Of a stretch of 64,000 nucleotides of DNA, positions 1 through 64,000 are shown piece after piece (the stretch's first letter is position 1; each line of letters begins with the position of its first letter). The translations under genes and the position numbers were made by a program. The notes below the pieces were generated by a model. It was given only the letters and a program-made list of their open reading frames with translations. It was not told where the DNA came from and ran no database searches. The stretch is from Nitrospirota bacterium (lineage in GTDB: Bacteria; Nitrospirota; Thermodesulfovibrionia; Thermodesulfovibrionales; UBA9159), in assembly GCA_963699545.1 (NCBI GenBank), contig CAVOUE010000006.1:192001-256000 (forward strand), given 5' to 3'.

Positions 1-13436: not shown

Positions 13437-13500
13437 AGCAAGAGAAGTTCCTTGCTTTTTGCTCTTTTGAAATGCTAAACTTTTTGCACCGAAATCAAGT

Positions 13501-13617
<117 letters not shown>

Positions 13618-13627
13618 TAAAATAAGG

Positions 13628-13665
13628 AAAGGCCCGGAAGAAATTCCGGGCCTTTTTTGTTTTTG
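13628..13665 (+). terminator. rrn intrinsic terminator
   Basis: AAAGGCCCGGAA-GAAA-TTCCGGGCCTTT followed by a T-tract. Confidence 0.9.
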
Positions 13666-13847
13666 ACGTACTCACGGGCCCTCCCGCAGGGACAGACCCC
13701 CTGTTCGTTCACCTGAGAGGACGTCCTATGCACAGGGTGCACGTCCTGTGGTAGAATGTGAACAAACAGGGCTATGCCCATGCATAGCATAACAAAATAG
13801 CACTGACAGTGACATGCGGTCTTTATTCAAGACCAAGGAGGAAGACC

Positions 13848-14345
13848 ATGACGAAAAGGAAAACAACGAAGTTTTTGAGCTTATTTGTTGCCCTCGCCCT
13901 GCTGTGCGCAGTATCCACAGTGACCGGTGAAGAGTATGAGGCCATGAAGGGCGTCATATCGGCCAAGGCGGTCTTTGATGTGAGGCACGGCAATCCGAAA
14001 AGCGCCGCATCCCTCATGAATCTCATCCACGAGACATACAAGGTGCTGGCAATAGAGAAGAAGCAGCCAGTCTTTGTGGTCGTCTTCATCGGGCCGTCCG
14101 TCAAGCTCGTTTCCAAGAACAGGGAGGGGTTTTCTGCTGAAGACCAGAAGAGTCTTGACCAGATCGCCGCTACGGTAAAGGAAATGTCAAAGGACGGAAT
14201 AAAGCTTGAGCTCTGCGGCGTGGCTGCCAAATCCTTTAACGTGGATCCCGCATCTGTCCTGCCTGAGATCAAGGTGGTGGGAAACGGCTGGATCTCGGAG
14301 ATCGGTTATCAGGCCAAGGATTACTCTCTGGTTCCCGTGTATTAG
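13848..14345 (+). CDS. exported DsrE/DsrF-like family protein
   Basis: Signal peptide, AVFDV, VVVFIGPSVKL, ELCGVAA, VVGNGWIS...YSLVPVY; SD AAGGAGG. Confidence 0.75.
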   Translation: MTKRKTTKFLSLFVALALLCAVSTVTGEEYEAMKGVISAKAVFDVRHGNPKSAASLMNLIHETYKVLAIEKKQPVFVVVFIGPSVKLVSKNREGFSAEDQKSLDQIAATVKEMSKDGIKLELCGVAAKSFNVDPASVLPEIKVVGNGWISEIGYQAKDYSLVPVY

Positions 14346-14432
14346 GAAGGACGTTTGCCCGATTCCCTCGCTGTTGTGAGACAGTGGGGGAACCGAGAAA
14401 CGAGGTGCGATAATCTTTCTTTCTCGCACTGC

Positions 14433-14460
14433 CCCGGAAGAGATTCCGGGACTTTTTTGT
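14433..14460 (+). terminator. terminator nearly identical to the rrn terminator
   Basis: CCCGGAAGAGATTCCGGGACTTTTTTGT, 26/28 identical to 13633-13660. Confidence 0.75.
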
Positions 14461-15773
14461 TACAAGACACATTTCTTAAACTTCGCGAGATGTGACGGGT
14501 TTCCTTTCATCTTCAACTTTCCCGTTACCAGCGCCCTGAGGGGCGACACCTCTTCGTTCAGCATTTTGACCCACGTGTCGGAGTCCGCGCGGATACGGAG
14601 GTTGGCATTGCCGCTCAGGCCGGAGGAAACATTGACCGCGTTGTTTACTATCCGGACCGTTGCCTGTCCCGGTTCCTTTCCCGTGAATTCAAAATGAAGG
14701 GTCAGGTCAAGCCCCTCCGCCTTTTTTGGGTTGAACAGAAGAGGTATTCCGTTCAGAAAAGATTCGACAGACGCCGGTCTGATAGTATTCTTTACATAGC
14801 GAACGAACTTGTGCGTGTTCTTCGACGCCCTCTCTTCTGCCCTTGTGCCGCCTATGACATACACAGGCTCTCGTTTCTCTTTCAGGGGGTTTACGACGTT
14901 CTGAACATGCCGCTTCTTATCCTGCTGGTATTTTCCCAATTGCTTCGAGCCTGCAGGGCAGACTGCCATACAGTAGGAGCACCGGTAGAAGTGGCCGTAC
15001 GTGAGAGACTGCCATTTCGTGGCGGTCTCTGCGTCGGTGACCTTTGAACGGTACGCCCTGACGTTCTTTGAGGCGACCACGTCCTCGACCCATTCCTGGA
15101 ACCCGCCGAACAAGTCATGGTAGTTGTGCATTGCGCAGGACATAAAATCGAATTCTCCGTTCTTGCCTATGGCACCGACCGGACACACTGAGACGCAGAG
15201 CATGCAGTCAATGCACGGGTTCTCTTTGAGCGGGCCGTCGTATCGATCCAGTGTTGCGTTGATGAGGATTGTGTCAAGGATGATAAGATTGCCGAAGACA
15301 GGGTGAAGAACGATACGGCTTTTTCCCATACATCCCATGCCTGCTTCGACGGCCACCGTCTTGTGGCCTACCTCCCATATCTTCCCGGGCCACCGGTCCA
15401 TGTCCATGGGAAAGCCGGGGGGTATCGCGACACCCCTTATGCCTGATGCATTCAGGCGCTTGATGATCCGGCCGGTCACATCATAAAGGTCCTTGTGTAT
15501 CTTCGAAAACTCGTGGTCGGCGACCGAAGCGGAAGGGCTCTGTATGCTTTCCGGGTTAACGGCCTTGACGACGGAGATAAGCGTCCTGGTATCGCCATAA
15601 ACCCGGAGGATATCCCCTTTCTCTCCTGAGAGAGCTTCGCGTCCAACCTCAACAAAGCCGACATCATCGGCGCCCTCCTCGATGCATATCCTGCGGAGAT
15701 CATCCGCTGAGATGCGGGGTGTTTCCTGACCTTGTACTGCCACCAAACCTTCATCCATTCCAGCTGAACTCAT
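14460..15773 (-). CDS. QueG/reductive-dehalogenase-like 4Fe-4S protein with C-terminal SCP2 sterol-binding domain
   Basis: HKTVAVEAGMG, CIDCMLCVSVCP, CSYCMAVCP; C-terminal TGKLKMKGN SCP2-like domain. Confidence 0.8.
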   Translation of the reverse strand: MSSAGMDEGLVAVQGQETPRISADDLRRICIEEGADDVGFVEVGREALSGEKGDILRVYGDTRTLISVVKAVNPESIQSPSASVADHEFSKIHKDLYDVTGRIIKRLNASGIRGVAIPPGFPMDMDRWPGKIWEVGHKTVAVEAGMGCMGKSRIVLHPVFGNLIILDTILINATLDRYDGPLKENPCIDCMLCVSVCPVGAIGKNGEFDFMSCAMHNYHDLFGGFQEWVEDVVASKNVRAYRSKVTDAETATKWQSLTYGHFYRCSYCMAVCPAGSKQLGKYQQDKKRHVQNVVNPLKEKREPVYVIGGTRAEERASKNTHKFVRYVKNTIRPASVESFLNGIPLLFNPKKAEGLDLTLHFEFTGKEPGQATVRIVNNAVNVSSGLSGNANLRIRADSDTWVKMLNEEVSPLRALVTGKLKMKGNPSHLAKFKKCVL

Positions 15774-15793
15774 CGCCCACCTCCTGTCATTAC

Positions 15794-15805
15794 GTGTATA
15801 TACAC
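15794..15805. promoter_or_regulatory. palindromic operator GTGTATATACAC (putative MarR site)
   Basis: Perfect 12-bp palindrome upstream of the 4Fe-4S gene; second copy at 16290-16301. Confidence 0.7.
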
Positions 15806-15822
15806 GCCATTACCGAAAAAAT

Positions 15823-16281
15823 TTACACAGCCGCCCTGCCTGAAAACCCGTCCGAAAGTTCGGACAGGTCTCTGATCAACGAGGCGAATCTCTCTTCACC
15901 CAGCTTCTCAATTATCCGATTCTGCGTTTTCTCCCAATGGGGGAAAATGCTGACAAATGCCTTCTTCCCCTTCGCGGTCAGCGAAACCCTTTTGCTTCTG
16001 GGGTCTTCACCCTGCTCAAGCCTGATCATGCCCGCCTTTTCCATTGGCCTCAGGTTTCTCGTCAGCGTGGTCCGATCCATCACAAGGATGTCGGAAAGCC
16101 CGGTGATCGTCTCAGGGCCTGCCGCGGAAAGAACAGCGAGGATCGAAAACTGCGTTCCCCGAAGTCCATACGGCTTAATTGCCCTGTCGAACACCTGCGT
16201 AATTGCTCTCGATGCCTTGCGGAGGTTGAAGCATGTGCATTTGGCACAACTGGCAAGCCTTTTGTCGTCCACAATATCCAT
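15823..16281 (-). CDS. MarR family transcriptional regulator
   Basis: CTCFNLRKASRAITQVFD, MDRTTLTRNL, EDPRSKRVSLT. Confidence 0.92.
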   Translation of the reverse strand: MDIVDDKRLASCAKCTCFNLRKASRAITQVFDRAIKPYGLRGTQFSILAVLSAAGPETITGLSDILVMDRTTLTRNLRPMEKAGMIRLEQGEDPRSKRVSLTAKGKKAFVSIFPHWEKTQNRIIEKLGEERFASLIRDLSELSDGFSGRAAV

Positions 16282-16288
16282 ATTTATT

Positions 16289-16317
16289 AGTGTATATACA
16301 CCTATGAGGCTTGTCAA
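16289..16317 (-). promoter_or_regulatory. marR promoter TTGACA-17-TACACT overlapped by a GTGTATATACAC operator
   Basis: Minus strand TTGACA agcctcataggtgtata TACACT aataaat ATG. Confidence 0.7.
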
Positions 16318-16327
16318 GTAAATACTT

Positions 16328-16433
16328 CGGAGGGAGGGTCACACCGTTTCAGCTCCGGACTCGAGAACTATCAGCTCTCTGCCGGATTAGATAAGAAAAG
16401 GTCCAGAATCTCTTCGGGCCTTTTTGTTTTTTG
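16328..16433 (+). pseudogene. decayed 5S rRNA fragment plus rrn-terminator copy
   Basis: CGGAGGGAGGGTCACACCGTTTCAGCTCCGGACTCGAGAACT...CTGCCGGATTAGATAAGAAAAGGTCCAGAATCTCTTCGGGCCTTTTTG aligns to 13515-13560 and 13609-13665. Confidence 0.65.
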
Positions 16434-16528
16434 CTGCAGTGAAGATGTTGCTCCCCCGCCCTTACCGCTCGCGCGATTTGTTAACGGGATGGGTTCCCCC
16501 TCATTATCTCTCTTTTAAATCCTGCTCC

Positions 16529-16645
16529 TTATCTCAGTGCGCTTTTCGGCTGTTTGCCCTGCTTCGCTTTCAGATCTTTTGCCTCTTTGATCGCCTTCTG
16601 TTTCAGACCCTTGTCTTTGTCCTTCTTGCCGCCTTTGTCTCCCAT
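16529..16645 (-). CDS. 38-aa lysine-rich small protein (not in ORF track)
   Basis: MGDKGGKKDKDKGLKQKAIKEAKDLKAKQGKQPKSALR; SD AAAGGAGG 6 nt before ATG. Confidence 0.7.
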   Translation of the reverse strand: MGDKGGKKDKDKGLKQKAIKEAKDLKAKQGKQPKSALR

Positions 16646-16926
16646 TGTATGCCTCCTTTGCTGTTGTCAGTCGTATTCGTCCCGTGAGGGACGAGTACCG
16701 AACGCTGTAGCGCATTATACACGCCCGCCTCGGGCTTGTGCGCTTATGGAGGAAACTCCCCGGTACGAGGCCTATGAGCGTTCCTCATATGCAATGCTAC
16801 CAAAAGTACGAGCCGAAGGCAAGGTCGATTTACGCGTTACCCCTCAGGGTTCCTAATGAGCTGAGAGCCATTCCCTCCTTCCTGCCGAGAAGAAAGGATT
16901 GACACGTGTGTTAATATAAAAAAGGA

Positions 16927-17985
16927 ATGAAGACAATAAAAAGCATATCCCGCAATATGTCCAATGATAGTCTTGCGGGCGAGAGCCGGCATGCCCCGGA
17001 GCCGAATTCTGTTCGCGATGATGAGCTGCTGGATGCGTATTCACGGGCAGTGATCAGCGCAGCCGAAAAGGTGAGCCCTTCGGTGGTTCATATAGGTGTC
17101 CGGCAGGCTGGAAACAGTGATACGCGGCACGATCTTCAGCGGAACCTCCACGCCAGCGGCTCAGGCTTCATATTTACACCGGATGGGTTCATCCTCACCA
17201 ACAGCCATGTGGTGCACGATGCTGCGAGGATCGAAGTGACCCTTCAGGATGGAAGGCATCACCGGGCGTATCTTGTGGGTGATGACCCCGATACCGACCT
17301 TGCTGTCATCAGGATCCATGCGCCGAACCTTGCCGTGGCCAGTCTGGGCGATTCCCAGACCGTCAGGGCCGGCCAGCTCGTTATTGCCATCGGCAGTCCC
17401 TTCGGCTTTCAGTACAGCGTGACCGCCGGCGTGGTGAGCGCGCTGGGCCGTTCACTCAGGGCGCGGTCGGGAAGGCTCATCGACAATGTTATCCAGACGG
17501 ATGCCGCGCTCAACCCAGGCAATTCTGGCGGGCCGCTGGTAAATTCCCGCGGCGACGTGATAGGAGTGAATACCGCGATGATCCAGTCTGCCCAGGGAAT
17601 CTGCTTTGCCATTGGGGTGAATACTGCTAAATTCGTTGCAGCAACCCTCATGAAAGACGGGAAGATGAGGCGCAGTTACATAGGTGTGGCAGGGCAGAAT
17701 GTAAGCCTTAACCGGCGCATGGTGCGTTTTCACAATCTGCCTCTTGAAAGCGGGGTCATAGTGGTAGCAATGGAGATCAACAGCCCTGCAATGAGGGCAA
17801 GTCTGCGCGAAGGGGATGTGATCGTCGGCTTTGGCGGTCAGCCGGTCGCGGGAATTGATGAACTGCACAAACTCTTGACGCAGGACGCAGTGGGGAAAAG
17901 CTTTCCCCTTACTGTTCTGAGGGGAGCTGAAAAGATAGTTCTTGACATAGTGCCTGAGGAATCCGTTTCCCGGTCAACCAATTAG
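16927..17985 (+). CDS. HtrA/DegS-like trypsin serine protease with one PDZ domain
   Basis: GSGFI, LTNSHVV, DLAVIRI, QTDAALNPGNSGGPL, PDZ. Confidence 0.93.
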   Translation: MKTIKSISRNMSNDSLAGESRHAPEPNSVRDDELLDAYSRAVISAAEKVSPSVVHIGVRQAGNSDTRHDLQRNLHASGSGFIFTPDGFILTNSHVVHDAARIEVTLQDGRHHRAYLVGDDPDTDLAVIRIHAPNLAVASLGDSQTVRAGQLVIAIGSPFGFQYSVTAGVVSALGRSLRARSGRLIDNVIQTDAALNPGNSGGPLVNSRGDVIGVNTAMIQSAQGICFAIGVNTAKFVAATLMKDGKMRRSYIGVAGQNVSLNRRMVRFHNLPLESGVIVVAMEINSPAMRASLREGDVIVGFGGQPVAGIDELHKLLTQDAVGKSFPLTVLRGAEKIVLDIVPEESVSRSTN

Positions 17986-18025
17986 GAAAACTATTTCCTT
18001 TTCCTGTGCCCTACGCTCTCTGCGC

Positions 18026-18071
18026 TTACGTTTTACGCCTGACGGTATTCAGAAGAAAATGTGATGCGTCC
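18026..18071. repeat. 46-bp direct repeat copy A
   Basis: 39/46 identical to 18981-19026. Confidence 0.8.
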
Positions 18072-18092
18072 GGATCATTCCAGGTAATCCCC

Positions 18093-18521
18093 CTATTTGG
18101 ACGGTTGCCAGACCTCCGGGGTCATATTCCCCATCGTCCCGAATTCGATTCGCAACGGCCTGACAATTACTACGCAATAATTGGGGTCATCGGGGCCCGA
18201 AAAATAATTCTTCAGCTCGTCGAACCAGAATGAATGCCTTTCAGTCTTGTCGGTAGAAACTGCAGCAACTCCCACCACCTGCAACCAGTGCTTTGCCGTC
18301 TCCAGGGTTTGCGCCCCCAGAGATAGGTGAACATTTGGGTTTTTCCTGATCTGTGCGACCTTCTTCGTTTGCAAACGAGTGCAGAACCTGAATACCAGAT
18401 CACCATCGCACTTTCCCACAACATAGCGGACCCAGGGCTTCCCATCCGCAGTTATAGTCGCAAAATTAAGAAGCTGAAAATCCTTCGCCAAATCGAAAAT
18501 GTTTTTCTTCAAATCGCTCAT
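18093..18521 (-). CDS. pyridoxamine 5'-phosphate oxidase-like FMN-binding protein (general stress protein 26 family)
   Basis: FATITADGKPWVR, TKKVAQIRKNPNV, YFSGPDDPNYCV. Confidence 0.85.
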   Translation of the reverse strand: MSDLKKNIFDLAKDFQLLNFATITADGKPWVRYVVGKCDGDLVFRFCTRLQTKKVAQIRKNPNVHLSLGAQTLETAKHWLQVVGVAAVSTDKTERHSFWFDELKNYFSGPDDPNYCVVIVRPLRIEFGTMGNMTPEVWQPSK

Positions 18522-18687
18522 GTCATGCCTCCTTCCAAGATTGGTACTGATATGCCGGTCACTTGCCCGGCAGTCATCAAAGAAAAAATAGATATTTAAA
18601 GTATATCACAACAGGAGAGAACCGCCAGAACGTGCGAAGGAAGAATGAAGATTTGACCCCTTAGGGCCTTCCTCATCCATAAAGGTA

Positions 18688-18909
18688 TTAGCGAAGGTCT
18701 TTATCGGTGAGGATTCCTTTCTTTTTTGCCTTTCTCGACCAGTAACCCTGTATCTCCTTGAGTTCCTTTCCCAGCCTTTGACTTCTTGCGATACGGAGGG
18801 CATCCTGGATGATCCCGCTCAGCGTCTTCCCTTTTTCAGCGGCCATGTCTTCAGCCTCTTTCGCAAGGTCAGGGGGAAGAGAAATAGTCCTCCTTACAGC
18901 TGTCGCCAT
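18688..18909 (-). CDS. ribbon-helix-helix (CopG) antitoxin-like protein, toxin partner absent
   Basis: RRTISLPPDLAKEAEDMAAEKGKTLSGIIQDALR...KAKKKGILTDKDL; SD AGGAGG. Confidence 0.75.
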   Translation of the reverse strand: MATAVRRTISLPPDLAKEAEDMAAEKGKTLSGIIQDALRIARSQRLGKELKEIQGYWSRKAKKKGILTDKDLR

Positions 18910-18980
18910 GCCATCACCTCCTGGTATGAATAAATACTGCCACAACCTGCGAGGAAAGACAACCATACCCGCCTCGTGAC

Positions 18981-19026
18981 TTACGATTTACGTCTGACGG
19001 ACTTCAGGAGAAAATGGGATGTGTCC
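18981..19026. repeat. 46-bp direct repeat copy B
   Basis: TTACGATTTACGTCTGACGGACTTCAGGAGAAAATGGGATGTGTCC. Confidence 0.8.
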
Positions 19027-19050
19027 CTGGTTTTCTTCCCTTGTCGGGTA

Positions 19051-19431
19051 TCACAAGCCATCCAATTCCTTAAGGGCATCCTCCAGTTCTCGAATGGTGG
19101 CTTGCGATTGTCTAAGCACTTTATTGAGCATATCGGGATATTTCTTAACCACCTCCACCATTTTGTTCCATCCTTCTTTGCTCAATCGATATTCACCTTT
19201 TCGAATAAAGTCCATGTATCCTTTGTCTCGCATATTTTGGATAGTTTTTTGGATAGTCTGTTCAGGCTTTTCAGGACTTTCTTTGTGACCAAGCATAGCC
19301 GTAAGGTTAACTGCTAAATCAAGATTTTCGGCTGACATAAGCTGACGACGCAAGAAAATGCGATTGTCGTGGCTCAGCATCTTATTAATAATCAAAAATA
19401 CAGCAGTTCTCCCAGTTTGACCTCTCAACAA
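19051..19431 (-). CDS. winged-helix protein resembling the DpnI/Dam-replacing C-terminal wH domain
   Basis: PEQTIQKTIQNMRDKGYMDFIRKGEYRL resembles the DpnI-type KIRQQLQxLRDKxxIEFxGRGxYR motif; start uncertain (TTG). Confidence 0.55.
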   Translation of the reverse strand: MLRGQTGRTAVFLIINKMLSHDNRIFLRRQLMSAENLDLAVNLTAMLGHKESPEKPEQTIQKTIQNMRDKGYMDFIRKGEYRLSKEGWNKMVEVVKKYPDMLNKVLRQSQATIRELEDALKELDGL

Positions 19432-19476
19432 GTCTCGTGATTTCTGGCATCTCTACTTCCTTTCTGTTCCACCTTT

Positions 19477-19674
19477 TCACTTGGATTTTCTCTTACCCTC
19501 TTCTTCCATGAATGCAGCGAATTCATCGATGGAAACTCCGTACCACTTCTTTGAGTTTTTTCTTGCCCAGTGCACGCCGCTCGGCTTGATGCGGATGTGG
19601 CCAACAACCTTGTTTCCATCATCCACAATCTTAAAATCATGAAACTTTTCTGGACTAAATCTGTTCGTTGACAT
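19477..19674 (-). CDS. small hypothetical protein (65 aa)
   Basis: SD AAGGAGG, 14 nt after the radical SAM stop; beta-rich then helical sequence. Confidence 0.75.
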   Translation of the reverse strand: MSTNRFSPEKFHDFKIVDDGNKVVGHIRIKPSGVHWARKNSKKWYGVSIDEFAAFMEEEGKRKSK

Positions 19675-19688
19675 CGTGATCCTCCTTC

Positions 19689-20810
19689 TTACTCAGAATA
19701 GACCTCTCGTGGAGTTGTGATATATCTTCTCTCGACTCCGTCAATATATCGTCCAGCTGGCAAATCGAGCATAATAGCGATGTTCTGTCTTCTTACAGCT
19801 CTTCTAAAAGCCCTGACCTGTTTATCTGTCCAGCCTTTGTGAATATAATACTCGCTTTCGTCCTGCCTCTTGGCATTTGGCCTGTAGTTATCAGAAATAC
19901 TATCCAACGGTCTAAACCTACAATCTATCACTCTGACTTGCCATCTGCGGCAAGCATCGAGTTTTGCTCTCATCTCCCCGTATGACAAATCATGGTTGAA
20001 GAGCACGAAAACAAATATATCGTCCGCCCGAAATTCTGCATCTCTTAATACCTGTATCTGCTCTTTGATTTTTGGCCAATGTGTATAAGGTCCGTCCCAT
20101 GCGATACGAGGATGCTGAAAGCGTGCTTTCTTTAAGTAAGTAGCAATTTCAGGATATTTAATAAGAATTCGCCCATCCAGGCCACTTTGACTCTCGCAAC
20201 GTACTCTGCTTTGATCAGGGAATTTGAAGTTTGTTATTTCAGAAAGGATATCTTTGATATAAGGGTTGGCAAGAAGATTATTGTCATAGAAAACAATCTT
20301 CTTTTTCCTGATTTCATCTTTGACACTTTTTTTATATGTGACATCAGGTTCGATTTTCCATGTGCCACAAAAATTGCATTTTCTGAAGCAGCCTCTCGAA
20401 GCGTGGACAATTTGATAGTCCACATTTACCAAATCATAGGCCGGTTTCAAGTTTTCCGCCTTCCCTTCTCCGTAAAGACCCGGTCTCACATAGTCGCACC
20501 CTGATGCCTTCGCATGTTCAGGCATCAAGGATGCATATATCCCCCCCACCTCCATTCTTGCGCTGGGATAAAGCTCTTTATAATACTTGACACTTTCCCA
20601 AACTTGCCTTGACCAGTACGTGAAAAGAGATGTTACTTTTATTTCATCGGGATAGCTCTTTGCCTCAAAGTTGCCTCGATGTAATTCAACGCTGTCCCCA
20701 ATGCTTCTATGATAAGCGGCGATCTTTAAAAGACCAATGGGTAAAAAGTTACAGTGGTTCTTGCTCTTTGCAGGAATCGGGAAATTAGGTTCGACAAGCA
20801 ATATATTCAT
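19689..20810 (-). CDS. radical SAM protein with B12-binding-like N-terminal domain
   Basis: LPIGLLKIAAY, VGGIYASLMP, SRGCFRKCNFC (CxxxCxxC), YDNNLL. Confidence 0.88.
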   Translation of the reverse strand: MNILLVEPNFPIPAKSKNHCNFLPIGLLKIAAYHRSIGDSVELHRGNFEAKSYPDEIKVTSLFTYWSRQVWESVKYYKELYPSARMEVGGIYASLMPEHAKASGCDYVRPGLYGEGKAENLKPAYDLVNVDYQIVHASRGCFRKCNFCGTWKIEPDVTYKKSVKDEIRKKKIVFYDNNLLANPYIKDILSEITNFKFPDQSRVRCESQSGLDGRILIKYPEIATYLKKARFQHPRIAWDGPYTHWPKIKEQIQVLRDAEFRADDIFVFVLFNHDLSYGEMRAKLDACRRWQVRVIDCRFRPLDSISDNYRPNAKRQDESEYYIHKGWTDKQVRAFRRAVRRQNIAIMLDLPAGRYIDGVERRYITTPREVYSE

Positions 20811-22234
20811 CTCAATTTACCATTTGTCAGAACATAGTTATATATGTTTTCAAAAATGGTAATTGCATTATTCGGGGATAACTTAATATCGGTTGGATGT
20901 GCGCAATCGCACCGGGTCTGATAATTTCCTCGAAGAGCGTTAAATTGTGTTACCGTCAGTATTTTTTTATAAACCAGATAGCATAATAAATGCAAGTCAT
21001 TGCTTCGGATTAGGAGCTCATCGAGAGAAGAAATGTTTTTCTGAAAGTCCTTCGCAAAATGTTTCCATGCTGATGTCCGGTTATCAAACATCGCCTGAGT
21101 AGCGTCATTAAAGTCTTTAAGATTCGTGCCAACATATTCCAAAATTCTACTGATACAACATGACCAAATCATTAAAGTGGATGCCTTAAAGCAGTGTATT
21201 TCAAGGCAAAATAATGCTTCAGAAATATATTCATACTCGTTTTCCGTAAAACTGCCGCCTATTTTTTCAATAGCGGTTCTAATATCAGTTATGGATGCCT
21301 GCTGTTTGACTGACACTTTTATAGTTCGAGGACTGTAAACCAAAGGTGATGTGTATTTCATCCTCTTTTTTAAGCCCGGCTTAGTGGCTGGCTTTCTTAG
21401 CCCCTTTTTGGTCTTCTTCGAAGGTTCCGTAAGGTTCTTGAATTCACCGAGAGTTTCGCTGAGGGACTTTTCCTTTTTCTCCAAGAAATTGATCAGCAAA
21501 TCTTCAATTTCACTCTTTGGCTTGTCATGTGAGAAAACTTCCTTAAATTCATCCATGAGGAAACGCGTATTTATTAGCTTCCCTTCCAAAGCCTTCTGTA
21601 TCAGAATTTCCCGTACTTTGTCCTCGCCATATTTTTTGTAGATATCAGAATATTTCTTGCGAAGAGGGCTAATAAAGTTCGCCTCTATCTGAACTAGATA
21701 ACTCATGGACAATTCCTTGGCAAGCACCCTCTCTATTATTTTGTCATCGTATTTGATCAACCTTAAAAGATCAGTAATTTCATGTGAGGTATGTGAAGTC
21801 ACCTCCTCGACATTTTTTCTAATGGCGGCTTCTGTTATGTGAGGATTTGCTTCTTTAAGATCGAAGATAATTTTCTTAATCGCCTTGGTTTCTGCGGCCT
21901 TATCCCAATTTTCCCTTAACATATGAACTTGATATGCCAAGATGCGGCCGTCAGTGTCATCTTTAGCTATCAAGACGGGGACGTGGGATAGCTCCCCCGC
22001 AAGCGATGCCCTAAGCCTTCTTTCCCCATCTATAAGAATATAGGAATCAGCTTTCTTGACGTCAGGTTTCACAATCAATGGCTCCAGAATTCCATATTCC
22101 TTTATGGAGTTAACTAATTTACTGAACTGGGGAGATCCCATTATTTGCTTTTCCGAGAGTCCTCTGGGATTATTCTTATCGAAGGAAATATTCTGGGGGA
22201 TGATAAAATGAAGTTTTCTTTGCAATGTTTTCAT
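20807..22234 (-). CDS. ParB/Srx N-terminal domain protein with C-terminal HEPN/DUF4145-like domain
   Basis: LVNSIKEYGILEPLIV, LIDGERRLRA (ParB); EYISEALFCLE...QTRCDCAHP (Rx4H); ATGA overlap with the radical SAM gene. Confidence 0.75.
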   Translation of the reverse strand: MKTLQRKLHFIIPQNISFDKNNPRGLSEKQIMGSPQFSKLVNSIKEYGILEPLIVKPDVKKADSYILIDGERRLRASLAGELSHVPVLIAKDDTDGRILAYQVHMLRENWDKAAETKAIKKIIFDLKEANPHITEAAIRKNVEEVTSHTSHEITDLLRLIKYDDKIIERVLAKELSMSYLVQIEANFISPLRKKYSDIYKKYGEDKVREILIQKALEGKLINTRFLMDEFKEVFSHDKPKSEIEDLLINFLEKKEKSLSETLGEFKNLTEPSKKTKKGLRKPATKPGLKKRMKYTSPLVYSPRTIKVSVKQQASITDIRTAIEKIGGSFTENEYEYISEALFCLEIHCFKASTLMIWSCCISRILEYVGTNLKDFNDATQAMFDNRTSAWKHFAKDFQKNISSLDELLIRSNDLHLLCYLVYKKILTVTQFNALRGNYQTRCDCAHPTDIKLSPNNAITIFENIYNYVLTNGKLR

Positions 22235-22612
22235 GACCCTCTCCTCATAGGCAGCATAGTGCTAGGTCTTGATTCTTGATTTCTTTCATCGGCTGCCTTT
22301 TGCGGTCTTTCCCTCTGACAATCTGAAGGCACTGCGGGCGATAATCTTGGCGCACTGATAGCAGATGAGGTCCCGGATGGTCTTTACGTCTCTGTCAGGC
22401 ACTGACCCCTGCCCTCCTCTGTCGAGCTCTGGAGAACGTGTTCACTCTCTTGACAACCCCTCCTTGTCAAACTAACCCTATCATACGCCCAAGCCACCCA
22501 AAGTTCAACACAAAAGACCGTGAAAAGTGGTCGCGAATGGGAAAGATATACGAGGCAAAAGGGTCCACAGTTCCACCGCTCAAGGTCCCATTGTTCAAGA
22601 GAGCCCAACAGG

Positions 22613-23149
22613 TCACTTTCTCCGCAGTCTTTTAAGGAACGCTTGATATTTTTCCCCATGTTCTTCTTTTTCCGACCACCGCTTCACTTCTGAAAGGCTC
22701 ACCTTTTGAAGCTTGGCGACCATGAGCGCCTGCTCCAGCGCCTGCGGGTCATTCCAGTGGTAATAAGCCGCCAATCTGTCCTTCACGCTGTCTGTTGGTG
22801 TCAGTAGCACCACCGTGCCAAGCCTTGTCTTCAGCTTCTCTTTGCCCTTGAGTGGTTCACTGCCTACCGCAGCAGGTGGGGAAACAAATTCAATAAAGAA
22901 AGGGCAGTCGCTGCGCATGAAATGGCGTGAACTTTCCTTCCGGAAACCGGCCTCCTCCATGACAGAGGTCACTTTCTTTATAGTCGCATGAGCGACGAAA
23001 TCAAGATCGAAAGACATGTATCTGTTCTTCGTGTAAATGGAAACACAGGCGCCGCCCACAAGGATCGCGTCGATCCCTTTTTCCTGAAGTTTTTCAGATA
23101 TGACCGCAGCCAGTTCCTTAATCCCTATCTGCTTCCAGTCAATGCTCAC
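22613..23149 (-). CDS. nucleotidyltransferase-fold protein (putative TA toxin)
   Basis: AILVGGACVSIY...SFDLDFV Pol-beta-type NTase motif; GTGA overlap with upstream wHTH. Confidence 0.7.
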   Translation of the reverse strand: MSIDWKQIGIKELAAVISEKLQEKGIDAILVGGACVSIYTKNRYMSFDLDFVAHATIKKVTSVMEEAGFRKESSRHFMRSDCPFFIEFVSPPAAVGSEPLKGKEKLKTRLGTVVLLTPTDSVKDRLAAYYHWNDPQALEQALMVAKLQKVSLSEVKRWSEKEEHGEKYQAFLKRLRRK

Positions 23150-23475
23150 AGCGGCTTGCCCGCCCTTCTCGGCCTCGTGCGCCTGCTGTAAAACTTCTCC
23201 CTTTCCTTCTCCGGTATGAATTCGTATGCCCTTGCAATCAGGGCTCTCAACTCCTCCAAAAAAGGATACCTCGGGTTAAGCGTATATATTCTCACCCCGC
23301 CCACAATACGGCTTACCACGATCCCGGCATTTTCGAGCCGCCTCAGCTGCTGCTGAATCTTGTTCACCGGTTCTCCAAAGGTCTTCGCCATACCGGAGGC
23401 GTAGCCTTCTCCGTATACGTGGAGGGTAAAGAGTATCTTTTCGATTGTGATATTGCCGAACATTCCTTCAAGCAT
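23146..23475 (-). CDS. ArsR-like winged-helix DNA-binding protein
   Basis: GYASGMAKTFG..VNKIQQQLRRLENAGIVVSR..GGVRIYTLNPRYPF. Confidence 0.8.
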   Translation of the reverse strand: MLEGMFGNITIEKILFTLHVYGEGYASGMAKTFGEPVNKIQQQLRRLENAGIVVSRIVGGVRIYTLNPRYPFLEELRALIARAYEFIPEKEREKFYSRRTRPRRAGKPL

Positions 23476-23731
23476 CTCCGTCCCCTTTTACCATGTTAGT
23501 TGGTTATACAACCATATCTTATGGTAAGTGATGTCACTTGATTTGTCAAGGGCGAGGGAATCACACCGAAAACCGTGAATTGCAAATCGTGAACAGTACC
23601 TGGTAAGGATCGAGGATGGAGCCAGCGGCCGCATGCTCATCTTGACAGTCCGGATCACGGTGGTATGATTTGATTGAGAGCATAGTCAGAAAGTGAGGCC
23701 TCTATTGATGAGAGGTCCAGGGAGGTGTGTG

Positions 23732-24151
23732 ATGAAAGTCATGAAACCATTTCTGATTGTCTGTCTTGTATCGCTTCTGTTCGCTTCCGCAGCAGTGGCA
23801 GAGGAAAAAACAGGGCAACCAGGGATGCAGGGTCCTGCCACAACCTATCAGGCAAAGTTTCCCGTGACATTACAGGCCGGCGAATACGAGTTGCTTACCG
23901 TTGTTATCGATTTCCCGCCTGGGGCAGGCTTTCCCAATCATATGCATGGAGGACACGTTCTAGCGACCGTTCTCAGCGGTGAGATAACGCTGCGGGAAAA
24001 GGGCACTGAGAGGATAATGAAGACGGGTGAGAGCTGGACCGAGAATCCGGGCGATGTGCATGCGGTCGTCAATGCCGGCGCCACAAATACAAGAGTGGCT
24101 GTCACCGTGTTGCTGCCGAAGGGCGGAAACGTTACCACAATAATCAAATAA
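23732..24151 (+). CDS. exported cupin domain protein
   Basis: Signal peptide; FPPGAGFPNHMH, GESWTE.PGDVH. Confidence 0.85.
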   Translation: MKVMKPFLIVCLVSLLFASAAVAEEKTGQPGMQGPATTYQAKFPVTLQAGEYELLTVVIDFPPGAGFPNHMHGGHVLATVLSGEITLREKGTERIMKTGESWTENPGDVHAVVNAGATNTRVAVTVLLPKGGNVTTIIK

Positions 24152-24232
24152 CAATCTACTGAGAACGGGCGTCACAAATACTCCGCAGCCTATCCTTGCG
24201 AGCCGGGGTATTCCTTCGCCTTCGCCCTCTCG

Positions 24233-24712
24233 TCATCGGCCATCCTTCTTTCCGAGCATGCGAGGCCAGTTCTCGTCAGCCTTGCGGATATACTCGTTCA
24301 TGTCCTTCTCCCACAGTTTCTGGACTTCCTTGTTGAGGTTCAGATACAGCCTTCCCTCAAAGATGGTCCACGCATCAGGGTCGATATCAGCGGTCTTCCC
24401 CTGGCTCACCGCATAGGCGCAGTATCCTCCGTATTTGGGGGAGTATTTCTCAGGGTCTGTCCTGAACAGGTCGCGGTGCGCAGCGCTCGCAAAGCGCCAT
24501 TTCGCCCCGTTCCAGAGATATTCGAATTCGGCACTGCCCTGCGCAGGTCTTTTGTCGGTGAAATAGGAAAGAGGGTCGTAGCCTTTTATCGCCACTCCAT
24601 CGGGCGTGACATTGACAGGGGACAGAGGTGAAGCTCTTGCACAGGCGAGAAGGACGCTCAGCACGAGCACCGCGAGTGGAATGCCTCTTATCCGGCAATC
24701 CTTGCGCATCAC
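24233..24712 (-). CDS. YHS-domain protein (Cys form)
   Basis: AIKGYDPLSYF, WRFASAAHRDLF, PKYGGYCAYAV, GRLYLN. Confidence 0.88.
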   Translation of the reverse strand: MMRKDCRIRGIPLAVLVLSVLLACARASPLSPVNVTPDGVAIKGYDPLSYFTDKRPAQGSAEFEYLWNGAKWRFASAAHRDLFRTDPEKYSPKYGGYCAYAVSQGKTADIDPDAWTIFEGRLYLNLNKEVQKLWEKDMNEYIRKADENWPRMLGKKDGR

Positions 24713-24728
24713 CCTCCCCCAGAGTCCA

Positions 24729-25115
24729 TTATTTCTTCAGGTAGGTGATGAGCGAAAGCACCGCCCCCTGCGGATCGTGAAAGACACAAAAACGGCCTAC
24801 CTCCGGTATGTCCGTGGGCGGCACCATGATCCGTCCGCCAAGCTCCTGGACCTTTTTTGCCGCGGCATCCACATTGTCTACGGTCACATATACTCCCCAG
24901 TGAGGCGGTATTCCACCCGGCTCGGGAGGTATGTTCATGATGCCCCCGACCTCTTCGCCGCCCGCATTGATCACCCAGTAGGACATGCCTTCCATAGGGA
25001 ACTCGGTGAACTTCCAGCCCAGCAGCTGTTCATAGAACTTCCGTGCGCCCGCGCTGTCGATGGTCATCAACTCATTCCAGCTGAACATCCCGTGCTTCAG
25101 TAACCGCTCTTCCAT
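24729..25115 (-). CDS. VOC/glyoxalase family protein
   Basis: FSWNELMT, FYEQLLGW, VGRFCVFHDPQGA. Confidence 0.9.
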   Translation of the reverse strand: MEERLLKHGMFSWNELMTIDSAGARKFYEQLLGWKFTEFPMEGMSYWVINAGGEEVGGIMNIPPEPGGIPPHWGVYVTVDNVDAAAKKVQELGGRIMVPPTDIPEVGRFCVFHDPQGAVLSLITYLKK

Positions 25116-25240
25116 GACTCCTCCTTGCCCTGACATAGATCTCAATGTTTCTTCACACACATCTTATCAGGACTGCCGAACTTTTCAAGGCAGGATGCCG
25201 GGTCATCGCGCAGTTCACTCTTTTCGTGTATCATAAAACT

Positions 25241-25693
25241 ATGAAGATGGTGTTCTCCGGTGTATTGCTTATATTTCTCGCAGCGGGGCTTACGGATGCC
25301 TTCCCTGCCACCTGCACGCCCACGGAACCTGACATGCTCGGGCCATTCTACAAGCCGGATGCGCCGGTGAGGCCGGGCGTAGGCAGGGGATACGTGCTTT
25401 CGGGCACTGTTCAGTCAGCAAAGGAGTGCAGTTCTCTGGAAGGGGCAAAGGTCGAGTTCTGGCTTGCCGGACCTGACGGCGAGTACGCGGACAGCTACCG
25501 GGCAACGGTCTTCTCGGATAAAACAGGCGCGTATCGCTTTGAAAGCCATTTCCCTCCGCCCTACTACGGAAGGCCGTCTCACATCCACATCAAAGTCAGT
25601 GCTCCGGGCTTTAAGACCCTTGTCACCCAGCACTACCCTGCCAGGGGCCGGACACAGGGGACATTCGACCTCGTGCTTGTGCCGGAGCAATAG
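25241..25693 (+). CDS. intradiol ring-cleavage dioxygenase-like exported protein
   Basis: GPFY, GEY, YYGRPSHIHIKV, LVTQ. Confidence 0.85.
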   Translation: MKMVFSGVLLIFLAAGLTDAFPATCTPTEPDMLGPFYKPDAPVRPGVGRGYVLSGTVQSAKECSSLEGAKVEFWLAGPDGEYADSYRATVFSDKTGAYRFESHFPPPYYGRPSHIHIKVSAPGFKTLVTQHYPARGRTQGTFDLVLVPEQ

Positions 25694-25833
25694 CACCGGC
25701 GAAGACCACGTCAAGGGATCTGTCGCTGGCGGTCTTAAGGCGCTGGCCTCTCCCAAAATCCCGTGAGAGGCGCTCAGGCGAGGCAATGGTCTAGCAATAT
25801 TTATGAGACGTGATATAATTTGCAATTAAGAAG

Positions 25834-26094
25834 GTGAGATCTGTGGACTTCTCCGGGATAAAAGACGGCATCATATCCTTTTCCATGGACAATCCCATCA
25901 TTGCCCTTGTTGCCGGGCTTCTGCTCCTTTTCCTGCTCGTTCGAAAACCCAAGCTTGTTTTTGGCCTCCTCGGCCTTGTCTTGATCCTGACACTGGCGAT
26001 CTATTTCATCATGGACGTCGCCTCCCTCGGAAAAACAGAGAAAAGCAAAATGATTGAAAAAGGAGTTCATCCCGGGACGGACCCCGTACACTGA
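25834..26094 (+). CDS. small membrane protein
   Basis: Two hydrophobic helices. Confidence 0.6.
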   Translation: MRSVDFSGIKDGIISFSMDNPIIALVAGLLLLFLLVRKPKLVFGLLGLVLILTLAIYFIMDVASLGKTEKSKMIEKGVHPGTDPVH

Positions 26095-26185
26095 CCTCCG
26101 GACCGGCGGCCCTCCTGATTCAAAGAGAGCACAACGCGCCAGCGCTTTGCAGGAACGAGAATATTTCTGCCTCATTCAATGTCTG

Positions 26186-26611
26186 TCAATAGCCCGGTCT
26201 TGAGATTGAGAAATAGATCTTCCCGCCACGGGCAAAAAGACTTATTTCCGTAAACTGGGCGGCGGATCTCTGGGCAGAGGTGAGAAGATACCCCACTATT
26301 TTGCCGTTGAAATGTACGCTCTTGATCGAAAGGGTATAGTCGGGTTTTTCTGCCTCCAGAAAGACCAGCGCCTCCTGGGCGGTACTCTTGGCTGTGGCTA
26401 TCTGGAGGGAATAGGGAACAACCTCCACATCGCTATCAGGACTTCTCAGAAAGATGACCCGCAGTTTCTCGCCCGCATCCGAGCGGAACATATAGGCGGT
26501 GTAGGCGGCTTCGGGAACAGAACTCATGCTGTCCAGGGTTGCCGTACTCATCACCTGGGCACAACCTGCACCAAGCAGCAGAGCGAGGAAGAGAACCTTC
26601 AGGGACTTCAT
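26186..26611 (-). CDS. hypothetical lipoprotein
   Basis: Lipobox LGAGC; SD AAGGGAGG. Confidence 0.7.
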   Translation of the reverse strand: MKSLKVLFLALLLGAGCAQVMSTATLDSMSSVPEAAYTAYMFRSDAGEKLRVIFLRSPDSDVEVVPYSLQIATAKSTAQEALVFLEAEKPDYTLSIKSVHFNGKIVGYLLTSAQRSAAQFTEISLFARGGKIYFSISRPGY

Positions 26612-26797
26612 TGATTTTCCTCCCTTTCACGTCTCATGGTTTCAGTTTACCGCGAAAAATAATTATTGTCAAAAAGCCGCCTCAACCCCGCCCTTCCCTT
26701 TGCCCCTTTTTCCCGGGAATTTCCCGTTTATTGCTTTTCCCCGAAGCGATTGGTTACATTGAAAGAGGAATTATCCATTGCTGTGAGGAGGTCTGAA

Positions 26798-27373
26798 ATG
26801 AGGGTAGTGGCATTTAACGGCAGCGCAAGAAAGGACGGCAATACCGCGATTCTTCTGAACACTGTGCTGGACGAGCTGAAGAAGGAGGGCATCGAAACCG
26901 AGCTGGTTCAACTGGCAGGGAAGTCCCTCCAGGGCTGTATCGCCTGCTACAAGTGTTTCGAAAACAAGAACCACAAATGTGCCGTGGAAAAGGACGAGAT
27001 GAACACACACATCGGGAAAATGCTCGAGGCAGACGGCATCCTCCTCGGCTCCCCGACATATTTCTCCGATGTGGCAGCGAACATGAAGGCCCTCATCGAA
27101 CGCTGCGGTATGGTCGCCCGTGCAAACGGAGACATGTTCAGGAGAAAAGCAGGTGCAGGAGTGGTCGCGGTCCGGCGAGCCGGCGCCACCCATGTCCTCA
27201 GCTCTCTCAACTATTTCTTCCTCATAGGCCAGATGATAATCCCGGGTTCGACCTACTGGAATCTCGGCATCGGGAGAGAGCCGGGAGAGGTGAAGAGCGA
27301 TACTGAGGGGATGCAGACCATGGTCGACCTCGGGAGGAACATGGCCTGGCTCATCAAGAAGATCAGCGCCTGA
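26798..27373 (+). CDS. iron-sulfur flavoprotein / flavodoxin family (NADPH-dependent FMN reductase-like)
   Basis: FNGSARKDGNT, CIACYKC...C, LGSPTYF. Confidence 0.9.
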   Translation: MRVVAFNGSARKDGNTAILLNTVLDELKKEGIETELVQLAGKSLQGCIACYKCFENKNHKCAVEKDEMNTHIGKMLEADGILLGSPTYFSDVAANMKALIERCGMVARANGDMFRRKAGAGVVAVRRAGATHVLSSLNYFFLIGQMIIPGSTYWNLGIGREPGEVKSDTEGMQTMVDLGRNMAWLIKKISA

Positions 27374-27400
27374 GGGATGGAATCAGGAAACCGACGGAAC

Positions 27401-27438
27401 GTTGCCTGCGGCCCGCGACAGCGGGGCCGCAGGCAACA
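27401..27438. terminator. GC-rich hairpin between convergent genes
   Basis: GTTGCCTGCGGCCC...GGGCCGCAGGCAAC. Confidence 0.65.
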
Positions 27439-27443
27439 CCCGA

Positions 27444-27602
27444 CTACCCCTCACAGCACAGGCGTCTCATTCTCTTCTTCCCATTGGGAGAAACGGCAAG
27501 GACAACTTCAACCTTTTTCCCGCAGTTGCTGCAGAAACTTGCCTTGTTCTTTGACTCCATACGTGCCGCCACGTCGGTCTTTGACTTTTTTACCTCTGCC
27601 AT
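27444..27602 (-). CDS. 52-aa basic Cys-rich (zinc-ribbon-like) small protein (not in ORF track)
   Basis: MAEVKKSKTDVAARMESKNKASFCSNCGKKVEVVLAVSPNGKKRMRRLCCEG; SD AAAGGAGG; TTGACA (27782-27777) / TAGTAT promoter. Confidence 0.75.
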   Translation of the reverse strand: MAEVKKSKTDVAARMESKNKASFCSNCGKKVEVVLAVSPNGKKRMRRLCCEG

Positions 27603-27978
27603 CTTGTTTCCTCCTTTCGTATCTCAAAATCCTCAGGAAATTTCCCTCTTCCCTTCGCCAGGCGCGCAGCTACCCTGTCAGGGTTCCTCTCTTGATTGGT
27701 ACAGCCACTGCGGGCGGGACGCAACGAATGAGGAAATTTCACAAAACCACTTATACTACATTAGAAATGGCTTATATGTCAAGAACAAGCGGGGAGATCG
27801 CATCCGCATTTCCTGTTCTTCAAGATCCTGACCTGTTCCCCGTACGAACCGACACACATATCCCGCGACAAGGATGTCCCTCCTCTGATCTAAATCATGG
27901 TCGCGGTCTGCTGTTCATGGCATTCTATAATAAACGACAGACCTTAAGAGAGGTCAGGCTATCAGAGAGGCATCGGCG

Positions 27979-28326
27979 ATGAAACAGAGACACCCAAGGA
28001 TAGCGAGGGAAAGCAGAACGATCCATGCCATGATCACGCTATACTGCCGTGATCATCACGGCGATCATGGGACCGCAGGCGCCCTCTGTCCGGACTGCAG
28101 AGAAGTCCTCGATTATGCAGAGCTGCGCCTGGATAAATGCCCCTTTCAGGAGAACAAGACTACGTGCGCACATTGTCCTGTGCACTGTTATACGCCATCC
28201 ATGCGGGAGAAAGTGAAAGCGATCATGCGATATTCAGGCCCGCGCATGACCTTCCGCCATCCGGTCCTTGCCCTTTTCCATCTTCTTGACGGAAGGAAAA
28301 AGCCCCTTTCCAAAGCAAAAGCATAA
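27979..28326 (+). CDS. nitrous oxide-stimulated promoter (YgbA) family protein
   Basis: MITLYC, CPDC, RLDKCPF, CAHCPVHCY, MRYSGPRM. Confidence 0.9.
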   Translation: MKQRHPRIARESRTIHAMITLYCRDHHGDHGTAGALCPDCREVLDYAELRLDKCPFQENKTTCAHCPVHCYTPSMREKVKAIMRYSGPRMTFRHPVLALFHLLDGRKKPLSKAKA

Positions 28327-28377
28327 TCGTCTTCGCCATGCTTATTTCCCGGAAGTGTGATAACATTTACCTGAGAC

Positions 28378-29709
28378 ATGGCGTCCATTAGGGAAAAGAT
28401 CGACGTTTTTTTCATGAGGACCATCCGGAAGGACACCGGATCCCTCGGCAGGTTGAAGGCGTTCCAGGTCAGGTTCCTTCAACTGCTCTATGTGGTCATA
28501 AGGGAGCTTTCAGGGGAGCAACTCCCCCTCAGGGCGATGGGCCTTGTCTATACCACCCTCCTCTCCCTTGTTCCCCTCCTGGCGGTGAGTTTCTCGGTGC
28601 TGAAGGCCTTTGGCGTCCATGCCAGGCTCGAAATTCTCCTCTATTACTTCATGGAACCCCTCGGTCCCCAGGGTACGGACGTTGCAATGAAGGTGATTGA
28701 GTTTGTTGAAAAGGTGAATGTCGGGGTCCTCGGCTCAGTCGGTCTTGCAACCCTCATTTACACCGTAATCTCTCAGGTCCAGAAGATTGAAAGCGCCCTC
28801 AATTCCATCTGGCAGGTGAAAGGAACGCGAAGTTTTGCCATGAGGTTCAGCAACTACATGAGCGTGCTCCTCGTCGGTCCCGTTCTCGTCTTCTCCGCTG
28901 CCGGTTTCACCGCAGCCCTTATGAGCACCGCGTTCGTGCATACGCTGCAGAAGATCGAGCCCTTCGGAATGCTGCTCTCTTATGCGGGCAAACTGCTTCC
29001 TTCTGCTCTCGTGTGTGCGGCCTTTGCTTTTCTCTACTACTCTCTTCCCAACACAAAGGTGCGTTTCGCCTCTGCCCTTGTGGGAGGTATCGTTGCAGGG
29101 CTCTCATGGATAGCCACCGGGCTGGTCTTCACTTCCTTCATCGTATCGTCCGCCCAGTATTCCGCCATCTACTCGGGATTTGCTGTTCTTATCCTCTTCC
29201 TTATCTGGCTTTACTGGAGTTTCCTCATCCTCCTTACGGGAGCCAGCGTATCCTTCCATCATCAGAATCCGCAGTTGATCGCTGCAGAAGGAGAAATGCT
29301 CACCCTAAGCCCGGTCGCTAAAGAAAGGCTCGCCCTCTCCATCATGTATCTGGTCGGTTCCTCCTTCCGTGACGGAACACGACAATGGACGATCGCCGCC
29401 ATGAGTGAGCGCCTCGGGCTGCCGGCAGTGCCTCTTCAGGCTGTTATGAATGCGCTTGAGGAAAGAGGACTCCTTGTCACATCCGGCGACGAGCCGGCAT
29501 ACTATCCTGCCAGGGACCTGGAGATGATCTCCGTGAAAGAGGTGATCGACGCTGTCAGGACAGCCGGGGAAGGCATCGGCACAGAAGAGTCAACCCTCGC
29601 GATTCCGGAGGTGGACGTCATCATGAGGAAGATCGAAGAGGGCATAACGGGTTCCCTTGAAAATGTTACAGTAAAGGCTTTGCTCCTGCCGCACAAAAAG
29701 AATAACTGA
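28378..29709 (+). CDS. YihY/virulence factor BrkB family membrane protein with C-terminal wHTH
   Basis: YTTLLSLVPLL, IESALNSIW, IYSGFAVLILFLIWLY. Confidence 0.9.
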   Translation: MASIREKIDVFFMRTIRKDTGSLGRLKAFQVRFLQLLYVVIRELSGEQLPLRAMGLVYTTLLSLVPLLAVSFSVLKAFGVHARLEILLYYFMEPLGPQGTDVAMKVIEFVEKVNVGVLGSVGLATLIYTVISQVQKIESALNSIWQVKGTRSFAMRFSNYMSVLLVGPVLVFSAAGFTAALMSTAFVHTLQKIEPFGMLLSYAGKLLPSALVCAAFAFLYYSLPNTKVRFASALVGGIVAGLSWIATGLVFTSFIVSSAQYSAIYSGFAVLILFLIWLYWSFLILLTGASVSFHHQNPQLIAAEGEMLTLSPVAKERLALSIMYLVGSSFRDGTRQWTIAAMSERLGLPAVPLQAVMNALEERGLLVTSGDEPAYYPARDLEMISVKEVIDAVRTAGEGIGTEESTLAIPEVDVIMRKIEEGITGSLENVTVKALLLPHKKNN

Positions 29710-29783
29710 ATTCTCGCCGCGCCGCGCACCACTTCATTTGAAGCTCAAAAGACGGCAGCCGTACCGGAACAATCACTCTTTTG

Positions 29784-30239
29784 TTATTGCACCTTCAGTT
29801 CCGAGGTGCAGTGAGCGCAGCGCACCGCCTTCACCGGAATGGCAGACATACAGTAAGGACATTCCTTTGTTGCCGGAGCCGAAGGCGGTACCTCCTCCTG
29901 TCTCCGCAGGTTATTAATGCTTTTCACGACGAGGAAGACCGCGAAGGCCACAATGAGGAAACTGATGATGCTGTTCAGGAAGAGACCGTAGTTCACGCTC
30001 ACCGCTCCCGCTCTCTGCGCGTCGGCAACCGTTGCGTACGGCCCGGCCACTGAACCCTCCTTGATCACAAGGAACAGGTTGGAGAAGTCCACGTTTCCCA
30101 GAAGCAGGCCTATGGGCGGCATGATAATGTCCGAAACCAGCGATTTGACAATAGACCCGAAAGCAGCACCGATGATGATGCCCACTGCCATGTCAACCAC
30201 ATTCCCCTTCATGGCAAATTCCTTGAATTCCTTAAACAC
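29784..30239 (-). CDS. mscL: large-conductance mechanosensitive channel
   Basis: [30 protein letters not shown]-terminal CPYC/CAHC. Confidence 0.95.
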
Positions 30240-30455
30240 GGGAACCCCCTTTCATTGATCGGTCTGTTTTATCCTATAGTCACGGTATCATATTCTCGGC
30301 CATTTGACAAACAGCGACTGACCTGCCTCATGGGAAGTGTCCGGGGCAGGCTTGAAGGCAGATAAAAATGTGAATTGCTGTTAAAATTACATGGTATGCT
30401 TTAACAGGTTCGTGAACGTGAAATTCTTAACGTAAGAGGTATACTCTCAGCACCG

Positions 30456-32424
30456 ATGAAAAAGATCACTTTGTTCTTTCTGAATCTCGGGTTTCTCCTG
30501 GTCTCGCTCTTCGTCTACCATCTTGTCTTTCTCTTGAAGTATGCTGATTTTAAGGCTTTGGCGGGAGCCGCTTTTCCTCCTGTCCTTCTTGCCGGGCTCA
30601 GGTTCGATCTCGCCACTTCCGCATACGTGCTGATCCCCTTTGCGGCGATGGTGTTCCTTCCCTTTCTCTCAGGTCACAGGACATATCTGCGTGTCCTGGC
30701 GGTTGTGAATGCATGCTGGCTCGTCCTCCTGGACATTTACCTTTTTGTAGATCTGTTTTACTACCCCTTTTCCCTGCGACACCTCAGCTTCGAGCTCTTC
30801 TCCACAAAGGGGGACATCACGTCCATGGTCAAGCTCGGTCTCCTGGAATATCCCCTGGAGTTGGCTGTGTTCACCGTCTTTGTGGTCCTGTTGCTCTTCA
30901 CGTATTTCTCCCTCACCCGCAGAATACTCAGAGATTTTACGCGTTCGGACCACTCCTTCGTCAGAAGACTTATCGCCGATGCAGTTACCATTCTTGTCAT
31001 GACAACCCTTATCGTGGTAATGGCACGAGGCGGCCTCCAGATGAAGCCCCTGAAGTACAGTGATGCGTTCGCCTTTCATTCACCCCTTCTGGGGCAGCTG
31101 GTGCTCAACGGGGTCTATACCACCATGAGGACGTTTTACAGCTTCAGGGAGAACAAGGAGATGAGGGGATGGGAAAGGCGTCGCTCGACCGAGGGAAGAA
31201 GCGATGCGAAGGGGAGCTCAAATGCTCGTATCACCGGAGAGGGAAGAGGTCCCCGACCCGCGGTACCCCCTTTACCGCCACTTCAAGTATAAGGAGTCTG
31301 AATTCAGGCGGTTAAATCTGGTGGTCTTCATCATGGAGAGCTGGTCAAGCAAGTTTGTGGGGGCATTGGGGGGAGAGGACGACGCTATGCCTTATTTCAG
31401 CAGGCTTTCGAAAAAAGGCGTCCTCTTTAAGAACTTCTTTTCCAACGGGCAGCGTTCCACAGAGGCTATCTCAGCGATCCTCACGGCCATTCCCCCTTCC
31501 GGCGGCATGATCCTGTCCCAGAGCGGAGCCTTTTCCCAGATGCCGGTGAAATTTCTGCCGTCCCTATTGAAGGAAAGAGGGTACAAGACCTTTTTCATCC
31601 ACGGGGCAAAACCGGGTTCCATGGGGTTCAACAGTCTGGTGAAACAGACAGGCATCGAGCGGTATATATCAAAGGAAGAGATACTGAAGGAGGGGGGCAG
31701 GGAAGACGGTGTTTGGGGCATATACGACGAAGATACATTCCTTTACGCCCACAGGCTTTTTGATGCACAGAAAGACCCTTTCTTTGCGGTGATCTTTTCC
31801 CTGAGCAGCCATACGCCGTACAAGCTTCCCTCGGACCGTTTTAAGTATTTCGCCCCTGCGAAGCCGTTTCACGATTTCCTCGACTCCCTCCGCTATTCCG
31901 ACTATGCCCTTTCCCGTTTCTTCGATGAGGCGGAAAAGGCCGGCTATTTTCGAAATACGCTTTTTATCATCGTGGGGGATCATACCGAAGGGAAGTCCAC
32001 GGGGAACAATCTGTTCGAGCGGTTTTCAGTACCCTGTCTGATCTATGCCCCCCGGGTTTTACCACCATCGGTGGTGTCGAAGATAGTTGCCCAGACAGAT
32101 CTCGCGCCGACCATTCTGGACATCCTGAAATCCTCGGACTCCCATACATCCTTCGGACAGTCCGCTTTTAATGATCTCCCCGGCGTTGGCTTGTTGTCCT
32201 ATGGAGACGCCGACGTCTTTGTGCGGGAGGGTTGGATGCTCGTGTCCTCGGTCCACGGCCTTACCGACCGGTATCACTTCGGGGCGTCCGCGAAGGACCC
32301 GTCCCCTGAGGACGAAGGAAGGGTGGCGAGACTCGTACGTGAAGAGGACTACTATGTCCAGTTCTTCCATGATCTCATTCTCCGTAACAGGCTTTATCCA
32401 CTCAACGGAAGGGAAAAGCGCTGA
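30456..32424 (+). CDS. LTA synthase-family membrane sulfatase (frameshift near 31170-31200)
   Basis: N-terminal TM helices with GLRFD; FIMESWS, SLSSHTPY, YSDYAL, VGDH. Confidence 0.87.
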
Positions 32425-33029
32425 AACCCTTACTCCTGATCATAAGCTTCATCCTGTTGTCCCCGGGACTTGCCGGAGCCGAAACGGTAAGAACTCTTTC
32501 AGAGAGGAACGAGTTTGGAGGGACAACAAGGGAGATCACGTACGCGCCGGACGAGGAAGGATCCGGAATGTTCGTCAAAATGGTCTCGTATTTCGACGGC
32601 AAGGGGCGACAGGTCAAGCTGGAAAGCTACTATACCGCTTCGTATGCCCTCAAGAACGGCTTCGACAAGATGACAGTGCAGTATGGCAGCAACGAAAAAA
32701 AGTCAACGTTCGAGTACGAGCACACTTCTGACTCTGCAGAAAAAAATGGCGCGAGAAAGACCGTGGTCCATCTGGATGACAATGAAAAAATGATCCGGTC
32801 AGAAAAGTTCTCTACCGAGAAATATATTCATGAAAAAGGGATTGAAAGAGTGACGATCTATTATGATGGGGATGAGAAAGAGACGAAAGTGGAATACTCG
32901 TATACCGGGAAAGCTGCCGATGAGAAAGGGTTTGACAGGACGATCATCCACTTTGACGACAAAGGGAACGAGACGAGGACAGAATACTATAAGGATAAGA
33001 GATTGATTCAAACCTTAACGCCGCAATGA
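32421..33029 (+). CDS. exported protein with YD/beta-hairpin-like repeats
   Basis: Signal peptide KPLLLIISFILLSPGLAGA; repeated YFDGKG/LDDNEK/YDGDEK/FDDKGN. Confidence 0.65.
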   Translation: MKPLLLIISFILLSPGLAGAETVRTLSERNEFGGTTREITYAPDEEGSGMFVKMVSYFDGKGRQVKLESYYTASYALKNGFDKMTVQYGSNEKKSTFEYEHTSDSAEKNGARKTVVHLDDNEKMIRSEKFSTEKYIHEKGIERVTIYYDGDEKETKVEYSYTGKAADEKGFDRTIIHFDDKGNETRTEYYKDKRLIQTLTPQ

Positions 33030-33056
33030 AGATGACAGGGATGGAAGAGACTGCTG

Positions 33057-34124
33057 TCAGACAGCATGATAAAAGGCGTCCCTCTCCACCGGAACCTTCC
33101 CGGCCTTCTCTATGAGGGTGACGAGCTCTTTCTTCGTCAACCCCTCGCTGCTCATGGCTCCCGCGGAATGGGTGATCTTCTCCTCAACAATCGTCCCGTC
33201 CAGATCGTCCGCTCCAAAGAGGAGTGATACCTGGGCGATCTTCTCCCCGAGCATGATCCAGTATGCCTTTATGTGGGGAAGGTTATCCAGCAAGAGCCTG
33301 CTTACAGCGATGGTCTTGAGATCATCGATGCCCGAGGTGTAAAAACCGCCGATGTCGGTGTTCCTCGGGTGGTATGCAAGAGGGATGAATGCCTGGAACC
33401 CTCGTGTGGTGTCCTGCAACTGCCGGAGCTTCAGGAGATGGTCGACCCTGTCTTCAAAGGATTCCAGGTGGCCGTAAAGCATGGTCGCATTGGTCGGTAT
33501 TCCGCAGAGGTGGGCCGTTCTATGGATCTCAAGCCACCGTTCCCCCGATATCTTTTCAGGGCAGAGTTTCGTCCTCACCCTTTCCGCAAAGATCTCGGCT
33601 CCCCCTCCGGGCATCGCCTGAAGGCCGCTCCTTTTCAGCCTGTCGAGCACTTCTCTCACCGTCAGCCCGCTGATCCTTGAGAAATGGTCTATTTCCACTG
33701 CAGTGAACGCCTTTATGGCAATGGAGGGGAACGCCTTCTTGATTTTAGAGAGCATCGTGCAATAGTGCGCAAAGGACCATTCAGGATGGAGTCCGCCGAC
33801 GATGTGGACCTCTCTAAAAGCGGTTCGGGATCCGGAGTCCGGAGTGCGGAGTTTTTCGATGATCTCATCAATAGTGAATTCAAAGGCACCAGCCTCTCCC
33901 TTTGACCGGCTGAAGGCACAGAACCTGCACCGGTTCACGCAGATATTCGTGGGGTTGACGTGCCGGTTTACAATGAAAAAGGCTTTCTTCCCGTTCTTCT
34001 TCTCCGCAACACGGGCCGCAAGTCGGCCCAGGGTAAAGATATCGTCGCTGTAAAACATTGCCAGGGCGTCTTCGCCGGTGATCCGCTTCCCTGAAAGGAC
34101 CTTGTCAGTGACCGCTTTGAGCAT
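33057..34124 (-). CDS. mqnE: aminofutalosine synthase (CofH/MqnE radical SAM)
   Basis: NPTNICVNRCRFCAF, EVHIVGGLHP, MPGGGAEIF, NATMLYGH, HIKAYWIM. Confidence 0.88.
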   Translation of the reverse strand: MLKAVTDKVLSGKRITGEDALAMFYSDDIFTLGRLAARVAEKKNGKKAFFIVNRHVNPTNICVNRCRFCAFSRSKGEAGAFEFTIDEIIEKLRTPDSGSRTAFREVHIVGGLHPEWSFAHYCTMLSKIKKAFPSIAIKAFTAVEIDHFSRISGLTVREVLDRLKRSGLQAMPGGGAEIFAERVRTKLCPEKISGERWLEIHRTAHLCGIPTNATMLYGHLESFEDRVDHLLKLRQLQDTTRGFQAFIPLAYHPRNTDIGGFYTSGIDDLKTIAVSRLLLDNLPHIKAYWIMLGEKIAQVSLLFGADDLDGTIVEEKITHSAGAMSSEGLTKKELVTLIEKAGKVPVERDAFYHAV

Positions 34125-34271
34125 TGATAATTATAGAACAAATTATCCTTCCATTTCTCCCGATGAAGCTGGTTGACAATCTCCGTGATCTTCTCTGCAC
34201 TCATCCGCCGAGGGAAACGGTCTGCGTTGCCCCTGTCCTTCCGAACTGCGCCAAAATGTTAAAATATGAGG

Positions 34272-37034
34272 ATGTCGATCAGGGAACTTATCATTGAAGG
34301 GGCGCGGCAGAACAACCTCAAGAACATCACGCTGACGCTCCCCCATAACAAGGTCATTGCTGTCACCGGGGTGTCGGGTTCGGGGAAGTCATCCCTTGCC
34401 TTCGATACCATCTTTGCTGAAGGCCAGTGGAGGTTCATCGAATCCATGTCCACCTATGCGAGACTGTTCCTCGAAAAACTTGACAGGCCCGACGTGGATG
34501 CCATCCACAACATACGGCCTGCGGTAGCCCTCGAACAGAAAAACCCGGTGCGCGGTTCCCGTTCCACAGTGGGGACGCTCACCGAGATGTACGACTATTT
34601 CAGGCTCTTATTTTCAAAGGTCTCAACGCCCTACTGCCCGCAGTGCGGCAAGGAGATCAGGAAATGGGACACCTCGCAGATTGTCCGACTTCTGACGGAA
34701 GAGCATGGGGAGAAAAGGCCCTTATCTTTTCAGACCGGACGAACCTCTCGAGCGAACTGAAGAAAAGGGGATATCACCGGGTTCTGGCTCAAGGATGAGA
34801 TAGTGGACATGGATGAGGGAAGGAGTTCAGTGCGGGTCCACCGCTCGATGTCGTTCTGGACAGGCTCGTGATAAGGGATGAGCCGAGGCTCTCGGATTCC
34901 ATTGAGATGGCCTGGAGAGAGGGAGAGGGAGAATTGAGGGTCGTCCTGCAGGATCAGCGACAGTCGGATAGCTAAGGCAGATCCTTACCAATTTTCTGTT
35001 TGCGAACGCATGTGACGAGTGCGGGACAGAGCTGCCCTGAGCCTTCGGCCCTGCTTTTTTCTTTTAACCACCCTGTCGGCGCTTGTCCAGAAGTGCAAGG
35101 GGTTCGGAAATACCTTGCTCTACGACGAAGACCTCATCGTCCCGGACACGGATCTCTCCCTCTCAGAAGGGGCCGTTGACCCCTGGGAAAAGCCTGCTGC
35201 AAAATGGTGGAAACAGCAGTTCCTGGCAGGCGCAAAAAAGGCAGGCATCGATGTAAAAAAACCTTTTCTGGAACTTTCCCGGAGGAGAAAAGGAGAAGGT
35301 ATTCAAGGGGATCCGAATTTTTACGGCATCGACGACTTTTTTGAGGACATGGAGGGGCGAAGGATACAAACTGCACGTCAGGGTGTTCCTGAGCAGATAC
35401 AGGAGGGGCGTCACCTGTCCTGTATGTCAGGGGAAGAGGCTCCAGCAGGAAGCACTGTCCTACAAGGTCTCCGGACTGGACATCGCTGAACTCAGCCGGA
35501 TGTCCCGGTCGAGAGTTCACGTTCTTTCGGGATATTGACTTGTCTCCTTTCAAGAGGGATCTGCAAAGAAGCTCATCCGGCAGATAATCATGAAGCTCCG
35601 GTTTCTCGAAAAAGTCGGACTCGAATACCTGACTCTCGACCGGCAGGGCAAGACCCTTTCCGGTGGTGAATACCAGAGGATAAACCTCTCGAACCAGCTC
35701 GCCTCATTATTGACCGGGACGCTCTATGTGCTGGATGAGCCCACGGTCGGACTTCATGCGAGGGACACGGAGAGGATCGCAAGGATAATGACGTCAGCTG
35801 GCGGAACTCGGGAATACCGTTATCGTTGTTGAACATGACAGGGGGATCATCGAGGCTGCTGAGTGGATCGTCGAACTTGGCCCGGGCGGAGGACAGAAGG
35901 GTGGCGAAGTTGTTTTTGCAGGGACCAGGTGAGGGATTTTCTGAAGGCTGATTGTCTCACCTCGCGGTACATGAGAGGGATGAAGAAAGTCGGACAGCTG
36001 CCAGGACGAAGAAGAGAGAGATTTCCGGCGGATGCTTATGCTCTTAGGCGCAGGAGGGAATAACCTCAAGGAAGTCGACTTCAGGATCCCGTTGAGAGAC
36101 TTAATCGCTGTCACCGGCGTGTCAGGCTCAGGCAAGAGCAGTCTCGTTGTCGAGACGCTTTACAGGGCCCTGGCCAAGAAGTTCAGGATCAGAAAGATGA
36201 CCGCCCTTGCCGTACGGGAAACTCGAGGGTGATGAGTTACCTCAAGGGCGTTAAATTATTGACCAGATCCCCGATAGGCAGGAGTCCCCGCTCCAACCCT
36301 GTCACTTACCTGAAGATCTTCGACCATATTAGGAAACTCTTTTCCGAGCAGAGAGAGGCAAAGACCTACGGTTATGGCCCGGGATTCTTCTCCTTTAATG
36401 TCCGGGCGGAAGATGCGAGACGTGCAAGGGCGAAGGCTACGAATTAATGGAGATGTATTTCTTCGAAGACCTTTATATACAAATGCGAGAAATGCGACGG
36501 GAAGAGATACAGGCCAGAGGCCCTGAGGGTCAAATACAGAGACAAGAATATAAGCGATGTCCTGAAGCTGACCGTCGATGAGGCTATAGAGATATTTTCC
36601 GACGTCCCTTCCATAGTGAGCAGGTTCTCCCTCAGATGAAGATGACGTGGGACTGGGGTATCTCAGGCTGGGGCAGTCCGCCACCACCCTTTCAGGAGGT
36701 GAAGCCCAGAGACTGAAGATATGCTCCGAGTTGTCCATCGGAAGCAAAGGCGACTTCCTCTACATCCTTGACGAGCCCACCGTCGGCCTCCATTTCAATG
36801 ACGTAAAATTGCTCATCGATGTACTGCGAAGGCTTGTGAGCGGAGGGAACACCGTCGTGGTGATCGAGCATAACCTTGATGTCATAGCCGCCTCAGACTG
36901 GATCGTTGACCTCGGGGCCCGAGGGCGGCGACCAGGGCGGCAGAATCATATTTGAGGGGACGCCGGAAGACATCGTAAAGGTCAGCGAATCGTATACAGG
37001 GAAGTATCTGAAAGGTGTTCTGAGCGGTCAATAA
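34272..37034 (+). CDS. uvrA: excinuclease ABC subunit A (many frameshifts)
   Basis: [10 protein letters not shown], two [11 protein letters not shown], two [14 protein letters not shown], Zn fingers. Confidence 0.9.
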
Positions 37035-37243
37035 CAGTCTTCGGCAGTGAGGACAGACGTTGAAGTCACGGGGCCGATAGGAGCGCTCTTTTCCTAAGTT
37101 TTACCCCGAAATTACCCAAGCCTAAGATTACAAGCCTCCACCACAGCTTGACAGCTTCATTTTTTGTGATAAAAGGAAATTAGCGGACAATCGGGATTGC
37201 AGTGCATATTCTGATGGCTTTGCCATCAAAAATTGAAGGAGGG

Positions 37244-38475
37244 ATGAACATGCAAGCAAAAGCTGCTGGAAAAGTTCTCGTGATAGTTATCGCCCTGATT
37301 TCCCTGGGCTCAATGTTCGCATGTGCGGGCAAGGAGTTTGCGCCCAAGGATCCTTACCCGTATTGGTATTATCCCAAGGAATTACCGGAAGCGGACCGTG
37401 CCATAGAAGCGGCGCGTCAGAAGGGCAAGGACAAGGAATGTCCGGAAGAATTTGCGGAGGCTAGGGCCAAGGTCGACAGGGCTTATCAGGAATACATGGC
37501 GTGCAAGACCCCAGGGCCGATCCCGATAAACATTGTTTGCCCCCCTCCAACGTGCGAGTTAAAAACAGACAAGGGAAAGATTGACCTCGGGGAATCCGCA
37601 ACCCTTTCGTTGACGACATCAGGGTATGTCACCTCTGCCGTGTTGGACGGAACCGCGGTGGCACCAACCGGGGGAACGAAGAGAGTAACCCCCACTTCAA
37701 CAACAACGTACACTGCAACGATCGTCGGTCCCTCGGCTCAACACCGTGCAGCGTCTCTGTACAGGTTATTCCTCCACCGCCTCCGACATGCGAGCTGAAA
37801 GCGGATAAAGGGAAGATTGATCTAGGGGAATCCGTAACCCTCTCATTGACAACATCCGGCAAGGTCACCTCTGCGGTGCTGGACGGAACAGAGGTGCCAC
37901 CAACGGGCGGAACGAAAAAGATAGAGCCCGCCTCAGCGGCAAAGTTCACCGCACAGGTTGTCGGTCCCGGGGGCTCAAACACGTGCAGTGTCCCTGTTTC
38001 GATCCGTTTAATTCTCTATGTTCATTTTCCTTTTGATAGGCCTAAAGCAGGCGAAGATGCCAAATGGTTTAGGAACCCCGACGCCGACAATCCCGAAGAT
38101 TTGAAGGACCCGGCGAACAAGGGAAAAGCGAAGACCCAGTTCATGAACGCACAGCTGAAAGACAACCCGGCCGAGTTGAAGAAAGCCGTTGATTTTGTGA
38201 AGAAGAACACGAGTTCCTATATCACGGTCACCGGACATACCGACTCGAAGGGAACCGAACAGTACAATCGGTCGCTTTCAGAGAGAAGGGCGAATGCGGT
38301 CAAGGAATACCTGATTGAACAGCAGGCGATTGACCGGAAGCAGATCACCGCAAAAGGCCTTGGCGAGAAGAATCCTATTGCCAAAGAGAAGACACCGGAT
38401 GGCCAGGATGATCCGGGAGGCAGAGCCAAGAATAGGAGAGTTGAAATCATTTCTGAAGCCATCTCTCCCAGATAA
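37244..38475 (+). CDS. OmpA-family lipoprotein with two internal ~75-aa repeats (frameshift near 37735)
   Basis: Lipobox MFAC; repeat PPTCELK.DKGKIDLGES.TLSLTTSG; GHTDSKG, YNRSLSERRA, NRRVEI. Confidence 0.85.
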
Positions 38476-38482
38476 AGCGCAG

Positions 38483-38525
38483 CGTAGAGTGGCCCGCAGG
38501 CTGAGCGCCTGCGGGCCACTCTACG
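38483..38525. terminator. 19-bp perfect hairpin between convergent genes
   Basis: CGTAGAGTGGCCCGCAGGC-tgagc-GCCTGCGGGCCACTCTACG. Confidence 0.7.
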
Positions 38526-38617
38526 TCAAGGCGTGCGGATTTTGGGTACTATCGTTCAGCGTAGATCGCAACCATATGGCTTTCGAAAAGCGGACCGTGC
38601 AGCGGCCGAAATCCCTT

Positions 38618-39028
38618 TCAAAACTCCTTAAACACCTTTGCAAGAGAATCCCCTGCCACGTGCATCCTGAACTCATTGAAATATCCGAAGGGGGTGAGCA
38701 TGACCTGATACCCGGTCCTCCTGAGTCTTTCAACGACCTCATCCAGGAGCCTCCGCGCAAATTCAGGAGAGGACTTGCTGGAGGAGAGGTGGTTGAAGGA
38801 ATGGAGCACCACATCCTTTGTTTCGAACTTTCCCGCGATCCACTTCGTGTTCTTGACGAACTTCTGGAGGACGCTCTCCCTCTTCGCCTCGTCCTCAGCC
38901 TCCGAATGGAAGAAGATCACCACCGCGTTTTTCACGGACTCCTCTTTCTCCACGTCAGGGACATCCTCCAGGCTCTTTGAAGCGGTTTTGTACGACCACT
39001 CATGCACATAGAACATCAGGAGTTTCAT
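38618..39028 (-). CDS. stand-alone archaeal-type threonyl-tRNA synthetase editing-domain protein
   Basis: [39 protein letters not shown]. Confidence 0.8.
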
Positions 39029-39158
39029 AGCAGATTCTCTCCTAAAACACACCTTTCCGTCAAGTGTGATTCATCCGCTTATAGACGGTCCCGACTATCC
39101 GCAGATTTTGCTGAGGCTTCTCTTCGCACTTCGGAAGCCGTTCTTGTATAATAGCACC

Positions 39159-40136
39159 ATGCTCTCGTACATCGGAAAACGGCTCCTCATGATGATCCCT
39201 CTTATCTTCGGCATCACCCTGATCACCTTTGCTGTGGTGCACCTCGCCCCCGGAGGCCCTGTTGAGGTCGAGACCGAGATGCAGATCAAGGCCTCTGCCC
39301 AGGCAAGGGAAAATCTGAAGAAACTCTATGGACTGGACAAGCCCTTGCACGTCCAGTACGCGGACTGGCTCAAGAGGTTTGCAAAACTGGACTTCGGCAA
39401 ATCCTTTGTGGACGGAAGGGAGGTCATAAAGAAGATCGGCGAGCGCATCCCGGTGACGCTCACCATAAACATCCTGTCTCTCCTGCTGATACTGGTCACG
39501 GCCATCCCTATCGGGATACTTTCGGCCACGAAGAGGTATTCTCTCTTCGACAAGCTCTCTACGATCTTTGTTTTCATGGGTTTCTCCACTCCGACGTTCT
39601 GGCTTGCGCTCCTCCTCATGATCCTCTTCGGGGTGAACCTGGGGATTCTTCCCATTTCAGGCATCCAGAGCATTGATGTATCGGAGATGGGCCCTCTGGA
39701 CAGGCTGGTTGACTGGGCAAGGCACCTCATCCTTCCCGTGGGTATTTCGGCCTTCGGCGGCATCGCCGGCCTGAGCAGGTACAGCAGGTCCAGTATGCTG
39801 GAGGTGATACGGCAGGACTATATCAGGACAGCCAGGGCAAAGGGACTTGATGAATCGGATGTAATACTGAAGCACGCCTTCAGGAATGCGCTGATGCCGG
39901 TGGTGACGATACTCGGCCTTTCTGTTCCGGGGCTCATAGGCGGAGGCGTCATATTCGAGACCATCTTCGCCATACCGGGGATGGGGCAGTTGTTCTATTC
40001 CTCGGCAATGTCCAGGGACTATCCCACGATCATGGGCATCCTCGTCATAGGAGCGATCCTCACCCTCATCGGCAATCTCCTGGCGGACATTTCGTACGCC
40101 TTTGTGGACCCGAGGATACGAAGGGCCGGCAGATGA
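39159..40136 (+). CDS. oligopeptide/dipeptide ABC permease (OppB/DppB)
   Basis: [29 protein letters not shown]. Confidence 0.92.
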
Positions 40137-41047
40137 ACATATCTTCCATTGTCTTCAGGAGGTTTTCACGGAACAGGCTGTCCCTGACGGCCCTGTTCGC
40201 GGTGTTCGCCATTATCGTCATGGCCCTGCTTGCAGGTATCGTCTCTCCACGGAACCCCATGGCCATCGACGTGCATAACGTTCTCTCTCCGCCGTCACCG
40301 TCCCATCCTTTCGGCACAGATGAACTTGGGAGGGACGTGCTTTCAAGGATGATCTGGGGCAGCAGGGTCTCTCTGAAGGTAGGGTTCATCGCTGTCGGCC
40401 TCGCCATCCTGATGGGAACGCTCGTCGGGGCTGTCGCCGGTTTTTACGGCGGAAAGGTCGATGCCCTCCTCATGCGATTCGTGGATATCATGCTCGCGTT
40501 CCCCACGTTCTTTCTCATCCTTGCAGTGATCGCCATACTGGAGCCAAGCATCTATACCATCATGGCAGTCATAGGATTTACCGGGTGGATGGATGTGGCA
40601 AGACTGGTGCGGGCAGAGTTCCTGACGTTAAGGGAGCGGGATTTTGTCGTGGCTGCGAAGGCCATGGGTGCGGGAAATCTGAGGATGATGTTCAAGCATA
40701 TCCTGCCCAATGCCATGGCTCCGGTCTTTGTTGCTGCCACCTTCGGGGTTGCGGGCGCCATACTCACCGAATCAGGACTCTCCTTCCTCGGCCTCGGGGT
40801 TCAGCCGCCCAACCCCAGCTGGGGCAATATCCTTACAGCGGGCAAAGACAATATCGAGGTTGCATGGTGGCTCTCCCTTTTCCCCGGCCTCGCCATCCTT
40901 GTCACGGTCCTCAGCTACAACCTCGTGGGTGAAGGTCTCAGGGATGCCCTGGATCCGAGATTGTGGGAGCATGAACGTTCCGGCGTCCCCGACAGGGAGA
41001 AAACCCCGGGAGGCGGTACCGGTGCTGAACAGAGGACGGGAAGGTGA
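40133..41047 (+). CDS. oligopeptide/dipeptide ABC permease (OppC/DppC)
   Basis: [27 protein letters not shown]. Confidence 0.92.
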
Positions 41048-41050
41048 ACT

Positions 41051-43855
41051 TTGACGATGATGCGGGACAAGGAACTGAGGGATGCTGCATCGTTCACTCC
41101 CGACCCGGAAAGAGCCTATAACAATCTCCGGTCCTTCCTCGATAGTAACCCCGAGCGCACGGAAGAGCTCGAAGCAAACATCAGGCCGGTCTCTCTCCTT
41201 TTCAGCACCAGCCAGTTTCTGTCGAACTTCGCCTCGTCCAATCCCGACGTTCTCTTTGAAAGCCTGAAGAGGCTCCATGACCCTGTCCTGAAAGAGGCGC
41301 TGGCGGCATCGCTGGATGAGATGATGCGCAGCGTGTCAAAGCCCCCGCCGGAAACTCTCCAGAGCATCGTGCGCACTTTCAAAAAGAGAGTCCTCCTCCT
41401 GATCACCCTGAGGGATATCCTCAATATCACGGACATTGCAGATGCCATGTCCGAGCTGAGCCTCCTGGCCGACGTCATTGTGGAAAAATCGGTACGTATC
41501 CTGGGGGGTCAGCTGCGAGAGACAAATGGTGAGCCGAAGGAAGATGCGTTCTCGGTGATATCAGTAGGCAAGCTCGGCGGGAACGAACTGAACTTCAGCT
41601 CCGATATAGACCTCCTCTACGTCTACGGAACAGAACAGGGCGAGACCGGCGGCATTCTTACCCCCGGCGGCATTCTCAAGAACAGGATCAGCAACCATGA
41701 ATACTACTGCAAGCTGGGAGAACAGCTGAGCAGATTCCTTTCGATGAGCACTGAAGACGGCTTTGCGTACAGGGTCGACCTGAGACTCAGGCCGGAAGGA
41801 CAGAGGGGAAGCCTCGCACAGTCCCTCTCCGCCTATGAAATATACTACGAATCATGGGGCATGGCCTGGGAACGGGCGGTACTCCTGAGGGCGAGGCCCA
41901 TTGCAGGGGACAGGGAACTGGGCAAGGCCTTCACCGGGATGATAAGGCCCTTCATCTACAGGAAATATCTCGATTTCAGCGCCATCGAGGAGATACGGCG
42001 AATGAAGACGAAGATCGATGCCGCTTTCAAGAAAGACGATATCAAGCGGGGCTATGGCGGCATCCGTGAAATAGAATTCTTTGTGCAGGCCCTTCAGCTC
42101 ATCTACGGTGGGAAAGAACCACTGCTCCGGGAAAGGGGAATCCTGATGGGTCTTCACCGGCTTCTCCAGAAAAACCTCATCGGACATGAAGACTATTCCC
42201 TCCTGAACGACAACTACCTGTTCCTGAGAAAGCTTGAGCACAGACTGCAGCAGCTGAACGACCTCCAGACCCACTCGATCCCTGTTGACAGGAACGAACT
42301 CACCGCCCTCGGCAGGAAAATGGGGCATCCCGACGCCACGTCGTTCCTCAAGGAACTTGAAGGCAGGAGAAAGACGGTAAGGAACATCTACGATTCCCTT
42401 TTCATGGGAGGGGAGAAGAAGACGCCCGTGGAGACCTCGCTCTTTCTCAGTGAGGACCTGTCTCCGAGTGAACTCAGGGAAGTCCTGGCAGCATATCCCC
42501 TCAGGGATCCGGAAAAAGCGGTGAGGAACATCATCCACATACGGGATGCGATCTTCGGGTTCCAGACCCTTCGCGGCAGAAGGCTCCTGAGCGAGATCCT
42601 CCCCGCCTTTCTCCATGAGGCCCTGAGAACGAAGAATCCCGATACCGCCGTTCATAACCTCCAGTCTTTCGCGGCCCTCCTTGCATCCGAGGAATCATAT
42701 CTCGAATTGTTCAGAAAGAATGAACGCCTGATCCCCATCCTCACGGGGATCCTGTCCCGGAGCGAATACCTGCTGAAGAATGTCATGAAGAGGCCGGAGT
42801 ACCTTGAACTCATCGGGCACGAACTGTTCTTCAAAAAAACCCTGGCATCCCTCAAACGGGAACTCAGGGAGAGCATTGCATCGGGAACGCAGCTTTCTGA
42901 CGCTATCAGGATGCTGCGCCAGTCAGAGGAGATACGACTCGGGACCCTGTTCCTGGAGAAGAAGATCGACGCCGTAGGGCTCGTGAAAGGCTTGAGCAAG
43001 GCTGCAGAGGCGGTGGTCTCGGTCTGCACTGATGAACTGGTAAAGGACGGGTTCGCTGCCATCGGTATGGGGAAAGCAGGAGGCAGGGAGATCACCTTTG
43101 ATTCAGACCTTGACCTGATCTTCGCGTGCAGCAGGGATATAACCGACACCCATGTGAAGGCGGCGCAGCGCCTTATCCGCCTGCTGACATCATATACAAA
43201 GGACGGCATCGCGTACAGGGTGGATGTGAGGCTGCGTCCTGAGGGCACAAAGGGACCTCTCGTCACGACCCTGGATGCGCTGGCCGGCTATTATGCCGGA
43301 GGCGCCCGCTTCTGGGAGTTTCAGGCCCTCCTGAAGGCACGGCCTTTAGGAGGCGACACGCTGACGGGCTGCTGCTTCATGGAGATGAGAGAAAAGACCC
43401 TCACAGAAAAAGGGAAGGAAGTATCTGCAGCTGACATCAGGGCGATGAGGGAAAGGATCCTGAGGGAGCTCTCGAAGGAACGGGAGGGGTATGACATAAA
43501 ACTCGGTCCCGGAGGGATAGAAGAACTGGAATTCACGGTCCAATTCCTCCAGCTGATACATTGCGACCGGCGCAGGAAGCTTACGGTCCAGGGAACCCTT
43601 GATGCCGTGGAACGCCTACGTGCAGCGGACGTGATAGCGGAGGGAGAAGCGGACCTCCTGCGTGATGCGTATCTTTTTTACAGAACCCTGGAGAGCTTCC
43701 TGAGATTGCAGGGAGAACCGGTTCTCAGGAAGACGGGGGTGACCGCGGCCGACCCGGCAGAGTTCATGGGCTTCAGCAGCGTCGGTGAACTTTCGGAACA
43801 GATAGAGCAGAGACGAAGATCGGTGAGCGAGCTCTTCGGGAAATATCTGCACTGA
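41051..43855 (+). CDS. glnE: glutamine synthetase adenylyltransferase
   Basis: Two NTase domains: GKLGGNELNFSSDIDL / GKAGGREITFDSDLDL, VDLRLRPEG, GGIREIEF. Confidence 0.92.
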   Translation: MTMMRDKELRDAASFTPDPERAYNNLRSFLDSNPERTEELEANIRPVSLLFSTSQFLSNFASSNPDVLFESLKRLHDPVLKEALAASLDEMMRSVSKPPPETLQSIVRTFKKRVLLLITLRDILNITDIADAMSELSLLADVIVEKSVRILGGQLRETNGEPKEDAFSVISVGKLGGNELNFSSDIDLLYVYGTEQGETGGILTPGGILKNRISNHEYYCKLGEQLSRFLSMSTEDGFAYRVDLRLRPEGQRGSLAQSLSAYEIYYESWGMAWERAVLLRARPIAGDRELGKAFTGMIRPFIYRKYLDFSAIEEIRRMKTKIDAAFKKDDIKRGYGGIREIEFFVQALQLIYGGKEPLLRERGILMGLHRLLQKNLIGHEDYSLLNDNYLFLRKLEHRLQQLNDLQTHSIPVDRNELTALGRKMGHPDATSFLKELEGRRKTVRNIYDSLFMGGEKKTPVETSLFLSEDLSPSELREVLAAYPLRDPEKAVRNIIHIRDAIFGFQTLRGRRLLSEILPAFLHEALRTKNPDTAVHNLQSFAALLASEESYLELFRKNERLIPILTGILSRSEYLLKNVMKRPEYLELIGHELFFKKTLASLKRELRESIASGTQLSDAIRMLRQSEEIRLGTLFLEKKIDAVGLVKGLSKAAEAVVSVCTDELVKDGFAAIGMGKAGGREITFDSDLDLIFACSRDITDTHVKAAQRLIRLLTSYTKDGIAYRVDVRLRPEGTKGPLVTTLDALAGYYAGGARFWEFQALLKARPLGGDTLTGCCFMEMREKTLTEKGKEVSAADIRAMRERILRELSKEREGYDIKLGPGGIEELEFTVQFLQLIHCDRRRKLTVQGTLDAVERLRAADVIAEGEADLLRDAYLFYRTLESFLRLQGEPVLRKTGVTAADPAEFMGFSSVGELSEQIEQRRRSVSELFGKYLH

Positions 43856-43919
43856 GGTCGTTATCGGTGAAGATATGATATAATTGAGAAAACTTCGATG
43901 TGCACGATAAGGATAAAAC

Positions 43920-44762
43920 ATGCTGAAACTCCGTGATGGAATTGTAGAGTTGTACAAGAAAGTTGCCACATCCATCCCTCCTGATGTGGAAGAAGCCATA
44001 AAAAAGGCTCTTCCCTCTGAAAGAAAACCCGGGGCGAAGGAGTCCCTGTCAAAGATCGCGCTCACCATTCAGAAATCAAGACAGACCCCGAGGCCTGCGT
44101 GCATCGACACCGGTATCCCCATCTTCAGAGTAAAGGTTCCACGGGGCTTAAGCCACACCGAGCTGACAAACACCATAAGGGAGGCCACTGCCGTCGCAAC
44201 ACGGAAGATACCCCTCGCCCTCAGCGCCGTGGACATACTCACCGGCGAGAATTCCGGCGACAACACCGGTTTCGGCTTCCCCGTCATCTATTTTTCGGAG
44301 GCGCCCGATGATACCCTCACTGTGGACCTCATGCTCAGGGCCGGTGAATGTGAGAACTATGGCCGGACCTACAGCCTGCCTGCGGAGGGACTCAGTGCCG
44401 GGCGGGACCTCGACGGGGTGAGGAAATGCGTGCTTAACTGCGTGAAGGAGGCAGGGGGGAAAGGGTGCCCGCCTTATACCGTAGGGGTAGGGATCGGTGG
44501 AACCCGGGACCAGGTCGCTGTCCTTGCGGCCCACCAGCTGTTCAGAAAGCTCTCGGATGAGAGCGAATTTCCTCTGATCAAAGAGCTCGAGCAGAGACTC
44601 CTCAGGGAGCTCAATGAACTGGGTATAGGTCCCATGGGAAACGGCGGGAACACCACGGCCATAGGAGTGAAGATAGGCTTCAACCACAGGCATCCCGAAG
44701 CGTACCTCGCGGAGGTGGTCCTGTCCTGCTGGGCAAACAGAAGGGGCCGCCTCATCTGGTGA
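43920..44762 (+). CDS. class I fumarate/tartrate hydratase alpha subunit-like
   Basis: PACIDTG, GKGCPP, LGIGPMG.GG.TT, HRHP, SCWANRRG. Confidence 0.8.
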   Translation: MLKLRDGIVELYKKVATSIPPDVEEAIKKALPSERKPGAKESLSKIALTIQKSRQTPRPACIDTGIPIFRVKVPRGLSHTELTNTIREATAVATRKIPLALSAVDILTGENSGDNTGFGFPVIYFSEAPDDTLTVDLMLRAGECENYGRTYSLPAEGLSAGRDLDGVRKCVLNCVKEAGGKGCPPYTVGVGIGGTRDQVAVLAAHQLFRKLSDESEFPLIKELEQRLLRELNELGIGPMGNGGNTTAIGVKIGFNHRHPEAYLAEVVLSCWANRRGRLIW

Positions 44763-44770
44763 GTTGAAGG

Positions 44771-44900
44771 GTCGTTTGTCCTCCTCTTAAATGAAGAGGA
44801 GGTGCAGGAGGGGCTAACTTTTCGCTGGAATTCCATAACTCCCCCTTACCCCCTCTTAGCTTAAGAGGGGGTGCCCCAAATAGTCGGGGCGGGGGCGTTA
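44771..44900. repeat. intergenic palindromic repeats (CCTCTTA...AAGAGG)
   Basis: CCTCCTCTTAAATGAAGAGGAGG and CCCCTCTTAGCTTAAGAGGGG. Confidence 0.55.
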
Positions 44901-44950
44901 CTCCTTCCCGGCTGTTTGACTCGTCCCCTGTCAAGTGATACCCTTTAACT

Positions 44951-45367
44951 GTGAAGACCTTCGAGGTGATCGACATCTCAGGAGACGCCGGCATAAGGGC
45001 ATATGGAGGGACACTCCAGGACCTCTTCGTCAATGCCGCCATGGGGATGTACAGCCTCATCACCGACCCTTCAGCCATCAGGGAAGAAAGGCATATGGCG
45101 CTGGATATCGAGAGCCACTCCCTTGAGGGACTCCTCGTGTCGTGGCTCAACGAGCTGATATTCCATTTCGATACCTATGGATTTTTAGGGAAGACCATAC
45201 GCATAGCAACCCTCCGTAACAATACGATCTCTGCCCGCGTGTCGGGAGAAGAGTTCGACCCGGGAAGGCACGAGAGAAGGTTGCTCGTCAAGGCGGCGAC
45301 CTATCATCAGCTCAGCATAGAGAAAAAAGAAGGACAATGGGTGGCGGATATTATCTTCGATATTTAA
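44951..45367 (+). CDS. archease
   Basis: DISGDAGIRAYG, LLVSWLNEL, VKAATYH, C-terminal FDI. Confidence 0.92.
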   Translation: MKTFEVIDISGDAGIRAYGGTLQDLFVNAAMGMYSLITDPSAIREERHMALDIESHSLEGLLVSWLNELIFHFDTYGFLGKTIRIATLRNNTISARVSGEEFDPGRHERRLLVKAATYHQLSIEKKEGQWVADIIFDI

Positions 45368-45409
45368 GTTGACACTCTTTGTGGCCTTGCCGCAGGGTTA
45401 CCCTATTGG

Positions 45410-45473
45410 GTCATTCCCGCAAAAGCGGGAATCCAGAAAAAGGCACTGGATTCCGGGTCAAGCCCGGAATGAC
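45410..45473. repeat. GTCATTCC palindromic doublet (REP/MITE-like)
   Basis: GTCATTCCCGCAAAAGCGGGAATCCAG-aaaaaggca-CTGGATTCCGGGTCAAGCCCGGAATGAC. Confidence 0.9.
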
Positions 45474-45537
45474 AAATAATAGATTTGGATACGCTGCGGT
45501 CTTGCCGCAGGGTATTTCATAGGAAGGAGGTGGTCTG

Positions 45538-46982
45538 ATGGGCACTGAGAAGCTCAGGAGAATCGACAGCACAAAGATAGAGATCCCCGCTGATTACAAG
45601 CCCGGCATGCGGGTGAAAGGAGTCATCTACGTCGATGATGTCCTCGAAAAAAAACTTGAGAGCTCGTGCATCGAGCAGGTAGCGAATGTCGCGACACTTC
45701 CCGGCATTGTGAAGGCATCCATGGCAATGCCCGACATCCACACCGGATACGGTTTCTCCATTGGGGGCGTTGCTGCCTTTGACCTGGAGGAGGGGATAAT
45801 CTCCCCCGGAGGTGTGGGTTACGACATAAACTGAGGGGTCCGCCTCCTCAGGAGCAACCTCAAAAGAGAAGAGGTGGCTCCGGGGATGAAGGGCCTCGTG
45901 GGGGTCCTGTACAATGAAATACCCTCCGGTGTGGGGTCAAAGGGGAATATCCGCCTCAGCGCGGAGGAAGAAAGGAGGCTCCTTCTTAAAGGCGCACGGT
46001 GGGCCGTGGAGAACGGCTACGGAGACGCCCTGGACCTCCAGAATACGGAGTCAGGCGGCTGCATAGAGGGCGCCGACCCTGACCTCATAAGCCGGAAGGC
46101 TTACGAAAGAGGACGGGCGCAGCAGGGGACCCTCGGATCAGGCAACCATTTCCTCGAAGTCCAGTATGTGGATGAGATCTACGACGGGAAGGCTGCCGAT
46201 GCCCTGGGCATCTTCATGGATCAGGTGACGGTCATGATACATACGGGGTCCCGTGGGTTCGGACATCAGGTCTGCACGGATTTTATCGAGGTGATGGAAA
46301 GGGCAGCGGCCAAATACCGCATCGAACTGCCTGATAAGGAACTTGCGTGTGCACCCTTCGAAAGTCCGGAGGCAAAGGACTACCTTGCGGCAATGAGGGC
46401 GGCAGCCAATTACGCATGGGCTAACAGGCAGTGCATCACGCACTGGGCCCGGGAAACATTCCTTAAGTTCTTATCCACGACACCCCGGGAGCTTGGGATG
46501 AGCCTCATTTACGATGTGGCGCACAACATCGCTAAGGTCGAAGAACACGTGATGAACGGAAGAACGAGAAAACTGATCGTGCACAGGAAGGGCGCCACAC
46601 GGGCCTTTCCCCCGGGCATCCCGAACTGCCGGAAGCCTACAGGAACACAGGACAGCCAGTGCTGATACCGGGAGATATGGGCAGGGCATCCTTTGTCCTC
46701 GTCGGGACGGAAAAGGCTATGCAGGAGACCTTCGGCTCAACATGCCACGGCGCCGGTAGGGTGATGTCCAGGCACCAGGCCATACGCCAGGCAAAAGGCA
46801 GGGCCATATGGCGTGAGCTCGAGGACAGGGGCATATTCGTTCAATCAGCGGGCAGGGAGACCCTGGCGGAGGAGATGTCCGAGGCATATAAGGACATATC
46901 CAATGTGGTGGACGTTGTTCACAATGCAGGGATATCGAAAAAAGTGGCGCGGCTGAGACCGATGGGGGTCATAAAAGGATAG
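45538..46982 (+). CDS. rtcB: RtcB RNA ligase (archaeal type); in-frame TGA at the catalytic Cys; frameshift near 46617
   Basis: [62 protein letters not shown]. Confidence 0.93.
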
Positions 46983-47013
46983 CGGACGACAGGGTGCGAA
47001 AAAGATCTGGCAG

Positions 47014-47914
47014 CTACTGCTGGAAGCCGATGGTCACTTCGTAACTATAAAGAACCTCTCCGCCCTGGCCGTCACTGAGCTGGACGCTGACAGGATGCCT
47101 GCCCGCATCCTTCTCCGCGACACGCCACGTTATCAAGCCGGTGGATTCTTCTATTGTCAGCCCGGCAGGGGCTTTCCTGAGCTTGAAGGTGACGGGGTCG
47201 CCGTCAGGGTCAGAGGCCTTGACCCTGAAAGAATACACGTTATTCTCAAACCTCTCATCGCCTCCCAGAGGCTTTGGCGCAGCGTTATAGATCTGAGTGT
47301 TTATCGTGATGGCCTGGCCGTCCGCTTCCCCGTCAAAAGGAGTGATCCTGACGGCTATCCTGTCACCCCGTTTAAAGGGTCCCTCAAGGCTGTTGTCTGT
47401 CCCTGAAGCATCTCCGTTCCTGAACCACTCATACTTGAAGGTCACCGTGTCCCCGTCCCTGTCGTCCCCTGCAAGATCCACGCGGAGATTATCAATTGCC
47501 CTGGGGAACCTCGGGATGATTTCGGCCCTTGCAACGGTGGGAAGAGCGTTCTTAACGACAACCTTGCCGGATTCGACCGCTTTTCCGTTCAGCGTTGCCT
47601 TCGCCTGGACAACATCCCCTTTCCTGAGCTCCTGCGAACTGAACTGGCTGCCCACCGCGCTGACAACGGGCCTGCCGTTCACAAACCACTGGATGCCGGA
47701 AACCTTGCCTGCGGGCGGTATTGAAAATATGCTCTCCCTTGTGGCATCGGCCGGAACGATCTGCAATGGCTGAAGCTGAGAAGCCACAGGAAGCGCAGAT
47801 CCCGTCCCCTGCGGCTTCTCGGATGAACACCCTCCGGACACGATGAACAGGCACGACAGAACGAGAACTGAACAAGCAGCACGTTCTTCCCGCCCTGTCT
47901 GCCAAGGCCGTCAT
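47014..47914 (-). CDS. Ig-like (He_PIG/cadherin) domain lipoprotein, pilus-associated (frameshift near 47865)
   Basis: SGGC lipobox, ASDPDGDPVTF, GLTIEESTGLITW. Confidence 0.7.
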
Positions 47915-47915
47915 C

Positions 47916-50900
47916 TTATGGCTGATCGCCGCCAAGCCCTTTTGTCTTCCAGCCCGTATACCCGGACCTCGGGGCTTTGGCGGACATCTCCTGGATCGGC
48001 TGGATGTTCCCCGTGGAGCTCTGCACAAACCCCTTCAGTTTTCCTTCCTTTGTGACCGCAAGACCGATAGACGCGGGCAAGCCCTTTCCGAGCATCGCGG
48101 TACGTGATACCGAATGGGTCGCCTTCTGCGCCTGGGTCTGCCCCGCATAAATATCCCCCTCCTTCTTGAAGATAAACTGGGAAGATGGGGTCGAGACAGC
48201 GCTGCCGGTGGTATACCAGAGGGCATACAGGTTGCTTGATCCCTCCATGGTACAGATATCCGTCCCCGGAATGTACGAAACGAACATCACAAGTCCGCCG
48301 AGGATGGACGGTTTTGTTGTGATCCTTTCCCCCGCATGAACGAGGGTGTTACCCAGAAAGTCAACAAGTTCCAATCCCATGGTACCAAAATATATGGCCC
48401 ACCCGTCGGCAGCTCCCACAGCGGCTCTGAGCGTATCGAAACCCACCCCGCCGGGACACGTGGCGCCGCCGCCGACGCATATCCTCATGTTGGACACACT
48501 CAAAAGATTGCTATACGTTTTAGGGCACCCCGCTGCAAGTCCATTCCAGCAACCGTCTGTTCTCCCGAACGCCATAGAAAGCCCCTGTATCAGTAGTGTT
48601 CCTGTCGTTCACCCCGATATACTGGCCTGTTCCGAAGAACAACCAGAGTTTACCATCGCTATCCATGGAAGCAGAGGGAGCAGCAGTGAACTTTCTGCTC
48701 AGGTCATTGGCATTGGTCACGTTGTAGAGCGCAGAGAGGGTCCATGTACCCGGTCCGGGAAAATACCGCCCGTTACGTTCGCCATAGTGTTCAATCTCCA
48801 CATCGCGGCATTCTTGGTGCTTCCCTGTGTCCAGCTTTCCCCGATATATGCCACATCAACGGTGAAATCCGTGTTCACGTCCACCGTTATGGGGTTCGCC
48901 ATAAAAGAGCTGCCGTTACCAGTCGGTTTCTTCCAGTAGTTGTTGTCCACCAGCCATGTACTTATCACGCCGTTGTCAGCAGCGGGGGTGGAGAGCTTTG
49001 TAACAAACACGTTTGCGTCCTGGAAGCCTGTCAAATTGGAGAGTCTGTCAAAATCCGTTGGTCCGGAGCCGAATATCGCATACCAGTCATTCCCCACCCT
49101 GCCCACAGCAGGATATGACATGGTCGAGCCCGAGATTAAGGACGCCCGTGTCCGTGGTGTCGAAGGTCCAGAGAAGTCTCGGCGGTTGCTCCGGGTCGGT
49201 GATGTCCAGGGCAAAGTAGGTCGAGCGCAGATGCTCTGTGCCGCCGCTGGCGGACTCAATGGGTATGGCCTTTGCTCCCGGCCTCCCTCCGTAACGCATC
49301 CCGCCGATGAGGATGGTCCCCCAGCAGACGGTGTCACCCGCCTTTCCCACATGCGTTGCGTCGCACGTGAAGATCTTGACGTCAGTGACCTTCGGCTTCA
49401 GATCGACATAGTAGACGTGGGTATAGTTCGGGTCGGTAAGCCACTTGAGATGCGGCAACGCCTCCCTCGGAATAAAGCTCCAGAGCTCATCACCCAGCTG
49501 CGGGCCTGAATCCGCATATGCCCCGCCCGAGAACGCGCGCCAGAACTTGTGGTCATTGATGCTGAAAAAGCCGCCATTGAAGGCATGGAGCATCCCGTCA
49601 TTGGCGCCGACATATACCACATGCCTCCTGTTGGTATACGTATGGAGGAAATTGAAATACGATGGGTCGCGATACAGCACGTCATAGTTTTCCGAGGGCC
49701 TCGTCACTGCCGTTGGCGTTGAGTAGACGATATCGCCCAGTTTCCAGGTAGAGCCGTCGATCTCCCTTGTCCTGTAGCCCGCAATAATCTGTCCCCTCGT
49801 GAAATTGATGATGTTCGCAGCCTGCGTATCGTCGGTCGCCCTCAGAAACCGTCTCAATGCGGTCTTGCTCGTGTCGGTAAAGTTCAGCAGGGTCTTGCCG
49901 TCTGTGGTCGTATAGATCTTCCGTCCGCTGCTGCTGTTGCCCGGATAGGCAGCATCAGCAAAAGGAGTGATCCGCAGCTGACTCCCCCCGTTCCAGATAG
50001 AATGGACCGACTCTATCGGAAGAGTGTCAATATAGACAAAATCAGTCCTAATCCCCTTGCACTGGGTGTCATCGAACCGGTCCACCTTCGTGCCGTCGGC
50101 AGTGGTGTATTTGGTCTGAACAACATAATCATGAGGGTCACTGCCGCATGTGGCGGGGTCGGTCCCGGTCAATGTCTTGTCCCCGTTGGTATCCTCACGG
50201 AGATTCCCATAGGGGTCGAGGAAGAGGGAATGGATGTAGCCGAGCCAGAAACGGTCAATACCCGCGGTATTGTCCCTCTGCTTGGGATAGAAATATGCCT
50301 GATAGAGGGCTCCCTCGCCCTCGCCCGTGGTGGCAAGAACCGATGCCGATGTTCCTGAGGACGCCCTTTCGAGGATGTCGGCAAAGGCCCGTTCGAGCTG
50401 GCTTTCGACCTCGTTCGGGTTTGAGGCATAGAAGTAGGTGTTCGGCAGGCCCCGTATGGGGTCCTTCCATTCATCATCGAGGTCCGGGACAGGGGGGACG
50501 CCGCCGGTCTTGTCCGTGAAACCTCCGTACTTGGCGGCGTAATAAAGCGGGTTCTGGAGGAAGCCGGCATTGGAGCCTGTTGCCGTAAAGCTCCTTACGA
50601 TCGCGGAGTCCGACATCACCTGAGCTGAAGCAGCGGGACAGGTGTCACCCGGAATGACCGCACTACAAATGGCATTGGCCGCTGCGGCTGTTACGCCTGC
50701 GCAGTTAACCCAGGTAGCAGCGTTACAGACCCTCACATTGGCATCTGCAACATTGTATCTGTACCTCTGGGTCGTATCGGTCCCCGTGCAGTTATTTGAG
50801 GCATCAAAAGAAGCATTGCAGTACCTGTCGCAGTCGGTCTGGCCTGCATTGCCTCCGCATCCCAGCTCGAGGTATTCTCCCGGATGATCCACTCCGTTGA

Positions 50901-53103
50901 TAATATATCCTGCCACGTCCGAGTGTCCGGCATTCGCAGTAACACCGACCGTCTTGACCGTTATTGTGCCCCCCGCATCGGTCTTCACATAGATCCTGTA
51001 CTTAATATCCAGGTCATAGTCAAAGCCCGCGGCTGAGTCGTCGTACATTATCTCATAGGCGTACTGGTACCCGTTCGTGGTCGTCTCCGTGACGCATGCG
51101 GCGTCGCACAGGGGGGACACGGCAGCCCCCGGGGCCTTCAGGATACTGAAACCTGCAAGCTGCCCCCGGGAAAAGATGCCGTTGGCATCGGTCAGCGAAA
51201 GGTCCTTGAACGTGGGAGCCAGCTGCACCTTCATGTTGTTAACAGTGAATTCCAGCTGCGGGACAGTGGAAGGCATTGCCACAGCATAGGTGCTCACCTT
51301 CTTATAGTCCGTAACAGGATCACTGGAAGGGTTAGGAAAACCGGTGGTATGGGCCCAATGGGCAAGGCCACCCATATAGTATGACCCTTCCTTGGTCGGC
51401 TCATCAGGGCACAACCCCCTGATCGTCCTGAAATCAGGCGGAGAGCCCTTGGGGGTGCAGGCGCTGTCGGTTGTGGCGCCTATCTGCCCGATGAATGCGC
51501 CATTGGTGAGGGCGCCCAGGTTCTCGAGGGTGTTCATCTGTGAGTTCGCCACCAGCGTCTTGACACTGGGCACATCCCCGGCACTGCTTATGGTGCTGTA
51601 CCACTCAGACCCGAACAACTGGTCAGAATCATAGGACAGGGTCACATCCCCGAACATAAGCACAAAGGGTTTTGAACAGGAAGGCAGTGTCGGGCATGAT
51701 GCCGGACTCCCTCCCACGTACGGGTTGCACCACTGGCTCTCTCTTGTCAGGGAATTCAGGGGAGCGTCCGTCGGGTTGCTGTACTGTGTGGTAGGCGTCT
51801 TCTTCCCCATGAAATACCGCAGTGCCTCATAATACATCTCGCCCATGGGGTTCCCGAAATCAACGCAATTGCCTTGCGTGAACGATGCGGCAAGACCGCA
51901 GCCGTTCCCATAATTCTTGTTCGTGTAATCGTAGCCCGCTATCTCGAACAAGTCGATGTTCTTGATGATCTTTGAGACGCCTTTGATCTGGCCGTTGGTA
52001 TTGTCTATCTCTGTTGATGTGAGATCGCCCATGTTGGACCTGAGGACGCCGCCGCTCTTGTTCCCCTGGTACGTCCCTGTGATGAGACCGAAGTACATCT
52101 GGGTCGTATCGTCAGAGGTGTCATCAGTGCCCTTTCTGTCCACTCCGAACTTCTCCATCAGGCCTGAAGGTTTATAACTCGGTGTGGAAGCGCCCTGCAC
52201 GTATTTCAGGCAGTTCGACTCCAGACCTACGGTGGTATCGCAGACTTTCACGCTCACATCGTACGTAAGGTCCCATGTCGCGCTGTTATTTACAGCCTGG
52301 TCATAGAATTTGTTGCACTGTCCGACACCGCCCGCGTCCAGACTCGCCGCGTTGGGATGATAGCCTCCGCCGGGGTTTGACGCCGAAGATGGGCCATTCG
52401 CCTTATTACCCCATTCCACATACATCCTTCCCGCCGGCTGGTTGGCAGCCGTGTTCCTGTTGCAGATGGTTATGGCGGTGTTCGTTCCCAGGGTCAGCTG
52501 GGCAAGGTCATCTCCGGTATATACCTTTACCCATGCATGGGCGTCATCAGGGGTCTTTGACCTGCTGAGGACTGTGTTGCCTGAGGTGTCGGTCGTCCTC
52601 TTCCCGCCGTAGAGGACCTTCCGGATCACATCCATGCGCGACATCGTCGCCCAGTTCAGAAAGTTCCCGCTCCACTGACCGGAACAATAGTGATGGGCAG
52701 GTGCAGGAGCTTCCACCACATACCCGTTCACCAATGTTGCGCCCGTGACCAACCCCACCGGATTGAACCTGGTGCCATCCTGTGTGTAGCACTTGTTGGG
52801 ATCGAAATATCCTTCATACCTGATGGTATCTTTATAAGCAATATCAGGGATACCGTCCCCGTCCAGATCCACGACGTCGTTGAACGCCTTAAAGAACAGG
52901 TTGTGGTCCTTGGCCATGGTGAGCATGACCAGCGGAGGAGCGCCCTGGGTGATGAAGGGAGGATAGGCTGTGTAATCCCCCATGCTGGCGGCGGGGACAG
53001 CGGGGAACGCCGTGTGAGGGTCCATCGCAGCCGCCAGAAAGAGCGCAATAAACATTGCCCGCTTTGACATCGTGATCATCCTATTTCCTCCATACCGAAA
53101 CAT
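47916..53103 (-). CDS. pilY1: type IV pilus tip adhesin PilY1/PilC, copy 1 (frameshifts at 48.5-49.1 kb)
   Basis: Signal peptide, vWA-like N region, LGDIVYSTP, YVGANDGMLHAFN, ELWSFIP, YFALDIT beta-propeller motifs. Confidence 0.88.
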
Positions 53104-53122
53104 GGTTTTCCTCCCTTTTAAA

Positions 53123-53707
53123 TTAAAAGGCAACATATTTATAAACACCGCCGACCACGCTTTCCGAGCCGACATCGCTCCTGGCCATGGAATTGACCCT
53201 GAAGTATACGCAGATGCCGCCACCGCCGCCGCCGGAGCCGATGCCCTCATAGCCTGAGGCAAACTCGATGGCGGAACCCTCGCACGGTCCTCCTGACATG
53301 TAATCGACATCCACCCTCACCGTGGTGGTCCCGACCGTAAGAGTGAAATTCGGGTTAAGTATGCACGTATCCAGGGTGCTGAACGGCGTGCCGGTCCTCA
53401 GCTCCTGCTGGAAAGTGGCGAAGTCCGAGACGATGCCGGCGCAGACACTGCCGCTCGCGCAACTGCTGTGACCGGGAAAGGCAACGTAATTGATGACCGG
53501 CTGGGCTATCTCAAGCCCGCCCTCGGCCCATGAGAAATTGATCTCACGGAGCCTCTCATTGCCTGCCATCATCACCTCAGTGGTGGACGTGGAAAGCGCA
53601 AGCACGCCCAATACCGTGACCACGAGAAGGCCGAGAAGGGCTACGACAAGGACAAAACCCTCTTCATGTTTTGCCGCAGGTCCCGGGTCCAAAAAAACAT
53701 TCCTCAT
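53123..53707 (-). CDS. pilX: PilX-like minor pilin
   Basis: EEGFVLVVALL class III signal lacking E5; AEGG. Confidence 0.8.
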   Translation of the reverse strand: MRNVFLDPGPAAKHEEGFVLVVALLGLLVVTVLGVLALSTSTTEVMMAGNERLREINFSWAEGGLEIAQPVINYVAFPGHSSCASGSVCAGIVSDFATFQQELRTGTPFSTLDTCILNPNFTLTVGTTTVRVDVDYMSGGPCEGSAIEFASGYEGIGSGGGGGGICVYFRVNSMARSDVGSESVVGGVYKYVAF

Positions 53708-54783
53708 GAGGGATTCCTCAGGTCAATCTCCATCTGCCACCATCTCCGTCTGAAGTTGTCGTTGGTGGCCGGATGGTTGTTGTTGTTTTCGATGAGAGCG
53801 GGCGGATTTTGCCGGAGGGCCGCTGCCTGTAGACTCAGGTCGGGCCTTCCTGACCTAACCAGAAGGTTCAACCGTATCTTGAGCACTTTATCAAGGGAAA
53901 CATTGAGGACGCCGTTATTCGGCGGACTGTACCTGAAATCATCCACGACCCCGTCGTTATTGGTATCGACGCCATAGGCCACCTGAAAATCTTCGACATA
54001 CTGGGTGAGGACCTCCACATCAGGGGTTCCGCCGCCACCTATGGGCCGTCGTCTCACCCGCTGCAAAACCCGGCACCCGCAGGTCGCATCATTCACTACC
54101 TCAAAGGTTTGATTCTCCACAAGATAGACAGGCACTCCCTCCCCGTCGTCGCACGCCCCGTTGCCGTTCAGGTCCGAATATTTCGGAAAGGACTTCCCTA
54201 TCCCGCTCTGGAGAGTGATATTAAAGGCGCCCCCTCCGCCGGCGGTAACCACGCCAAAGGCGTACCCTGCAAAGTTGACATATTTCTTGTCTCCGTTATT
54301 CAAATCGATGGTCGTCACGTTGGGCAGCGGCACGAGCCTGAGCGACTTGTCGTCCGGTCCGATGGCGCCTCCGCCGACCTTCTCGCAGAGGGTGCCGACC
54401 TTTGTGAAACCTCCCACGATGGTAAGGGTATCCGGGGCGGTTGCAGAATCGGTTACGGTAAGGACGTTCGTATACCCGTTGACCCCCCCGACGTCGCTGA
54501 GCTTTTCCCTGGACGGCAGGCCGAATCCCATCTCCCTGATCCCGTTGGCAACTATCTCAAGGGCGATCCTCGAGGATGAGTTCATTTCCGCCACCTGGTC
54601 CTGGGCTGAGAAGGAGCGTTCCTGAGCGCTGTAGACGGCGTATATCGCGCCGATAAGGATCATGCCTATGACCACCACGATCAGGAGTTCAATAAGCGTG
54701 AACCCGCCTTCAGCCTTTAGGGGACACCTTCTTCCCCGGGCCAGTCTTCCTCCGGTTGCCATATCCTCAACAGCCCTCTTCAT
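53704..54783 (-). CDS. pilW: PilW-like minor pilin
   Basis: GFTLIELLI, VEDFQVAYGVD, LRN C-terminus. Confidence 0.82.
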   Translation of the reverse strand: MKRAVEDMATGGRLARGRRCPLKAEGGFTLIELLIVVVIGMILIGAIYAVYSAQERSFSAQDQVAEMNSSSRIALEIVANGIREMGFGLPSREKLSDVGGVNGYTNVLTVTDSATAPDTLTIVGGFTKVGTLCEKVGGGAIGPDDKSLRLVPLPNVTTIDLNNGDKKYVNFAGYAFGVVTAGGGGAFNITLQSGIGKSFPKYSDLNGNGACDDGEGVPVYLVENQTFEVVNDATCGCRVLQRVRRRPIGGGGTPDVEVLTQYVEDFQVAYGVDTNNDGVVDDFRYSPPNNGVLNVSLDKVLKIRLNLLVRSGRPDLSLQAAALRQNPPALIENNNNHPATNDNFRRRWWQMEIDLRNPS

Positions 54784-54814
54784 AATAGTACCTTTTACCC
54801 TGCCCTGTTCTTCC

Positions 54815-55420
54815 CTACCAGATCAGGCTGGTATCCCACTTTTCCCCGAACAGGGTTACCGAGTGGTTACCGCCATTCCTGTCGATCCAGCACGTTCTGA
54901 CCGCAACCGCCCTCATACCGTCATTTTGAAGAGCATCGGCAGGAAGACAATTGGCCGCGGGCTGCGGATTACAGACGGGAATGGTAGGGTTCGGGTCATT
55001 CACCACGGCACGCCTGCATCTGTCCACGACCCACCATACTCGTGTAAAGTCGACTCCTCCGGTCCGTGCGATATTTGTCTTGTCCGGCTTCGCAAGGGAG
55101 AGAGAACCGGGAGGAGCAGAAGTATCATCAATATCAGCTGCCGTTGGGTGATCATTCCCTGGGGAAACAATTATCTGCAAGGCGGTCCCATCAGCCTGCC
55201 TAACCGGCGTAGCCCTGATGATCTCAAGGACCTCCTGGCATAACGTCGTTGCCGTCTGCATCTCTTTCCCGAAGGCGTTTCCGGTGATGGCGGCATACTG
55301 CATCATCGCAACGCCGAGAAGTCCAAAGGCAAGCACAAGGGCCGCCACGAGGACCTCCACCAGGGTCACCCCCTTTTCGTTTGAAACAACAGAATAACGA
55401 TGTCTCGCAGCTCTTCTCAC
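54815..55420 (-). CDS. pilV: PilV-like minor pilin
   Basis: GVTLVEVLVA..VLAFGLLGVAMMQ. Confidence 0.8.
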   Translation of the reverse strand: MRRAARHRYSVVSNEKGVTLVEVLVAALVLAFGLLGVAMMQYAAITGNAFGKEMQTATTLCQEVLEIIRATPVRQADGTALQIIVSPGNDHPTAADIDDTSAPPGSLSLAKPDKTNIARTGGVDFTRVWWVVDRCRRAVVNDPNPTIPVCNPQPAANCLPADALQNDGMRAVAVRTCWIDRNGGNHSVTLFGEKWDTSLIW

Positions 55421-56142
55421 CTCAGCTCCGACCAGCCTGTTTCAGCCGTGTGATCAGCGTCCCCGCGCCATTTCCAGACGGTCATGGCGCCGGTAGCGCT
55501 CCTGATGGCCACCGCGTAGCTGTATCCCCTTCCCGTGTGCTGAAAGTAGACGGATCCGGTGGTCTGGAAACTCCCGTCAGTATTGAGCTGAGCCCACGTC
55601 GTGGCCCCTACTCCCTGGGTTGTGAGATTTATCCCGGTGGGAGGGATCAGTTCGGCCACGCCACCAGGACCAATGGGAGGACCATTCGGAGGGGTTATTC
55701 CTGATCCATACCCGATGATCACGTTCGGTCCGTAATTGTCAAAATCAATTCTCCTTACGCACTCGGGGATACCATCCACAAGGACATCACCATCGGGCAA
55801 CCTGTCGGGAGGGACGGTGGTATCCTTGCAGATGCCGAAGGTATCCTGATTCAACGTGAGCAGGTTATTGTTCGAGTCCCCGTCAAACCCCATCAGGTAC
55901 CTTCTGTTCACCTTGGTAGTACGGTCAATGACCACAAGATACGGCCTGTTCTCCTTTACGGCCATCGCTCTTGCCACCCTTAGGTTCTGAACAAAATCCG
56001 TTGCAGCAGACCTCCCCTGATAGTTTGCATTGAACCGGTTTATCTCCGGTAAGCCGAGAAGCGCAATGATCAGAACAATAACCGCGACTAAAGCGAGCTC
56101 GACGAGGGTAAAACCCCTCCTGTTCGAAAGTGCACTCCACAC
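55417..56142 (-). CDS. FimT/FimU-like minor pilin
   Basis: GFTLVELAL, NLRVARAMAVK. Confidence 0.8.
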   Translation of the reverse strand: MWSALSNRRGFTLVELALVAVIVLIIALLGLPEINRFNANYQGRSAATDFVQNLRVARAMAVKENRPYLVVIDRTTKVNRRYLMGFDGDSNNNLLTLNQDTFGICKDTTVPPDRLPDGDVLVDGIPECVRRIDFDNYGPNVIIGYGSGITPPNGPPIGPGGVAELIPPTGINLTTQGVGATTWAQLNTDGSFQTTGSVYFQHTGRGYSYAVAIRSATGAMTVWKWRGDADHTAETGWSELR

Positions 56143-56155
56143 GCCATATCAGTAA

Positions 56156-56170
56156 GCATGTACCGTGCCA
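56156..56170 (-). promoter_or_regulatory. sigma54 -24/-12 promoter of pilin operon 1
   Basis: TGGCACGGTACATGC (GG-N10-GC). Confidence 0.75.
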
Positions 56171-56388
56171 GTTTCTAACTTTCGAATAAATAAAGATATC
56201 GAAAACTTGGAGGGGTCAGTTTAGGTAACAGGACTCATAAGATAGGAAGAAGATTACTCAGAAATGGGCGCAAAAGTCCTGATCGAGAGACCTGCCGTTC
56301 GCCCCTCCCGTTATTGCGCACTTGCTTCGGGATCCGGAATGTTTGGGTCCTGCTCCCCAGTTCTCACGGAAATAACAGATTATTTCCC

Positions 56389-57111
56389 TTAACGCGTCAT
56401 CACCCAGTTATCGGCATTGTCACCCCATGTGCACAAGCTGAAAAGCCCTGCCCGGTTTGCGCTGACGGCATAGGAATGGTTGTTGTCCGTGAGATACACT
56501 GCGCCGTTGCGGCCCTCGACAAAGCCCTTTCCATCGAACCTGATGCAGGGGTTGCCGTTGCAGGGAGGGTTTGCTTCGGTCTGGAACGTGACAGGACTTC
56601 CCGGCACCGGACCTGAATTGCCGCACGCGCTCCTTGTCACATCGCTGGGAATGCGGAAATACACACCGCTTTCAAGCCTCCCTGTCCTTACAGGCCCGTC
56701 ATTTGCCGGATCTCCGAGCTTGGCGGGATCGAGGCCGGGACTGAACTCCCCTGCTTCTCTCGCATTGTTGCCGTTGAAATCCTCCCACCTCCAGATGCTG
56801 TAGGAATCATCTGCTGTGTCAAAAACAACAAAGGCTTTCCTCGTCCTGAAAGCGCCTCCCCCGGGATTGGCGTCCCCCTGCCTCACCGCTTCGTTCTGCG
56901 CAAACCTGATATCCTCAGCAAGGTTCTGGGCAGAGGTCTTCAGCCTCGGTGAAAACGCCTCGATCAGGAAAGGAACCGCAAGGACGACCAGGGTCGCACC
57001 CACGGCCATTACCACGAGTAATTCGATAAGGGTGAATCCGCCTCGGGCTACCGCATTCTTCTGACACTCATATGGACACATAGCCCGTTTTAATCTTGAG
57101 ATTACGGCCAT
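56389..57111 (-). CDS. FimT/FimU-like minor pilin (operon 2)
   Basis: GFTLIELLVV, DIRFAQNEAVR. Confidence 0.8.
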   Translation of the reverse strand: MAVISRLKRAMCPYECQKNAVARGGFTLIELLVVMAVGATLVVLAVPFLIEAFSPRLKTSAQNLAEDIRFAQNEAVRQGDANPGGGAFRTRKAFVVFDTADDSYSIWRWEDFNGNNAREAGEFSPGLDPAKLGDPANDGPVRTGRLESGVYFRIPSDVTRSACGNSGPVPGSPVTFQTEANPPCNGNPCIRFDGKGFVEGRNGAVYLTDNNHSYAVSANRAGLFSLCTWGDNADNWVMTR

Positions 57112-57116
57112 TTCTC

Positions 57117-57514
57117 CGTCATTCCCGCGCCGTGCCTGCCGGCAGGCAGGCAAGCGGGAATCCAGGTTTTCCGCAAAAAAGGGAGCCCTCCCTATAGTTG
57201 ATCATAGAGATCATTCCACTCAGGATTATTCTTCTCAATAAGTTCCAGTTTCCACTTCCGGTTCCATTTCTTTATTTGCTTCTCCCTATTTATTGCTGCC
57301 TTAGCAGTTTCATGTATCTCATACCAAATCAGGTGGTGGACATTATACTTCTTTGTAAAACCATCAACAAGATTATTCTTATGTTCGTAGACGCGTTTGA
57401 TTAAGTCTGACGTCACTCCCATGTACAAAGTGCCATTCCGCTTATTGCAAAGCATATAGGCAAAGAACCTTTTCATATCTCTTTTGTCTGGATTCCCGTT
57501 TTCACGGGAATGAC
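57117..57514. mobile_element. GIY-YIG gene enclosed by inverted GTCATTCCC...GGGAATCCAG palindromes
   Basis: Left arm 57117-57165, right arm 57488-57514 in inverted orientation; AT-rich cargo inside a pilin operon. Confidence 0.7.
57192..57476 (-). CDS. GIY-YIG nuclease family protein (YhbQ/UPF0213-like)
   Basis: AYMLCNKRNGTLYMGVTSDLIKRVYEH, AINREKQIKKWNRKWK. Confidence 0.92.
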   Translation of the reverse strand: MKRFFAYMLCNKRNGTLYMGVTSDLIKRVYEHKNNLVDGFTKKYNVHHLIWYEIHETAKAAINREKQIKKWNRKWKLELIEKNNPEWNDLYDQL

Positions 57515-57536
57515 AGAATTTGTTTGTCCGGACCAA

Positions 57537-60500
57537 TCACATCTTCTTCCACCAGAGGATCTTGATGGGATTCCCCCCTGTGGTGGAGGGAGTAAAATCA
57601 TTGCCTCCTATCTGGACAACAGTGCCGTCAAAGGTCACCACATAGGCGTGTTTGTTCTCGATATCGATCCCGCCCACCACCGCACCGGCCAGCGCTATGG
57701 GAGAGTCCTGAATGGTCCCGGTGGCGCGGCTCGCCATGATGAACCTTCCCTTGCTGCCGCTCCTTACAAGGTCAGGCCGCCCCACATCAGAGTATCCCTG
57801 CCCTGTGGCGATATAGACATTTCCTCCCCCGTCCATGAGGGGAGGGCTCCACATTTTTTCACCCACATTCAGGACTAGGGGAGCGTCCTTTCCGCTCACC
57901 GGGTCTTTCCACAGCGATTCCACACCCAAAGGGGTCACCTGCAGTGCATAGACGTGATACCGGGAGATGTCTTGATCGGCGAGGCTGTCCCTTGCGCCTG
58001 TGCCGAAGACTATGTAATTCCTGTATACGGACAGGGATGCGCCAATGGGCTCTTTAGCTCCCACCGGTCTATCATCGGAATCCTTCACGAGATACGCGGG
58101 CTTGTCACCGGTAAGGCTTTTGCCGTCCACCGACCGCAGTATCCACAGCCTCCCCTGCATATCGCCAAAGGCCAGATAGTCCTGCGTTCCTGTATCGTCA
58201 ACATCCACAAGAACAGGTATGGCAGGCGTCTCATTGACACCAACGGAGTCTCCGGTGTGGAGGATTCTTCGTTTCCCACACAAGATCACCCGTTCTGAAA
58301 TCCAGGGCATAGGCGCTCAATCCCCAGACATCGTGCGGAAGGTCGGCACTGCCGGTATTCACCCGGTTTACCCATTTCGAGGTGAGGAATATAAAGGTAT
58401 TCAGTTTTGTGCCCACCTGGACCCTCCCCACTGCCGCACCTCTGGAGTTGCCCATGTTGATGTCGAACACCGAACTCTCTGCGTTCATGTACGAAGCCGG
58501 GAAGTATCCGCCATTATGATCGGCCGCCATGGGATAATAGTTCCTCCCGATCTTCTGTACCGCCGGGTCCACCTTGTTTCCATATGTCCTTTCCCAGAGG
58601 AGCTTCGGGATGTAGGGGTTCGTAACGTCAAGGGCAAATACGACACCCTGGTTAGCGCTCTGCAGGTTCTGACCCGGCGACAGTATCACCGCCGTTCCCA
58701 CAAGGACCGTCTTCCATACATGTGGAGTGTTGGGGTCGTTATCATGATCAACAAAGAAATCTCCTATCGCCGGAGAACCGTCCACAGCCACCGCCACGGG
58801 GAACGCGGGACACACGCAGTTGTTGGCATCCGCGTTGGGGGTGCAGCCCTGGACATGGTCTCCGGGATTACAGTCCGTGAAGGTCTGCTTCCGGAGCGAT
58901 GAAAGAAGAGAGGAAGGGATATACGCCCAGATCTCTTTCCCCGTCCCCTGGGAATAGCCGCCGCTGCCGCTGTTCATGTTCTGATCCCACGAACCGGCAT
59001 GAAAGGCATGGAGCATGCCGTCATCGCCTCCCGCAAATACGATCTTGTCCCTGTCCATGACAGTTCCGGTATTGTCCCTTATCACCGACGAACGCTTCAG
59101 GACCGCAGGGGTCGAATGCTCAATGCCGCCCAGCCTCTTCCTTATATCACGTGTTCCCAGCGGATTCATCTCGGTGGCATCGGATCTCCCCCTCACTGAA
59201 TTTATCAGTGCGCGGGCCCAGTTGAGAGACCGTGTGTCAGAGGGGTCAAGATAGGGTCCGAGGATGCCCGCCTTGCTGTCCTCAAAATTCACCATGGCTC
59301 CGGTACCGGGGATATTGGTAAAGATATACCTTGCGCTGTTGCTCCTGGCGGGCGCAGCAGGATTGTTCGCCCCGGCAGCAGGCATGGTGCTGTGCTTGCC
59401 CGCATCCCAGAGCACGGCATTGCTCAGAACATCAAGGGCGTAGAGATGCCCCTTGTATCCGGGATACTCAAAAGTCCCCTTATAAAGGACATTGTCTTTC
59501 ACTATAGGAGATGCCTTGTTGTATTCATTCGGGACGATCTGGAGCTGGAGGCCCAGGAGGGTGTTGAGAACGTATCTGATCCCGCAGGTATTGGACCTGG
59601 CCCAGTCAATGGCGCAGGAGGTGGCGAGAGATCCCAGGGCAAGTGTGGAAGCAGGAGTGCAGGTTGATACGCTTGCAGTATTCGGAGTGCATAGCTGCGC
59701 AGGAGCTTTAGGATCTGTGACATCAGCAACCTCTATCAAGAATGCCTGTTTATCAGGATCGGGTGGCAGCAGACCTGCGGGAAAGGTGACAAGGATCTTT
59801 GTAATGTTCGTGGTCGTAGTCGTGAGGTTGCCGATGACAATGGATGAAAGTTTTTTCGTGGTTGGGTCGTAGAGCGCTCTTTCCGACTGCACATAGATCG
59901 TTCCGTCATGGGCGATATCCTCCACAGGATTCGAAATGTCATAGGAAAGTTTCGGACAGTTCACTCCCTGGGTACAGCCGGAATAGACCGCCTCTATGGT
60001 CACGACGGCGTGTTCCACGATTGAGATATCCCGGTCAAATGAGAGGTCGAAGGTCCTGTCGGAAGGAACAGGCAGTTCTGTGTTTGAACATTGAATATAG
60101 CGGTGGCCCGCCAGGTATGCGACATACCCCTGCGTCCGTATGCCGTTTATCCTTCCGCCGACGAAGTGATCGTATCCCGGAGGGCTTGCAGGGATGCCGG
60201 CGCTATAAGCAGAGTTGTCCCTGTCGTGGATGAACCTCGAGACAGTGGAATTGTACGTATAGGGCGACGCGGGCTGCAGGGGATGGCCCGCAGTACTCGT
60301 GTCCTTCCTCGGTCTGAAATTATGAATATGCCCGCTCTGGGGAACGAACTTCCATCCGGAGCACTGGTCGAGATAAAAGGCAGGGTCCTCGAAGACCATG
60401 TCCGCACTGTTCATGCTTCCGTTATTAGAATCTATCCGGGGCACTTTATAGGTCTTATCCGTCAGGAACCCTCCGGAAGCCTGGCTGTCGAGCCCTGTTG

Positions 60501-61491
60501 TCTTCTGCGTCTTCTCCCCTAACTCAATGGAGCCCTCAAGACTTTCGATGGACGCACACTCAAAGAACCCTGCATTCCCCTTTTCGAGGAATGACCTCAT
60601 GGCTGATAAAATCTTATCTCTGTCAGCCTGGACCTTGCTCTCCGACTCCACTATCCAGTGAGGGGCCCAGAGGAGTTGAAAATTGCTGAGAACGCCGTTG
60701 ATGATATCCTGTGAAGTGACGCTCCTGAAGATCGCAAAGACCCTGTTACCCAGACCTGATGCCTTCAGATAATCAAGGAGCACCTGCGTGGCGCCTTCGC
60801 CGAGAACCGCAACCCTGGGCGGCGTCCCGGAAAGGACCTTGTCCACAGGCGCGGAAAAATCATAGCCGGCGATATGCACTTTGGCTGAAAGGTAAGTATT
60901 CCTCATGATATTTTCTGCCGTGGCCCTGATCTCTGGAGTAAGGTCATTGGCGTCTATGACAAAGGGGCCGCCCCTGTAATCGACCTGCGCCAGGCTCCCT
61001 GTAGATGTCAGAGCCTTGCTGTGGATTATCCGGACGGCAGCGTCCGCGCCCCCTTTTGCGATGGAAAAGTCGACGGCCTCCCCGCCTGCTTTGTCGGGGT
61101 TGATGATCCAGTACGCGGGCACTCCATTGGAGAGGAGGTCTAACACCATCCCGTAAGCATGAAAGATGCCCTGGTCATTTCTGTCCGTGTCGCAGCCTGC
61201 AGGGACAGGGGATACCTCGGGGTCATTGTTCGGCTGCCAGCACGGCTCCAGCGGAATGATGTAAGACCCGGCAGGAAAGGTCTTCGAGCCTGCAAGGGCT
61301 TTATCGTGGACAGTGAATACTATCACAAAACCCAAGACAATTACCGGGATGTGTATAAGGAGAAACACCTTGTCATTCCGGGCTTGACCCGGAATCCAGT
61401 GCTTTTCTGGATTCCCGCTTTCGCGGGAATGACGATAATGTCGCCTAATTATTGAAATAGCTCCTCGTAGTTTCTGCACAAGCTCCTTCAT
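57537..61491 (-). CDS. pilY1: type IV pilus tip adhesin PilY1/PilC, copy 2 (frameshift near 58270)
   Basis: LGGIEHSTP, FAGGDDGMLHAF, EIWAYIP, VDGSP, FALDVT, FGDMQGRLW, FGTG. Confidence 0.85.
61372..61433. repeat. GTCATTCC doublet in-frame in the PilY1 signal peptide
   Basis: Reverse complement nearly identical to 45410-45473; translated RHSRESGNPEKHWIPGQARND. Confidence 0.9.
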
Positions 61492-61525
61492 CGTATTCCC
61501 CCTTGAGAAAAAGTCATAAGAAATG

Positions 61526-62143
61526 TCACAGCCTTCTCTGCATCGTAATGTTCCCGGTTTCGGATGTGGAACCCTTCCTCCCTGCACTCTGACCAAACTG
61601 TTTGTACGGGTTCAGAGCTTCCGCGTCGAAGAGGAGGCCTGCCTCGATAGAGGTCCGTGTCTCGTTCTGCCCGGAAGAGGTTGCAACAGCGATGATCACC
61701 TCATCGCTGTCATTGGTATAATCATTGTCAAACTCATCATTATCCTTAAGGTAGACCGTGTAGAACGCTTTCGTTTCCCCTGAATCTGCCCTGTCAGGAA
61801 ACAGTGCGGGGGATGCCCTGCCGGTAACAAAGAAGGTGAGGTCCCGATAGTCGGGACTGGTCTTATTCGAAGCAATTCCCAGCATCCCGCACCAGTCGGG
61901 TGGCTGGCATGAGCCCTTCCTGAGGCTGTCCCTCAATTGTTCGGTCCCTGTCACTGCCGTATAATAGGTCTGGTTCTTTTCCTTTGCCGTTGCGAGCATC
62001 CGGACGAACGTCGCCATCCTGTACGTGAGGGCAATGGCAAACAAAAGGAGCACTGCGGTGAGACAGAGGGCCGCCACCAGTGCGATGCCTTTCTCATTTC
62101 TCATATGGTTCACCATTTTCCCCTGATCCATCAGGGCCTCCAC
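61526..62143 (-). CDS. pilX: PilX-like minor pilin (operon 2)
   Basis: NEKGIALVAAL, no E5. Confidence 0.75.
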   Translation of the reverse strand: MEALMDQGKMVNHMRNEKGIALVAALCLTAVLLLFAIALTYRMATFVRMLATAKEKNQTYYTAVTGTEQLRDSLRKGSCQPPDWCGMLGIASNKTSPDYRDLTFFVTGRASPALFPDRADSGETKAFYTVYLKDNDEFDNDYTNDSDEVIIAVATSSGQNETRTSIEAGLLFDAEALNPYKQFGQSAGRKGSTSETGNITMQRRL

Positions 62144-63162
62144 AGACCCATATTCCTTACGTCCACTACCCGTGTAAGGAGCATCCTTTTAAAAGAATCT
62201 TTAAAGACCCTCGGCGGAAGATCGCCTGCCTGATAGCTCTCATTGTTCGTATACTCGCTGGCGGGAAAGCCCGCCCTCACGAGAAGGGAGATCCTTACGC
62301 TCCTGAGAGCGGGCAGGTCACTGGCAGTTATATGAGAGCGGAAGTTCCCGGGGTCTGTGGAAAGGACGTACTGAAACTGAAGGGCATCCACTCCGCCCCA
62401 CGCCCTGCCCGGGCCGGCTGTCTCGTCAAGGTCGAATGTTTCTCCGCTGTTGCCGCAGTTCCTGTTCCAGCCCGTTTCCTGCAATTCCCGCAACGCATTC
62501 ACGTCAAAGCGGTTCATCCTGACCGCATATACAAAGCTCTGCGCATTGATATCCTGGGCCAGCTGATTTTCACTCACCTCCAGCGTAAGCGGGTCATCGG
62601 CAAAGATCAATCTGCCGCCGGTCTTGGCGGAAACAGTGTAGATCGTACCGCTCCACTGATGAATCCCGTAGGGATATGCGGGCTTCAGAACATCAAAGGT
62701 CACCAGGGCCTTTGCATTGTTTTCGCCGTTGGGGTCGATAGAGGATGGGCTGACATTTGTCGTATTCACAGTTACGGAGGTGTCGTTTCTCTGCGCAGCG
62801 GCACGTATACGCAGATACGGCATGTGTGCGGCGTCCGTCTCGACAGGAAAGGCAGTGAGAAAAGTGACGGCATCGTAAGGGTCCCCGTCGGTGTGCGAGA
62901 GGGAGTTCACACCCTTTATGCCGCAAAAAGTGATAGAGGGGTTCGATCCGATGATGAAACCGGTCATTCTGATCTTTTCGGCCATGTAATCCATCAGGCG
63001 GTTGCCTCTTTCCGAGAGGACCTCGGTATCTTGTATGGATGACATCCTTGCGTTAAGGAAACTGAACGAAGGGTAAAGCAGCCCCATGAAGACGATGAAT
63101 ATGGTCACCGCGATCAGGAGTTCCACCAGGGTCGTTCCTCTTCTGCCGGATATGAGTACCAT
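62131..63162 (-). CDS. pilW: PilW-like minor pilin (operon 2)
   Basis: GTTLVELLIA, GVDALQFQY, VRISLLVR, VRN. Confidence 0.8.
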   Translation of the reverse strand: MVLISGRRGTTLVELLIAVTIFIVFMGLLYPSFSFLNARMSSIQDTEVLSERGNRLMDYMAEKIRMTGFIIGSNPSITFCGIKGVNSLSHTDGDPYDAVTFLTAFPVETDAAHMPYLRIRAAAQRNDTSVTVNTTNVSPSSIDPNGENNAKALVTFDVLKPAYPYGIHQWSGTIYTVSAKTGGRLIFADDPLTLEVSENQLAQDINAQSFVYAVRMNRFDVNALRELQETGWNRNCGNSGETFDLDETAGPGRAWGGVDALQFQYVLSTDPGNFRSHITASDLPALRSVRISLLVRAGFPASEYTNNESYQAGDLPPRVFKDSFKRMLLTRVVDVRNMGLWRP

Positions 63163-63163
63163 G

Positions 63164-63550
63164 TCATCGCGCCTTCTGGGCCGTCAGGGTGAACATTTTC
63201 GGCTGGTTATGATAGGTGTACCTCACGGTAACGGTGATGGTATCAAGATTTCCCATCTGCCGTACTGCCCATGACCTCGTCATGGTGACGCCATTGTCCA
63301 CGAGAGCAGAAGGATTCGAAAAGGAAGGCGCTGCATCCCCCATGAGAGAATCAAGCACGTCCGCGGCCATAGTCCGCGCCGCCACATTAAGATAATTCTC
63401 CCGATCGATGCTTGCTGCGGTTGTCAAGAGCGGCACCAGGGCGAGCAGCGAAATTGAAAAGATAAGAATGGCGAGGAGAACCTCTATGAGCGTAAAACCT
63501 CCTTCACTGCAGCGCAGCATCGGCCGTGTATTCTTTCTCGTCTCATCCAT
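63164..63550 (-). CDS. pilV: PilV-like minor pilin (operon 2)
   Basis: GFTLIEVLLAILIFSISLL. Confidence 0.78.
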   Translation of the reverse strand: MDETRKNTRPMLRCSEGGFTLIEVLLAILIFSISLLALVPLLTTAASIDRENYLNVAARTMAADVLDSLMGDAAPSFSNPSALVDNGVTMTRSWAVRQMGNLDTITVTVRYTYHNQPKMFTLTAQKAR

Positions 63551-63602
63551 TCTTCCCCCATTGCAAGCTTTGTTGAGCTCACGAGAAAATGATTGTTGGG
63601 AA

Positions 63603-63617
63603 GCAATTACCGTGCCT
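63603..63617 (-). promoter_or_regulatory. sigma54 -24/-12 promoter of pilin operon 2
   Basis: AGGCACGGTAATTGC (GG-N10-GC). Confidence 0.75.
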
Positions 63618-63950
63618 TCTTTTCCTTCTTCGTAACATAGCTATAAGTAATGGTTTTCCAGAATCAATATGAGTTGCATTATGAAATGTATTACCTAATA
63701 TGTGTACTATGTTTCACAGTGCAACGCTTAGACACTTAGTACTATCGACCTTTTGCTCTGCTCCTCCCTCGGGAATACGGTCCGCAGGGGCATTGTGCTT
63801 GCGGTCGGTGCCTTACCCCACCCTGTCCGCGCCTGTCATCGTGAGGGTTGTCGGGAAGAGAATAATAAGGAGGGGATCTGTTCTGATATTCTTGGGTCGA
63901 TGACAAAAGAGATAGCATTAAGTTATAATGAACACCAGGGGAGGGACCGC

Positions 63951-64000
63951 GTGAAAAATGCCGAAATCTGGGTATTTATTTTTATCCTCGGTCTTCTCGG
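63951..64000 (+). CDS. partial membrane protein, 5' end only
   Basis: SD GGAGGG, GTG start, MKNAEIWVFIFILGLL. Confidence 0.45.
   Translation, partial: MKNAEIWVFIFILGLL

Follow-up and report, generated by a model that had tools for sequence, protein, structure and literature searches.

A low-GC ParB-HEPN and radical SAM gene pair: a possible undescribed defence module based on modification

Four co-oriented open reading frames (ORFs) occupy positions 19051–22234 of the window, the 64-kb stretch of DNA analysed here, and all of them, with every feature that they contain, lie on the minus strand. Gene 1 (20807–22234; 475 aa, with a GAGGAG Shine-Dalgarno sequence) meets gene 2 (19689–20810; 373 aa), which encodes a radical SAM enzyme whose N-domain is cobalamin-binding-like, in an ATGA stop/start overlap at 20807–20810. 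They are followed by gene 3 (19477–19674; 65 aa), a low-GC neighbour with a good Shine-Dalgarno sequence, and by the winged-helix-like gene 4 (19051–19431; 126 aa as called from a TTG start), the start of which is uncertain, an upstream, out-of-frame ORF of 21 codons having the better Shine-Dalgarno sequence. GC content is 0.406 across the four genes versus 0.534 for the whole window, and when windows of equal size (305 in all, sd 0.03) were slid along the sequence, only those overlapping this interval reached values ≤0.44. An earlier sequence-only reading of this DNA had thus described the layout correctly, both in its four co-oriented, AT-rich genes and in the ATGA overlap, which can be read directly in the sequence.

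The same reading placed these genes in a defence island, and here we disagree: an rRNA operon lies at 8024–13617, ordinary metabolic genes flank the interval on either side, and just two weak toxin–antitoxin (TA)-like elements adjoin it—a ribbon-helix-helix (RHH) gene at 18688–18966 and an NTase/HTH pair at 22613–23475—so the window is not a classic defence island. Genes 1 and 2 are of horizontal origin, given their GC content, the lack of any DNA match to the four genes in 20 relatives and the presence of the radical SAM enzyme in only five of 401 genomes of the phylum, this one (G000) among them.

In gene 1 (AF2 model, mean pLDDT 84.5), a ParB_N domain and an HTH are followed by a disordered linker, and a HEPN-fold domain forms the C-terminus; 211 of 8000 candidates scored were homologues at E ≤ 0.001, most carrying PF27235 and PF02195. 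Residues 1–270 (21425–22234) were assigned to a ParB/Srx nucleotide-binding domain plus an HTH DNA-binding domain using Foldseek, where the best PDB matches were CTP- or CDP-bound ParB, Noc and KorB (E 4.5e-7 to 1e-5), and VIA, where residues 25–228 scored Z 13.2 against KorB and 8.9 against Spo0J. Pfam ParB_N matched at 44.3 bits (cut-off 26.3). Within the GERRLRA motif (G70–A76; 22007–22027), which we take to be the CTP-binding box of ParB, G70, E71, R72 and R73 never vary across 74 aligned homologues and L74, R75 and A76 are kept in at least 90% of them, which bears out the ParB/Srx domain named from the letters alone.

The C-terminal domain (residues 306–475; 20810–21319) is supported, by VIA, its atlas family and hhalign, as a predicted HEPN fold with a conserved R-x4-H motif, as had been proposed. 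For residues 327–475, VIA (wide) returned HEPN AF_0298 (Z 10.4), AbiA (9.7), sacsin HEPN (8.9), SO_3166 (8.7), Csm6 (8.6), HEPN-MNT toxins (8.4), AbiV (7.3) and RnlA (6.9), all values that for this helical bundle fall below the cautious bar of about 13. The motif itself, R441-x4-H446 (RCDCAH; 20897–20914), aligns well: the 74 homologues all have H446, P447 and T448, at least 90% of them have R441, and R-x4-H stands at the equivalent place in 88 of 90 further library representatives, with the consensus RN..AHP. The atlas places the domain in PF27235 ('AF_1680'), annotated in Pfam as uncharacterised, and hhalign linked it to the C-termini of two GHKL fusions (L009 and L010; 98.9% and 98.5%). No HEPN-clan model in our local copy of Pfam scored above threshold for the gene 1 family, six of whose 74 members gave weak Ribonuc_2-5A matches. 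A relation to DUF4145, raised alongside HEPN, gained no support from hhalign: in L006 a GHKL ATPase carrying Pfam DUF4145 (E 1.2e-6) stands in the corresponding place, ahead of the radical SAM gene, and hhalign with that sequence gave no significant match. The tail thus resembles the HEPN effectors AbiA, AbiV, HEPN-MNT, Csm6 and RnlA in its helical bundle and its R-x4-H, mostly RN..AHP, but differs from these and from DUF4145 in forming a family of its own, fused to ParB or GHKL, and is a putative RNase. To our knowledge, HEPN domains are RNases, and abortive infection would therefore fit better than classical restriction.

A search of 3350 candidates gave 2389 homologues of gene 2 (AF2 model, pLDDT 86.8, pTM 0.83) at E ≤ 0.001, and the protein matches phrog_9298 (E 2.1e-33). 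It is a divergent radical SAM enzyme: both Pfam Radical_SAM and B12-binding fell under their cut-offs, and in the PDB the family profile had no sequence match at E ≤ 0.1. The claim of a CxxxCxxC radical SAM enzyme whose N-domain is B12-like was nonetheless sound: the cluster cysteines C141, C145 and C148 (20367–20390) are invariant in 24 aligned homologues and in 85/85 cellular and viral family members, and the N-domain has a B12-binding-like fold. In VIA the closest structures were MgmA (Z 21.9), AprD4 (21.8), MiaB (18.7), TsrM (18.1) and RimO (18.0), and the best Foldseek match was MiaB with tRNA (E 1.2e-9). With these enzymes, and with TokK and CysS, gene 2 shares a Rossmann-like B12-binding-type N-domain joined to a radical SAM core; it is shorter, sits in a different genomic context and lacks the three-cysteine N-domain triad of methylthiotransferases, and its extra cysteines C205, C287 and C297 are not conserved family-wide. 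A basic C-terminal helix (QVRAFRRAVRRQN) and conserved arginines, both family features, would fit nucleic-acid binding. Three observations count against DNA as the substrate: no DNA-recognition domain is recognisable in the enzyme; the nearest solved structures act on protein (MgmA), an aminoglycoside (AprD4), tRNA (MiaB), tryptophan (TsrM) and a ribosomal protein (RimO), none of them on DNA; and its conservation is far above that usual for DNA methyltransferases of restriction systems.

Comparison with other loci shows that the conserved unit comprises genes 1 and 2 only, rather than the four-gene system originally proposed. The ParB-HEPN architecture was found at 26 metagenome loci (L082–L107), 24 with downstream sequence, and in 23 of these 24 the radical SAM gene directly abuts it (overlap −4 in 20, −1 in two, by tblastn only in one), while the remaining locus (L090) has three genes, one a GHKL ATPase, inserted between the two; the −4 overlap recurs in L004 and L005, although such counts overstate independence because several related loci are near-duplicates (L086/L107, L004/L096 and L005/L106). 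The expected co-occurrence therefore stands for genes 1 and 2 and fails for genes 3 and 4, neither of which is a conserved part of the module. Gene 3 was absent by tblastn from all 80 genome loci and 79 metagenome loci, had no match in Pfam, PADLOC, NCBIfam or PHROG at the thresholds applied and fell in the atlas only into unnamed clusters of 65–83 aa (score 0.90–0.91). The DpnI-like winged helix suspected in gene 4 survives as a likeness under threshold to DpnI_C (residues 58–82; 20.8 bits against 23), while a word-based search found no relatives and tblastn of the 159 related loci returned nothing except a 24-residue match, 12 residues identical, to the winged helix at the C-terminus of a genuine DpnI in L100. 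With no relatives and no counterpart in related loci, the proposed role of gene 4 as reader of a modification lacks comparative support, and genes 3 and 4 are best read as unrelated cargo of the same low-GC insertion.

Across these loci the radical SAM enzyme is the constant core and ParB-HEPN one among many interchangeable partners. Elsewhere the gene follows ParB-DpnII/MboI fusions, ParB with an unknown protein, GHKL-HEPN fusions, SNF2 helicases, DndB/DGQHR-like proteins with GHKL ATPases, PbeABCD or a type IIG enzyme. A ParB_N-REase_DpnII-MboI fusion precedes it in L109 and L112 (Pfam, E 6e-26 and 9e-23) and, by alignment, in L008, L110, L111, L113, L115, L116 and L140, so that the C-terminal module of the ParB fusion is exchangeable between HEPN and DNase. 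The company of the enzyme includes DNA-tracking NTPases and restriction components. By HMM labels built from the same 80 genome loci, a ParB- or DndB-like gene is among the three same-strand genes listed upstream in 36, a GHKL ATPase adjoins the radical SAM gene in 40 and a PbeD-like gene lies directly upstream in 10 (L013 and nine others). Database matches for partners were verified on single examples: DndB (Pfam 5e-8) and DpdB (PADLOC 5.7e-17) in L055, on a distant branch of the radical SAM family; PbeA (1.5e-235) and PbeC (3.5e-180) in L013, where the radical SAM gene comes straight after genes for PbeA, PbeB and PbeC and one the size of PbeD; a type IIG methylase in L043; DEAD-MZB-PLD in L032; and SNF2 in L016. 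The nearest relatives of gene 2 (L001, 85%, and L003, 84% identity) are preceded by GHKL and a DndB-like protein, and copies linked to ParB-HEPN are 64–71% identical to it (the tree behind this comparison was read without support values); since the closest relatives have other partners, partners shuffle around a fixed enzyme. The best non-self match, 86% identical for the enzyme against 62% for ParB-HEPN, points the same way. This constant role of the enzyme had no place in the sequence-only reading. The enzyme also occurs on 11 viral contigs, where 10 partner HMMs gave no matches; its neighbours there include a primase in L161, a large terminase in L163 and a DNA methyltransferase in L169.

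Neither the locus nor the gene 2 enzyme matches any PADLOC model, and we found no description of a ParB-HEPN and radical SAM module in the literature searched, in keeping with the original remark that the combination is not a named system; genes 1 and 2 look like an undescribed modification-based defence module. As in Dpd (DpdA–DpdB) and Dnd (DndB) systems, the gene immediately ahead of a putative modifying enzyme encodes a ParB-superfamily protein and is coupled to it; DpdB is the ATPase partner of DpdA, and hhalign relates the distant-branch upstream proteins of the L055 type, with their DpdB and DndB matches, to the ParB part of gene 1 (89% probability). Unlike them, the locus lacks DpdA (tRNA-guanine transglycosylase), DndA, DndC, DndD, DndE and any 7-deazaguanine or sulfur-transfer genes, its enzyme is a radical SAM protein, and gene 1 has a classical ParB_N with GERR, not DGQHR, plus a HEPN tail. 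PbeABCD/CxC ABC-ATPase-DndE systems, reportedly described by Xiong in 2019, share the radical SAM family directly after PbeA–D-type genes in L013, but PbeA–D are absent from the window. They have been re-annotated, with cytosine methylases filling the modification role in some of them; in the accessible portion of that article radical SAM is named for DndC only, and a link to the present enzyme appears undescribed there (PMC10853773). Effector-ParAB immunity systems likewise recruit a ParB domain with variable fused domains to conflict and are proposed to form a nucleotide-dependent clamp on invader DNA; as far as the accessible part of that preprint goes, they differ from the present locus, which has no ParA, their ParB is predicted to be inactive, their C-terminal fusions are DNA-binding modules and radical SAM appears in unrelated contexts only (bioRxiv 10.64898/2026.10.19.760177).

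Our preferred, though tentative, reading, to which we give slightly less than an even chance, is that genes 1 and 2 form a restriction–modification-like module, with the radical SAM enzyme marking DNA and ParB-HEPN serving as nucleotide-gated sensor and effector. Gene 2, the catalytic core, would mark DNA covalently, its class-B-like fold making a C-methyl or another radical-installed group the likeliest choice. The ParB domain of gene 1 would bind a nucleotide (CTP, by analogy) and clamp or load onto DNA through its HTH, and the HEPN tail would act as effector nuclease; translational coupling suggests that both are produced in a constant ratio. ParB-HEPN would remain inactive on self DNA that carries the mark and build up on incoming DNA that lacks it, whereupon HEPN—or the restriction-fold nuclease of sister systems—would cut RNA or DNA and stop the invader or the cell. 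Phages with a solo radical SAM gene could then mark their own DNA and escape, as with orphan methyltransferases.

Radical SAM enzymes have a place in defence in the prokaryotic viperins (pVips), and with that precedent gene 2 might instead act on a free nucleotide or small molecule, yielding a viperin-like antiviral chain terminator or a signal, while ParB would bind that nucleotide (CTP or a derivative) and switch the HEPN RNase on or off. The resemblance of the ParB domain to CTP-bound structures, the very high conservation of the enzyme, as expected for a universal small substrate, and the small-molecule enzymes AprD4 and OxsB among the close folds speak for this; we nevertheless think it unlikely, as solo viral copies hardly fit an antiviral product, the partners (PbeABCD, type IIG, the REase fusion, SNF2) are DNA-tracking machines or restriction nucleases rather than nucleotide sensors of the CARF or SAVED kind, and pVips, which are stand-alone genes acting on NTPs, have a single-domain fold that matches poorly (Z 9.1 against 21.9 for MgmA). 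An RNA-centred, TA-like module, in which HEPN cleaves tRNA or rRNA and the radical SAM enzyme modifies that RNA or a ribosomal component, sparing or repairing host copies, would account for the RNase nature of HEPN domains, for the MiaB–tRNA match and for a coupling reminiscent of toxin–immunity pairs. It seems improbable to us, given that a DNase-fold domain can take the place of HEPN, that the PbeABCD, DndB-like, SNF2 and type IIG partners have no RNA link and that the methylthiotransferase triad is missing and the extra cysteines vary across the family.

As sole constant component behind many alternative DNA-binding partners, the enzyme could also itself be the weapon, guided by ParB or another DNA-tracking protein to damage or irreversibly modify incoming DNA, with nucleases secondary; spore photoproduct lyase (weak match, Z 8.8) offers a precedent for radical chemistry on DNA, but phages with the solo gene would harm themselves and most partners already contain dedicated nucleases, and we give the idea little credence. 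No better placed is a role outside defence, in which the pair would be an accessory of a mobile element for DNA maintenance or epigenetic control, for instance with ParB in partition or silencing and a linked enzyme, left here as a chromosomal remnant. ParB, KorB and Noc are indeed partition or silencing proteins, a distant relative occurs on conjugative plasmids such as pNL1 and the context in the window is ordinary and chromosomal; against this, no ParA or replication genes accompany the pair in the window, a canonical ParB, separate from gene 1, is already present on contig C3 of the genome (114.6 bits), and fusion to HEPN or restriction-fold nucleases, with defence-type neighbours elsewhere, points to conflict. 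Among 19 downstream ORFs scanned at other loci, seven were of defence or TA type (MNT-type NTase, AIPR, patatin, Fic, DpnI, Bro-N and HsdM), two came from mobile elements (IS200 transposase and resolvase), seven had no family and three were of housekeeping type.

The locus comprises four open reading frames arranged head to tail on the minus strand: gene 1 (20807-22234, 475 aa), gene 2 (19689-20810, 373 aa), gene 3 (19477-19674, 65 aa) and gene 4 (19051-19431, 126 aa, start codon TTG). A strong Shine-Dalgarno sequence precedes gene 1, whose stop codon overlaps the start codon of gene 2 in an ATGA. The four-gene stretch has a GC content of 0.406 versus 0.534 for the whole window and, among 305 equally sized sliding windows (standard deviation 0.03), values ≤0.44 occurred only in those overlapping it. 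DNA matching 19050-22234 was found in none of 20 relatives, several of which do match the flanks. Among 401 sampled genomes of the phylum, five were found to have the enzyme at E ≤ 1e-20 (genome G000 included), and the closest records in a genome scan with the enzyme alignment were Nitrospirota MAGs. Searches for direct or inverted repeats bounding the island returned just short imperfect matches, none convincing; no tandem repeats were found, and promoter and terminator scans performed no better than chance level.

The sequence-only reading had treated all four genes as one defence or DNA-modification system, with a DpnI-like winged helix in gene 4 as reader of the mark. We rejected that four-gene unit, as genes 3 and 4 are not conserved with genes 1 and 2: tblastn searches of the related loci found gene 3 in 0/80 genome loci and 0/79 metagenome loci (0/159), and gene 4 only as a 24-residue match in a single locus, L100. 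A word-based search detected no gene 4 relative. That one match, the only thing resembling gene 4 among the related loci, is to the C-terminal winged helix of a true and complete DpnI (Pfam DpnI 1.6e-81, DpnI_C 8.5e-32), with 12/24 residues identical; the DpnI_C profile itself reached only 20.8 bits on gene 4, below its threshold of 23, and covered only profile positions 45-69 of 70. The DpnI gene (L100:3283-4056), which encodes both the catalytic domain and DpnI_C, follows a ParB-HEPN/radical SAM pair at a distance of 211 nt. Gene 3 is preceded by a good Shine-Dalgarno sequence. For gene 4 the start is uncertain, because it lacks a good one and a 21-codon ORF with a better Shine-Dalgarno sequence begins a little upstream, out of frame with gene 4, in the gap after gene 3 (19385-19450, minus strand); gene 4 may have been given the wrong start, carry a frameshift or be a remnant.

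Genes 1 and 2 do travel together. Scanning metagenome contigs with the gene 1 alignment yielded 79 loci; 26 of these (L082-L107) have the ParB-HEPN architecture and 24 of the 26 have sequence downstream. A radical SAM gene abuts ParB-HEPN in 23 of the 24, through a 4-nt overlap (20 loci), a 1-nt overlap (two) or as seen by tblastn only (one), which bears out the expectation that the pair would recur in other genomes; in L090 the radical SAM gene comes after a GHKL ATPase and two small genes. The same 4-nt overlap occurs in two species-representative genomes (L004 and L005). Beyond the pair, the genes vary by locus: among 19 downstream ORFs scanned, seven are of defence or toxin-antitoxin type (MNT-type nucleotidyltransferase, AIPR, patatin, Fic, DpnI, Bro-N and HsdM), two belong to mobile elements (IS200 transposase and resolvase), three are of housekeeping type and seven have no family. 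Since genes 3 and 4 do not recur in the related loci and the downstream genes differ, we take the unit to be two genes, not four.

In gene 1, Pfam ParB_N matched residues 13-91 at 44.3 bits (cut-off 26.3) and was found in 74/74 homologues scanned. Within its GERRLRA motif—which we take to be the conserved nucleotide-binding box (GERRxRA) of the ParB/Srx superfamily—G70, E71, R72 and R73 are invariant in an alignment of those 74 homologues and L74, R75 and A76 are each kept in at least 90%. In the AlphaFold2 model (mean pLDDT 84.5), a lysine-rich and disordered linker, residues 272-303, connects two well-folded parts. The N-terminal part, including a helix-turn-helix (HTH), is similar to structures of ParB, Noc and KorB with CTP or CDP bound (Foldseek E from 4.5e-7 upwards), and structural comparison by VIA gave KorB at Z 13.2 and Spo0J at Z 8.9 over residues 25-228; this part is thus predicted to have the ParB N-domain plus HTH fold. 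The ParB assignment made from sequence therefore holds on profile, motif and model. A whole-genome search scored gene 1 at 47.3 bits for ParB_N and a separate, canonical ParB at 114.6 bits on another contig; because the genome has its own canonical ParB, we regard gene 1 as an accessory one.

The C-terminal domain of gene 1 falls in Pfam PF27235, named after the uncharacterised protein AF_1680. The R-x4-H motif (R441 to H446) that had led to its being called HEPN, a superfamily marked by R-x4-6-H, is well conserved: H446, P447 and T448 are invariant and R441 is present in at least 90% of the 74 homologues, while a search of 1.84 billion proteins with the C-domain alone gave 90 further representatives, 88 of which have R-x4-H at the same place, mostly as RN..AHP. 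Using the full-length model, VIA aligned residues 327-475 with AF_0298 (Z 10.4), AbiA (9.7), sacsin HEPN (8.9), SO_3166 (8.7), Csm6 (8.6), HEPN-MNT toxins (8.4), AbiV (7.3) and RnlA (6.9); these scores, for a putative four-helix up-down HEPN fold, are moderate for a helical bundle and lie below the cautious VIA bar of about 13, and the only other matches ranked among the HEPN alignments were ParB-type ones, to the N-terminal domain. Conservation of R-x4-H argues the same way as these matches. No HEPN-clan family in a local Pfam copy (from which PF27235 is absent) passed threshold in the gene 1 family, and Ribonuc_2-5A was matched weakly by 6/74 members (best E 2.5e-4).

Domains of the PF27235 type also end GHKL ATPases of about 610-630 aa; the motif reads RNNCAHPT and RHYCAHPT in GHKL fusions, and the RN..AHP HEPN-type domain is C-terminal in many proteins of 250-290 aa whose N-domain has no Pfam family (proteins P0256-P0329). 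Single cases in that set have it fused to LRR repeats or to a DnaJ-type zinc finger. The idea that one HEPN-like domain is shared by all upstream partners of the enzyme was rejected: hhalign of the gene 1 C-domain gave probabilities of ≤0.4% against the 330-aa, 145-aa and 500-aa groups, and the GHKL fusions in L009 and L010 were the only upstream partners matching the gene 1 C-domain.

Gene 2 carries the CxxxCxxC motif typical of a [4Fe-4S] cluster site (C141, C145, C148), invariant in 24/24 and 85/85 sequences. Pfam Radical_SAM (PF04055) scored 18.6 bits, below its cut-off of 29.5, and a precomputed PF04055 match is present in some homologues; membership of the radical SAM superfamily is assigned because of motif and fold. 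The model (pLDDT 86.8, pTM 0.83) combines an N-terminal domain of cobalamin-binding type with a radical SAM core predicted to adopt the partial TIM-barrel fold. Its nearest structures by VIA are MgmA (Z 21.9, 309 residues aligned, rmsd 3.5) and AprD4 (21.8), followed by MiaB (18.7), TsrM (18.1) and RimO (18.0), and Foldseek matches reach E of about 1e-9. Residues 1-117 align with corrinoid proteins (1y80, Z 11.2; AerR, Z 12.3), and in the model they form what appears to be a cobalamin-binding Rossmann-like fold; Pfam B12-binding scored 15 bits here, below the cut-off of 32.1. A radical SAM enzyme with a B12-like N-domain, as first proposed, is therefore upheld. AprD4, equally close in fold, is a dehydratase that is not known to use cobalamin, so the fold alone is compatible both with cobalamin binding and methyl transfer by gene 2 and with neither.

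Methylthiotransferases such as MiaB and RimO have three conserved N-terminal-domain cysteines for an auxiliary cluster. None of the conserved columns in gene 2 residues 1-130 is a cysteine, and for that reason we do not consider gene 2 a methylthiotransferase. We also considered whether C205, C287 and C297 might serve an auxiliary Fe-S cluster or sulfur insertion, and dropped the idea because these residues are not kept across the family: C205 is retained in 20/41 close sequences and all three are replaced in a distant branch. The family comprises 2389 homologue clusters from bacteria, archaea and phages, and gene 2 matches the phage family phrog_9298 (E 2.1e-33). Searches of the PDB with the family profile gave no sequence relative at E ≤ 0.1, and a BFVD fold search found just generic phage B12-like radical SAM proteins. 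The enzyme is by far the better conserved of the pair: the best non-self match is 86% identical for gene 2 and 62% identical for gene 1.

Across related loci the radical SAM enzyme is the constant part and the gene before it varies. The enzyme alignment, run against species-representative genomes, matched 600 stretches, of which 313 were relatives; the best 80 of the 313 were kept. ParB is fused to REase_DpnII-MboI instead of HEPN in L109 (Pfam, 6e-26) and L112 (9e-23) and, by alignment with these two, in L008, L110, L111, L113, L115, L116 and L140. A ParB of about 340 aa accompanies an unassigned protein of about 500 aa in L007, L028, L034, L036 and many of L119-L155; the latter protein, conserved between the ParB and radical SAM genes (L129:7018-8526 and relatives among L120-L155), matched no Pfam family and no GHKL or HEPN profile. 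Elsewhere the partners are a GHKL ATPase with a DndB/DGQHR-linked protein of about 340 aa (L001-L003, L011 and L027; 91-98% probability in profile comparison), GHKL fused to the same HEPN domain as in gene 1 (L009 and L010) or to Pfam DUF4145 (L006), a SNF2 helicase with a DndB-like protein (L016, L024 and L025), a 2049-aa DEAD-MZB-PLD protein (L032) or a type IIG methylase (L043). The DndB-like partners recall the DpdA-DpdB and Dnd arrangements. L013 carries PbeA, PbeB and PbeC (PADLOC 1.5e-235 and 3.5e-180) plus a PbeD-sized gene, and HMM labels assign nine further loci to the Pbe type. This link matters because Pbe-type systems without phosphorothioation genes are reported sometimes to carry cytosine methylases instead (PMC10853773).

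By HMM labels from profiles built on these same loci, 36 of the best 80 genome loci have a ParB-superfamily gene among the three listed same-strand upstream genes and 40 have an adjacent GHKL ATPase. The copies closest to the window's enzyme (L001, 85% identity; L003, 84%) have GHKL and DndB-like partners, copies linked to ParB-HEPN are 64-71% identical to it, and partner types are interleaved in the enzyme tree (FastTree, read without support values). A distant branch, at 27-34% identity, occurs in DGQHR/radical SAM/GHKL trios, one of them on the conjugative plasmid pNL1. The pNL1 trio (L172; NC_002033.1, 62242-66382) is a tight run of DGQHR-domain, radical SAM and GHKL-type ATP-binding proteins, and next to it are encoded a PIN-like protein, a further ATP-binding protein and another DGQHR protein, of 769 aa; all of these carry generic annotations only.

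Eleven viral contigs carry the enzyme, and ten partner profiles had no match in any of them. Among its neighbours are a primase in L161, a large terminase in L163, and an exonuclease and a second radical SAM-like protein in L165, and in L169 a DNA methyltransferase gene follows it immediately; a homologue with 31% identity occurs in Marinitoga camini virus 1. In L165 the enzyme gene overlaps that of a 283-aa downstream protein (2963-3811), which matches PHROGs annotated as DNA repair photolyase and may be a second radical SAM-type enzyme; the overlap is common to four similar viral contigs (L164-L167, L164 being partial).

The partners comprise DNA-tracking NTPases and restriction-type nucleases, with a nuclease module alternating between HEPN and a restriction fold. 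A fixed enzyme, varying partners and solo phage copies form the pattern that a modification enzyme shared by different restriction or sensor modules would be expected to show, and for this reason we favour, with a confidence that falls a little short of an even chance, a restriction-modification-like module in which the mark on DNA would come from the radical SAM enzyme, with ParB-HEPN as the putative nucleotide-gated sensor and effector. Some observations weigh against a DNA-marking module. HEPN domains are, to our knowledge, RNases, and a rival account accordingly makes genes 1 and 2 an RNA-centred toxin-immunity pair; set against it are the loci in which a restriction fold takes the place of HEPN. 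No solved structural neighbour of the enzyme acts on DNA and the enzyme has no evident DNA-recognition domain. A second rival has a nucleotide or small molecule as the enzyme's product; the DNA-tracking partners speak against it. Two further rivals are that the radical SAM enzyme is itself the weapon, against which stand the solo phage copies and the nucleases among the partners, and that the pair has a non-defence role on mobile elements, for which the plasmid-borne trio speaks and against which the nuclease fusions do.

A broader version of the favoured DNA-marking module strikes us as possible, though less likely than not: the enzyme would be the modification arm of a widespread, undescribed restriction-modification-like family, making a radical-derived DNA mark that interchangeable DNA-tracking partners (ParB-HEPN, ParB-REase, DndB-like plus GHKL, PbeABCD and type IIG enzymes) would read as self; phages would have captured it several times as an anti-restriction gene; and the pair in the window would be the minimal form, with a HEPN nuclease under the direct control of a ParB clamp gated by CTP.

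The sequence-only reading recognised no named system here, and our searches agree. PADLOC-DB v2 has no model for the enzyme or for the gene 1-gene 2 pair: the single match of gene 1, confined to the ParB part, was to a type II methyltransferase model (E 1.8e-4), genes 2 and 3 had no match, and gene 4 gave weak AbiEi or CARF winged-helix matches (E ≥ 0.0037). PbeA-D, DndA-E and DpdA-C are absent from the window's ORFs and occur only in other loci sharing the enzyme. Full-text literature searches turned up no account that couples a radical SAM enzyme with ParB, HEPN, DndB or GHKL partners; the passages retrieved mention radical SAM in other contexts, and the MORC paper (Iyer 2008) contains zero occurrences of ‘radical’, ‘Fe-S’, ‘ParB’ or ‘HEPN’. 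We rate the locus as a putative modification-based or NTPase-nuclease conflict system, with new DNA-marking chemistry as a possibility.

Were the enzyme to mark DNA, it would add a self/non-self chemistry to methyltransferases, phosphorothioation and 7-deazaguanine and would account for how self is marked in clusters of the PbeABCD and DndB/GHKL types in which no known modification genes occur. Given the breadth of the family, the answer would also give a function to many genes whose present label is Fe-S oxidoreductase or hypothetical protein. With only two genes, the ParB-HEPN form is compact enough to be cloned and tested, and would show directly whether a nuclease can be controlled by a nucleotide switch in ParB.

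The surroundings of the island are ordinary, with an rRNA operon (8024-13617) and metabolic genes to either side, and two weak toxin-antitoxin-like elements adjoin it. At 22613-23475 (minus strand), two overlapping genes resemble a toxin-antitoxin pair: one encodes a nucleotidyltransferase-like protein of 178 aa (DUF2204, E 6.7e-4), the other an ArsR-type HTH protein of 109 aa that weakly matches PADLOC PDC-M05A (6.3e-6). As their DNA is conserved in the relative G003, they lie outside the low-GC insertion. The rRNA operon is complete (SSU 8024-9625, tRNA-Ile 9693-9769, tRNA-Ala 9895-9970, LSU 10064-13305 and 5S 13502-13617), and the many small family-less ORFs within it are spurious. Its LSU match spans 3242 nt versus a 2925-position model and so has about 300 nt extra, possibly an intervening sequence. 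At 4002-5309 (minus strand), two adjacent ORFs, of 236 aa and 141 aa, match different segments of a class I tRNA synthetase, one its catalytic/anticodon part, the other the LeuRS editing domain, and could represent a split gene, a frameshifted gene or an assembly error.

Follow-up and report, generated by a model that had tools for sequence, protein, structure and literature searches.

The rtcB gene of a Nitrospirota bacterium very probably encodes a selenocysteine-containing form of the RNA ligase RtcB. Within the 64,000-nucleotide stretch of genomic DNA that we analysed (GCA_963699545.1, CAVOUE010000006.1:192001–256000; hereafter, the window), an in-frame UGA occupies the codon for the cysteine that, in other RtcB proteins, bridges the two catalytic metal ions. 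This UGA would be read as selenocysteine (Sec) by tRNA-Sec and SelB, with a hairpin that begins 10 nt past the codon and lies within the coding sequence directing the decoding event; selenium would then be placed where other RtcBs carry the bridging cysteine sulfur. A first-pass annotation of the window had put the gene forward as a candidate selenocysteine (or otherwise UGA-recoded) RtcB, and the Sec- and Cys-encoding loci of other genomes, the hairpin and the decoding genes described below support that proposal. Judged from sequence, Sec-RtcB appears to be a genuine, widespread and apparently unreported selenoprotein family.

The rtcB reading frame opens on the forward strand with an ATG at 45538, and direct reading of the sequence places a ribosome-binding site, AAGGAGG (45524–45530), 7 nt ahead of it. 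Codons 1–98 (45538–45831) end at the motif GGVGYDIN. Codon 99 is the TGA at 45832–45834, found within GAC ATA AAC TGA GGG GTC CGC CTC CTC (DIN*GVRLL) in the position and frame that the first-pass annotation had reported. Codons 100–354 continue in the original frame (45835–46598) and contain the motifs GNHF, HTGSRG and DVAHN; the C-terminal part, HPELPEAY...CHGAGR...VIKG (46607–46982), lies in a shifted frame that closes with a TAG at 46980–46982. Profile and structure-database matches confirm the assignment to RtcB. Pfam PF01139 matches the product over residues 1–356 with 419.2 bits (E 3e-125; cut-off 27) and the C-terminal part over profile positions 305–426 of 426 with 161.4 bits (E 5.5e-47). 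Likewise, P. horikoshii RtcB, represented by PDB chains, matches residues 6–356 of the product (E 1e-133), and residues 351–481 of the archaeal protein align with the C-terminal part (E 9.8e-44). From its sequence, the product is predicted to ligate RNA 3'-phosphate to 5'-OH ends in a reaction that depends on GTP and Mn.

Aligned with P. horikoshii RtcB, the TGA occupies the position of Cys98, in agreement with the earlier claim that the UGA sits at the metal-bridging catalytic cysteine. The Asp ligand and the motifs GNHF, HTGSRG and DVAHN are identical in the two proteins, and CHGAGR is found in the C-terminal frame of rtcB. The three histidine-bearing motifs align with the His203, His234 and His329 regions, with the numbering of the histidines inside each motif presumed. 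For the P. horikoshii enzyme, excerpts of PMC9745838 give Asp95, Cys98, His203, His234 and His329 as metal ligands and His404 as the nucleophile; Cys98 coordinates Mn1 as well as Mn2, and the substitution C98A abolishes every step of the RtcB reaction. Because the codon in the window is UGA and not one for cysteine, the metal ligand at position 98 is present only if decoding of the UGA inserts Sec. The archaeal and bacterial proteins (PDB 1uc2 and 4dwq for the former) thus belong to the same PF01139 family and share an almost identical local motif, which reads GGIGYDIN-C-GVRLIRTN in P. horikoshii RtcB; they differ in the UGA, and hence the presumed Sec, that replaces Cys98 and in the RNA hairpin that is embedded in the following codons of the gene described here. 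A search of the whole genome returned this single RtcB match, so no cysteine-encoding copy could substitute for it.

The first-pass annotation had also placed an archease gene upstream of rtcB, and a forward-strand gene of 138 codons with a GTG start (44951–45367) indeed matches the archease profiles PF01951 (E 7.1e-40) and NCBIfam NF001617 (E 1.4e-36). Archease is described as the activator of RtcB in excerpts of PMC10944509, and the two genes of this pair adjoin each other here too. The spacer between them holds a repeated element of ~66 nt with a terminal inverted repeat (45410–45476), of which blastn finds 7 further copies or fragments in the same genome, and which reaches a depth of 112–179 in two soil runs compared with ~8 over rtcB. 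The spacer as a whole folds at −67.9 kcal/mol (z −5.7), and the repeat within it is no part of the recoding signal. Farther upstream of the archease gene lie GlnE and fumarate hydratase subunit genes; downstream of rtcB, the opposite strand carries a gene for an Ig-domain protein.

The in-frame TGA is real and recurs far beyond chance. RtcB was found in 40 of 41 related genomes, with a TGA-bearing match in 26 of the 40 (by hand count of stops inside the match). Across the loci of 30 relatives, the codon at the same place within GYDIN-x-GVRLL is TGA in 20 and TGC or TGT in 10; relatives thus do not all encode Cys, an outcome that the first-pass annotation had named as one that would refute its proposal. 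A phylum-wide sample of 401 genomes, 333 of them with an RtcB match, contained at least 43 RtcBs with one TGA among the best-scoring matches listed (hand count). These 43 share 66% or more identity with the query and come from the same family, order or class, and no TGA was seen in RtcB from other classes among the matches listed. A wider distribution emerged on scanning a collection with one genome per species for a degenerate DNA motif, G-(Y/F)-D-I-N-TGA-G-V-R, which yielded at least 119 further TGA-RtcB loci. The TGA is in frame in 119 of 119; the frame that follows it stays open for 378–383 codons to a stop in 89 loci, reaches the end of the locus first in 27 and ends early in three (L079, L106 and L108). 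Assigned to phyla by their names in NCBI records, where labels of metagenome-assembled genomes may be imprecise, these loci (at least 119) comprise 30 from Thermodesulfobacteriota, 27 from Nitrospirota, 24 from Acidobacteriota, 10 from Myxococcota, 5 from Pseudomonadota, 2 from Binatota and 1 each from Eiseniibacteriota, Gemmatimonadota and Planctomycetota, together with 18 that bear no phylum name (15 of which are labelled 'Deltaproteobacteria'). Sequencing runs were searched as well. Two independent soil runs, which hold 5% of the sampled words, were kept as a source of contigs from ~89%-identical relatives; these contigs cover the TGA, and no difference from the window within 45822–45863 is among those listed. 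The run search found no RNA run that holds the sampled words and did not find the source reads of this genome.

Downstream of the UGA, the window's gene contains a candidate SECIS element, denoted type A, that consists of an interrupted 15-pair hairpin on the forward strand (45845–45886), with a 5' arm at 45845–45861, a 9-nt purine loop at 45862–45870 and a 3' arm at 45871–45886. Folding of the 69 nt that start with the UGA yields −36.2 kcal/mol (z −4.0), and 0 of 200 shuffled sequences fold as well. In an alignment of 20 Sec forms, 93.8% of the cells of the type A consensus are paired, compared with 41–51.5% when the partners are slid by 1–3 columns. Four pairs have changed on both sides, a number reached by 4 of 500 shuffles, and seven cells show both-side changes, which none of 500 shuffles attained. 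An outer stem could enclose the hairpin (45832–45898), through pairing either of UGAGG (45832–45836) with CCUCG (45894–45898) or of GGGGUCC (45835–45841) with 45891–45897; four of five pairs of this stem are invariant and the fifth has changed on just one side, so that covariation speaks neither for nor against it. The hairpin originally suggested by the first-pass annotation, TGAGG/CCTCA below and CTCC-TCA-GGAG above, can form, but the longer fold at 45845–45886 is the one backed by energy and covariation. We rejected the smaller hairpin, an alternative local pairing that has no independent support: its CCTCA arm is taken up by the larger fold's inner stem, ACCUC/GAGGU, where the compensatory changes occur.

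In the bacterial SECIS model, the apical loop contains a conserved G or GU that is used by SelB. The window's loop, AAAAGAGAA, has a G but no GU, and it lies ~30 nt from the UGA. A scan of 44800–47100 against Rfam with E values up to 1 produced two chance-level matches only and no SECIS family. With a loop devoid of GU and no Rfam family matched, type A is a putative SelB-binding SECIS, and this role is the weakest link in the case for this gene.

A second hairpin design is found in the other phyla. Sorted by the peptide that follows the codon, the loci from the motif scan (at least 119) comprise 25 that match the window's type and a further 94 that differ; removal of duplicates, and of three more that we judged to be of the window's type, left 88 sequences. 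Each of the 88 forms a hairpin of at least 5 bp with its loop starting 24–26 nt from the U of the UGA, and in 77 of them GU is found inside the loop (GGUC in 27, GGUU in 12 and GGUCU in 10). A typical example is UGCGCUC-AGGUCU-GAGCCGCA; others include GAAGACC-AGUUU-GGUCUUC and GAGAACC-GGUCU-GGUUCUC, and the stem sequences are quite different from one another. The mean z of these short 28-nt folds is only −1.4, and the weight of the finding lies in the conserved position of the loop on differing stems. Two genes of the genome under study, those for FdhA and for a second fdh-like protein, carry after their UGA the hairpins GGCC-AGUCU-GGCC and GGUGGCC-GGUCU-GGCCAC, which we take to resemble that of E. 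coli fdhF. The other-phyla rtcB hairpins have similar GGUC-type loops at the same distance from the UGA. Being of the same kind as the hairpins of this genome's fdh genes, they look like textbook SECIS elements. By contrast, type A is longer and interrupted, and its 9-nt purine-rich loop contains no GU; the candidate SECIS of the window's clade is atypical.

Sec machinery, for which the first-pass annotation had suggested a search, is present in the genome in the form of tRNA-Sec with a UCA anticodon (called as tRNA-SeC(tca)), selA (607 bits), selB (302 bits, split by a frameshift) and an FdhA gene with one TGA (1546 bits), whereas selD was not found in this assembly, which is 86.9% complete. 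Of 20 relatives, 19 have a Sec-type selD that itself contains a TGA, among them both congeneric genomes, and the selD locus L162 has a proper SelD hairpin; incompleteness of the assembly is our explanation for the gap. selA scores above the cut-off in 38 of the 41 related genomes, the three that lack it being 63–83% complete, and among ten TGA-RtcB genomes of other phyla, nine have it as well. In the tenth, G418, neither selA nor selB was found above the cut-off, and the rtcB gene is damaged by frameshifts. Codon reassignment was considered for this genome, whose RtcB match contains four TGAs, and was rejected: three of the four lie out of frame between two frameshifts, and only the TGA at the Cys site counts.

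These data bear on several other explanations of the TGA. Gene callers treat it as a stop, and the one public protein that we checked, RtcB of Candidatus Magnetobacterium casense, is a 361-residue C-terminal fragment covering 76% of the gene. Such annotations are what one would obtain if the UGA were a true stop, with RtcB made as two polypeptides of 98 and ~380 amino acids, or if the TGA were a sequencing error for TGC or TGT. Either account is scarcely credible. Independent assemblies cannot all contain the same error at a single codon, and the TGA recurs in 20 relatives' loci and at least 119 further ones, which rules out a sequencing error. With a stop at this codon, RtcB would lose the very residue that bridges its metals and is essential, and the conserved GVRLL would still follow directly in the same frame. 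Moreover, the earliest in-frame start past the TGA is a GTG at 45874, 14 codons on, and with the essential residue lost, a split gene with an internal restart was likewise rejected. A different concern arises from the 3' portion of the gene. The first-pass annotation had described the remainder of RtcB as following in an unshifted frame; this holds up to ~46598, but beyond that point a one-base deletion intervenes, and as assembled rtcB is not one uninterrupted frame. The run TTT CCCCC GGG CAT (46596–46609) is one base short in its C5G3 segment (46599–46606), which leaves the last ~125 codons in another frame. Of seven relatives tried, two gave no match here and the five that aligned all have CCN CCN GGN at 46599–46606, one base more; contigs from two public runs, X1 and X2, also have one extra base, which the aligner places at 46616 and 46622. 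If the frameshift were real, rtcB of this genome could be a decaying pseudogene, with the UGA form functional in relatives and unexpressed here, a possibility with which the missing selD would accord. We consider it unlikely. The lesion is a single one at a homopolymer, the two frames show no other damage (88% protein identity to L014, the closest row, over 335 columns), and the genome offers no other RtcB match. The assembly itself (13 contigs, 3.04 Mb) shows similar damage in other places: at least two frame changes interrupt the essential tuf gene, selB is split across two frames, the second fdh gene is spread over several frames and one tRNA is called with a 4-base anticodon. Because these genes are affected in like manner, as expected for consensus indel errors, the frameshift at 46599–46606 is most likely an assembly error and outside the biology.

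It is also conceivable that the UGA is read through without selenium, for instance by tRNA-Cys or tRNA-Trp as near-cognates or through tRNA-Sec charged with Cys, with the hairpin acting as a stimulator of readthrough. Such decoding would be compatible with the absence from the window's hairpin of the GU apical loop seen in the genome's own fdh SECIS elements, and with the absence of selD from the assembly. We nevertheless regard it as very unlikely in view of the tRNA-Sec, selA, selB and UGA-containing FdhA encoded here, the Sec-type SelD of nearly all relatives examined (19 of 20), the selA genes that accompany TGA-RtcB in 9 of 10 genomes from other phyla and the fdh-like GGUC-type loops of the other-phyla hairpins. 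Furthermore, a UGA that exactly replaces an essential Cys is the usual signature of a selenoprotein, as stated in excerpts of PMC12013277. Decoding of the UGA as Sec is the reading that we prefer.

From the sequence comparisons, we infer that Sec is inserted into RtcB, and an analogy with other enzymes suggests a purpose. In a crystal of P. horikoshii RtcB, Cys98 was seen oxidized to the sulfonic acid, which prevents metal binding (PMC9745838, in part). Excerpts of PMC12263435 describe the active-site Cys of human RTCB as prone to metal-induced oxidative inactivation and guarded by the flavoprotein PYROXD1. For [NiFeSe] hydrogenase and FdhA, where Sec serves as a metal ligand, protection against irreversible over-oxidation has been argued (PMC13188914, section 7). 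Taking the oxidation of Cys98 together with this protection argument, Sec would make the metal site of RtcB more robust or more repairable: in the purpose that we prefer, a selenolate ligand would resist or reverse oxidative damage that irreversibly kills the Cys form. Alternatively, selenium may change the affinity of the site for metal or its choice of metal. If oxidation is the problem, human RTCB and the bacterial enzyme would share the same weakness and meet it differently, with a separate flavoprotein in the former and, presumably, a change of the residue itself in the latter.

The closest functional parallels are FdhA (Mo/W), one of which this genome encodes, and the [NiFeSe] hydrogenases, in which Sec replaces an active-site metal-binding Cys just as we propose for RtcB. 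Those proteins are redox enzymes, whereas RtcB carries out nucleotidyl transfer and phosphodiester formation at a binuclear Mn site with no net redox change; most known prokaryotic selenoproteins are thiol-oxidoreductase-like or have redox motifs (PMC13188914). A Sec form of RtcB has already been engineered: in the U98 variant of the P. horikoshii enzyme (PMC4150793, in excerpts), Sec was put in at the same residue, with a nearly identical sequence around it. That protein was made by means of a UAG codon and an EF-Tu-dependent tRNA, as opposed to the UGA and downstream hairpin of the natural forms. The engineered U98 enzyme spontaneously cleaved a nearby peptide bond (PMC4150793, in excerpts). 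As the natural Sec forms share almost the same local sequence, some caution is in order.

Sec-RtcB does not appear in the catalogues that we consulted. A May 2026 inventory of 119 prokaryotic selenoprotein families, which includes those annotated in GenBank, lists neither RtcB nor any RNA ligase in its Table 1, and the words ligase, RtcB and splicing are absent from its main text (PMC13188914). Term searches of the main texts of the deep-Sep paper and of a 2022 review gave no mention of Sec-RtcB. NCBIfam release 20 contains no selenoprotein model for RtcB, the best match being a model for intein-containing RtcB, below its cut-off. A full-text search covering the openly searchable literature likewise found no natural Sec-RtcB; supplementary selenoproteome tables or subscription journals may list one. 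On balance, we lean towards a reading that joins all of these observations: Sec-RtcB would be a large uncatalogued family spanning at least eight bacterial phyla and the first selenoenzyme of RNA repair or ligation, in which selenium bridges the metals of a binuclear Mn centre that catalyses a non-redox reaction; the family would use two unrelated SECIS designs, that of the window's clade departing from the GU-loop model, and would have undergone several switches between Sec and Cys within Thermodesulfovibrionia-like Nitrospirota.

An RNA ligase with Sec in place of its metal-bridging Cys would extend the use of selenium to RNA repair and tRNA processing. Because the genes are called as fragments or pseudogenes, both the presence of RtcB and the size of the selenoproteome are probably underestimated in Nitrospirota, Thermodesulfobacteriota, Acidobacteriota and other phyla. 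If our reading of the type A hairpin is correct, its atypical form may explain why SECIS-based searches missed Sec-RtcB, and including it could improve SECIS models. A natural Sec form with Cys siblings in close genomes would also permit a direct test of whether selenium answers an oxidation weakness or alters metal preference; the Sec/Cys switches, if real, supply natural enzyme pairs in which the benefit of selenium at an easily oxidized metal site can be assessed.

The relationship between Sec and Cys forms was followed in a FastTree phylogeny of 142 rows, calculated with the Sec/Cys column masked and seven short rows dropped, and for which we claim no root or direction. The window falls within a clade of 57 Nitrospirota-type sequences (support 100), 47 with Sec and 10 with Cys, a ratio to be read in light of biased sampling, as most Sec rows came from the TGA motif scan and all Cys rows from the search of relatives. 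The Cys forms are scattered in this clade, which requires eight changes by parsimony, at least three of which are forced by well-supported branches. The two forms also differ in the RNA that follows the codon. Over the 69 nt, the mean fold energy is −32.8 kcal/mol (sd 3.6) for 20 Sec forms compared with −14.4 kcal/mol (sd 8.8) for 10 Cys forms, a contrast partly confounded by the lower G+C content of several Cys genomes. Two Cys forms, L017 (−33.1 kcal/mol) and L039 (−28.3 kcal/mol), keep the hairpin and fold as well as the Sec forms do, which looks like a recent change from Sec to Cys.

In two loci cut from other genomes around RtcB genes, the codon aligned with the metal-bridging Cys98 of P. 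horikoshii RtcB is TGT, and the full hairpin that forms the candidate SECIS 3' of the UGA in the Sec form is nevertheless kept (L017:1792-1863, −33.1 kcal/mol; L039:1783-1854, −28.3 kcal/mol). These two Cys-form genes look like recent Sec-to-Cys replacements in which the SECIS has been left over. The Cys and TGA forms can also coexist in one genome: the related genome G036 carries two RtcB genes, with Cys on contig C45 and TGA on contig C80. In four further related genomes (G027, G107, G152 and G187), the RtcB reading frame is 964–971 residues long and the RtcB match is interrupted near residue 97–99. NCBIfam includes a model of intein-containing RtcB (NF038162), and an intein placed at this same Cys would fit the interrupted match; the intein site and the Sec site of RtcB appear to coincide.

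A search of the whole source genome found no selD, whereas a UGA-containing SelD is present in 19 of 20 relatives; the absence probably reflects a gap in the assembly, which is 86.9% complete. Indel-type breaks are numerous across this assembly, and every frameshift in it should be viewed with suspicion. On the minus strand, tuf (C12:~46281-47161) has at least two frame changes, a second fdh gene (C3:431250-434420) is spread over several frames, and a tRNA (C9:215527-215602) is called with a 4-base anticodon; on the plus strand, selB (C3:318143-319991) is split over two frames. In the TGA-containing RtcB of a Gemmatimonadales-labelled MAG, G418 (L079:2766-4205), three of the four TGAs counted fall in an out-of-frame stretch between two frameshifts. 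When the G418 genome was searched, neither selA nor selB scored above the cut-off.

The spacer between the archease gene and rtcB (45368-45537) has a predicted fold of −67.9 kcal/mol (z −5.7) and contains a repeated element of ~66 nt (45410-45476) bounded by a terminal inverted repeat, GTCATTCC...GGAATGAC. Seven more copies or fragments of this element occur in the source genome, and in two soil metagenome runs read depth over it is 112–179, compared with ~8 over the gene. The element looks like a small REP/MITE-like repeat. Elsewhere in the window, tRNA-Ile(gat) and tRNA-Ala(tgc), the usual pair of the rRNA operon spacer, are close neighbours (9693-9970).
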